A stretch of 64,000 nt of DNA. Source: Psilocybe cubensis. Lineage: Eukaryota. Below, piece by piece: positions 1 through 64,000 of this stretch; position 1 is the stretch's first letter, and every line of letters starts with the position of its first letter. The notes under the pieces are model-generated. The model was not told the DNA's origin and made no database searches. It was given only the letters and a program-made list of their open reading frames with translations. Location of the stretch: the NCBI GenBank assembly GCA_017499595.2, contig CM039008.1:2108001-2172000 (forward strand), read 5' to 3'. Made by a program: the position numbers and the translations under genes.

Positions 1-546
1 TGCCGTTTCATTGAAGGCACGAAACTGTCGGTGTGCGGTAGCCACACTAATAAGGTACATATCTTTGACGTAGCCAATAATTACGTTCTGCAGACCCTTA
101 CCTCAAGTCCAAAAGGTTTGATCTTTTGCCGTATCTTATGCTTTCTGACGCTCAAACATGTTCACAGAGGCTCACATGACACAGGCGATTGCAGTAACCA
201 TGGCGGAGAGTCGCAAAGTCTGTATTGCAGCATCTTCTAATGGCTTCATCTATCTGTGGGAAAAGCGGAGCCAGCCCTTTGTTGGCGTCGGTGAAACTCA
301 AACACAGCCTGCAAATACGCTCCTTCACTATGCCAGAACCAATGGTCCCTTCATTGCTTTTGTCATGGCATGCACTTACGCTAACTGGGCACCATATCTT
401 TTTGCTGTAAGAATTCGTCATCTGGCCTCAACTTTTATATCTAATAGCAATGTCTACCTTAGTTGTTCGCTTTCTTGACTTCGAAGGCGCAATATTACGG
501 GCTCCTCAACGCAAATGAGGGAAATTTAGAAAATTTAGAGTTGTAG
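1..546 (+). CDS. 3' part of a WD40-repeat-like protein with a hydrophobic C-terminal segment (5' end outside the window)
   Basis: Three spliceable exons: CRFIEGTKLSVCGSHTNKVHIFDVANNYVLQTLTSSPK / EAHMTQAIAV...IAASSNGFIYLWEK...FIAFVMACTYANWAPYLFA / LFAFLTSKAQYYGLLNANEGNLENLEL*. The GT-AG introns (~116-167, ~407-462) are in compatible phases. 'GSHTNKVHIFD' and 'ASSNGFIYLWE' resemble WD40 strand c-d motifs. Confidence 0.6.
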
Positions 547-1581
547 CCAGCATTTGTAGTTACGCGCACTCATAATGTGTATATAACTTTACGTGGTTTT
601 AATGTCTGCGAGTAGCTAGTGGGATCAGGTCTGAAAGTCAGGCATTAGAAATACCTCAAAGGTAATGCGTGTTTGGTACAGGGCATACTTAAATGATACC
701 ATTATAGAGTTGTGAGCAAGGAGGATTTGCGAGGAGGTTAAGTGATCTTCAAACCGTAACTTATTGTGGTTTTGACCCCCTTTTTAGGTGCTAGAACTCC
801 GAAGCAAAGTCCAGAATGACAGCGAAATCAGAGTTACACACTCAGCGCACTTGACGAGTCAAACTACGCTCTATGCTACCGGTCATCGTGTTCAATGAGG
901 CTGGTTTAAAAGCCGTCGCCCGTCGCATGCGTCCCTTTCACGAGAGGTAAGCAGAAATTTTCGTTCTGATCATTCCAGGACATCGGTGCCCACGGCTCAC
1001 TTCCATGAACAGGTGAATCTGCGGTCGAAGGGCAAGGTCGGGGTGAAATCTACACGATAGGGTCTCGACAACTGAGCAACACGATAATCTTCCACTCAAA
1101 CGCACGTTATTTGGTCGCTGCTCAATCTGCGGGGGTTAAGCCGGTCACGATACAGGTCCTGAATCATACTTCGTCATAGGTAAGTTGAAGTTTGTAATAC
1201 GTATATCTCTGGACGGATCTGTATCGCAAAATCTGATTTGCAAGAATCTGATATATTTGATTTAGATTAATTCGTTATTAAATTGTTCAATATATCACGG
1301 GCAGCCGACCAGGCAAGCCCACACTCATATTCATGCGTGAATCAGATAGCATTGGAGCGGAGAGCGTAGTGAGTCACTGGCTTCAAGTCTTCTTCCAACA
1401 GATACGGTGCTGATGGAAGATGAAACGGCACAAGTGACATTGGAGCTGGTGGAAATGGCGCTGGTAGACGAGTCAGAGAGGCGGGTCAGCTCACGGAAGG
1501 AGCACGTTCATACCCCGGAACGGTCATATCCACGCGCAGGTTATGCGCTCTGCACGCGCGTGAAGCTCTTTGTATGCGGTA

Positions 1582-2056
1582 CACGTCTTCCGGGCCGGCC
1601 GGATCCGAACACGCTCATAACACGCTCAGCACGCCCTGAACAGAAGGAGTTGTACTTTCCACTATACCCTTGTACCCTAATCGTGCCTGTTTCCTGCACG
1701 CCACCTTGAACACTGTATGCACCGACGAGCTGCAAGACTTAACTCGCTTCTGTCAATCTAACTGCAAATACCGAGAAAGTTGATCTGTATGCGCCAATTG
1801 GAGGAGCACGTGTTGAGGTGCTTCCCGCGGCACACGTCTTCCGGGCCGGCCGGATCCGAACACGCTCAGCGCGCCCTGGAGTTGTACTTCCCACTATACC
1901 CATGTACCCTAATCGTGCATGTTTCCTGCACGTTACCTCGAACACCGTATGCACCGACGAGCTTCAAGACTTAACTCGCTTCTGTCAATATAACTAATAC
2001 CGAGAAAGTTGATCTGTATGCGCCAATTGGAGGAGCACATGTTGACGCGCTTCCCA
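1582..2056 (+). repeat. Imperfect tandem duplication, two units (~1582-1826 and ~1833-2056)
   Basis: Both units run from cacgtcttccgggccggccggatccgaacacgctca through ggagttgtact and ccgagaaagttgatctgtatgcgccaattggaggagcac to gcttccc, differing by small indels. Confidence 0.9.
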
Positions 2057-3473
2057 TCTTTCTCGCTGTCTCTCAGGTCTAAAATTTGCGCACAACATAC
2101 GCAGACCTCAATAGTTCCTTTAATCGGCAATCTTTACTGGGACAACTTATTCTTTCCCCCTCTTCTGGGTACGCCAACTTCCCTGCGAGCACTGACGTTA
2201 CACCATGACCCCGTGCACCCTTCCTGTAGGCCTCTCCTTTCTCATGTTCTTCGCAGCATCGCCGTCGTCAACGCCAGCGACAGAACCTCCAACGCAACTG
2301 CAACGCCCCCGTCTACACATAGCGTCAGCGCCAGTTCATTTTTACCCAAAAAGACGACACTGTTGATTTCAGCGACTAGGGTGACGCTTAGACGCGCGGA
2401 ATCTGAGTATCATATACTGATGCTCATGATTAGATTGTGTTCCTGATCCCCCTAGCTCTCCGATGTCCTACATAGTGTCTCCCCAGTCAAAGTCGTCGAT
2501 CATAGTCGAAACACACCGTGTGCCTGTCAGTTGAGCTTGTAGGAAAGACGCCGTTGATGCCCCGCGCAGGTGTGTTTCCTTCCCCAGCTTGTCTTGCGTG
2601 ACCTGTCAACCAATGCCATCGTTCTGTAGAATCGTCTTCGGCCTGTCCACCCTTCCATGACGCTCTGCGTTCAATGTACGTCGTGATTCCATACTGTCTA
2701 TATCTAACCTTAATCTTCGTCTTCGTCATAAGACATCTAACATCCAAGTTCTACAGGACTACATACGAGGCGGAAAAAGACGTGCAGACGTGCAGATTAA
2801 CCATCCACCTCCCCAAAACAGCTCAACGCTGAGATAAAGGCGCAGCTCTGCGACCCGTACGCCCACGACGCTGGCTCGGACACATTCTCCCTTACAAACA
2901 TGATGAAGAGGAAGAGTCCGACGAGTTCCACGGGCTTGAAGAGCGCTTCCGTGGTCTCGATGAGATTGCTATCCCCGTCGCGGACGTGCACAACCTGGTT
3001 CCCTGCACAAAACCCAATATTGCTGGGTTCATGAAAATATTCAAGGTTTCCTTTCCCTTCCCCCCTTTTTTTAAAGGTGCTTATCGTTGTTGCAACCCAT
3101 TTTCATCCGCATACAAACACGATGCAATTCATACAATATCTAACCAAACGCGCCAATTCGCGCAGAAGCAAACCCAACTCCCGTTCAAACCTCTTCATGT
3201 CTCCCGGACTGGCGAAATCCGTAAACGCTGGTAAAACGCTCAGCCAACGCTCAGCACGAGTGTATCGTGTGCATGGAGTGCATGAACGAGAACGCTGCAT
3301 TTCCTCTCGACTTTACCTACGTACTTGTGGAATGCAGTAGATTAGTCTGCGGCTTCATGAGCAGTGCAGGAGGCGGGAGCAGACCTAATTTTCCAACCTG
3401 TCGTACTCGTCGCCATCAACGACAGGAGGGTATTATTATTTTCTTTATTTTTATTTTATTTACATTATTACCT

Positions 3474-4157
3474 TTACTTAGAGTTTGGGACAGCTGTTGC
3501 GTCTACGACATTCTCGCTCGCGGGGGGGATGCCGCTTCCGCTTCGACGAGATGAGCATGGGATGCCGATCTCAAGTGTAGCGCCCGTGGGCACGTCGGAT
3601 GCGAGTAGGGAGTCGATGGATGAGAGGGGTTTGTTGATGGAGGCGGTGGTGGTGTTGGTGAGCGTTGATGATTTTTTAGTTGGGTGTAGGGGTGGTGGCG
3701 AGTGTGTATGTGAATGTGGATGGGCATGTGCATGTGGGGAAGGGGAGGGGGAAGAAGAGGATGGTGGATGTGAAAGGGATGATGAGGATGGTGGATGTGT
3801 GAGTGAAGAAGCAAGTGGCATCAAGGACGGGAGCAAAGGCGACGCCTTCAGTTTCGGCGAGTCGACAGAGAGAGGGAGCGGCGGGAGCGGTGGGGAAGTC
3901 GGCAACCCCTTTGCCTGCAGTTGCATCTCCTTCGAGCGCGGCCTACCTTCATCCACAACACCAGCACCAGCAGTCACATCCTTCTCCTTATCTTTATCTC
4001 TATCAGACGAAGCAGAAGCAGCACCCGAAACGACCGACAAAAGTCCAGACGACTTGACCGTACGGATCGTATCACTCGATCCCTTCCTGCGAAGCGTCGC
4101 AACACTCGAACTCGACGCCGAGCTACTCGTCTTTTTATGCTCGTTACCCGACCCCAA
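3474..4157 (-). pseudogene. Ser/Pro/His-rich low-complexity coding fragment, probably an orphaned exon of an unidentified gene
   Basis: 227-aa ORF with typical fungal disordered composition (PTSPPLPPLP, HAHAHPHSHTH). It ends at a GT donor-like site (AA|gtaaag), and downstream candidate exons at ~3100-3400 carry stops/frameshifts. Confidence 0.4.
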
Positions 4158-4417
4158 CCCTGTTCCTGTTCCTGTCCTCTGCTTTTACCTCTACTGCTAC
4201 CAACAACGAAATTCCAGAGTGGCAGAGCAGCGAGATGGGAGTGGACGCGTCAATGTTGCACTCAGCGGCGGTCCTTGAAGGCGCGATTCATATCTCCAGG
4301 TGAGTAGAGTTTGTGTATTGTGATTGGATGTGTACTCAACCGATGTGCTGCAGTGTTTCTGCATGCTGTCCCCCTCTCACATCTACCTCCCACATCCTCG
4401 CCGCTGCGCCAAGTGAC

Positions 4418-4678
4418 AGCAGCATCCCCTAAACGACGCCCTGGTATTGACTCCCCGCCCATCGCTGCAGTTCCAACCGATTGCAAACGTCGACGACGCA
4501 CCTCTACAAGGTATGTGTATTGCAGTATGTAGTCTCAACGACGGCGCTGACGGTGTGCTTGACAGAACAATCTTGAGGATGTAGTATGGTGAGCAGCATC
4601 CCCTAAACGGCGCCCTGGTACTGACTCACCGCCCATCGCTGCAGTTCCAACCTATTGCAAACGTCGACGACGCACCTC
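4418..4678 (+). repeat. Direct duplication of ~87 bp (4418-4504 and 4593-4678)
   Basis: gcagcatcccctaaacg(a/g)cgccctggta(t/c)tgactc...ttgcaaacgtcgacgacgcacctc occurs twice with few substitutions. Confidence 0.9.
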
Positions 4679-4719
4679 GACAATCCCCTCTGCCTCTCTC
4701 GTCAACAACATGCCGCCAA

Positions 4720-5098
4720 AACGCGATGCCATAGCGAGTGTCCGTTGCAATGCATGCTACGCGGCGTTTGACTTGACGCACAGACACATGGACACGCGGG
4801 CGCGGTTGCGACAGGGAACAAAACAGTACGCAGAAACCTGACAGTTTATAAACACATTGCTGACGCACCTTGCCAGTGAGGCGCTCCTCACCGACTACAC
4901 TTCACAGCCTGCTGCGTACACAGATGTGGCGGGCACTCGGAACGCAATGCCATAGTGAGTGTCCGTCGTAATGCATGCTATGTGGAATTTGACTTGACGC
5001 ACAGACACACGGACATGCTGGCGCGGTTGCGAGTGGGAACAAAACGGTGAGTAGAAACCTTGATAACCCATACCTACAGCATTGACGCACTTTTCCAG
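4720..5098 (+). repeat. Diverged direct duplication of ~155 bp (~4720-4876 and ~4941-5098)
   Basis: aacgc(g/a)atgccatag...tttgacttgacgcacagacac...gggaacaaaac...tgacgcac...ccag is repeated. Confidence 0.85.
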
Positions 5099-5254
5099 CA
5101 ACGCGCTCGTCGTTGGCCAGCGGTTTCTTTTCATCGCAACGCACCCCGGTGTCAGTCGGTCTCCGGTGTGCGTACGCTGTTGTGGCGGGCATTCTTGGGT
5201 AAGTAAAGGTCCTTTCCATCATCTCCTATGACAGCCCCCGACACCCTTGATCCA

Positions 5255-5380
5255 TAAGAAGATACGAGGCCAACGATGGTGATTTGAAGTGACTGGAAGT
5301 GGTAAAACAACAGTGAGCATCAGAGTATGACATAGTTTTCCAATGACTGACCTCTTGCCGTCGCAGTACCCCTCAACTCC
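5255..5380 (+). pseudogene. Orphan P-loop NTPase fragment (Walker A TGSGKTT followed by an intact intron)
   Basis: 5292-5312 ACT GGA AGT GGT AAA ACA ACA = TGSGKTT, then a 54-nt intron gtgagc...ctgac...cgcag (5313-5366). The flanking reading frames are broken. Confidence 0.45.
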
Positions 5381-5936
5381 CTATCGCAGTCGCACGCCAA
5401 CAACACCGATACAGACACGCTGAAAAGACAAGAGGTGAGCAAGCGTGAAATTCCAGCTGCGTAGGTAACTTACAAGTATTCGCAGTTCGTCACTCTGCTC
5501 CCTTGACCCCGCCTGTGTCGTCGTCGTCATCGTCGATCTCAAAGAAGGAATGGCAGGTAAGGTTAGTACAGTAATTAAGACTGATAAAGGGTGGTGACGC
5601 ACCTTGGCAGGACATTCCTAACAAGGCGCATCGTGTACGACAACGCGACTTGTCATAGCGCGCACCCCGCCATCAACTAGTATACAAGCGAAGGTAAGTG
5701 AGCAGAAAAAGAGGAAGAGTCTCACTCACATGACACTGTTGTCCCAGATCTTTCCCGCGGTGCGAACTCTCATCGCAGCGCCGCCGTCTCGAACCCAAGG
5801 TGCGATTGGCTGGTAATGACACGAGGGCGATAGCGGGGGATTGGAGGACGCTGGAAGGATGGCCGTACGTCCACGCCGCTGGCTCAGTCGACACCCTCTG
5901 AGAAAGAGGAGGATGAAGAGTCAGGCAAGAGCTTAG

Positions 5937-6746
5937 AAAATCTCAGTACTCCAACATGACCCGTCTACACACATCTGCCAATGCGGCCTGGAGACCCCCG
6001 ACGCCTACATCTCGGAATTTAAACCCCCTTATGCACCCTTTGCCCGTGCGAGAGAACGAACCCGTGCTTTGAATGCGGTTAAAATGGAAAGGATGTTCGC
6101 GAAGCCGCTTGTGGACAGTCTGGAAGGGCACATCGATGCTGTTGAGGTCCTGTACAGGCGACCTGGCTTCCTAACAGGTGTGGCCAGTGGAAGCTGGGAT
6201 GGAGGTGTGTGCGTGGGTTCTCTAATCACGCAGGCGATAATCACTAAATGATGGAATTGGAATAAACCAGGAATAATCCTCCACAATCTTGCAACCCGAA
6301 AACCGATCGCCAAAATTCCCCAGGCGCACAAGGGAAAGCGTCAGGGCTATGCTTCTCTCCGGATGGTCAAAGGCTTCTTAGCTGCGGTGTCGATCGTAAC
6401 GTGAAGCCTATGGGCCGTTGGAGACGATAACCTGAATACGGAGGTGGTAAGTCAACACCCTCGGACGACAGCGCTGCATGTCCGCATCAGCGCTTCTTTT
6501 ATTTACTGAGCTCAATTTCTAATCCTTTAACCGTTGCCCTTTAGCCTCTTAATGTATTCCCGGGAAAGCTGCGTTTAAGCGAGGATCAATCTATCCATCT
6601 TCTCACTTTCCCAACATCAACCGAAACTATCACATCTGTACGATTTAATGAGCGAATCATCGGTGCTCGCAAGTATAGGATCCGACGGGACATTCACGCT
6701 GTACGATATCAGGACTGGAAAGGCTGAGCGACGAGTGGTTATGCAG
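5937..6746 (+). pseudogene. SOF1: Truncated, frameshifted SOF1/DCAF13 (U3 snoRNP WD40 protein) gene fragment with introns retained
   Basis: After repairing several 1-2 nt indels it reads KISVLQHDP...PTSRNLNPLMHPFARARERTRALNAVKMERMFAKPLVDSLEGHIDAVEVL...ASGSWDG | IILHNLATRKPIAKIPQAHKGK.SGLCFSPDGQRLLSCGVDRNVK | ...TITSVRFN.SESSVLASIGSDGTFTLYDIRTGKAERRVVMQ. This is the characteristic Sof1 N-terminal half. No ATG, an internal deletion, and the C-terminal half is missing. Confidence 0.85.
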
Positions 6747-7407
6747 GTAAAACTCATCTCATCCTAACCACATTTTTTTAATCTCACCATGGATGTGCAC
6801 GACCTTTCTCCCTACACAAAGCTCAATATTACCGGGTTAATGAACAGGTACGTACTGCGTTATTACCATGTCTTAGGTTACACATCGTGACGTCTAGTTG
6901 GAGGCGTTAATTCATCGTGCCGATAAATGTAGTTTTAGCTTCGATTGTGCTTAGAGGTTCGTTTTGCTGCTGTACCGGCAGCTTCTGCGAGGATGTAGAG
7001 AATTTGTGAACGAATACGGCACTGGCAATTCTATCGCAACACCCGCAGAGTTTACACCCCGCAAAGGACATCTTGACCCACAACTCCCTGACTCACCCAT
7101 CATACGAGCAGTCGATTATCAACGGGTCACTCGGCGAGCCAACTTATTTCATTAATTATGAATGAACCGGAGTGAACTTGACTGAGAAATAAAATGGATA
7201 TGCGACAGTATAATACAATATGAAACAGTAGACTACACATTAGAGGTATCGTTGAATACAAAAGTGAGCGTGTATATACAGCAGATCAAATACTGAAAAT
7301 CGAAAGCAAGAAAACAAGAAAACGATTAGAAAGATGACGGGGAGTAGGGTAGTGGGTGAGTCCCCCAAGAAGTTATAAAGACGCTGGAATGACGCTGAGA
7401 ACGCCTG

Positions 7408-7969
7408 CTAGGTGCGGAAGGGGGAAACCTCGTATTTCTTGCAGATTGCGAGATACTCGTTCCTCGACGGATACTTGGCGCGAATCTGCGCCTCGATAGC
7501 GATGTCGTTCAGCCGGTGCCTATGGTCGAGAGCGAATCGGTCGATGTTGATATTGTGCGCTTCGGGCGTCATAGGCCGGGTGAGTGCGCGTTTGTTGTCG
7601 AGAAGGGTATGAAGATCCATTATTTCTTGACGAATCCGAAGGAGGTCCTCGATTTCCTCGAAGTCGGCGTTGCAGTCAGCGTCGGTGGTGCGTAAATTCT
7701 GGGCTTCGACATCCGTGATTTGAGCGCCTAACGAAACTGGGATGAGCAGATTCAAAAAAAAAAAAAATTCAACGATGCGTACGATTGCGACCTCTGACCA
7801 TCACCGGGGTATCGCTACGCTCTTCGATATAACGAAAGACCTCCCCACAAACCGACCCCACATACGCGGATACGCGCTCCGTTATCCAACATCCCGACGC
7901 GATGCTGTGCTTCAACCCATACTTGAAGCCTACGATGGCCGAAACGACTTGAGAGATGAGTGCAGCCAT
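7408..7969 (-). CDS. Small two-exon hypothetical protein (~170 aa)
   Basis: ATG at 7969 gives MAALISQVVSAIVGFKYG...VMVRGRN. An intron gtacgc...poly-T...ttag (~7781-7728) joins in frame to RAQITDVEAQN...KKYEVSPFRT*. No recognisable domain. Confidence 0.55.
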
Positions 7970-8488
7970 GGTAAGAGATTCGCGGTTAACGAATAAGCGG
8001 GTGGGTGTGGAGATCGATGTGGGTGGTAGTCGGTAAGAGCGAGTGAGCGAGGGAGTGAGTGGTTGTGGTTGTGGTTGGTGATAAGAAAGGCTGCGGGAAA
8101 GTTGTGTAAGTGGGATCAATTTATAGATGGTGGTGACAAACGATGGCAAACGAACAGATTAAAGTACTCACTGCAGACTCACACTAGGGAAGGCCAAAGA
8201 TTCAGAATTTTCAATGTCTGCAGGTGAGTCGGGTGTAGGCGCGCCAGGTAGGGCGCCAGCTATATTAAGTACCCAACGAGTGTAATAAATAGAATTGCGC
8301 AAAACGCTGAAAATATATCATATTTATTAATGAATCGCGCACTACACATTGACGACTGCGAGATTTTTCAAAGGGCAGCGAGTCGCCAGAACGACGCATG
8401 CCATCGTGTTATCATCGTCTGCGAGTCGACATCGCGCCAAAAATGCGAATTCTTCGCGCGCTTGTCGACTCGCTCAGCGAGTCGATTA

Positions 8489-8858
8489 CTGTAAGTTCAG
8501 GTGTATGTTTAACTTACAGCACTTACTTACAGGAATTGTGTAAGTATGACATACACAATTTGTTTTCTTTGTGTGTATGTTTTACTTACACAAGTGCTGT
8601 TTGTATGACTTACAGCAATTGTGTATATTATACTAACACCGGACAAAAAGAAATTGTGTAATCTCGGTGTTTATTCTATTTACAGTCTACTTACAGCAAT
8701 TGTGTTTGGTCGGCATACAGCCACCAAACACAATATGTCTTTGCCGACTGTTTGTTTTTCATACACGTGTGCTGTATGTCGAACTTACAGCGAAACTTAC
8801 ATAAGACATGTAAGTTTTCTGCTGTATGTTTAACTTACAGCGGTCGGCGCCCGCAGTG
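8489..8858. mobile_element. Solo right arm of a CACTG/CAGTG (CACTA/EnSpm-like) foldback element, same family as 58878-59543
   Basis: Ends ...aacttacagcggtcggcgcccgcagtg (8858), near-identical to the right arm of the 58878-59543 element, and is rich in acttacag subterminal repeats. No matching left terminus (cactgcgggcgcc) was seen upstream in the window. Confidence 0.85.
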
Positions 8859-9244
8859 TAAGCGCTAATCCCTTGAGCTTTTCATAGCAAAACTTTTTCG
8901 CCAAACCACAAGTGTGTTCCGAGGATCACTGAATACATGTAGATACCCAAGGCTATGTCTTGTTCAAAGTAGTACGGCTTAAATTTTCGGTACCGACAAT
9001 GATAAGCGTGTAGCAATGTGATAAAATGGCAATTTCTGACAAAATCATGTTTGCCTAACGCAGGCTAAAGGGAAGCAGTGAGTGTCCTTCTATAAATAGA
9101 CGAAGCCCTGACTATGCCGTGGGTTACCAGTATGTCGTAACGTAACGAAATGTAGATGAGTGACCTTAAACTTTGGATTTATATATTATCAAGTAATGGC
9201 TTCGGTTTTACCGAGTACCCACTATGTTCATAACCGATGATCTC

Positions 9245-11347
9245 TCACCTACTCGCTTCCACTCTCAGAGCCGACTGCCTGAAAAATATCAGATCAACAT
9301 TGAACTTCTCACAGAAGGACTGAAGTTCAGAGCGACTGGATCCGCCAGTCTCCCAAGCTTTCTTCAACCGATCCTTTATTTTCTCGGCGTTGTTTCGCAG
9401 AGCCTTGCCTTCTGGGCCACGGCAAGCGTCGATAACCTCTCTGATCTCAAACGCCACGGCTTCCTTCGTCCCTTTGGCCTGTTTACCGGACCTAAGCAGA
9501 GGCTTTAAACCTTTTTCTCCTGTTCTAACCTCCAGCAGTTCGAATGCGACCTTGAGATTGACAGAAAGGTATGCGGCGGCGGCAGGTTGATCGCCCTCAA
9601 AAGGCCAACAAATCCTGCCAGCATATAAGTAAAAGGAATGCAGTATGAGGTGTAAGACGAACATAGGAATGCCACTCCCGAGAGCCTCCATTACACTGTT
9701 ATGTCCTCCATGCGTCACAAACCATCCAGTAGCCTGTAATGTGTCAATGATTTTAATATATTACATACGGAGGCTAAGGTGATGACTGCTCACCGGATGG
9801 TTGAGAATGTATTGTTGTGGAACCCACTTAGACACAAGTCCAATACCAGAGCTGTTTATCTTAACGATCAGATCCTCCGAGAGACTTGCAAAGGGTGATG
9901 CATAGCAAATTATCTGAGTTAAATCAGTTAATCTACCTAGATCAAATAAACAACAGTTGTCGTCGACGTACGAATGGCATATTCTTCTCAATAAATGCAT
10001 TGATAACCTCGCCAATGTAGTCTTGTTTTGTTGGCCAGAATACGGTCCCAAAAGACATCTAAGATTTTCTTTAGTCTTCAATACGACTGTTCCGAACGTT
10101 AGAAGAGAGATCGGTTATAAAGTCAACCCACATAAACAACTGATTTTTCTCCGTGGCTCTGGAGCATTTTGTTTAGAAATTCTTCAGTTTCAGCCGAGCC
10201 AGTCATTCCTTCTGCAGGGTTGCTAGTTTTGGGAGGAACCAAGGGACCAATCACATAGCATCCTTGTTGTCTTTTAGCGTACCAAGCTTTGAGAGCATCC
10301 GTGGCCACCTCTTCCGCAGCATATCCGGTCGTTATAAACGCGGCATCGCTTCCTTCAAGGCCTCTGAGGGGAGGCATTAAATTGAATCGCCGAAAAGCGC
10401 GATCATGCAATACTTACTCGTTAGCCATTTTAATGATCACCGAAACGTCAATTTCGAGAGGAACCTGACCACGCCCATGAGATTAATTCTGAGCTAAATG
10501 GATTTCCGCACTTCTTGAGGGAAAAATTCCCAGTCGTACATATCAGGAAGGCCGGGAACCTTCACAATATGTCCTCCGGTAGACCCATAAGACTAAGATA
10601 TACGATCAGCGATGCACGACTAACGGCTTCAATGGCTTGAAAGCGCTCACCTGGCCACCCTCCAACAAAATGCTAGTGGGCGCAAATATTTGCATTACCG
10701 AAGATACGTGTCCTGTTATCCACGAAATAACAGGCAAGGATTTCCCCGAAATCTGGCGCGTTGCGTTGATTAGAGGAGAGGCAATGAGCTAAATTGTAGT
10801 GATTATGCGCTCCCTATGATCTATAATTGACGAAAACGCACATCAAGAACGATTATATTTGGAGCCAGAACGGGTCCGAAAATTGTTCCAGTTTTGGCGC
10901 ATGAAACAGGTTTTGATTCTAAAAGATCCTGATAGAGAGCCGGATAGGAATTGACGAGTAGAGGAAAGAGCACAAAAGGATCCTCGGTATCCGATTGAAA
11001 GGCTGAAAGCAACCTATAAACATGTCAAGGTGAGGCACAGCTGTAATGACAATGTATAAGAATACCTAATACGACTCTGAGCGCCGATAGGTATGTCACC
11101 AGAGAACTCTGAGGATATCTCACTCTGAGCTTTCTTGAACAGGTTTGGTGCTAGCAATATAGTTATAACAACATTCTCATGCTCTTTAACCAAACGGGCC
11201 CCAAAGATACAAAATGGTCTAACATGGCCTGAGGAACCAAACGGTGAGTGATTTTGATTGCTTCTGATCGATCTGGATAACACACATACCCCATGCTGGG
11301 AATCCAGAGAAAAGCAAATGTGTAGTTTGTTTGACGGGTGCGGACAT
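9245..11347 (-). CDS. UDP-glycosyltransferase, GT1 family (copy 1)
   Basis: About 11 exons. N-terminus MSAPVKQTTHLLFSGFPAWG|HVRP, then SFGTVFWP, a UGT signature WVPQQYILNHP|ATGWFVTHGGHNSVMEALGSGIPM|ICWPFEGDQ. The exons splice in frame. Confidence 0.92.
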
Positions 11348-11983
11348 CCTAGCTCACGGTGATATCAAATCGACCAAAAAAGGAGAAGGAGAAATAAAAA
11401 ATTCCGACCAAATTGCTGAGGAAGTAAAATATTTATACCTTGTATATTTGTGATTCACTATCGAATGCGATAATTGATTTGACCAGAACAGAGATCGCAG
11501 CGTGTGAAGCGATGGTAATTAGTGGGCTTTATGCCTTGTCGAGACATTTTTAGATCCTTGGCATTGAGGGTTTATCAGTATCAGATCCGGGTAAAATTAC
11601 TCATAAACTTTTAAAGACTCACCTCTAAATGTTGATAATGGGGCCAAATAACTTTATTCAACGTAATACTATGCAATGAGTGTAGACTATCTGTGTAATT
11701 ATAAGTTAAACGTGGTTTGGCGTAGCAATAACTTTTTGACGAGACTTTCTGACCTTGCACTTGCCCATCCCAACAACTACTGCAATATTATTACTCACAC
11801 GATGATCGATGAGGATCCGTGAGTCCAGCCAAGCTCTGGGTGAATGTCATTTGTTGGACGCTCAATTGTGATAATCCTGGTACTTGAGACAGTGGAGTGC
11901 ACGTTTGCGCGTCGACAACACGCGCGGGAGCGGGCATCAAAGCGGACTTTTAAGAAGCGGAGGTAACGGATGGCACTGTCACT

Positions 11984-12905
11984 CACGCCGGACAAAAATG
12001 CTGACCAGTTAGCCTGGGTGTTGCCCTGACCAGTGACGTGACTAGTACCGTGACCAATTTCATGGTGTCACACATTATGTTGTCACGCTAATTCATTATT
12101 AGTAGGATCAACAGTAAATGACATATTACTTGATTGTTTAATATTTCTTCTTACTCCGCACTGAATTACAACGCAAGACAATCAAGTAATTTGCCATTTA
12201 TTGTCGAGCCTACTAATAATGAATTAGCGTGACAACATATGTGTGACACTATGTAATTGGTCACGGTACTAGTCACGTCACTGGTCAGGACAACACCCAG
12301 GCTACACGTCGGGGATTTCCGAATATAAGACGCACTTTTATGTAGAAACCCAATGTTAGTCGTGAATATTGAATACCGTACAAAGATGGATGAATTTCTT
12401 TTCCTTAAACTGTGAATAAATGTGTATGAATATTTCTTATGCCACATACGGGATCAAACTGTAAGAAAATATGCAAGAAATGCTTGACCAACATGTAAGA
12501 TTAATTTTTATCTATTTGTCTATGTCGAGTGGCAGAATCGCTGCAAAATAATTTTTCATTTCGGCAAAAAGTTTATCATACATGGATATTTACAGGTAAA
12601 ATAAATAAAAAAGTTGAAGAAATTCCTACAGATTAACTAGAAATCAACATGGAGGAAAAGATTTTCCTCATAAAAGTTAATCTTACATGTTGGTCAAGCA
12701 TTTCTTGCATATTTTCTTACAGTTTGATCCCGTATGTGGCATAAGAAATATTCATACACATTTATTCACAGTTTAAGGAAAAGAAATTCATCCATCTTTG
12801 TACGGTATTCAATATTCACGACTAACATTGGGTTTCTACATAAAAGTGCGTCTTATATTCGGAAATCCCCGACGTGCTAACTGGTCAGCATTTTTGTCCG
12901 GCGTG
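11984..12905. mobile_element. Foldback MITE family A (~347 bp without its insert), CACGCC...GGCGTG ends, TSD ACT
   Basis: The left arm cacgccggacaaaaatgctgaccagttagcctgggtgttg... pairs with a right arm split by an insertion (...caacacccaggcta [insert] ctaactggtcagcatttttgtccggcgtg). ACT lies at 11981-11983 and 12906-12908. Arms are ~165 bp and imperfect. Confidence 0.9.
12305..12876. mobile_element. Foldback MITE family B (572 bp), CACGTC...GACGTG ends, ~200-bp TIRs, TSD CTA, nested in family A
   Basis: 12305-12504 is the reverse complement of 12677-12876, with no mismatch found by eye. CTA is duplicated at 12302-12304 and 12877-12879. The AT-rich spacer has no ORF. Confidence 0.95.
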
Positions 12906-12925
12906 ACTGTGACAGTGCAGTCCAC

Positions 12926-12935
12926 ATCACGTGAT
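12926..12935. promoter_or_regulatory. Palindromic E-box ATCACGTGAT ~80 bp upstream of the ATG at 13014
   Basis: Perfect 10-bp palindrome containing CACGTG (bHLH/Cbf1-type site) in the proximal promoter. Function is inferred only. Confidence 0.35.
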
Positions 12936-13013
12936 CGCGAAAGCTTTCATTGTTTCGTGATTCTCTTCAAGCAGAGTGCCTCTCTACATTGTACCTTTCT
13001 TTTTATTTCCGCC

Positions 13014-15224
13014 ATGAACCAAGTGCCATGAGTGTGCCACTTTAGTATCTGACTCAAATATACCAGACTCAGAACAGCTCAAAGGCCACAAAAGACACTG
13101 CAGCGGATCGCTGTGGCTTTGCAGCTTGCAACTTTCACCCTAGGACCATCTACTCTGAATACGACATGGACTTTATGAGCCCTGCTTTTGACCAAGAATC
13201 GCTCTCAGAAGATGAAATCTCAGTGGGGACAGTGGCGCAGAACTACGTCAAGTGGCAGAGTTCGCAGTCTCACAACCCAGCTCTTAACCAGCTCATAAAG
13301 TCTAGTGCGAAGGATCCAATCTATTCAAAAGAGAACTTCAGTTCTTCCCGAGGTGCGCCTACCTTGTATCTTTCACCATCCTCTTTCATTTATCACCATG
13401 TGGGACCGTATAGTTTGGCAACGCCAATCTTCTTTTGAACAGATTCCCGGTTTTTCGTTATTGACCACCTCGGATCACTCAGTACCACCTGTATCTTCTG
13501 CATCAGCTTCCTCAAGTAAACCTTTGTCATCCTCTCGTCCTCTGACGTCTCGAACTCGCCCTTCTGAATACAAAGCTCGACGTAAAAGCTCGACCGTTGA
13601 GGCACCTAGTACCGATTCCTCGGTATCAAGCACGATTCCATTTCTTGACAAAACGAACCCGACTGCGTTTTTGGATATTCTGAAAGGTGTTTCTGCTCGT
13701 GTGGAAGCAAATGTTGGATTGCGCTCTCGTGGAAGTGTCCTTGATCCGTTCCATCCCTCTCGGATCGAGAAAGCCAAAAAGAGGGTACGAGATGGTAGCG
13801 TTGGGAGTAGTGCAGAGGCTCAGTCACTAAAAGCCAAGAAAGTCCGCATAGAGAGTCTGCGCCAAGTCATGGACAAGGGAAAGGGACGCGCTGCAGATGA
13901 AGAAGACTTGGAGGGTAGCGAACGTAGCTATATGCTGAGCATCGGATCAACTTCACGAACCACATCCACTGCAAGCAAATCATTGAGTGATGGCAGCTTT
14001 ATGGATGTTGACGATTGCGATAAAAGTATGGCCGATTCGCATGCTGATACCGCGTCCCCACTATTATCTAGGCCTGGATTAACGAAGACCCCTTCGCAAG
14101 CCAAAATGCCACCTCCACCAGCACCAATGACCAAACACCCAACTGTTTCCAATATAACACCCTCGAGAATCTCTACGTCTTTGTACTCATCTTCCTCACA
14201 ACTATCCAAGTCCTGTCATAAACTACCTCAGCAAGACCATAATGGCCATGGTTCTCGACCACCTAAATATCATCCTCTCCTCCTCCAGCAACAAGCAACC
14301 ACAACGACATCCTCAGAACATTCCCAAGCTCGGAATGACGTGCTCCAGCCTCAACCGATTGCTGTGAAAACATCTTCAATTAACGAAACACCTAAAGCTG
14401 AATCACGGTACGATTCATCAGCGATGGACGTTGAGACAATATTTCCTTCTTCCACCCCTTTAGCCGGTAGCCAACAGGTGCGACCACCTGCTTTAGGTAT
14501 GCGGCGCACGCATACATTTCCCGCATCAGGCATGGTTCCGTCTATGCAGAAGTCAGGTGTTTTACCCACTAAACAAAAGGGCTTTAAGCCTCCACTTCTG
14601 CCCTCCTCTCAACCGCAATCTTCCACAAGCAATTCTTCTGCGTCTGGGACGAAAGGATCCACGTCTTCCGTGGGGCATAATCAACCTCAAAATCAACCTC
14701 ACCGGACACATTATGCAACCTCTCGTGCACCTTCAGGAGGCAGCAATAGCTCGACATCATCCTCCGATTCTCCGACCGCCCGTGTTCATTCGTCTTCATC
14801 CTCCTTTTCCACCTCTACGTCCACTTCATTTAACACGAGCACGCCTATATCATCCTCCTCCTCATCGTCTCACAAGACAAGACCGCGTACCCCCGCTAGT
14901 ATCGCGAGGGAAGAAGCTATTGCTAAAGCCCTTGCAGAAGCTGCTGGCACAGCTCAGGCACCACCTCGCAATCGCGGGCCACATCCTCAGCCGCAATCTC
15001 GGTCTCGGGCAGTCGCGCCACCGCCTGCGCCTGCGTACAAAGCAGCTCCTGCGCACCATCCACCTTTACCACCCCAACCTGTACGAGCAGCAGAACCAGT
15101 GGCTATACCTGCTCCAGCATCTCCGGTGCTCCCGGAGCCAGCGAACGGCGACGGCGACTCCTCGTTCGGCGATATGTCATTCGATATGGACGCGCTCGAG
15201 GAGACCATGCGTCAGTACGATTGA
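13014..15224 (+). CDS. Ser/Pro-rich intrinsically disordered hypothetical protein (~700 aa) with an acidic C-terminal motif
   Basis: Exons ATG AAC CAA | 13067-13351 | ~13414-15224 splice in frame (MNQ-TQNSS...SSSR-VWQRQSSFEQ...). It ends DSSFGDMSFDMDALEETMRQYD*. Confidence 0.8.
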
Positions 15225-16115
15225 CTGTCATACAGCGCCACTATTGAGTTAAATTAGTTATGTATGACTTAGTAGTTTACTATTTTCTTTCTCTTATTTC
15301 CTGATGACATTCAATTATTCAATTCTCGACAGGGCACTCGACATCGAAGATCCTTTTTTAATTTTAACGTATGCAAGGTTTAGTTAGGTCAGGACTACTC
15401 ACTCACTTCTACAAAATCCCAATTTTTGCGCGGAGCTGCTTTTTACCATCATTTTATTTTCATCGCATGTAACAGCACAATACCTCCTCCAATATCAGCA
15501 AATACTCATTTTCATTGTAACTATCAATACAATCTTCATTGATTATCCTTACTATCTGTGTTGTGATGTTTTATTCAAGCAAATTTTGGAAGTGAATAAC
15601 AATGTACAAGGCAGGGTTCTCCACTACGACTGGTATCAACGGATGCCACGTATCATTTTTGAAGAGAAGGGAGGAAAAAATAACATAACACAGCAAACAA
15701 ATGATCAGTTGGGACATAAGATGTGTACATGGAATGAAAATGATGGATGGTTGAGTCATGAACAGATAACGATGGGATGGATGAAGAATGAAGGCAAAGA
15801 AACAAGAAAGAGGGGAAAGCGATAGTGAAGAGCAAAAACTTAGATAAGACAGGATGGACCGAATGCAAATGTCATGCTTTACAATAACTGTGAAGATGCA
15901 TCCAGATAATTACTTACAATAGAATAGAGTTGGACACAATGTAGAAGAAAAAGAAAGGAGTGGCGATAGTTTTATGGTGACAAAGATGATGGATGGGATG
16001 AAAAACTTCAAGGAGAGATGGAATGAAGATGATGAGAGAGATGATCGCGAACCAAGACGTATGTTGCAGATGCTAGGAAGTTGATTATTTTGAAGGCGTG
16101 TGGGTGATGCGTAGA

Positions 16116-19100
16116 TTATGCTGGAGGTGGACCCCGCCTCCATGGCGACGGAGGGAAGCCATGATGATAATGACTATGATGATACTGACGTTGATGACCT
16201 GGATTGGAGGAAGATGGAGTCGCGTTATTACCCCCGTTTGCGTTTGAAGCAGGTCCTCCTTCACTGGAACCTGGATTCGGACCAGGAGCAGGAGCAGGAG
16301 GTTCTCGTCTTGCGAAACCCCCGAAGGGATTAACTCGATGGTGATGGGTGTGAGTATGACTACGGCGGAATCCTGTACTGGTGCTGACAGATTTGCGACA
16401 CACGGGGCACGTATTGGCCGTTTGAAGCCATTGCTAGAAAGTCACATTAGAATATTTGAAAGCTTTTATCATTGTATAAATTTACGCACCTGCAGACACT
16501 CTTGGTGAAGCCAGTGGGAACAGTTGCTGAGTTTGAGAACGGGATCTGTTGGGTTATACTTCAAGGGTGTCAGGATGCTGATAAAAAATAATGCATAATC
16601 GAGACATACATCATCCAAACAAATCGGACATCGCTGATCACTGTCCTCTGTTGCCCAATCCTTATATTGGGCTTTCTCCATCTTCTCAATGACCTCAGCT
16701 GGCGTTGACCTTGGCTTGACATCGCCCAAAGTCTGTGCCAACGATAAGAGACTTTCATACGATTCATCAAAGTCCTCATCACGCTGTGCAATAATTAGGT
16801 AAGCAATTCAAACGCAAAATAGGACTGGGGTGCTGCTTACCATGAAATCTCCCAATGGTCGCCCTCGCCGTGCTGCCCCTCCGCCTCGCGCAAATATGAT
16901 CATTTCATGAGGGAATTGTATGCGGTTTCGCCGTACTCGTGCTGAAAATGTCGCAGCGTCTCGCATCATTTCCTCTTCATCCAAAGGACCAGGGTACACA
17001 GGTGAACGATTGGCGTGGGCTAAGTTCTCAGCAACGGTTCCATAGCGGGATCGATAGCGATTGCGCATCGCCTCAATTGTTTGACGGCGAAAAGGGGCTG
17101 GTTCCATATCACCCAAGTCAAGGCTGCTGTTGGCAGCGCTGCCTCTTTGAGTGGAAGGATCACCTGACCTGGAAGCTTCCATACGCATCTGCCGATTCAG
17201 CAGAAACAGCTCATTCTGAGCTCGAGCTCGGTGTGCTTCTGCTCTTGCGGATGCAAACGAGCGAGACGTTGCGGGGTGAGAATATGCATCAGGAGCGGCA
17301 GGTGGACCAGGTCGAGGTGGTCGGATTGGTTCGCGCCTGGCAGGCATTTCTCTGCCTGTCTGGAAAGGTATGCCAATGGGACTGAGGCCACCTTCTTCAG
17401 GAGTACGAAGATCTGAGGATGGACCTGGATTCCTCAACGAGGCAAGATTGTTATCTTCAAAAGAAAGAGGAGGGATGGAAGGAGGTATGGATGGGGCAAC
17501 TCCAACTCGACGGCGGCTAGCATGGTGTTGGTCAAGACTGTGTTGGAGAGTGTTGCGGAACGGTCCAGGCGCAAACTCCGCTAAGTTGTTTGCACGTCGC
17601 AGATTTGCAATGCGAGCCTGATGTCTTGCGGTCAATTGTGCAATATGCTCGCGATCTTCCAGCATGCTTGCGAAGAGGCCATTGTCAGTGGAATTGTCTT
17701 CAGTAGTATCCATCATCGATTCCCATTCCGGTGCAGGTTCAGTTGGAGGTACGTGTGCAGCAGCGAGAGGGACATGCCGCGGTGGTCTAACATGTCGAGG
17801 GTGATTGCCGTTTGGAATGGAATTTGACGGTGCAGCAGATTGATGTTGATAGTGTGATGGCCCAATACCGTGATTGCCAGGCGTCGCAAAGTTCGAATTC
17901 CTGTTCAACATACCAGAAAGATGTCGCGATGTTAAAAGCCCAGATGCTAACACGGTTTGCGCGGCCTGCTCGGCGCTGAAACTGCTACCTAAATCAGGAG
18001 AAGGAAGAGATGGGATACGACCGTAATTGGTGAATGGGTACCGTCTCGGCTGACTGTCGATGTTAGCATCCGATGCATCTCTCGTTGAAAATGTCGGTAG
18101 ATTGCGTTCCGCCAGCGTCGCGTACGGCGACATCCTTATTGAAGTGAATGGCGAACCTTCATCAGTCGGAGAGGTCGAAGAAGAGGCGGTACCAGAGGAG
18201 CGATTGTCGTTGTTCAAGGCGATGTCGGGCCAACCCAGACCATAGGGGTCGGTCCCCCGACCTTCTCTTCGATTTTGGTTAATTGATGACGACGGGCGAT
18301 GTCCAGGATCAAAAGGATTCTCGATTCCCAATTCGCGAAGAAAGGTTCTCCAATAGGCGTCATGCGCATCTGCACCGCCCGTAAACGACATATCTACGTC
18401 TTCGCTAGCTGCGGATGGTGCAGTTGTAGTAGGCGTCGGAGGGCTCCTAGCAAGCCAAGCTGAATGTTCATCCTCCGGTGAAGATAGTGATATATCAGGG
18501 TTGTCAAGGCTCTGCCACGCGTTCTGCACCAGTCTATCAAACGACGACCTCGTGTCGCTCGCATTCATCTCCGCATTTTGCGACCTGTCTCCTGAAACAT
18601 TACGGTGCAACTGCCTGTGCATGGCGCGAATCTCGTCCCATGCTTCCTGAACGCGCCTTAAACCTCGTTCATCGACTTCGCCATCGTCAACCACTCCAGA
18701 CCTCGTGTTGGCCGCATTGGCTGCAGACTCTGCATCGAGTGCCCGTGAGCCGCTGGATAGGGCGCGGATTGCTCTCGCTCTGGCAATTGCTGCATGATCA
18801 TCGAGTCTGCGCCTCTCAGACGCTGTTTCTGATGCGAGCGACGTCGTTGAACCCAACCTTGCATGCGAATGGGAAGTCCGTAATCGTGGGTGCGGTATGT
18901 TTGGTTGAGGTTGATTCGACTCTGTGCGTACAGCCGAGGAAGATAGACGGCGATACTGAGATGGGTTTGGAATTGTCGAGTCCATGGCCCTGTTTATGTT
19001 ATGGAGACGGTTGAGCAGAGACGTGGAATTGGATGGTATCCGATTGGGAAGAGGAATACTGTCAGAGTCCGAATCGCTGTCCATGAGCCATCGTCGATGT

Positions 19101-21936
19101 TGTTCCTGGTGCCTGTCAGCATCGAGTCTTCTTCGGGGCTCTACGTGTGGCCTTTGGAACTCAGACGTGGACGGATTGGGGGTTGTTGAAGAACCGGCAC
19201 CGGTATGACTCGATTGCGCTCCAGGTATGTACACACATCGTGGATTGTGTGGACAATGACGCAGTCTAGAGAGCAGCAAGTGTTGATGTTCATGTGAAGA
19301 CGAGGATGAAGAGGATGGGGATGCGTGCAGCTCAGACCAGGCCTGGCGGAAATTGTTAGCGGAATTAGATGGATTTACTGGCCTAGGCCCAGGTCCAGGT
19401 GCAGCAGTCGTTGGAAAAATGTCGAGAGAGGTCATGGTGGATTCGAGGAAGGAATCGTCGAGAGAAATGCTGGTAGTAGTAGTAGGCGGCGAGCCGCGGA
19501 CAGCTGCAGGCCGATCACCTGGTGGCGCTGCGGTGAATGCATCCGAACGCCAGTCATCAGACATCGACGGCGAGGACAACGATGACCCTGCCGTACCAGC
19601 CATGGATGAAAAATCCAAATCAAGATCGGGCAACGGACCCATTCCGCTTTCCCTCGCCCAGCTTGGCCAACTTCCAGAGGAAACCCTACGAAGAACCCAG
19701 TGTGATGTCAATTGAGCAAGGCCAAAATATCCTAGAAAGATTGACAAAAATCTGTACTCACCTCGTGATTGGTCTCTGAATTGGGGGTTGACCGAGCCCA
19801 TTGGCCGTTGACGTTAGGGTGGAGGAATCGTTGCGTGGTGTTTGCTCCGAATCTGAAGCCTCATTCCGGCTCGGCGTTGGGCTCTGACCACTGCTCATTA
19901 CAGACGGCATCGGGCGAGCAGACCCGGGTCCAAACCCTAACCCTACGCCAACCCCATGATCGAGGCTCCTAACAGCCGCTTCATCCGTGGTGTTACGGCT
20001 GGACGAAACCGATGTCGTATTGGCGAGCGAATCTGAATTGCTGCTCGAAGTGTCCATTGTGGTGAATGAACTGCTCCCGGTCGGTTCTTGAGCAGTTCCT
20101 GATACCGATGCTGACGACGACGATCCTTCAGCCGAAGCACGCCCGCTAGAACCAGACGCTGATGTAGGTGAGAAACTACTATAAGCGTTCCATTCATTTA
20201 CTCTGGCTACGCCACCTGAGCTTGTGCTCAACTGTGACGGTTGTGCTCCCGTAGGTATAGGTTGGCGTTGATCGGCATGCGAATTTGTTGCATTGCTCTG
20301 CGAAACGGTTGCGGAAGCAGCAAGTCGTTCGGGTGTAGACGTATTTGAGGCATCGCCTGTCGAACTTTCCCCAAACGGGCCCCGCTCTTGCATCCAGCTA
20401 TGCAAATCCCGCAAAATAGGCGACGGAAGAGGTAAATCTCTTAGACTTGGGTTACCCGAGATCGAAGAAGAGGAGGAAGAAGGTGGAGACAATCCGGAAA
20501 TGCTCGAAGATGATAAAGATAAGAAGTGCCGAACATTTCGTTGCATTGCCGCCTCCCTCCTAGCTCTCACTTCCAATTCACCCTGGCTAGGCGCTGATGA
20601 AGGAATATATGTCTCCATGGAATCGTCAATCAATGGGCGTTCGTGCCAGTCATCGGCGTCAGTGTCTGCAGCAATCGGGGGGATGGGAGGTAGTGTTGGA
20701 GGATCTGGTGGAAGGATATGCACTGTAGATCGATAACTGGAGGCTGATGTGTCTTGTTCGGAATTTCGCGTTTCACCCTCGATTCCATCAGCTTCGTCTT
20801 CCATTTCCTGCAGGGCCTGCTCCTCAACTTCGTTCCCAACACCATCCACAGAGTCTTCTAATCCTGGAACAAGCGGCGACGCCGGCCTTAAGCGCTGAAG
20901 GGCTGTATTTAACCTGTCACGAAACCCACTGAAAACCTGATTATCGTCTTCAGCCGATTCATCGGCGCCTCTGAGAGGGCGCTGTTGATTTTGATCACGA
21001 CGAAGCGCAGATGTAGGTTGTGAATTTGTTCTTAAGTGGTACATGGCTATAATTACCAAGTCCGATAAATTTGTATTTCAGAATCAATGGGTCATACAAG
21101 AAGAACACACCATTTTGGAAAGAAGAGCCCTCTTGTAGGTCATGATGCTCACCAGCAGATATCTCTTCACCACCCGCGACATCGTCAGATATTATGCTTG
21201 GAGTGCTCTCAGTCTCATTGAGGAAATGATCTAAGAATGGTGAAGGTGATCTTGGAGGAAGATGTCGAAAGAAATTTAAGTCTGGAGGGGTGGCTCTGGG
21301 TAGATGATATGTGGTTTGATGTTGATGAACATGTTGATCGGACGATGACACAATACTCAAGGGTGGTAGGGTTGGAGGAGGCGTTGGTGAGCGGGTTCGA
21401 GAAGGAGAAAGTGGCTGCGACCCGCGCAGAAGAGCTATTTCACTCTCAAAAGCATTGAACCTCGCCATAGACAATCGAAAGTTGTCCTCAGTCTGTTGCG
21501 GAGACGGTAACGGCGCACCAGTCGATTCATGATCGTTCTCTGGCAAAACTTCAGCCATGTCAATGTCCTGAATCACAGGCGTAGGCAGCCTGGGGGGCGG
21601 GTCAATTGTGGAGCGTGCTGTGGGCAAAATAACTGGGAATTCATTCGTAATTGCAGAGGACTCCGCCCTTGAACTCTCTGAACTGGAACCGGACCCTGAT
21701 GCCAAAGTAGAAGCTGTGTTTCGTGAAGCATCCGAGGTGTCGCTGCTCTGGGAAAGACTACTGGAACTCCGTGCTCGTTTGTTGCGCTCGTTCCCGGTGT
21801 CTGCGGCACTACCGCCGGCGTCTGTTCCACCAACAGGGCTGTCCAGGTGAAAACCAAACTGCTCAAAGGATGTCTTGAATGTTGTCGTATTTGGTTGAAT
21901 GGAGAGTTGTAATTGGGGAGGGCAGTTGGAGGACAT
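16116..21936 (-). CDS. Large (~1,800 aa) disordered protein with a C-terminal RING-H2 finger, putative E3 ubiquitin ligase (RNF38/RNF44/Arkadia-like C-terminus)
   Basis: The long ORFs 20995-21936, 19758-21059 and 16808-19801 join via in-phase GT-AG introns. They continue RDEDFDESYESLLSLAQTLGDV and CPICLDD|YNPTDPVLKLSNCSHWLHQECLQ|QWLQTANTCPVCR (C3H2C3). Confidence 0.88.
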
Positions 21937-22549
21937 GACCGTTGAAAGAAAGATGCCCTTGTGAACGGTGCCCTTTGTGAGGCAGTGGCCTCACCGAGTG
22001 CCGACCGTTGCCCGTGACAAATGAGACCTTGATTTGGCTATTTTGGGCCTCCGATATACAAAATGTCTCCCCCCTCGGTTCCAGCTATCCTAGAAGCTAC
22101 GGAAACAATCGATTAGAGACAATGGGGTAGCGTAGGAGGCCAGAAGATTCACTGATACTTGTTCAGGACCAAAAGCAAAATTGAAGCACACCAGTTTTGC
22201 AGGAAATAATAACCCCGTGGGAACTTCACATGGAAGTAGCACCGAATCAAATTTGCTCTTCCTCTCCTGATTGTCCTCCTTTCTTTTGTACCACCTTCGC
22301 CGTCAAGTCACCCCGACAACTAGAGCTTAGAACCGTTAAGAAAAGCGTACAAACGCACGCTACAGAGGCTAGGGGACTTCAGCACCAACCAGTTGGACAC
22401 AGCACGCCAGGTACATGCCTAAATAAAGACACCGTCCAAACGTCTGGTCCATGTAGCCCGTCCGACTGGATCAAGTCTCTTATCTCAAGGAGAAAGACGT
22501 GGACAGGAGACTCTTGAGATAGAGGCTCATGACCCCATCTCTGTTCATT

Positions 22550-24350
22550 AACCTACATCTGCTCGCCATCGCACGGAATTATTGTGACCAAATCCAAAGT
22601 ACAAAGGGCTCCGTTAGAAGCTTAACTAGGCAAGTTTCAGTTCATTCATACGCAATTTGAGCTCACGATCTCACTAGTTAGTATGGGGTCATATCGACAT
22701 GCCGATTAGCAACTTCCGTTCCGGCATCTGCCAGTCAACACTTGAAGTGTCTACCACCTCTGAGGAAGAAACATCCCTATGTGCAAACTGGTCGAATGAA
22801 CCATCGCTTCCAAATCCCAATCAGCCATTCTATTGTGATCAAGAACACCCTTTGCAGTATACTCACAAGCCTACGCGGATGTCGCCATGCCCATACGCAG
22901 GGTACCCAGTCACCGTCACCATTTGTTCTCATACCTCTGCTTTTTAATGATGGTTGATAGAGGTCCGGAATCTGGCCTTTGAACATAATTTCAATCCTTC
23001 CGATCCACATTTCGACATGTTTGACAAGAAACGATGAGGTCACGACACATACACGAACCCAAGCATCAAAATGATATGCTTATCACCCAGCAGTGTCTCT
23101 TCAAGTTCACCGAACTGAATGGTCGATGCCAAGTTGCCTCTTTTTCGCCTGCATGCACTCTTCATCACGGATGAAGTACACAGTCGACCTTCGAAATTAA
23201 ATCGGGTCCCTAATTAGACATCATCAAGTCAAAACATCTCTGGTATCTGGTTCTGAAATGTATGCGTCCTCTTTCTATGGCGCAGCAGTACACCTTCAAA
23301 ATCTCAAATGTCCCAGTGCAATTTCCTTCAGTATCGTACGCTGGCATCGTTCTAATAACGATTCTCCATTCGGCATGCATGAGGCGTCCTGGACACGGTT
23401 TCACTCCATGTTTCTTTTAACACAGCCTTGCGTTCCCAAAAAAATCGTACAATTGTCCTTCGCGTGCGTTAGGAACTACCAACGTACGGTTATTTCTTGA
23501 AAAAATTCTCATGTTCAATGCCTCATTTTGTTTTGCTAGTGATATAAATATCCACTATGCCTCGTCTTAGTCTGCAAAAAGGGACGCATTAGGTCTGCAT
23601 GAATTCATCTTACGATAATGAAAAACTTTATCCGCAAACATGCGGTCAACTCTCATGGCTTTTGTAAGTTTCATGATTGACGGTCCGATTTTTTCAATAA
23701 CACGCTAATGATAATCGCATCTTTGCTCATTGCGAATACGATACTCAGATTGGAGGCTGCAGCTGATGGGTTTGACAGTAACTATTGTTAGAAATTTAGC
23801 AGCAATAACGGCGGTTAACTCTTTCCGACCAAGCGCCAGCACAACGAAAAGAAACTGAAGACCATCATCATGGGGCGCAATTTGCTGTTTTTGAAAAAAA
23901 TAGCATTTTCTACCATTCCTCACTTGGGACAAAAATCATTCTCGATGAAATGGAACATGATGTTCAATGTCATTGCTTGAGATTAGTTCAAGGCTCATCA
24001 TGATCAACTCCGACAATTATAGTATCAGGGGATTCAGGGCTTTAAACACTGATCTACTGATACCCCGCGTCCCTGAAATCATTACGTACTAAAGCTGTAC
24101 TCGGCTGAGGGCCTCCTGATGCGCTCATCAAGAGCTCGCATGGCTGAAAATCTTAGTTCTGACAGGCCGTGCATCGTATTCACTATAGATGTTCTCCACC
24201 TTTGCAAGCATCCAAATCTCATTCACAATAACCTCGACCTCATTTTTTTTCCCGAAGAAGACCTTTTTCGGTGGTGGAAATGCAGCACTTTTAAGATGTT
24301 CAAAGTTGGACCCATAACATGTGGTAAGTGCAGCTTGCAGTGCTGATAGA
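22550..24350 (-). pseudogene. Possible heavily eroded UGT relic(s)
   Basis: Short minus-strand matches to UGT exons in mostly expected order: ~23850 (FVVLA/RLVGK, exon 2-like), ~23590 (LMRPFLQT, exon 3-like), ~22950 (LSTIIKK|gt, exon 6-like), ~22810 (WKRWF), ~22580 (GHNNSV). A separate last-exon-like piece lies at ~24090-24350 (LDACKGGE, SGG.SRVQL). Many stops and indels. Confidence 0.3.
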
Positions 24351-24548
24351 TCTTGGGCGGTATTACTCATCAACACGTTATATGTATTTGGTTGGCAACT
24401 ACAGATTTGTGCGAATATATCAGATTGTGCGGACGCGTGCGCTAGGGGTTCTCGGTCTAAGAGAGGCGCCGGCAACATCTGGATCATAATATGGGGGTTA
24501 TAAAATCTATAAAGCAAATCAACATTCCGAACCAACTCTTCACCCACA

Positions 24549-26741
24549 ATGGCAACCACTGCGACCAAGAAGACAGTTCACTTCGTATTCTCCGCGTTTC
24601 CAGCGTGGGGTGAGTTGCTCTCCGTTCACACTTCGAGTCGATATGCCCCATTCAGAAGCTGACCGTTCCTCGCCTCTTGGACCTCTGTAGGACACGCAAA
24701 ATCTTTCTGCGTATTGGCAACTCGTCTGGTCGAAGAGAACGAGAATGTTGTCATCACTCTGATTCTCGCGCCGAATCTGCTGGATAAAGCTGAGACGCTG
24801 ATAAATACCGAGTTAGATTTTTTGAATGCATCTGATGAGACTCGAAAACGTATCAGGTATGTCGTTTCGCAGAGCCAGATAAATACAAATGATGTCGAGA
24901 GCAGGATTTCTCACTGATGTGCATTATACAGACTTCTCTCAACTTTCAAGCCAGACTCGCCTGATTTGTTCAGCATGCTCAAACCTCTTGTTGAGACTTA
25001 TGCTAAAACCTATGGAACACTTGTGGCGTCCAAACCTATCACTTGTGCTATTACTGGGAAAGTTTTCGAAGCAGTATCGACCCCTGACATTGTTGTTCTC
25101 GACGTGAGCAATATTTGTTGGCATCATTGCCTCCCGACAAAACCTGACCTTTTATCAGTTCTTTGCATACCACCAGATGTTAGCCACGCGCGCCATCACT
25201 GGCAAAAAAGTACCTATTGTTACGTGGGTGACTGGACATGTATCGCATTCTCTTCGCTTGTTTGGGCCTGCTAGCCATGGAGGAGCGTTTGAGGACCTTT
25301 GGGATCGAGTTGAAGCGGAGGTGGCACGCACTGGTAAAACTCCACAAGAAATTGGGGACTCGGTACGTCAATTATAACTTCCAATTTTCTCGTATCAGCT
25401 CTGGGAATACTTATGACTGTTTAGGTTTATCATCAAACAGAAGGAAAGATATCCAAGATCGCGGGAGTGCCTGATATGTACGACTGGGAAGTCTTCCCAC
25501 AGACGGTAAGAGCTAACTGATATTGATCCTTTACTTCATATCTCACCGCCATTTTTATTCAGCTTCTGCTCGAAGTTCCTCTCACTGAAATCATCAAAAC
25601 TGCCCAAGGGTAAGTGCTCAGCAATCTATCTAAGGGAATAGAGCGGCGTGTGATGATTAAATATGTTCGACTCCAGAGGTCTCAAGGAATCCGATGCAGT
25701 ATTTGCGACGACGGCATACGGTTTCGAAGAGGAGTCAATTCTAGCGTTTAAATCTTGGTTTGCTAGCACCTCGAAAGAAGCTTATGTTATTGGGCCTATT
25801 CTATCCAACGCAACAGTTAAAGATTCTCCCGGTAGCACAGAGACAAAGGATTTCCTCGACAACGCATATGCCAAATACGGCAAAAACTCTGTCCTTTTGG
25901 TATGTTTTTTAAGACCTACTTGCATCTGTTGTCTCATGCCAACCTGACGGTATACAATTAGATCTCTTTTGGCACTATCTTTTGGACCGCAGAGCAAAGC
26001 TACATCGAAGAGGTGATTGAAGCATTGATCGAAAAGAAATTCCCCTTCGTGAGTCTCAGAGCTTTTTTTCTCTTTTCTCATTCATCAATCAACGTGCTGT
26101 AGATTCTAAGTTATGCATCGCCCTGGGCAAAGATGTCCGATGCGTTGATTGAAAAAATCAAGGCTACAGGCCTGGGTTTAATCTCAAAATGGGTTCCTCA
26201 ACAATATATCCTCAGCCACCCAGTATGTTCATTCTCACGAGATTTTGCATGTTCCACGGCTGATCTAATGTTTTTTGCAAGGCTACCGGCTGGTTCATGA
26301 CTCATGGCGGGCACAACAGCGTGATTGAGACACTCGGAAGTGGAATTCCTGTGTAGGTACTAGTACTACCCCTGTGTATTTTTGACGCTGACTGTATTTT
26401 TTGCCTGTAGAATCTGCTGGCCTTTTGAGGCGGACCAGCCCGTAGCTGCAGCACATATGACAGAAAACCTGAAAGTTGCTTTCGAGCTAATCGAAGTACG
26501 AACTGGAGCAAATGGAATGAAACCTTTGCTCAGGAACGGACGCCAGGCCAAAGGGACACGAGAGGCCGTTGGTGTTGAAATTAGAGAGGTCATCGATGCG
26601 TGCCGCAGTGAGAAGGGAGACGAGCTTCGTAGAAATGCCCAGGCCATTAAAGCCAAGTTCGCAGAAGCTTGGACAGAAAATGGTGTGAGCAGAAAAGAGT
26701 TCAGGGCCTTTGTGGAGAAGTTTGGCCTTGATATTTCTTAG
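24549..26741 (+). CDS. UDP-glycosyltransferase, GT1 family (copy 2)
   Basis: MATTATKKTVHFVFSAFPAWG|HAKSF, ISFGTIFW, WVPQQYILSHP|ATGWFMTHGGHNSVIETLGSGIPV|ICWPFEADQ. Same intron positions as copy 1. Confidence 0.93.
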
Positions 26742-26882
26742 GCAAATTGAGTTGGGCCATGTATAAACATGTATGAATACGAAATCAAGTTGATTCAGGA
26801 ACAATTTACTTCAGTGTACATAATCCTAGAGCATGTGAAAGGCATACCATAAAAATCAAAATCTGAAGTACGTTTCCGCCGA

Positions 26883-28738
26883 TTAATCATCCAGTGGAAC
26901 CGTTGTCCAGACCTCTGGGAACGGATACCAGGATTGTTCCAGTTCGTGGAGCTCTATAGATCCGTCCCAAATGCGTTGAATGCTAAAGTCCAACCACCTA
27001 TCTTCAAATTTGTGACTTTCCACCTGCATACGGTATTCAAACCCAACGCTGGAAAGAGTATGGAGCCTGCTAGCTAGATGCAATCCGAGTTGGCGGCGTG
27101 GCTCCTTCATACAATCATTTGGATCGACGGCATCCTTGTGGTACACATAAGCCTCTTGGAATGGAATGGCTATTCGGAGGCGCTGAATATGCTCATATCT
27201 TTCAAATGCATATTCATATTCTTTCTAACCAAAATTATAAAAGTAAAGCGGATGAACCATTGATGCAATAGCAATACTGCAATACTCACCCATCTACCAA
27301 TATGTCCCTCTTCTGCCCTGGCATGATATCCACATATTTCAACCTCAAGGCTCTCAAGCATCGGACATACCACTGCTATTCGACGATAAAGCACCGGAGA
27401 TGGTTCATCCTCCAACATAATCCTGAGAACCTTGAGATGTTTTGAGCAACCGGTTACTTCCATATGGTCCAACAGGCTGTCCACATATTCCAGACTATAC
27501 GCGATAGGAAGAGATGGGTGTTTTGCGATAGCTATTAAAGCTAGGGATTCCAAATTATAGAAGAACTGCAAAGCTGAGTCCATGTTGCACGCTGTGGTTG
27601 ACGCCGCGAAGTGTCTGATGGTTGAAAAGATTGTTGGTCGAGATCTATGTCTGGCATGTGGCGCAATTTTAAACCCAAGCTTCCGTCTAGCACCGGACGG
27701 TCTTAGTTCGTTGAAGAGGACCCGCAGGTCTTCTAGCTTAGGCATGCTTCCAACAATGTCAGCTAGTGAAGTACGGTATGATACGGACTCTAATCCCGTC
27801 AAAATTAATGTTTCAAGACTAGGCCACCATAGTTCAATAAGGTCCTCCACCCAACAATACCTCCCAGAGACGTGCAGATAGGTCAGCGTCTCTATACAGG
27901 CTAAGCGAAATATCGTTCCACGGACCCATCCAAGTACACTTCGGGAGTGAAATAGGTCTCCAATGTGATCCCAATAGTTTTTGCGGTACGGACGGGTATA
28001 ATAGATCATGTTACGATATCTTCGATCAACCGGACCCTCCCCCACTCGGTTAGTTTCGCCGACAGGGGTGAAGGAAAGTCTTTGAACATTGAAATTAGAT
28101 GGTACACTGTTTGGAGGAGGACCGTTCTTGAAAGGTGTATCAAGAATTTGCAAGTCCTTGATACTAGTTGATCGTAATATGGCAAGATATAGGGAGTCGG
28201 GTAGGTAAAATGGGCATGTTATACGAAAGGTTTGCATGTTTTCCATCTTGGGGAGTGCTTGTTCGAGTTTTACCAGGTCCTTAGGGAAGTGAGATCCGGT
28301 TAAGTATAGAAGTCCTTTATCTATAATGTCAAGAGAATCATCACGCCAGTCGTCAGGCCAGTCCAATATAAAAGTCCTTGAATTACTATTAGATGATTAA
28401 AAAAACACTCAAACGGGTAACACACTGAAAGTATGGCCATAATATCTCTGGAGGAAAGCTGTATCCAGATCCAGCGTCTTGGTGCTTTGACAAAGGCCAT
28501 GTAACAGATGAGAATAACAAGGGTTTAGTAGCATAACGAAAGTCGCGGGAAAGTTCGGACATGCTTCGTAGAGTAGTTCGTTTTTCCCTGTCGCTGAAAA
28601 ATGTGATATAATGCACAATTTTGCCGATAACATCAAGGTCAAGTTGGGCACCTGTAGCCGTTTCTGAGTTGCTATTAAGTATAAGCATTAGCACCCATAT
28701 AGAGATCAACACATCGATTACCTTTGATACAGCTGCAT
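26883..28738 (-). CDS. F-box-like/LRR-like hypothetical protein (paralog A)
   Basis: Likely MQLYQS|NSETATGAQLDLDVIGKIVHYI...LRSMSELSRDFRYATKPLLFSSVTWP (F-box-like N-terminus). A 398-aa middle exon has LxxLxL repeats (WPSLETLILTG, MPKLEDLRVLF, CPMLESLEVEIC). The last exon ends SWYPFPEVWTTVPLDD*. Start codon uncertain. Confidence 0.8.
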
Positions 28739-29008
28739 GGTTCATGTTCACATCCGAGTCGGCGAGTCCCCACGTTTAATGTTAGAGATCGGACTTGTAT
28801 CTGAGAACAAAACTGAGTTTTAATGCCCGAAGAGGTCGGCCGATATACATAATGCCGACTGATGACAAACAATTTGTTCTATTTCGATTCTATTTTGTCG
28901 ACCATCATGTTCTTCAGTCGTAAAACGAATTCATAGCTTGTTCTGCCCGTAGAGCTCAGACATAGCTCAGAGTCCGGAGAAACACTCTAAATCTTCTGTC
29001 TCACTATC

Positions 29009-30805
29009 ATGGCGCAACTCAATCTCGACGTTATCGAGCATATAATCGCCGAAGTCTGCACTTTCGACAGCAAGGACAGACAAGTCACTCTTCGTAGTCT
29101 GGGCCTTGTTTCTCGAGAATTCAATTTCGTCAGTCGACCGCAGTTGTTCTCCTTGGTGAAGTGGCCACATCCTTTGAAGCACGATAGCGAAGTGGGGTTG
29201 CACTTTTTTCCAGAATGTCTTTGGCCTCATTTCAAGTACGAATTTGGGTTGTCGGTTTGCATTCGTCTCACAGTTGAGTTTCCAGGACTTTTATATTAGA
29301 TTGGCCTGATTATTGGCCTGATTTATCTCCTCCAGCTTGGGGAACTATACATCAAGTCGAAGGATATCTACCAAAGCAATTGGACAAACTCGAGAAAGCG
29401 CTCCCACTCATGTCTAGACTCCACACATTCCAAATGACATGCCCATTTTATCCTCCTAAATCATTCATGCTTGCCATTGTCGGTTGCTCCACCATCAAGG
29501 ATCTGAGAGTTTTAGATACACCAATCAAAGCTGGTCTCTCCCCTAGCACATTGCCATCTGCGTTCAACCTCGATCGACTATCTTTCGTTCCCGTCGGCGA
29601 GACGAACAGGGTGGGCGAAGGTCCTTTCGACAAAAAATACCACGATATTGTCTATTATACTCGTTCTTACAGAAAACGACACTCAACTGATACCAGCAAC
29701 GGGGGATTTTTCCCGCGCATCATGCCTGGATGGGCACTTGTAAATATCTTCTGTCTTGCGAAACCAGAGTCGTTGAAGTACATTCAGATCTCTGGGAGTT
29801 ATTGTTCCCTCCATGACTTCAATGGCACCTGGTGGCCTAATTTGGAGACACTCGTACTCACAGGACCCGAAGCCATCCCGGATTCCACGAATCTTGCAGA
29901 CGTCGTCGGGAGGATGCCCAAGCTCTGGGATCTACGTGTACTGTTCAACAAAGCACTGGCAAGCCCAGCGCGGAACATCCACAGCAATCAACGACCCTGT
30001 TTCCGTATAGTCGAGCCTGGGCGTGATGCCGAATATGCTGCTCGTTCTGTCCAGCATGTTTCCGAACCAACTGTTTTTGGACAGATAAAATACTTCGCTG
30101 CATCAAACGTGTGTAGCTTGGACTCGGCCTTCAAGTACTTTACGTCTTTGGAAGGTCTGGCGCTCATAGCTGTCATCAATCACCCGCGTGTGCCGATTGC
30201 CAGGGGTGAGGAGGAAACACGTTCTTTGCTGGCAGATTTAGAAACTACGGGTAGCGGGAAGCGTCTGAAAGTTCTCAGAGTCATGGTGGAGTGCGGAATA
30301 ACTCCATCACTAATCTCTAAATTGGGCACGGTTTGCCCTTTGCTGGAAAATCTCGAGGTAGAAATATGCGGATATCGAGATGGGCCTTCAGATCTATACA
30401 TGGATATGACAGAGGAATGGGCAAGTGGCTATCATCCTGCTTTCCTATCATGGCCTAACCAGAACGTAGATTAAATTTGGAGATGCTCTACAAAAGTATC
30501 AACATATCGAACAACTGCGCGTTGGCATGGTGTTTTGCCAACATGACGATGTAGAGCTTGACTATGACACAGAAATCCTCCAACAACGCGAAGACCGCAT
30601 TGAATGCGCAAAGTATCTTTCTTCTCGAGCCCCAACCCTTCGCAGGATTGGATTTCAATATCGTATGAGGACAGGAAGCCATAGATACGAAGACCGATGG
30701 TTGGACTTTGATATCAAGCGCCTCTCTGATGGCACGATTGATTTGCATGAAATCCAACCAAGCTGGTACCCGTTCCCGGAAGTCTGGAAACATGTCCCGC
30801 TGTAG
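29009..30805 (+). CDS. F-box-like/LRR-like hypothetical protein (paralog B)
   Basis: MAQLNLDVIEHIIAEV...LRSLGLVSREFNFVSRPQLFSLVKWP. It is collinear with paralog A (RLSF.PVGETNRVGEGP; SWYPFPEVW). Three exons, the second intron being GC-AG (30421-30469). Confidence 0.85.
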
Positions 30806-31502
30806 GAACTGATAGCAAGTACCTGATATCTTCATGATTTCTCGCAGATGTATTTATGTTGAATGTCTTCATATTGTCTTGATTTTGTAGGCTATAGTAG
30901 TGTAACATGGTGTACATGTGCACCTATTTGGGTGTTAGTAGGGTATTTGGATGTTTTCTTGGTCGACAAGCTTGATTTTTTTTGTTCTGGCTTCGAAATC
31001 CAGAAAAATTGTAGGACAGAATTCCTGCCTAGCAGTCACCTTTTGGATCGTTCCCATCATCGAAATAGGCGATAATTTTTTTGACTGACGCATTCTTGAC
31101 GTAGTTTACAGAATATTTTACAGATCTATTAGTGTTCGCCCATCGAAGACTCGGAGTTTTCGAAGTATATCTCATAAAACTGATTATGCAGCACTCATGG
31201 AACATTAGTTCGATACTATAGTGACAAATGGCCGTGAATTATCGCTTAGTCCATCCAACGATTACATAGACGAAACTAAATATACTTCTCAAACTTTCAA
31301 CTGGCAGTAGGCCTTCAAAGCTTCAAGCTTCATCGTCAATAAAAGGCTTCGCCAAGCGATGGTTTATATCAAAATAGAAGTACTTTGATGTCCCCGCTAC
31401 CCGTCTCACTACCCCCAATATGGGAAACATATTTTGGTATAAGATAGAAATCAACCAGCCATTAAATTTTTCTCCTAATTGATAAGACCTCCTTATATCA
31501 CA

Positions 31503-33760
31503 ATGCCATCTGGTACGCCGTCCAGCACAGACGTCCACTTGCTGTTCTCTTGTGTCCCAGCCTGGGGTATGTATATGCCACCAGACTACTACGTCAGTAA
31601 AACCATATGCAAAATTGACACAATTTTTTGCTAGGCCATGCCAAACCTTTTTGCATTTTAGCAGCACAACTCGTCCAGGAAAACAAAAATGTGATTGTGA
31701 CTTTGTTACTTACTCCAAGCCTTCTGCAGCAAGCAAAAGCCACAATATCAACCGAGCTTTGCGGTTGTATTGATAACGACGAAACAATTAGAAGAAGACT
31801 GAGGTGTGTTCGTACTGGGACAAATATGTAGCAAGTCAAACCTGATGTTAACTTTCCATGGTTTATTAGGATTTTGAGTACATTCAAATCAGATTCATCA
31901 AACTTGTTCAGTCTTCTCGATCCCCTTATTCGAAGCTACGAGACCATATACCGTGATTTGTGGAATTCCAGGCCGATAACTTGCTCGATGACAGCACAGA
32001 TTTTTGACGCCGTATGCAAGCCTGATGTTGTTATTCTCGATGTAGGTATATCTAGCAAGTGCATGTATACACTCGAACACAATTGACTAATTGTGATATA
32101 TTTATTTAGTTCTTTGCTCATCAACAAATGCTAGCCACTCGCGCTGTTTCCGGAAGAGCCATACCCATCGTGGCATGGGTGACAGGCCATATAGCTCACA
32201 TCAGCCACATATTTGGTCCCACCAGACTTGGGGGTTCTGACGTGGGTTTCACCGCCAGGATTGAAGAGGAAATGAAACGTACGGGGCTTGCAGCCACAGA
32301 AGTAGGTGATATCGTAAGTCTGGCTATCCTGTCCCTTCGAAGATGCACGACTGACGTTGTTACGGATTGGAAGGTGTATAAGCGTACAGATGGCACAATA
32401 GTGAATGTTCCAGGAGCACCGGCCATGTATGACTGGGAGTTCTTCCCTCAGCTGGTAAATATAACGGATTCATTCTACTATATCTTAACCTTTCATTGAG
32501 TACACATCCGCCTGTTTTAGCTCCCCTTCAATGCGCCACAATGGGTTGAAATCGTCATTGCTGCTGAAGCGTCAGTCATACTGTCATATTCAGATATTGC
32601 TGCTGATGTATCTACAAAAAATATTTTACAGAGGCCTTAAGGAGTGCGATGCAATATTTTCAACGTCTGCACATGCCTTCGAGGAAGAGTCTCTAGCCGC
32701 CTTCAAATCTTGGTTTTCAACGCAGCAGAAAGAAGTGCACGTTATCGGCCCTTTTCTCTCATCTAAGAAGACAGTAGATGAATCTCTCTATGCAGCCGCT
32801 CGCGATTTTCTTCTGCATGCGCAAGAGAACTATGACGAGAATTCGGTTCTTCTCGTAGGTGTTTCGTATATACATTCTAAAAATATCCAACAGCGCTTAC
32901 GAAAGTGATCGTTCACCGTACGTCTGAGTGCTTAGATTTCTTTCGGGACAATCTTCTGGCCAACAGTGCATGGTTACATTGAGGAAGTCATAGAAGCGCT
33001 GGTGGAGAAAAAATTTCCTTTTGTAGGTATTGCTTTTCTGCCTCTCTGAAGGCCAATACACCAACTAGAAATCAGATTATTACGCACGCATCGCCTTTTG
33101 CTAAAATATCGGAAAACCTCGTGCAAAAAGTTCAAGCGACAGGAATTGGGCTAATCTCAAAATGGGTCCCACAGCAATATATCTTAGACCATCCGGTGTG
33201 TTCATCAGAATTGTAAGGCATCTATCTCTGAACGGACTATTCTAGGCCACCGGCTGGTTCATGACACATGGTGGACAAAATAGCGTTCTGGAGGCGCTTG
33301 GAAGTGGGATTCCAATGTAAATTTATCATCAGTGTGATATAGCTGGCGGCTGAACATGACCATGCATAGGATCTGTTGGCCTTTCGAAGCTGACCAACCG
33401 ATCGCTGCTGCACATATGAGCGAAAATCTCAATGTCGCATTTGAGCTAGTCGAAGTCAGGACTGGAGAACATGGCATGAAGCCTCTGCTGCGTCGGAACG
33501 GGAGGAAAGCCAAAGGGATGCGCGCAGCTGTAGGTGCCGAGATTCGTGAAGTCATTGATGCTTGTCGTGGGTTAAGAGGAGCCGAACTAAGAAGAAACTC
33601 CGAAGCTCTGAAAGCGAAGCTTGCAAAAGCATGGGGCGACGAAGGTGCTGGCAGGAAAGAACTACGTGCATTCTTGATGAAGCATGGACACGAAATATCA
33701 TGTAGACCCCTGCAGAACGGAGACATATGCAAAACGTGCCTTCAAAATCTGCTTAGATAA
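31503..33760 (+). CDS. UDP-glycosyltransferase, GT1 family (copy 3)
   Basis: MPSGTPSSTDVHLLFSCVPAWG|HAKPF, ISFGTIFWP, WVPQQYILDHP|ATGWFMTHGGQNSVLEALGSGIPM|ICWPFEADQ. Shared intron positions and a short Cys-containing C-terminal extension. Confidence 0.92.
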
Positions 33761-33867
33761 GGATAACAATGACAACACAGGATAGAGAAAGAAAAAAAAA
33801 TGACTTTAATTCGTATAAATATCAGACCGTATGCCTACAAACTCAATCCTTTCACCTGCAAGCACCA

Positions 33868-35764
33868 TCAAAAGAGTCCAGCTAGATCGGCGAATGGATC
33901 CTTTGCTTGTTGACCAGCTGCAGGGGCCGCAGTTCCGGATGACGACGTAGATGCAGTGTTGGACGTTTGTGTTGGCTGAATTGGCTGTTGAGCGTGGAAT
34001 TGCACATGTGGTTGTGGCTGAGGATTAAGACCAAACGACCCAAAGGGTTGCTGAGGCTGCCCTCCCATGCCACCGAACCCCACTCCCCCCACTGTCGTTC
34101 CTGGGGTCATGCCCATACCGGAATAGATTGGTGCTTTCCCGGTATTTACTGGATTGCTGAAGTAATTAGGAGACTGAGATGGCATGTGTAGCTGCGAAGG
34201 GGCAGGCTGCGGTGTTCCTGGCAAAACAATTGATGCAGGAGGGGTTGCTGACTGCGCATTTGGTGGTGACATGGATGCTGGGCGAACAAAGCCTGCCCCG
34301 TTGTGGAACAGAGGAGTGGGCGAGTGGGTTTGGAATGGTTGTTGCTGTTGTTGCTGTTGCAACCCAAATGACCCACCCACTGATAGAGGTTGCTGCTGTA
34401 AAGGTTGGATAGGCGGCGACGAGAAGAGGCCAGAAAGGTCGTTAGAAACAGGTTGACTGCTTGTTGACGGTGCAGCGTCATCAAAATCAATCAACGATAC
34501 CCCAGCATTGGAACTGGAGCCTCCGTTACTTAGTTCCTGGGGTATAGGGTTAGATGCAAAGGTATAGTCGCCTTTCTTGAAAGCCTCGTATCGAGATAGG
34601 ACGGTGTTGATTTGGTCATTTATTTGAAGGAAGGTATCTTAAAATACAGTTGAGTTTTGAAGCATCAATAATTGAAACATTAGTTTTATTATACATACCA
34701 AGTGATTCAGGATCTTCAGTTTCAGCATCTGAAATCCATTTTTGCAGCTTCGGCCTGGCTGTTATAAGTATCGATGATACTTGCTGGATCTCCAATCAGA
34801 GAATGCCAAATATTTAACAGAGATATCTTACATCATAAGCATCCCCTGTAACAAATCGTTCGCCTCGCTCAGCATCCACGTTATCAAGCATTTCATTCAG
34901 TAAAATAACTTTTTGCTCGAGCTTGTTAAGCTCTGTTAGAGCTTGCGAGCGATAGTCAGGCTTTGCATCGGGGTTGGCACCAGCTAGCGATTTCATCAAT
35001 TCTTGAGCAGCAGCTAGATCGCGAGGGGTGCCACGTCTTATGAGCTCTTGCAGCTTAGCGGACTGCGCAGCGCGATCTTCCTCTTCAAGCTCTTCAGCAG
35101 ATTTAAGATTCTATACACAAGTCAGAATGCATTAACATGTGTAGATGTTGCACTCACAGCAGTTGCATTGGCAGCGGCATTTGAGGCCCGTGGTGCATCT
35201 CTAAACCTGTAGCCCTTGAATGTCAGGAGCCTATGCATATCTCTGATGTTGCCCAAATCTTCCTTCCAGCGACTCTCGACACATATACCCTCTTTCCATC
35301 CATTTATCAACTCCAAGATCCTTGACATGACCGGACCAGGAAAGGGTGGCGGGCGTTCGGGGAAGCGGCGAACGAGTTCGTTCAAGAACTCTTTGGTGGA
35401 TACCTGGAGGTGGAAAGGGTATCCACATGATTGAACGAGAGTGTCGAGAAGCGAAAGCGCCAGTATAGCAACATGAGGGTTTCGGTGATTTGCAAGACGC
35501 GCTAACATCATTGCTGCTTCTCGGGGGCTGGTTTCAAAGAACAAAGTATCATTGGGAGGCGAACACATAATCAGTGGTGCGCATACATGGTGATTTATCG
35601 CTAAAGACTTACTTGTTAGCCTTTTTCTGATTGATATACTCTGCAACCTCCAGATGCAGAGCATAGTTGGGCTCATGCAACGACGGCTCGCAGGCACGAG
35701 TGATGAGTACCTCGAGAGGCGACACTCTTAACCAACTCGAGGGTCCCGTCGGGCTGTGCAACAT
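33868..35764 (-). CDS. GGA-like clathrin adaptor (VHS + GAT domains, no gamma-ear domain)
   Basis: ATG at 35764. VHS: LITRACEPSLHEPNYALHLEVAEYINQKKAN|PREAA...LLDTLVQSCGYPFHLQVSTKEFLNELVRRFPERPP. GAT: LKSAEELEEEDRAAQSAKLQELIRRGTPRDLAAAQELMKSLAG. Then an LIDFDD motif, a Q/P-rich tail, and ...DPFADLAGLF*. Confidence 0.88.
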
Positions 35765-38700
35765 CGTAGATATCTATCGGTGTTCTTCTGCGCCAATAGG
35801 TTGTTCCTCTCCTTGTAGACAATGAGTAATAGAGAGATCGATGGGCTCAATGAGCTCGTTGTGCGTAATCAAGTGACTGTAAGAGCAAAGCAGCTGGTCG
35901 GGGTGGTCTCGTGGCAAATTCCGGTGCGCGGTCGTGGCCAAGTGGCTGTCCATGCCTCTTTCGTCCGTGCCATTATCAACAACACCGAAGAACTCGTACG
36001 AACTCATGATGCGGTTGCGACGTTCTTAGACACTACTGTAGGCACCAGTACCCTGTGAAACAGCACCAATGGTGAGCGGCAAAGCCTTGCGTACGTGTTG
36101 CAGGTCTTGCCCAATTTTAGATACTGGCAAGCACTGTATAGTCGAATATCTTTTGTGGAGGACATTCTCTAGAGGTGCGTCCTTACATGCTATATATGAA
36201 AGTGTGTTCTATAGCAAATTCGCTCTTAAACAATTTGAGACTTCCTAGATTGACACGAATAAAGGCAAGTTTTTTCTTTTTTGCATGGCTAATCATATCG
36301 CTGATATCAAGTTCAACGTTTTTATTAGGAACTTCCGAAGCAAGATTTGATATAATGGCGCGAACGTCATAATGCAATCCGACTTTCACCGTCAAAGCCA
36401 TCTCAACCGTCACATTAGCTAATTGTGCAGTTCCCTGTTTTTGACGGCGACTCATTCAGCTGGCATGTATGCGCTTGGCGGCTCTGCAAACTAGTCCAGA
36501 ATATACCTCACATCTTGCTTGGTACGACGTACTGTGATGGGAATTATCGACGACGGAAAGATATTTCGGTCTCAGCATCGTTAAGTTATTTTTGAGAAAA
36601 CGCGAGTTCGGTTCAGTCAATTTAATGTTTAGGGTAAGGACTCGCCGAGTGCAATACGGTGCGTTGTAGTAGTAGCATTTCAACGAATAATGAAGCTCAA
36701 CTTCAATTATTTAGATGCATTCGACCAGCATTCAAGAACGTGAGATGCTATCCACGTTAGCACGTTAGGATATATACCCTTTTACCAGTGAACAAAACAC
36801 ACCCGCTACCGTCTACCAAGCTTGCGATAGGATTTAAACGATTCGTCTTCCGACATCAAGAGTCTTATGCCGCCATTCCGTCCCTTCCATCTCCTGGTGT
36901 CATTATTACTCAATTACTTTAGCGTCTCTTTTGCATTTGCTTCCACTTGCTCATATGACAAATAGCTCTCGAAAACGACTTCGAAGCGTCTACCCAGAAT
37001 GCGCAAAGGGAAAGAATCTTGCAGTTGTGCTAGCTTCCTCACATAGCAAACTGGCTTCGCTATCGCTCCCCCTCACAAGGAAAGCTCATCAATGGGAACG
37101 GTACAAAATGGTACAAACGCTGTCCTTCGTAATGCATTAAAAGGAGTTTCTTATCATGACGGAAACTATGACATGGTCAAAGACTAGTGAGTGCGATTAG
37201 TCTTGACAAATATTAAGGAGAGTGGGGGTTCCTAACTTGATTTTACAGAAGTGTGTTTATTATCGGCGGATGCTAACCACACTTTGGAAACAACACTTGC
37301 TAGACCTTTCACGACTTATTGTTTGGCGGGACGCCCATCTCATACCGCCTTCTACTGCATTATCCTCAGATCGAAGCTTCGGCAAGTTTCATTTCCTGCC
37401 GCCACTCAGCGTCCTGCTGTCAATTTTGAAGCACAAGTCCACCTGCCAGAAAGTCACCTCCCCTCCATGAAAATAGTACTTCGGAAACAATGAGAGCCAG
37501 AGCCACGATAAATACTTGAACCTCCAATCGAGTACGCTGCAAGGTCAAGCGCAGTTTATAGCATTGAGAAAGATATCAAACGGCTCGGTTCACGGTCCCA
37601 AAGGTGGTTAGCTGGCGGAAATGAGGGGGTCGTTTCGCCAAAATCGCGTTATATATTAAACGTCTGTATCCGCCCCCGCGAAGCGAACGTTCGATTCGTT
37701 ACGTTGGACCTTCAGTCAGACGCTCCATATTTTAAACGGAACCGGTGAAAGCTTGGAAGGTTGTGTTCAATTATTGCAATGCATTCATCGCCATACTGCA
37801 GCCATTGGCGAAACAGAATTGGTCATCCAGAATGTCTAGGACCAAAATTGTTGCACTTTCCAAATAATTGGGTTGCGCCAGCGTCTTGCGAAGTTACACG
37901 CTCTGTTTGCCTCTAGGCTTCAGAGTTCATGAACGTGTGGCACTTCCTTCCAAGTTCTTCCTCTTCCAATGCTTGTGCATGGCCGTTTAGCTTTCACGCA
38001 TTCCTCGATGCCGCGGTACCTCCAGGAACACGTTTCACATCCCTGGAGGCTCCATCAGCTCAAAAGTCAAGACTCAGAGCTGAGACCTCTTCGCCGACGG
38101 TTTAATAGTTTGGGTTTGAAGACTAAAGCTACCTGAGTATTAGAACGTGACGCCGCTTTAAAAGCATAAATTCAAAACACATCACGTCCAGGAGACACCA
38201 TTTCGTTTTTCGTACATCGTTCTGATCATGGGCGGCAATGACGTTGTACAATGGTTCGCATATTCTTCCGCTCTTGCCTGTCATGGGCGCCTTCCCTTTT
38301 CCTTTTCTCTCTCTGCTGACGTCGATGTGGTGAATCCATCCGAGGACGTCACATACATTTTCATTATCGAGGGATCGTGACTTTTTTGGACCAATCGATT
38401 GCCAATTGAACCGCTTCTACGAGCCTCAGTTGAACTGGTGTACAGATACGAAGCTTGAAACCACAAAAACCATGGTTCTAAATTCTGGCACAAAGTTTGG
38501 AGACAAGAGGCTGGGTTGACTTCAGATTTGACCAGTGTCGGTCAATTTTCACTGTTCTCTACATGTTCGAGTATCGCCATTGCGTGTTTTAGTTACTTGC
38601 ATACGGCGTTTCAAGACCCCTTCTTGCGGAGTTGATGATGTCCTTGTGAGTTTCTTTGCCTGACAGTCTGCGCGGATAAGTCTAATAGTTTATTCAAGAA

Positions 38701-39339
38701 GTCGAACCAGACTGAGAATCGTGTGAAGAAGAACATCAGTAGCACTTGCAGTTTGAGGACTATTTTAGATTCCTGAATCTGGGGCGAGCTCCGTCTTAAC
38801 GGAAAACAGCAAACCTCCATACCAGATGCGGGTGACAGGAAGAACTGCAAGATGCTGCTCAGATCCACATTGCAGTGAGCGATAACTGGATATCCATTAC
38901 ACGTCCACCTAGAACATGGTACACGATCTTACACGACCAATAATAGGCATCGAACCCTCTGGAAGTTGATTCCATGTCGCGGTTGTAGGCAAGTCGAAGG
39001 GGCTCTCGACCCACCCAACCGAACGCTGGCCGTTGACTTGAACGAAACGGAAGTAACCAAGAATCGATCCAGCTAACCTGGGCAGAGCCAAACCGACGGT
39101 GGGTCGGGTTTGATTTAGTTTTGACGCAATCAGAACCAAAACGGACGGTTGCGTTTATTCGATTGGATTACTAGTGCGACGCGCAAAGTTATAAAGAAGA
39201 GTCCACTGTGGTCGGACTGGGGATTTTTTGTCTCGCGCCCCCCAACAATTTTGGCCCTTACACTTTCGACCAATTGCACCCTTCCCCACGTTCTGGTCAG
39301 GAGCCCGTTGACGCCTTGAGCGACACAAGCTTCGGTGCG

Positions 39340-40221
39340 ATGGCTTTCCTGCTCACCAACACTCGCGATCTCATCACGCCTTCGATAAATATTTGCATCC
39401 TGTTCGCCACTGCGGTATCGGTGCACTTGTCTTTGTCGCCACCAAACCCTTCTGTTAAAAGCGATGAGTGTTGTTCAGGGACGGAAGGGACACAAACATT
39501 GTTTGAACGATTTGTGCAGTCCATTACCTACTGCAGCAAAGTCAGTACATGGATATTATCTCCCGCTCCTCACGTGGCTTATCCATCTGCGCCATAGAGC
39601 ATGGTATGGGTTGGCGCGACCATCAACATTTTGTATATTTTATTAGGTTGCTTGGCTTCATCGTCGATAGGCTTTCCGTTCGATTACGCCAGGGAAGGGA
39701 GTTTCGGGAAGCTCTCGAAACCTGCATTCGAAGGCGTCCATACCGCTACGATCATTGGAGGGATCTCCGCCGTCGTTTCAGCCGTTCTGCGCATGTGGTA
39801 AGATGTCTCCAGCGTCGCCAATATGCTTTCGGGAGTCGCACTTACCGTTCATCGATTTAGGTGTTTTAGATCATTGGGACCATTTTTCACTTTCGAGATC
39901 ACCATTCGACCGAAACACGAGCTTATCACACACGGCCCCTACGCGTGGGTTCGGCACCCAAGTTATACGGGAGTTTATATGACCCTCGGAGGCGCGACAC
40001 TCGTGCTAGGTGCCCCTGGAATGTGGACGGCTGACCATGGCGTGTGGACACCTATAGGCTTCGTTATCGCATGTTTCTGGACGTTTAAATGTTTGTATGC
40101 GTTCCGCGGTATGTGCGTACGGTTACGGGCAGAGGATCAGGTATTAAAAGATACGTTTGGGGGGAAATGGGATGACTACGCAACGAGGGTTCCGCGCAAA
40201 TTCATTCCTGGCGTCATTTGA
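39340..40221 (+). CDS. Isoprenylcysteine carboxyl methyltransferase (ICMT/STE14)/PEMT-family membrane methyltransferase
   Basis: Three exons. Motif CFRSLGPFFTFEITIRPKHELITHGPYAWVRHPSYTG and C-terminal EDQVLKDTFGGKWDDYATRVPRKFIPGVI*, with several hydrophobic helices. Confidence 0.88.
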
Positions 40222-41319
40222 TTGAAAAAAGTCTGTCAAAACGGGCATATCCATAGAAAAAAAACTTTTCACGCGACCCTCTTACTGGGCTTATGTTATC
40301 ACTGAATGTATCAACATTATTTATTTTTCTTGCTTTCATTGATTTAGTATTTTATGCAATGGTTTCTTGTGTTTGGTCTTAGGCGAAGGGAGGACTGTTG
40401 TGATCAGAAAACTGGTTTAAATTGGTCAGTGCGCAAGAAAATGCCCTATGTGTTCAAATTCATTCTTCTCTTCACAAAAGCTGCCGTGTAGACTTCTTTT
40501 CCATCAATGTCATTGTTCCAAAGCATGTCGCGTCTCTCGCAACCCATCAGAGTCCCTGGACCAACCAAGGACCCTTTGGCTGATGCGGGTCCAGACCGAT
40601 GATCGATGAGATACTCTTGATCTAATCTAATCGCATGGATGGGAAGGCTCCGCGGTATAAATGGGCGCTCGATGCAATTTTGGTTCTGTAGATTCTCCTC
40701 CCTGAAAACCCCTTACGTACGGCGTTAAAGAGTGATTACGAGAGCCAGAACTTGAAGTTCTATAATTTCTATTAAGGCCTTGACATCCTCAACTCTGTGA
40801 AGGACTGTGTCGGTTGTTACTCCGAACCCTCCGATGAATTTGAAATTGGTTTCCAATGCCTTGGTCCCAGTCAAGTCCTGCTGGAACAAATACCAAACAA
40901 CAGAAGACCTGCCTTGCAGTCCCGATGTCCGATTGTGTACCAGTCCAAGTCGTCGACGTCCTCTCAAAAGTCTCAGGCCTCCGGCATCCTTGGACTTTTC
41001 TTTCTTTATCACCTGCTATACACAGTAAATCTGTCGGCGCCATTAGGCGGATTGGCCAAGACACAGATTTTTTTGACTTTACATGGTCTCGAAGCTCTGC
41101 ATCTTTCCCTCGTACGGAAGGTTTTCTTAAAACCAGACTTATAGGGTAATATTTCTTATTTCAACCGATACCAATCCGCCATTTTTTCTCTCTTTATAAG
41201 CTTGAGAAAATGGGGCACGTTTGGATTCATCTTGATCCAAGTCATTTCAACAAAGCTCAAACGATTCTCCTCCCGATTTCGATTTCTTCACCGCTTTTCT
41301 ATTCTATATACGATTGACT

Positions 41320-42241
41320 ATGCCTGCCGTGCGCACCGCTCGCAAAGCTCGCAAAGCTCGCAGCGCGAATGCGAAACCACGAAAAAAGGTACGTCTTCAT
41401 CCAGGCAGTATCCTATTACCAATATGGCTATAGAGTCCTAATCGTTCTTTTCTCTTTAGCCTCCACCCAGCGACCCTTGCCCGAAATGCGGTCGAATTAT
41501 GTCTCGTGCTTCGGACCTACCCCGGCATATGGCCACTCACGGCCGTAGGTAGGTACCTTCCGGCTTGTTTTTTATACAAAAAACAATACGTATTCACACT
41601 GTCTCTTTAAGGAGGTTCGCTTGCTCTTTTCTCAACTGTCGTTTCACTTCGCATACGATTGGAGGACTCAGGGTCCATAAAAATATACAGTATGTTGCGT
41701 TATGCGTCGTCTTTGACTTTGTCTGATACCTTCATTATAGTAAGGGAATAAAGGTGCCATGTCCCTATTGCGGCAAGGCATTGGGGGACGCGTCGAGTGT
41801 GACCCGCCACATGAAGCGGTGGCACCCCCAGTACAAACCAGCACAGCGAGCCAAAACTATTCAAATAGTTGGCTCCGTTTCGGCTCAGAGGGAACGGCAA
41901 AGGTACGTCCGGATTCTGTGTCTAGTTTTTTGGTATCCGACTAACCATTGGCAGCAGATATTCTACGAGCGCCCCGGTCTCCAACACCGTGGCCCTCATC
42001 AATACTCAACATGCAGACCAGGGCCGCTCTGCCTCCTCCAACGTCAAGGCCCGCATTTCTCATCCACCCCTTATCGCATGCCACCAGACTTCCACCCCTG
42101 CAGCAAATGTTGGACGAGAACGCGGCTCGGAAAGCTTACAACTTAAGGTCAAAGAAGGGTTTCCAAGTCGAGTATGCACGTGGGGATGAGGTAAGACGAC
42201 CGCTTCCCTACTATGAATGTGAGTTCAGGTGCACCCTTTAA
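41320..42241 (+). CDS. Small C2H2 zinc-finger protein (three fingers); 3' exon structure uncertain
   Basis: MPAVRTARKARK...KK|PPPSDPCPKCGRIMSRASDLPRHMATHGR|RRFACSFLNCRFTSHTIGGLRVHKNIH|KGIKVPCPYCGKALGDASSVTRHMKRWH, with in-phase GT-AG introns. Confidence 0.8.
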
Positions 42242-44309
42242 ATAGCACCAGTACCATTTTCTTTCCTTCTGATAATTCAACTATTTCATTCTGTACACTA
42301 CATTCCTTCTTCATTTTCTTATTTGGCACCTTACCTTGTTTAATTAGTTCTCATTAATTCATTTACTTTTATTCATCAATCATAACAAGTAGTTCTCTTA
42401 AAATAAAACTTTTTTTGTTGTAATCTCACAATGATAAGTGGAAAACAGAAGACATTATTATCATGAGTCTCAAGGACTGTTATTAGATCTGCAAAAGAAA
42501 CTTCCAGTGGTGCTATGAATTCCAAAATTTGCAGTATCAATTATTTTCTGTGCCTCATGCATAAGCAGTGCACTAAAGCACACTACAACATCCTCAAGGG
42601 CTTTCACTTCAAAGTTTTCAGGGTGGGTAATAGTGATTTCACTGTGAAACATGTATTAAAGTGCAGCCAACAGTGGCACTTTCTCGGATCCTTATTCAAA
42701 AGCCTTCGAGGTTCGGCACACAGACACACAGACAGGTCTGGAGACAGGATGTTCTCCCTGCTTAAGATTGACATGAACAGAGGCGTGAAGTTTGGTATGC
42801 GACACCGTCAGTCCGGATTTTGAAAATATTTCAAAGGCTGTATAAAATAGAAATCATCTCTTTTGCATGATTGCGTTCGTTTGAAAGAACGAAAATGGTG
42901 TTGACTCCGCCGCCCGGGGCATGCCGCGAATGGAAAAGAAATTATTAAAACTCAGCGATCAAAAAATGTCTATTTATAAACCATATCCCGCCGGCAGGGA
43001 CTTCAAGTTGCAGAGAAAGCGGTGAGTAAACTGTTCCTCAAACCTTCGGCAAAACATTTACCTCCATCTACATGATTAGAATATATGTACGGTCATATGT
43101 CTAACCAACGTTTGACATCCGGATCGGATAGCCCATATATTTACCGTCTACGATGGCATCCATTTCAATGGAGGTTTATACTAAGCGATTCTCAATCGCT
43201 AGATATCTGCCACGGAGAGTCGCAGTACCGATTGGGAATTTAAATATTAGAATTACCAGTAGTAATACGTATTAAGTAAATGCTATCACCCGTTTCCATT
43301 CTATAGATGTTCCAGTTGATCCTATGATCTTTACGTCCTGCTGGCGAATGAAAGTTGCAGGTGGAGAATCAGGTCAGAAGCCATGGAGCCATAAACACAC
43401 TTCAACGCCTGTCGGGCAGCGCGGATAATATGGTATTTCAGAGAAGTCTATCTCAACGTGCGTACTGGGCCCTTTCAATATTCGAAAACCGTGGAAATGA
43501 AATGTTGCCATATTTCATTAGCCCATCGCGGTGCAAATGCGGTCGATTGATCAGTTTGTGTAAAATGATTTTGATGATGAGAGGCTTTCAATTTCTCCTT
43601 GACTCGTATTCACTACTCCAAGTTAATTCCGTTTTCATGTATGTCCACCGCATATGTAAATAGGCCGATCTATTCGCAGGATGAAGTGCAACGAGGGAAG
43701 CGGTGCGCAATCGGAAAATACCAAAATGAACAGGGAGGACTCCAGGGGGCAAACAAAGCGATACACTCACATACTGCAAATCAGAAACCGATGCTCGCTG
43801 ATAATAGAATCAAGGGGTTTTTATTGGCAGAGACGAAATCGAGAAGCCAACAGCCTATTCATATCACTCTTTTTGACAATGTTTATCTTGTCTAACTTTC
43901 TTCAGCTCATATCCAAAAGTCAGGTAACAAACGAAGTCTCTGTTTCAGCACGACGCGAGGAGTGTTTATGGCCTTTGCCGCTCCATGAGATATCCAACTA
44001 AATTGTTGGTGGCGTTAACCTGGAAAACGGGGCGGTGCCTTGGGAAGATAGGATATTCTGGGGAACATCAAACGTACAAGGCAGACCCGTCTCATGTCAT
44101 GAGTCCAAATTATCGATTTCTTGAGTTATCTTCAGTGCTCGTAATCTCTTGGTATCACTACGTTCCAAACGGGTGTGCTATGAGAATTTCTGCAGAAGAA
44201 ATTAATTAATCACTTCAACAACAGTGTCTGCCACGTCTGGATGCTCCTGGTACAGGTAAATGGCTGGCTATAGTGTTTGTACGTACTTTAGATCAATGCT
44301 TTGGATCAA

Positions 44310-45250
44310 GTCTGAATCTGCTCTGTCCATCTGCCAAGAAAAGGGGCGACGGTGTTTAAATAGTTGTCAATGCGTGGCCGGTTAATAACGCAAAACCTCC
44401 GGCCCTTCATCAGTTTATGTGAACTATGTGACGAACATAATCGTAAGTATTCGATCTAAACATAGTCATTTCTCCGCAGCGTGAATTAAAGCTCCATATC
44501 CTTCATCATTTCATTCTTGGCATCAGACTTGCGTTCACTGGTAGTTTTAAATGGATGACCTTCATCTACCGTTTCTCTAGATAAAGCTGCTACATACGAT
44601 TCTAAGAGCACCTCAATAACACACATGCCATTACAGATAACAGTTACGACATAGAAATTGACCCTGCTTCCCCAGTGAAAATTGATTTACCAGACGACTA
44701 TCACCAGTTGTCTCAAGGTATAACCAAAGATTCACAAGTTTTTGCGAAACCACGCTATTATGGCCCCGGTAAAAGGAGCATCGCCCATCCGCCTTACGTA
44801 CTGAGTCATTCCACGCATACCATACACTCGCAAACTCATGTGAGCACTTTTGGAGCATTGTTGATCTATCATCAGCTTTCAGACCCTTGATAGTGGACAA
44901 GCTTCTTTCAATTCTTTGACGAAATTTTGTTCGTTGTCTGTAGATGTGGTAATAGCATCCCATCCTCAAACATCCTGTCTTTCACATGCCTGCATGCTTT
45001 CTCACTGCAGCAGTCTAACTATGAAAGGCACACAGCACCGAGTTTTGGGAGACATGACACTCCGCCAATACATATGCGGGGTTAAGGCATTACTTTGCAA
45101 TAGGCAATCAATCACCTATTCCCGAATTAGGATGGAATGCCCTGGATGCATCGCCCCCTATGACAGTGCGGTTCTGGTATCACCGGCGGCAGAACCCCAA
45201 GAACTCGGATGGAACATAATAACGCGGCCTGTCCATCTTACTTTCGAATC
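44310..45250 (-). pseudogene. Eroded UGT relic
   Basis: Minus-strand remnants in correct UGT order: WTGRV...HPSSWG (~45230), MF.WE.LP (~44965), GLKADD...HEF (~44885), GHNSVV (~44760), PFK/LPVNASL (~44550), GPEVLR and ADGQSRFRL (~44400-44315). Multiple deletions and stops. Confidence 0.45.
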
Positions 45251-45520
45251 TCGTGTTCAATCAACAATTAAGTAACTTCCACCGAACCTGAATCAGATCA
45301 TCTCCAAGCTTTGCAGGCTGACCGATAGCGCAAGATATGAAAGGAGGTCAATCGAGTATGATCTCTATTTCTTACACATCGGTTCGCATAAAGCGCTTTA
45401 TTTAAGTCTTACCAAGATGTTTCGCTTAGTGCCCCATCCTCGCACCTTCAGTCCTCGGACGTTACCTCGAGCCATTATCCGACTTCCCTCCCTTGCTTTC
45501 ACTCTTTCATCATCTCTACT

Positions 45521-46641
45521 ATGGGCAAATTCTTGCAAGAAATTCCTGACCACCTCATCGAATGGATCCTTCAACAAGAGATGTTCTGGGTAGCCACTGC
45601 ACCCCTATCGTCTGATGGACATGTCAATATTTCTCCAAAGGGTATCAAAGGCACGTTCCACGTGGTGAATTCGCGTCGAGTCTGGTACGAAGATCTCTCT
45701 GGGACCGGTACTGTTGTCAACTCTCTCAGATCTTCATCATCATTGACACAATTTGGATAGGGGCGGAGACCGTAGCACATATAAGAGAGAATGGGCGAAT
45801 CACTATCTTATTCCATGCTTTTGAAGGACCGGCTCGGATTGTCAGGCTTTATGGCAAAGGTATGCACTTCAGCCTCGAATGGTACTCTCCGCCCTTACCA
45901 ACTATGACTCTGTAGGATTTTTCTACGAACTAGGGACACCGGAATACGAGGCGCTTGTTACATCCGAGCAGCGGCTGGCTGGATCTCGCGCCGTCATAGG
46001 CTTGGATATTACAAAAGTTGGCACGGTATGCTGCGCCTTTGTCTCCTACATCAATTTCGTACTAACGTTCACCACGATAGACATGCGGATATGCAGTCCC
46101 ATACTACCAGTTTATCTCTCACAGAACTCAGCTTATGGATTGGGCCGCAAGAAAAGAATCTGTTGACCAAGATGACTCCGCAAATGTACCCTCTGGAATT
46201 CTACCTCCCTCGATATACGCCCAGGGTGAAGAGTCGACGGTCAATCCCAAAGGCATGAGGTATTGGTGGCAACAACATAATCTCGTCAGCTTAGACGGCC
46301 TTCCTGCATTCTCGATAAATTTTGGACTTGGGTTCCCCTTCGTGTTCTCCCTTGGACGCCTTCGAGCTTCCAAGATAGCCATCGTCGGTTCCAATCCGAA
46401 CCATTCGGTAGCGGCATCGATATCGCCTGCAACTCGGCTCGCAATACACGGGGCTGAAGCCAGCAAGGCTCCGCTTTCAGTCGGAGTGGATGATTCCCGA
46501 TACAACACGCGTTCTTTCTTGGAGTCGTTTTTGTCCTTCCTTCCCTTTTTCCTTACCTTGCTCATCGGCGTCATAATTGGCCGGACTTACGATAAGTACG
46601 CACACGTACTCAGTAGTACCCTGTCAGTTGGCAGATTTTAG
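45521..46641 (+). CDS. Pyridoxamine 5'-phosphate oxidase-like FMN-binding split-barrel protein with a C-terminal membrane anchor
   Basis: MGKFLQEIPDHLIEWILQQEMFWVATAPLSSDGHVNISPKG...YEDLSGTG|AETVAHIRENGRITILFHAFEGPARIVRLYGKG|...GSRAVIGLDITKVGT|TCGYAVPYY...YWWQQHNLVSLDGLP. Four exons. Confidence 0.88.
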
Positions 46642-47039
46642 TTTTATTTCCACTTTATTGGCATGATATTTATTAACTTATACTATACCGGTCTGCATAA
46701 TCAGAGCGTCGATCACTCGCGTATTTTCCTTGAGAAATATAATGCTGATTCAATTTAATGGACCGGGTTGATACGCGACGCTTTTATATATAAAAACAAT
46801 TGACCGTGAGCTGCAGGACTAACATGCCTCAACTACAATCGTATAGCACCCCTCAAGGCCTCACTGTGCACTCTCCATCAGCGCTTAATAAATTCGGGAC
46901 AAAAATCTAGCTGGTCTCCGGTCCGAATAATGATAGTCCCATAAAGTCTAGTTTGCAGTCCCAAGATATCTGTATAAACTATAATTCGGCTGGATTGGCT
47001 GGGTATTGAGATATATGAACCGATGAACAGGACTCTTTC

Positions 47040-48400
47040 GCGCGCTCTGTCTGTCTCTTGTAGCCACAGGCGTCAGATATGACGATCAAACGTCATTATC
47101 CGTACAGCGATTCATAATTTCTCTCAATATTACGACGATTATGGACAAAAACTCGAGGTTATGGATCCTTTCATCTGACAGGCCATGCATCTGCAATGAT
47201 CCGGGCTCATGGACCTGAGTAACTCGGTGAGCACGGTGACCTTGGCGCCAAGATCAATGCCGAAGCCGCCAGGAGAGGAGTAGCGCGTAGATCAGGGATA
47301 CGACTAGTTCTAAAATTAACGCCTACTAGTCTAGTCAGACTTACTTTAGTGATGAGATTAACCAGCAGGCAGGCTTTCATTGAAAGTACTCGTGCATCTA
47401 ATAGGCGCTATTTGGAATACTTCCCGCGATTGAAGCAATGATACTATTGCGCGGTTGCTGACCCACGAAAGGATGATTTCCTTTAGATATCGCTATAAAG
47501 AACTTTTTGCTCTGATTGAACCAAGATATTTACACTATTCATTTGCGTGAAATATCCGCGGCTCAGAAGATATTAAGACTATCTATCTAGTTAAGAAGTT
47601 GGCAGAGCACAACAATAACTAAGTAGCATTCATGAAAAGGTCTAAAAATATCTTTTGCCCCTATGTGAATTGATCGGCGCCTAAGAATTCATTTGCGACC
47701 ACCCTGGCCAAGTCACACAGGCTTACATCGAAGAAGTTACCGAGGCCTTGATTGACAATGATTTTCCTTCCGTAAGGTCGAGCTTATTGAGGAAGATCTT
47801 TGATAACTGATGAGATATCGTGTACTTATTATTGGCCTGTGCTTCTTCCTCACGAAGGAATCGTAGGAGGACGAGTTGACTAGGTAATTGACCCTTTCCG
47901 GGTTAGGCGCTATCACGAATGGTTCCTGAATTGTTACACACTTAAAGAGATCTTGTATGCATTGGATTCAGAATTCTGTTCGATTGGGTGCGCCTCGGAG
48001 ACTTACCTGGCAGGCCCATAGACTCGCATCTAGAGGCCTCCTCATGCTTCAGAATGCTCCATCACATATTTTAGACGGAATGGATTTGTGAGCTCCATTT
48101 AACTCGTACCATTTAGATTTGCTTGACGTGGGTGGCCGACCTACCCGCGGCAAGTGCGCATCGGCCTCTTAAACATTGCGTTTCGTATTGATTGGGGTAA
48201 GAACACGAAGCTATCGAAAAATGGAAGAGAGAGGCTGAAGAACCATCTATCTCAGTGATAAAAAAGTTGATAGAGGACATCTATTATTTACTTTGAGGAA
48301 GAGCGTTATAAACACATCGAAGGAGGACACTACGCGGGCCCCGATTGTAGAGGATTCCAATAAGACACGATAACGCTCTGAGATGTACATTCTAACGGCG
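47040..48400 (+). pseudogene. UGT pseudogene relic
   Basis: Ordered remnants: TGHASAMIRAHGPE*LGEHGDLGAKINAEAARRG (~47178-47280, exon 4), WEYFP (~47413), GSEDIKT..KKLAEH (~47560), SFATT.WP...AYIEEVTEALIDNDFPS|gtaag (~47688-47775), DLPAASAH...LNIAF.LIGVRT (~48138-48205, last exon). Stops and frameshifts throughout. Confidence 0.8.
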
Positions 48401-49928
48401 AAGTTGATCGAAATCAATGATCCAGTAAAGGGGGAAACTGTGTGATAAACCGGTGAAATGTGGAAGTTGGATATTTTGATTGAAGTTAGTTAGTGAAGAG
48501 GTCGAAAACAGGTACTGCGCATTCTGCTGTGTACCATTTACTGAAAGGACCTCAGAGGCTTCCAAAAGGTCAATCAGGTAGCCATGTGGGGAGAGTTCGG
48601 TTGCAGAAAAGGCTTACTCGGGCGCCTATCAAACGATTACCTGTAGACACGTTGACAGGGATTCTGGATGTCTCCAAATTGATGTGCTGTGCAGATTTGC
48701 CGCAGTAACAGAAGATTACCTTGTTAATATCTGACTGACTAGTTTCACTTTACCATTTGCAACGTATGACCCTTCGTTTCTATTTCTTTAGCAGTGTGTC
48801 CGGATGCCCAGTCATTCACGTTACCGTCTATCGGGACAAAATTTTAGGCACGCTGTCCATACAGTTAAGTATTCATTAGACAGGACCATGTCTGTTGAAG
48901 TGATTTAACCCGAAACTAGTTAGCGACATCCTGCAAGCTATACACTTACAATTATTATCGTACTATTATGCTATTCGGAAAATGTCGGATCACTTTATGT
49001 TTGTCGTGTAACTTCACAGTTACAGTAATAGAGTGTGCCAATAAATTCGAATTAACGATTTTAAATAAGAAAATGCAGGAACTATCATGAAGTTGTTCAA
49101 TTTTTATAAAATCTAATGCCATTCACCATCTTCATGAATAATGGCATATGTCAATAAACGCTAACCAAGGGTTTCTCGGTATATACCAACAGTATTTAGA
49201 TCTGTCACCGGCATCGAGGCGTCGTCATGCTTAGCCATTGAGCAAATGTTGGCTTGCGTTTCGAGGTCATGTCATTACCACTCGAGCAGATAAGCATTTC
49301 TCCCTCGTACATCCTTCACTCCCTATCAGCCCAAGTTTCAGAGGGTGCGCCATCTCAATAAACCAAGTGTTTCAATATCGGCATGTTTAGACACGTCTTC
49401 ACTGGGAGGGTTATATGAGTTGATTTTTTAACTCCTATCTCATCATTGACAAGCTTTAAGTTATATCGTAAAGTATGGTCCAAATGATAACTTCTTTTTA
49501 GAAATGAAAAGTGGCTTGGTGTCTCTCATAAAAAACCAGACTCCGTGGATGTATAAGCTTTGTATCTGATGCTGCGTACTCGCTCAGTCGAATCGCGAGC
49601 CGCGCAACGAATGCGTTAGATACGCGGCAGAAACGCGTCTAAAAATAACACCGGAACTACATCCGTGACAGATTGTTGCCGGAAATGTCCGACAAATGGC
49701 TACAATTTTATTGGTTTATTAGGTCAGTAGCCGGAATAACGCGTCAGTGGTACGCTGAGTCGATGTTCCATCAAGTGCACATAGTCGTGTCATCTACATG
49801 TGCACTTGATCCTCGAATAGATTGCCCCAAATGGCCGTGAGTACTTCCTCAAATGACTCGCATTTTCCTTTTCAACTCGAGAAGAACAACTGTCAAGTGT
49901 TTTTCGAGCTCTCGTCGGTACGACTAGC

Positions 49929-56448
<6,520 letters not shown>

Positions 56449-57310
56449 TAACCCGGGCGAAGGGTTTACCAAGAGATACCTATACATATAATGACAATAT
56501 TAATGTCGCTTTCTACTTGTTCACGAGAGGTTTTGTTCCATGTTTATGACATGCTTTTAATTTGAATAGATTTTTATCAAATTATTCTGAAATTTGGAGG
56601 ACATGATGCTCATCGGGAACGTCTTCGGGAATTTACTCTCGCTTCAAACGCCAACGACTCCTTTGAATCCCGGAGTGCAGGGTTAACCGCTCATAAATGT
56701 TTCCTTTGGGTGGCTAAGAGAAAGCGGGGTTGGCTGCTGAGACTTGTGACTCTTAAATAAAATCTTGGCCAAAGCGATCAGTGTCATCCGCTCAGATGCA
56801 CACCGTCTAGTCAATTAAACGGAACCATCTCGGTATCGGGGATGCTGAAGTTATTTTGTAGCTGACATCCCAGGTATGTCTGGAGCCTGCATCATATCAG
56901 CCTGGTCTCAATTACTCATTCTACGTCAACGAATCGAGTGGATCAATATTTCAGTTACACTGGGGGATAAGTACATTCGACTTATCTGCACTTGTAGTTA
57001 GCACTAACGCGCCTTGCGCAAATCTTTCAGTTGATGCGCTTGAATGTTATACTGACCTTCACTACACCACAGTACTCGAGAAAGTCGGTAGTAGTATACT
57101 CTCTTTGATTTTAACACCAGAATGAGTATAAGGCATGGATAAAGTTCGTCGAAAATCTTAAAACTAAGCGATCAACAAAATCCTTGAGTCTGACATGACC
57201 ATATTCCAAGAAATTTCGAAGGTAGCTGGCGGCCCGCCTATTCCATTCACCATGCAGTTCCTCGAGAATAAATTGAGGTTGGGGTAAATATCCAATGCAA
57301 CACCTCAAAT

Positions 57311-58770
57311 ATGAAACTCGTATACGCGTCCATTTTGTTGTCATTAGCACTCCCCATCTTAGCACAGTCTGGGTGTAGCACGCTGCCTGCCACAATCAAC
57401 GCGTCCAATAGCAAACTCAACAGCCCATTCGTGTTCTTGAACGGAATCCAGGTTGTTACCAAAGCCGATTTCGCGTGTCGTCAACAGGAAATCAGCGCGC
57501 TTTTCCAGCGCTACGAGCTCGGGACGCTCCCGCCCAAACCACAGACAGTCACTGGCTCGTATTCAGGCAACACCCTCACAATTACTGTCGGCAACGGCGG
57601 ATCGACTATTTCTTTCAGTGTCACAATTAGTGGCAACAGCGGCAGCTCTCCCGTGCCAGCGATTATTGCACTCGGAGGCTCCAGTGTTCCGTCACAGTCA
57701 GGGGTAGCCACGATTACGTACAATAACAACGACATTGCGGACCAGCAGGGCAGGAGCAGTCGAGGTAGAGGCAAGTTCTACACCCTGTACGGTTCTAGTC
57801 ACTCTGCAGGCGCGTTGATTGCCTGGACCTGGGGTATCAGTCGCATCTTGGACGCGCTGTCGACGACCACGGGCCACAATATCGATGTCAACAGGATCGG
57901 AGTCACAGGGTGCTCTCGGAACGGAAAGGGGACATACGTTGCTACAGCTTTCGAACCACGCATAGCGCTTGGAATCGTCCAGGAATCTGGGTCAGGCGGG
58001 GCAGGTTGCTGGAGAATTTCCGACGCTATGCTTAGGGCGGGAACGAACACGCAGACCGCGTCGCAAATTGTCGATGAAAATGTATGGTTCTCTCCCAACT
58101 TCAACCAGTATGTCAATAGTGTCAACAACCTTCCCTTTGATCATCATTTGCTCGCGGCCCTCGTCGCGCCTCGCGGTCTCTTGATCATCGAGAACACGAG
58201 TATTGATTGGCTTGGCCCTCAGTCTGCGTGGGGATGTCAAACCACCGGAGCTGCAGCATACGAAGCGCTGGGAGTCACAGACAGAATGGGCATAACCCAA
58301 CAGGGAAATCACGACCACTGTGTCTTGCCTTCAGCACAAGGTCCCGACGTCGCTGCCTTTGTCAACAGGTTCCTCAAGGGGCAGTCGGCCAATACGAACA
58401 TCGTCAAGACGGATGGAAGGAACAATGTTGGGTTCGTCAAGAGTAACTGGGTTGATTGGAGTATTCCCGCGCTTTCTGAAGGTGGAGGAGGATCTTCGTC
58501 CACACTCGGACCCATAACCTCTATCTCGAGCAGCACTTCTGTCACTAGCATTATTGATCCTCGAACAAGTACTACCCCAACGACGACGGCAAGTCCTCCA
58601 ACTCAGACAAAATACGGTCAGTGGTACGTAATTCCAAATTCATAGGTTTTAGATGTATACCTGAATTTCGACATTTAATTAGTGGAGGACAAAGCTGGAA
58701 TGGGCCTTCGGTTTGCGTCGCTGGATCTACTTGCACATTTATCAACAACTGGTACAGCCAATGCTTGTAG
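57311..58770 (+). CDS. Secreted 4-O-methyl-glucuronoyl methylesterase (CE15) with a C-terminal CBM1
   Basis: Signal peptide, the CE15 nucleophile motif [18 protein letters not shown] and HDHC, then an S/T-rich linker. CBM1 [35 protein letters not shown] is split by the single intron (~58624-58682). Confidence 0.95.
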
Positions 58771-58877
58771 TTTGCATAAGAGTTAGCATACTATTAACTT
58801 TGTAAGCTAAAATGAGCAGAAAAAAGTGGATGCCTTCAGAAATTGATTTTGTTTTCTTTTTGGGGAGAAAGCAAGGA

Positions 58878-59543
58878 CACTGCGGGCGCCGACTGCTGTA
58901 GGTTAAACATACAGCAGTAAACTTACATGTCTTATGTAAGTTTAGGTGTATGTTCAACTTACAGCATATGTGTCGGGAAAACAAAAATTTAACAAAGACA
59001 TATTGTGTTTGGTGGCTGTATGCCAACCAAACACAATTGCTGTAAGTAGCCTGTAAATAGAATAAACACCTAAATTACACAAATTGTGTTTGTCCGGTGT
59101 TAGTAAACCATACACATTTTCTGTAAGTAATACAAACAGCACTTACTGTAAGTAAAAATTACACACAAAGAAAACAATTTGTGTATGTTATACTTACACA
59201 AGTTTTTCAATTCATTTAATGGTGCAAGTCTGACATACACAAATAGTGTTCTTTGTGTGTAAATTTTACTTACAGAAAGTGCTGTTTGTGTCATTTACAG
59301 AAAATGTGTATGTTTTACTAACACCGGACAAACACAATTTGTGTAATTTAGGTGTTTATTCTATTTACAGTCTACTTACAGCAATTGTGTTTGGTCGGCA
59401 TACAGCCACCAAACACAATATGTCTTTGTCGAGTGTTTGTTTTTCATACACGTGTGCTGTATGTTGAACTTACAGCGAAACTTACATAAGACATGTAAGT
59501 TTTCTGCTGTATGTTTAACTTACAGCGGTCGGCGCCCGCAGTG
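58878..59543. mobile_element. Foldback MITE family C (666 bp), CACTG...CAGTG ends, TSD GGA, CACTA/EnSpm-like
   Basis: Runs cactgcgggcgccgac...gtcggcgcccgcagtg, with GGA at 58875-58877 and 59544-59546. Imperfect inverted arms of ~310 bp with repeated acttacag/ctgtaagt motifs. No coding capacity. Confidence 0.95.
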
Positions 59544-60063
59544 GGAGAAAGTAAAGAAAAGGGTATTTTTAAACTCCTATCCGGCATCACCCGATGTTCC
59601 CACGAATCCATCAACATCAATTTTTCAATACAACCTGATCCTCGCCACTACAACGCATGTTCGATTCTTGAATTTGCAAGTTCTACGCCAATGTTTGAAC
59701 TCAATTCTACGGAAAAATGCCACCTCGACGTGATAAAGCAATTTCATCAATAGTGATCAACTCGTAGAACTCCAACAGACTTGGACAAAAGCAGCAAAGA
59801 GGCTGTTCAGCTCTTGCTCAGGAAAAGCCCTCGTGCGTACTAATTTTGGAACCGTTGACGATATACACGCCTCTACAATTCATGGACGAGGACACATGAT
59901 CCGAGCTTACTCCACTCTTTCTGCGAAGATCTATCATGGTATGGAAGACTGTCACGTATCTGCCGTCATTGGGAATGTCTTTGCCAGCGTGGGCCATTGA
60001 CTCTTTGGAACGCACTGGTCAACGGGAACCACTATATCGCTTTCCTCTACACTCAACTCTGAG

Positions 60064-61994
60064 ATGGTGTCTGGGTCAGCGATTGCAACTCTTGTGGTTT
60101 TCATTCTTTCCATTATCTGTGTAATTCACCCATTCTCTGCGGTTGTGCCTGTGCCATATCTACGACGTATACGCATCCATATCAATCTTACCACTGCACC
60201 CATTATCGCGATTCTGATCTTATGGGCGGCACAGTGTATAGGTCCTAATGAAGTAGGTCAACAAAGCGTACAGTGACCTCACAATCAACTGACAAGGGTC
60301 TGCCTTCAGATTAGAAACGGTATCGTGTAAGTCTGACTATCCTGGACCCAATGCCAAATCTAGACACTCCCTTGCAGTGGTACGGATGGAGTCAAACCAT
60401 ATAACATTCTCATCTTATTCTTTACTCTCGCGTATATGGCTATCACACTCGACATCACGGGTGTTTTGCAGGCCGCTGCTTTCTGGGTCAGCAATAAAGG
60501 AGGATCCAATGGATGGAAACTATTCCTGTACTTTTACATGATGTTGACGGCACTCAGTGTTTGTCTCGGCAATGACCCTGTTATTCTCTCTGGAACAGCC
60601 TTTCTGGTGTATTACACTAAGGTTAATGAGGTAAGTACCCGAAAAACAAAGCCTGTCTATAGGTTAGTACTAAATGTTTTCAGCTCAATCCAATCGCGTG
60701 GCTTATGTCTGAATTTGCCGCTGCAAATACTGCAAGTATGGTCTTATTTGTTGGAAATCCCACCAATGTCGTCGTTTGCGAGGGCTTTCGAATCAACAAC
60801 GCCGCGTTCACCGTTTACACCATTCTTCCGTTTCTGGCGTGTAGCATCACCTGCTTCGTTGCACTAGCTGCTCAGTTTCACAAGTCAAAGTATCTCCCGA
60901 AAGATCTTAATGTTGCAGGAGACCTAGATGTACGGTCAGTTTTACTCGATCCTAGGGGTGCATGGGTCGGCAGCATATTACTTGGGACTTGCTTGGTTGT
61001 TATCATTGTGGTGAGCTTTTTCCACGTCGACGTTTGGAAGATTAGCTTGCCCTTTGCTGTTGCCAAATTCATTTATGATATCGGGTGGGACCACTATCGC
61101 TTTCTCCACAAAATACCGACTGGTCATGATAAAGCCAAACGATCGGACGAAGATTTGGCCAATGTCGAGGAAGATATTGTTCTCGATCAACTGGGTCATC
61201 GCAGAGAAAATCCCTCTGGCAATGTACCCAAGCTATTGGCGGAAACGCCACGGGCCGTGACTTTTGAAGACACTGGAAATTTACCGTCCCTTATGCCTTC
61301 TTCGACACAAACCAGAAATAATACTCGCTCAAATACCATGAATACTACAAGAACAATAGTGGAAACGAAGCCAGGTCATCGAGAAGATTCACGTAAACAC
61401 ACCTTGTCGTTCCCTTTTCTAACTCGCCTTCGTCTTGTTCTCTTGTCTTATCAAAACGGAATGTCGGCACGCTTTCCCACATTGTATACGGCATTTCCTC
61501 GACTACCTTTCGCCCTCATTCCATTTGCTTTTTCACAGTTCATATTGATCGAGGGTCTGGCTCACCAAGGTTGGATAGATATATTCGCCCGATGGCTTGT
61601 AATTGCTACAGGACGCCAAATGTACCCCACAATATGGCTGGTAGGAGTCCTTGGTGTCATTCTCTGTAACTTAAGCGGAACAAACATTGGCGCCACTATT
61701 CTGCTCACAAAGGTTGTTCGATCGGCGCTAGTGTCCGCACCTCCAGATTCCGACGTCAACCTCGAAGCATTCAGTCGAGCAGCAGGCATCGCGCTTGCAG
61801 TGGCGTCCAACATCGGCGCTGTATCGTTTACTTTCAGCGCATCTCTGGCGGGATTGCTGTGGAAGCAGATCCTGAATCAAAAGGGAATCTTCATCAAGCA
61901 AACAACGTTTGCGTGGTGGAATTTGGCGCCGTTAGCGGTTATGACAGGCGTAGGACTTGCAGTGGTTTGTGCGGAGATGGCTGTTCTTTTCTAA
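60064..61994 (+). CDS. ArsB/NhaD/citrate-transporter-family (arsenite permease-like) membrane protein
   Basis: GVKPYNILILFFTLAYMAITLDITG, LGNDPVILSGT, AANTASMVLFVGNPTNVV, GTNIGATILL, LAVASNIGAVSFTFSASLAGLLW. Many transmembrane segments and a 17-nt microexon at 60310-60326. Confidence 0.88.
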
Positions 61995-63656
61995 AAGGGT
62001 GCCGTACAGACCATGATACGGAGATTGCTCTATCATATCCAAACAATGGGAGAAGTCGGACTGACCAGGGCACAGGGGCATTTGAAAGGAGAAATTGCTG
62101 TTCCTGGTGGGAAGCTGCCATTTAGCCGCCGTGTTCTGTCGCGCAAAGGAACTTATGAAAGCCAGCTATCTATGTATGTTGAATGGGTCACAAGTCGTGT
62201 CAGGGTGTGGCGCATACCCAACAGAGTTCAATGGTACGTTATTTATTATCCTATCGTTTTCAAAACGAAGGCCTATGGCGTAAATGGCGGAGACAACACA
62301 AGACTAAGCTACGTGTAATGCCTGCGAAAAGCAATAAAATCGCTTCCACGGAGTCATCATTACGTCGTTTCGTGGTAAAATGTAGTGCTGTACTTACGGT
62401 AATCATAGTGTTTAATTCCTTAGATTCAAGGTTAATGAAGAGTGGAGATGTTATATTTATTGGCCATTACCGTCCACTCTCGGGATAAATAGACAAACAA
62501 GTTGATTGGGTCAGTGAATTAAATTTCCGCTGGCAGAATCGTTCAACAGCGTTCGAACCTCTCATAGAATGGATGTTTAAATAGAGCTCCTTTCTTTCGA
62601 GAACTATCCTAAAGAGATGAAGATTTATAACGACTTACGAGTTGCGACTTTCGACTTTCGGAGTTGCGGTCGTCGAGGTTCAATGCGGCGGGGGCCGGGG
62701 GAGATAACAAGGGAGACGGATCAACAGACCAATAACCGTGTAAAATCTAAAAGCATTGAAGGAATTATTTGTAGAGTCAATAAAAGCATGGAGATACTTG
62801 AAAATACGAAAAGCGACTTTAAATCCTTCCAGCTCTGTATAGATACCAGAAACAATGTCATATTTCAGGTCGTTTGGGTCTTTGGGTCAACTGTTCCCGC
62901 GAGAGTAGTTTGTTTACTTTTCGTTGTGGATGGTTATCACGGTTTGATATCCAAAAACTTAAAAAAGATCTGGCCGTTCATCATTTACCTTCCAATTGTC
63001 TTTACGAACGTGTCCGAGATCAGTTGACCCTTGGCAAAGCTTGAATACCCGTTAGATCCATTTTGAATTTCTGTAGTTAAACAACTCCAACGCATTTTGA
63101 ATAACATTCGATCATGTCAACCTTTCAGCCTTGGTATCAATTACCGATGCAGAGTTGTGTTTTGATAGGTCGATTGGATATGCTCAAGGAATGCCAGGGT
63201 TCCGGTAAAACGCTTGGTCTGATAATTTTCAACCAAAGAAATATGCCTACCAATTTTTTACTCCGTGTCTGAGATTATCCAGGATTATACAGAGCTTTTG
63301 CTGGAAATTTTGAGTGTTACATGAGGTTTGAAATGATTGTCGATGGCGTCAAAATGGGCACTAATCGGTCAGAACTTTGGGGTATACTTTCCATCTGATT
63401 GTACGAGCTAACCACACACCTGCGTCAATCCAAGAACGCCAGTTTGGACCTGTTGGGACCCAAGCGCTCCAAGCCATTAAAATAGACTTTACATAGACGA
63501 AATAGAGCAAGTGATCTTGCATGTGAAATTTGAAGTGCATATGCGCAGTCGATAAGCGTATCACGCTATCATCACCGCTTTACTATGGTTGCATTGCCGA
63601 GCTCAACAGAACGTCGGCATCGAACGCCGCCCAACTCTGCTTACAGACTGGAGCGC

Positions 63657-64000
63657 TCAATCTATCGTTGCTGCCACGAAATCGTAGTATTTTGGGTAGG
63701 GTTCACGAGGACGAGAACTTAATTTGGGGTTAATTTTAGGAGGTTTGCGCCGGTTTTTCGTACTTGCTCCAAGGACTTTGTGATTCTTTCTGTATGTTGA
63801 ATAATGGCACATGCTTGTACTTACTTAGGGCTTGCCGCAAAGTCTAGAAGATCCCCGTGAGAGGTCTAAAGCACTGCCATTGATCAGATACTCAAAGATA
63901 AGGCGGATCATACCTTGAGCTGGTAGAGAGCGCTAATGTTGACGAGCAGCCAAGAAGATGCAGAGAGGTCCGCTACAAGCCTACAACGAGTTTGCAAGTG
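63657..64000 (-). CDS. Possible 3' end of a spliced gene entering from beyond the window
   Basis: Two canonical introns join ...LVNISALYQLK|TSHGDLLDFAASPK|KNHKVLG...YYDFVAATID* in frame. No homology recognised. Confidence 0.3.

Follow-up and report, generated by a model that had tools for sequence, protein, structure and literature searches.

The first 8858 bp of the window (the 64,000-nucleotide stretch of Psilocybe cubensis DNA analysed here) very probably form a cargo arm belonging to a CACTA (EnSpm) superfamily DNA transposon of 38,940 bp that is probably autonomous. The preliminary description had suggested that this region may be the right-hand portion of a large CACTA-like element with cargo, its left end being situated upstream of the window; copies elsewhere in the genome, which keep the fragments in the same order, bear this out. 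The boundary that it placed at position 1200 was not recovered: identity to the other copies continues 23,950 bp inward from position 8858, over which the window copy is 99.967% identical to the complete copy C11:1990243-2029182, and stops 15,092 bp upstream of the window at a 100-N gap (G000:C11:2092809-2092908). The genome holds five segments of the element, 99.97–99.98% identical to one another, which probably represent four insertions (Table 1). Because these near-identical copies have unrelated flanking sequences and 3-bp target duplications, the unit is shown, as far as sequence comparison goes, to have moved as one piece. To its right, where the preliminary description had placed ordinary intact genes, seven intron joints in run X10 across 9613–10842 define a spliced gene.

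Table 1. Coordinates of the element, its cargo and its relatives. Positions without a contig name refer to the window; percentages are identities.
Feature	Position	Strand	Remarks
Terminal 8,858 bp of the 38,940-bp element (very probably CACTA/EnSpm)	1..8858		~100% identity to three other genomic places
End of decayed WD40-like piece	1..156	+	~1.2 kb, 75%, common to C8:2668093-2669241; continues upstream of window
MIOS (WD40) piece	1302..1504	+	70%; donor on C2
Local tandem duplication	1576..2055		94%
VTC-domain (VTC4-like) piece	2821..3198	+	71–75%, intron included; donor on C5
46-bp filler-like insertion	3431..3476		Identical to contig C21, between two C6-gene matches
45-bp piece of unnamed C6 gene	3483..3527	+	89%
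S/P-rich piece	3536..4172	-	84% to 1,257-codon exon on C8, downstream of BTB-domain exon
Dispersed degenerate repeat	4418..5862		65–89% to copies on at least 7 contigs; intron-like signals common
Second short VTC-domain (VTC4-like) piece	5863..5937	+	79%; abuts SOF1 piece
SOF1 5' half	5934..6785	+	94–95% to intact 448-codon gene on C13
SH3-domain host gene exon piece	6990..7139	+	96.7%, 1-bp deletion; donor on C2
Terminal inverted repeat, 1,664 bp	7195..8858		98% match to far end of C6 and C11 copies and to C15
Predicted two-exon 171-codon ORF	7408..7969	-	In inverted repeat; intron 7737-7782, spliced model open
Outer arm ending CAGTG	8501..8858		Short subterminal repeats; 83–93% to family of ~666-bp MITEs
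TAA target-site triplet of window insertion	8859..8861	+	Same triplet beside far end assembled at C11:2029182
666-bp MITE, same ends	58878..59543		GGA target duplication
Complete element copy	C6:3225475-3264414		Flanks TAT/TAT
Complete element copy	C11:1990243-2029182		Mismatched flanks TTG/TTA
Element copy in halves	C11:3026779-end and C15:148028-end		GAA common to both halves

All seven assembled ends of the element read CACTG...CAGTG, the CAC...GTG form of the superfamily. The CAGTG end at 8858, followed by TAA, was correctly recognised at the outset, and its 16-mer motif occurs three times in the window versus 0.18 expected by chance. At three of three assembled far ends the triplet equals that at one of the four near ends, a 25.7-kb element with the same ends is flanked by TGT/TGT, and a 3-bp duplication flanks 15 of the 19 short end-pairs listed, three of the four misses being rows of a single tandem dimer. 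For the window copy the triplet is read from the near end alone, its own target duplication being unreadable across the assembly gap. What had been taken for a solo right end with an arm of about 360 bp belongs to an inverted repeat that is 1,664 bp long and recurs at the element's far end; the two ends are identical over the outer 1,524 bp (7335–8858) and first differ at position 1525, and in run X9 the repeat has about twice the depth of the interior. Subterminal repeats, another feature of CACTA elements, are represented by families D2, D4 and D9 inside 8490–8858. MITEs sharing these ends are numerous (68 pattern matches, and one tandem dimer), and the one in the window is probably a non-autonomous element that the same transposase mobilises. 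The 171-codon ORF is present in two copies per element because it lies inside the inverted repeat; it matches no Pfam family and nothing in the Atlas, and its sole database match is an identical hypothetical protein, P0121. Besides the 38,940-bp element, a related 50-kb family and a nest on C8 exist.

Inside the element, Transposase_21 (PF02992) is matched with an E-value of 1.5e-12 and 47.6 bits (cut-off 28.6), and DUF4218 with 5e-4, below the family cut-off. The spliced transposase frame is open over 1,192 codons and has C(2)C at 564 and HPNHH, an H(3)H motif, at 918; Transposase_21 together with C(2)C and H(3-4)H motifs characterises CACTA/EnSpm. The catalytic D, D and E are putative assignments. 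An alternative splice acceptor was rejected, as it gives an early stop. Among 8,000 candidates scored, 606 are homologues of the transposase, and all 120 of those listed carry PF02992. Plant CACTA elements have a second, TnpA-like DNA-binding protein; no TnpA-like gene was identified in the 38,940-bp element, where Transposase_23 and Transposase_24 have zero matches among 93 ORFs and several long ORFs belong to no family. From knowledge of the superfamily, the DDE transposase would bind the subterminal repeats, release the element by cutting at both ends and insert it at a staggered cut of 3 bp, and would also mobilise the ~666-bp MITEs in trans. The dispersed near-identical copies and an apparent empty site, a possibility raised in the preliminary description, are indirect signs of excision and reinsertion. 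The site was seen in run X9, in which a 10,553-nt contig departs from the window at 8859 and the element is present at other places, its depth there being close to that of the flanks and that of the repeat roughly twice as high. This run appears to lack the insertion at the window site, provided that its coordinates follow the convention deduced from two further contigs.

Comparison with intact loci shows the arm to be a patchwork of dead host-gene pieces acquired at the DNA level. The broken N-terminal half of SOF1 was properly identified: it retains introns, has lost 211 bp internally and is frameshifted in each of the four retained exons. The S/P-rich exon piece and the three local duplications (1576-1826/1827-2055, 94%; 4418-4509/4592-4683, 95%; 4720-4890/4941-5111, 85%) stand as well, while two VTC4 pieces, MIOS, the SH3 gene, the C6 gene and mitochondrial DNA had been overlooked. 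The supposed isolated TGSGKTT exon is readable at 5292–5312, but it sits, with two of the duplications, in the dispersed degenerate repeat at 4418–5862, a family with many copies near contig ends. Its reading as a captured P-loop exon was rejected: in the two relatives covering this site the letters are TGNGKRT and TRDGKIM, and tblastx across five repeat copies gave no single conserved frame. The SH3 donor on C2 is presumably a Hof1/Cdc15-like gene; run X10 has a transcript-like contig carrying its letters. The second C6-gene match is a weak one of 17 bp at 3401–3417, and contig C21, to which the intervening 46-mer is identical, is judged mitochondrial because of its 34% GC and a nad6 ORF nearby. 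The WD40-like match on C8 may be cargo common to a related element. Runs X14 and X15 have a 365-bp deletion across the tandem duplication (1720–2086). The far arm carries dynactin, fungal transcription factor, HEAT-repeat, Msb1/RhoGAP-region and Cpn60 pieces. In the interval 1200–7194, 3,673 of 5,995 bases were matched among the loci compared, and six of seven nuclear pieces are sense on the + strand, a non-significant bias. A RIP-like skew was not clear in three fragments, and CpG loss was absent. The X10 contigs identical to the element (3608–3779 and 5862–6064) cross no intron; X10 is guessed to be RNA, with DNA carry-over possible.

The identity of the pieces to their donors, for which best matches were used that may differ from the true donors, bears on how the cargo was acquired. 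In the window arm it is, from the end inward, 96.7, 94.6, 79.2, 84.0, 70.6, 69.9 and 75.2%, and falls the farther in a piece lies (rho -0.86, n = 7, p = 0.014). With the mitochondrial piece and the repeat added, this gradient weakens (rho -0.65, n = 9, p = 0.058); in the far arm it is absent (rho -0.18, n = 7, p = 0.70), and for both arms pooled rho is -0.61 (n = 14, p = 0.022) or -0.45 (n = 16, p = 0.078). The newest pieces apparently lie nearest the element end. Plausibly, if perhaps a little short of an even chance, cargo would enter piecewise just inside the inverted repeat during repair of a break or excision gap, the template being unrelated or filler DNA, and older cargo would end deeper inside and decay neutrally. 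The mitochondrial 46-mer between two matches to a single donor counts for filler capture, as the introns retained in the SOF1 and VTC4 pieces do for capture at the DNA level. A wider proposal is tentative: mushroom CACTA elements may be a class of giant autonomous gene-shuffling vehicles, with a conserved core of transposase and Spt5-like parts, uptake just inside the inverted repeats and cargo layered by age inward. Uptake would occur as breaks are repaired from ectopic templates or by means of filler DNA, mitochondrial included; the Spt5-like part may aid transcription or de-silencing, and some chimeric junctions may be transcribed. Cargo so layered may, though doubtfully, reverse the plant Pack-CACTA model.

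It is possible, though rather unlikely, that the same element acquired its cargo as plant Pack-CACTAs do, by two neighbouring insertions that shed their inner ends and travel as a hybrid with the intervening host DNA. This mode places new DNA internally, as shown in Arabidopsis (PMC6379663, PMC8903248), and the abundance of MITEs with the same ends, the tandem dimer and the lack of a gradient in the far arm are consistent with it. The least diverged pieces of the window arm, however, adjoin the inverted repeat, and the 16-bp end motif is absent inside the element (at most one mismatch) and in window positions 1–8842 (at most three). The donors are spread over six contigs, some pieces span just 45–150 bp and one is mitochondrial, which also counts against the hybrid mode. 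Piecewise entry is the reading that we prefer. How DNA transposons capture host fragments remains a matter of debate, and only one model has been observed directly, in silent-then-reactivated, non-autonomous plant elements. The mushroom element is young, multi-copy, insertion-polymorphic, probably autonomous and present in a culturable fungus; since the donor of each fragment can be traced and the fragments ranked by divergence, the capture models give opposite, testable predictions.

The missing end of the window copy was likely mis-joined by the assembler to a neighbouring copy. A left partner preceded by TAA had been expected upstream, and an end with that triplet does exist at C11:2029182, but it lies 87.7 kb away on the opposite strand and is not direct; a direct-orientation left end gave no pattern match near C11:2077919, and a gap lies in between. 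Each of the three truncated segments breaks off 23.4–24.0 kb away from unique DNA, which is what a limit set by read length would produce. Flank comparisons made to pair the flanks give paralogue-level matches only. That the assembly is correct, and that the window copy and the C11:1990243 copy truly exchanged flanks by recombination between inverted copies, is unlikely. The two are oppositely oriented, and TTA is found next to the window copy's near end and next to the other's far end. The six private substitutions of the C11:1990243 copy are all confined to its first 20,474 bp (p = 0.02 under a uniform distribution), a pattern consistent with a chimera, whichever its origin. Against a true exchange, the gap and a 4.5-kb palindrome occupy the expected site of the reciprocal product, the TTG-flanked far end is absent from the assembly, and the breaks lie at a constant distance. 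In practice, the 39-kb near-identical repeats break and cross-join the present assembly, and the captured fragments can pose as false gene paralogues.

The earlier designation as a Pack-type CACTA holds for the cargo, host coding fragments lying between the ends in both arms of a CACTA-type element, but not for the mode of movement. Because it encodes an open CACTA transposase, the 38,940-bp unit is probably an autonomous element with cargo and is not Pack-TYPE by the published definition of non-autonomous elements without a transposase gene (PMC8903248). The window portion holds only dead fragments and one ORF without family, and the transposase is known here from its gene alone; nevertheless, a Pack-CACTA in the strict plant sense, moved in trans only, is very unlikely in view of that gene, whose sequence is identical in the two complete copies. 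A segmental duplication fortuitously bounded by MITEs would explain why the outer ~360 bp resemble MITE arms, yet it is highly improbable given base-exact ends in four unrelated flanks with 3-bp duplications, a 1.66-kb repeat absent from the MITEs and a transposase inside. Helitrons capture fragments and reach 14 kb in fungi (PMC6431247), but it is extremely improbable that one delimits the mosaic within or next to the CACTA end, an outcome envisaged in the preliminary description. Helitrons are marked by TC...CTRR ends, a RepHel gene and a lack of inverted repeats; here inverted repeats and target duplications are present, no boundary lies at 1200, no helicase or Rep family occurs among the 93 ORFs scanned, and the mosaic is found only inside the 38,940-bp element; an ancient Helitron-built piece later absorbed into it is possible. 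Plavaka elements end in TGT..ACA or CATCA..TGATG (PMC12730594), not CACTG..CAGTG, and the transposase has no PF18759 match.

Among known systems, the fungal EnSpm elements of rusts and Agaricus share CAC...GTG ends, a 3-bp duplication, C(2)C and H(3-4)H motifs and large size with the element (Kojima 2025, PMC12730594). In the part of that source consulted, 24 of 30 EnSpm rows measure at least 20 kb, two being cut at 32,767 characters, so that rust elements of 20–33 kb are already published; the sole mushroom row, EnSpm-22_AB, is 8.7 kb. The rust and Agaricus elements carry TET/JBP genes, whereas none was found here among 93 stop-to-stop ORFs of at least 90 aa, a scan that a short-exon gene could escape. 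The same part of the description gives no dead host fragments, kb-long inverted repeats or Spt5-like gene (Spt5 occurs zero times in the main text). Soybean Tgmt* (20.5 kb; PMC2613891) and Chondrus En/Spm (16–20 kb; PMC6431247) are likewise large, with tnp2 (Transposase_21) and subterminal repeats, but are about half the size, and the portions of their descriptions consulted mention no host-fragment patchwork. The gene-capturing Helitrons of Pleurotus (PMC4289320) are also cargo-bearing DNA transposons of a mushroom. Plant Pack-CACTA/Pack-TYPE elements resemble the present one in their CACTA-type ends, 3-bp duplication and unrelated host-gene fragments, as in soybean Tgm-Express1 (5.7 kb, five fragments; PMC1947982). 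Unlike it, as described in the text available, they are non-autonomous by definition and small, with short terminal repeats of 26-bp core (PMC6379663, PMC8903248), and the plant model places new DNA internally, whereas the closest-matching pieces of the window arm adjoin the repeat. Our literature searches returned no description of fragment-laden giant CACTA elements in mushrooms.

The window corresponds to C11:2108001-2172000, and its arm at 1-8858 belongs to a 38,940-bp element with terminal inverted repeats of 1.66 kb, the outer 1,524 bp of which are identical between the ends. Sequence about 100% identical to the arm recurs at three further genome places, in agreement with the earlier proposal of a large cargo-carrying element whose other end lies upstream. 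The "solo right TIR" of the preliminary description is not solo, as the same repeat is also found at the opposite ends of the other copies. Element segments differ from the C11:1990243 copy at 6-8 sites, and we count four insertions. The whole unit has moved, with 3-bp duplications. At the proposed CAGTG end, a 16-bp motif occupies 8843-8858 and recurs at each end of a 666-bp MITE (58878-59543), a short element with the same ends, against 0.18 matches expected for the window. The end pattern gave 68 hits, and 15 of 19 short end-pairs carry a 3-bp duplication.

Coordinates of the element copies, of the captured pieces (this arm, on the window side, in inward order from the repeat) and of neighbouring or related features
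Feature	Position	Observation
Element copy, complete	C6:3225475-3264414	flanks TAT/TAT
Element copy, complete	C11:1990243-2029182	flanks TTG/TTA
Element halves, complementary	C11:3026779 to contig end; C15:148028 to contig end	both flanked by GAA
Window copy		23,950 bp, stopping at a 100-N gap
Terminal inverted repeat	window 7195-8858
This arm: SH3 gene piece, nearest the repeat		96.7% to donor
This arm: SOF1 piece	window 5934-6785	94-95% to C13 gene (94.6% in identity ranking)
This arm: short VTC4-like piece		79%
This arm: dispersed repeat	window 4418-5862	up to 89%
This arm: BTB-gene exon	window 3536-4172	84% to long C8 exon
This arm: C6 gene, 45 bp		89%
This arm: mitochondrial DNA, 46 bp		100%
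This arm: VTC4-like piece with intron		71%
This arm: MIOS piece		70%
This arm: WD40 piece, innermost		75%
Far arm: dynactin, fungal transcription factor, HEAT-repeat gene, Cpn60 pieces		76-93%
Far arm: piece of long ORF beside Msb1/RhoGAP exon		76-93%
Spt5-like gene (element interior, upstream of the window)	L068:6417-8914
Inverted matches to far arm	window 973-1040, 1585-1655	82-89%
Second, unrelated non-autonomous element	window 11980-12909	34-bp CAC...GTG-type inverted ends
Paralogous gene family	window 9200-11000, 25600-26400, 32600-33500, 47700	70-80% repeats
Palindrome, near-perfect, 4.5 kb	C11:2088327-2092808	immediately left of assembly gap
25.7-kb element	C10:2775720-2801395	CACTG ends, TGT/TGT duplication
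Sister family	C11:2665190-2715063; similar places on C1, C3, C4, C9	five transposase copies, 68% DNA identity
Decayed Spt5-like pieces, WD40 cargo, post-transposase sequence	C8:2.66-2.76 Mb	67-76% to element

The coding capacity of the element was scanned over 93 of its 98 stop-to-stop ORFs of at least 90 aa, the five omitted being repeated in the second inverted repeat. Transposase_21 was matched above the cut-off in one ORF, and DUF4218 below it in the next exon. Removal of three short introns leaves a transposase gene open over 1,192 codons, with the C(2)C and H(3)H motifs given for this clade in the accessible part of PMC12730594. The named homologues are from agarics. The element would be moved by cut-and-paste by its DDE transposase, as is usual in the superfamily, and the same enzyme would presumably serve the MITEs. 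An Spt5-like NGN/KOW gene adjoins the transposase on its upstream side (KOW above the cut-off, NGN below). It has 28 genome matches at 31-44% identity in several multi-copy sets, of which sets of five and six share identical scores, at 44% and 36%; in a sister family it is kept in frame next to the transposase. We read it as a putative old element gene rather than fresh cargo. Each inverted repeat holds a 171-codon ORF, which matches no database entry except its own annotation under Psilocybe cubensis. In its ends and subterminal repeats, its target duplication and its transposase, the element conforms to CACTA/EnSpm. It is a real, young, giant CACTA with host-fragment cargo and is probably autonomous.

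Of the 5,995 bases of 1200-7194, 3,673 match the genome loci that were compared. The broken, intron-containing SOF1 piece described earlier retains its introns, lacks 211 bp and carries frameshifts in all four remaining exons, and was thus captured as DNA and is dead; its intact C13 counterpart splices to 448 open codons with WD40 and Sof1 domains. Cargo capture took place at the DNA level. The S/P-rich exon fragment proved to be the BTB-gene exon, and the three local duplications were recovered at 94, 95 and 85% identity. The supposed TGSGKTT exon (5292-5312) is not supported, as it lies inside the dispersed repeat and the motif is absent from both relatives covering the site. Relatives of this repeat occur on C1, C2, C4, C5, C6, C7 and C8, often near contig ends, and are dense in intron-like signals of about 50-80 nt; no conserved reading frame was found in the family. 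In contig C21, which is likely mitochondrial, nad6 lies within an inverted repeat (99.97%) at least 3 kb long.

Among the seven nuclear blocks of this arm, donor identity drops as the distance from the end grows (rho -0.86, p=0.014); when the mitochondrial piece and the dispersed repeat are added (n=9), rho is -0.65 (p=0.058). The seven blocks of the far arm showed no such gradient (rho -0.18). All these counts leave out the 45-bp C6 piece. Cargo may have been captured stepwise, just inside the inverted repeat, during break or gap repair, as is suggested by the gradient, by a filler-like 46-mer of mitochondrial DNA and by the small size of pieces that come from six contigs; we hold this reading tentatively, at a little under even chances. 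The rival reading, assembly of the cargo by fusion of neighbouring insertions, is somewhat less likely; such fusion has been demonstrated in Arabidopsis (PMC6379663, in excerpt), and the model predicts new DNA internally (PMC8903248, in excerpt). End-proximal, repair-based capture would be the most novel part of the analysis and is offered as a lead, from seven points in one arm. Deep inside the element, the inverted matches between the arms look as if the repeats had once been longer or the arms had exchanged sequence.

The partner end expected after TAA is present, read on the window's strand, as TAA-CACTG 87.7 kb from 8858, but in inverted orientation. In element orientation TTA flanks both the window copy and the far end at C11:2029182. 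By flank, every one of the three assembled far ends pairs with one of the four near ends, which leaves TTG unpaired. Measured from unique DNA, the three truncated segments stop after 23,950, 23,412 and 23,756 bp, and the TTG-flanked copy has six private substitutions, all within its first 20.5 kb. The end of the window copy was probably cross-joined to the other copy by the assembler; a real inversion would also explain the swapped flanks, and we consider it unlikely. The palindrome beside the gap is probably a contig-end artefact.

Four of the 15 listed sequencing runs of other samples (X9, X10, X14, X15) were compared with the window. A 10,553-nt contig of X9 matches 8859-9195 and diverges from the window at 8859, which we read as the empty site sought in other strains. 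Elsewhere in X9 the element is present at about flank depth, with the inverted repeat at about double. In X14 and X15 the interior lies at roughly half flank depth, with a common 365-bp deletion. X10, which may be RNA, contains the spliced host SOF1 transcript and a spliced gene right of 8858, where genes had been said to begin. It also has two contigs without splicing whose sequence equals that of the element; these may be RNA or carried-over DNA, and one spans the dispersed-repeat/VTC4/SOF1 junction. The non-autonomous element to the right, inside which further inverted repeats are nested (207 bp at 100%), is apparently absent from X9, where a contig leaves the window at 11983. From its translation, the paralogous family is a putative UDP-glycosyltransferase.

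The 25.7-kb element on C10 shares its ends with the 38.9-kb element, but their interiors are unrelated, that of the C10 element holding direct (1.6 kb) and inverted (0.9 kb) repeats; it is probably a second cargo carrier moved by the same transposase. The sister family is matched at 76% by a 118-bp stretch of the inverted repeat (window 8033-8154); on C1, C3 and C11 these matches form inverted pairs with a spacing of about 48-50 kb. The C8 region is probably a nest of older element relatives.

EnSpm/CMC elements are expanded in Agaricomycetes (PMC5751038, in excerpt), and the accessible text on Marasmius mentions a CMC family only in passing (PMC9674265). In literature outside subscription journals and Repbase, much of it available in part, we found neither a fragment-laden giant CACTA in mushrooms nor Spt5 in a fungal CACTA. 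Table S1 of PMC12730594, a source available in part, lists fungal EnSpm of at least 20 kb in 24 of 30 rows, nearly all from rusts, and a single Agaricus row of 8.7 kb; the element resembles these EnSpm in size and motifs, as compared by description rather than by sequence files. Finally, the element works like a Pack-CACTA, and the host-fragment cargo and CACTA ends of the Pack-type assignment stand, but Pack-CACTAs are non-autonomous and the element carries its own open transposase gene.
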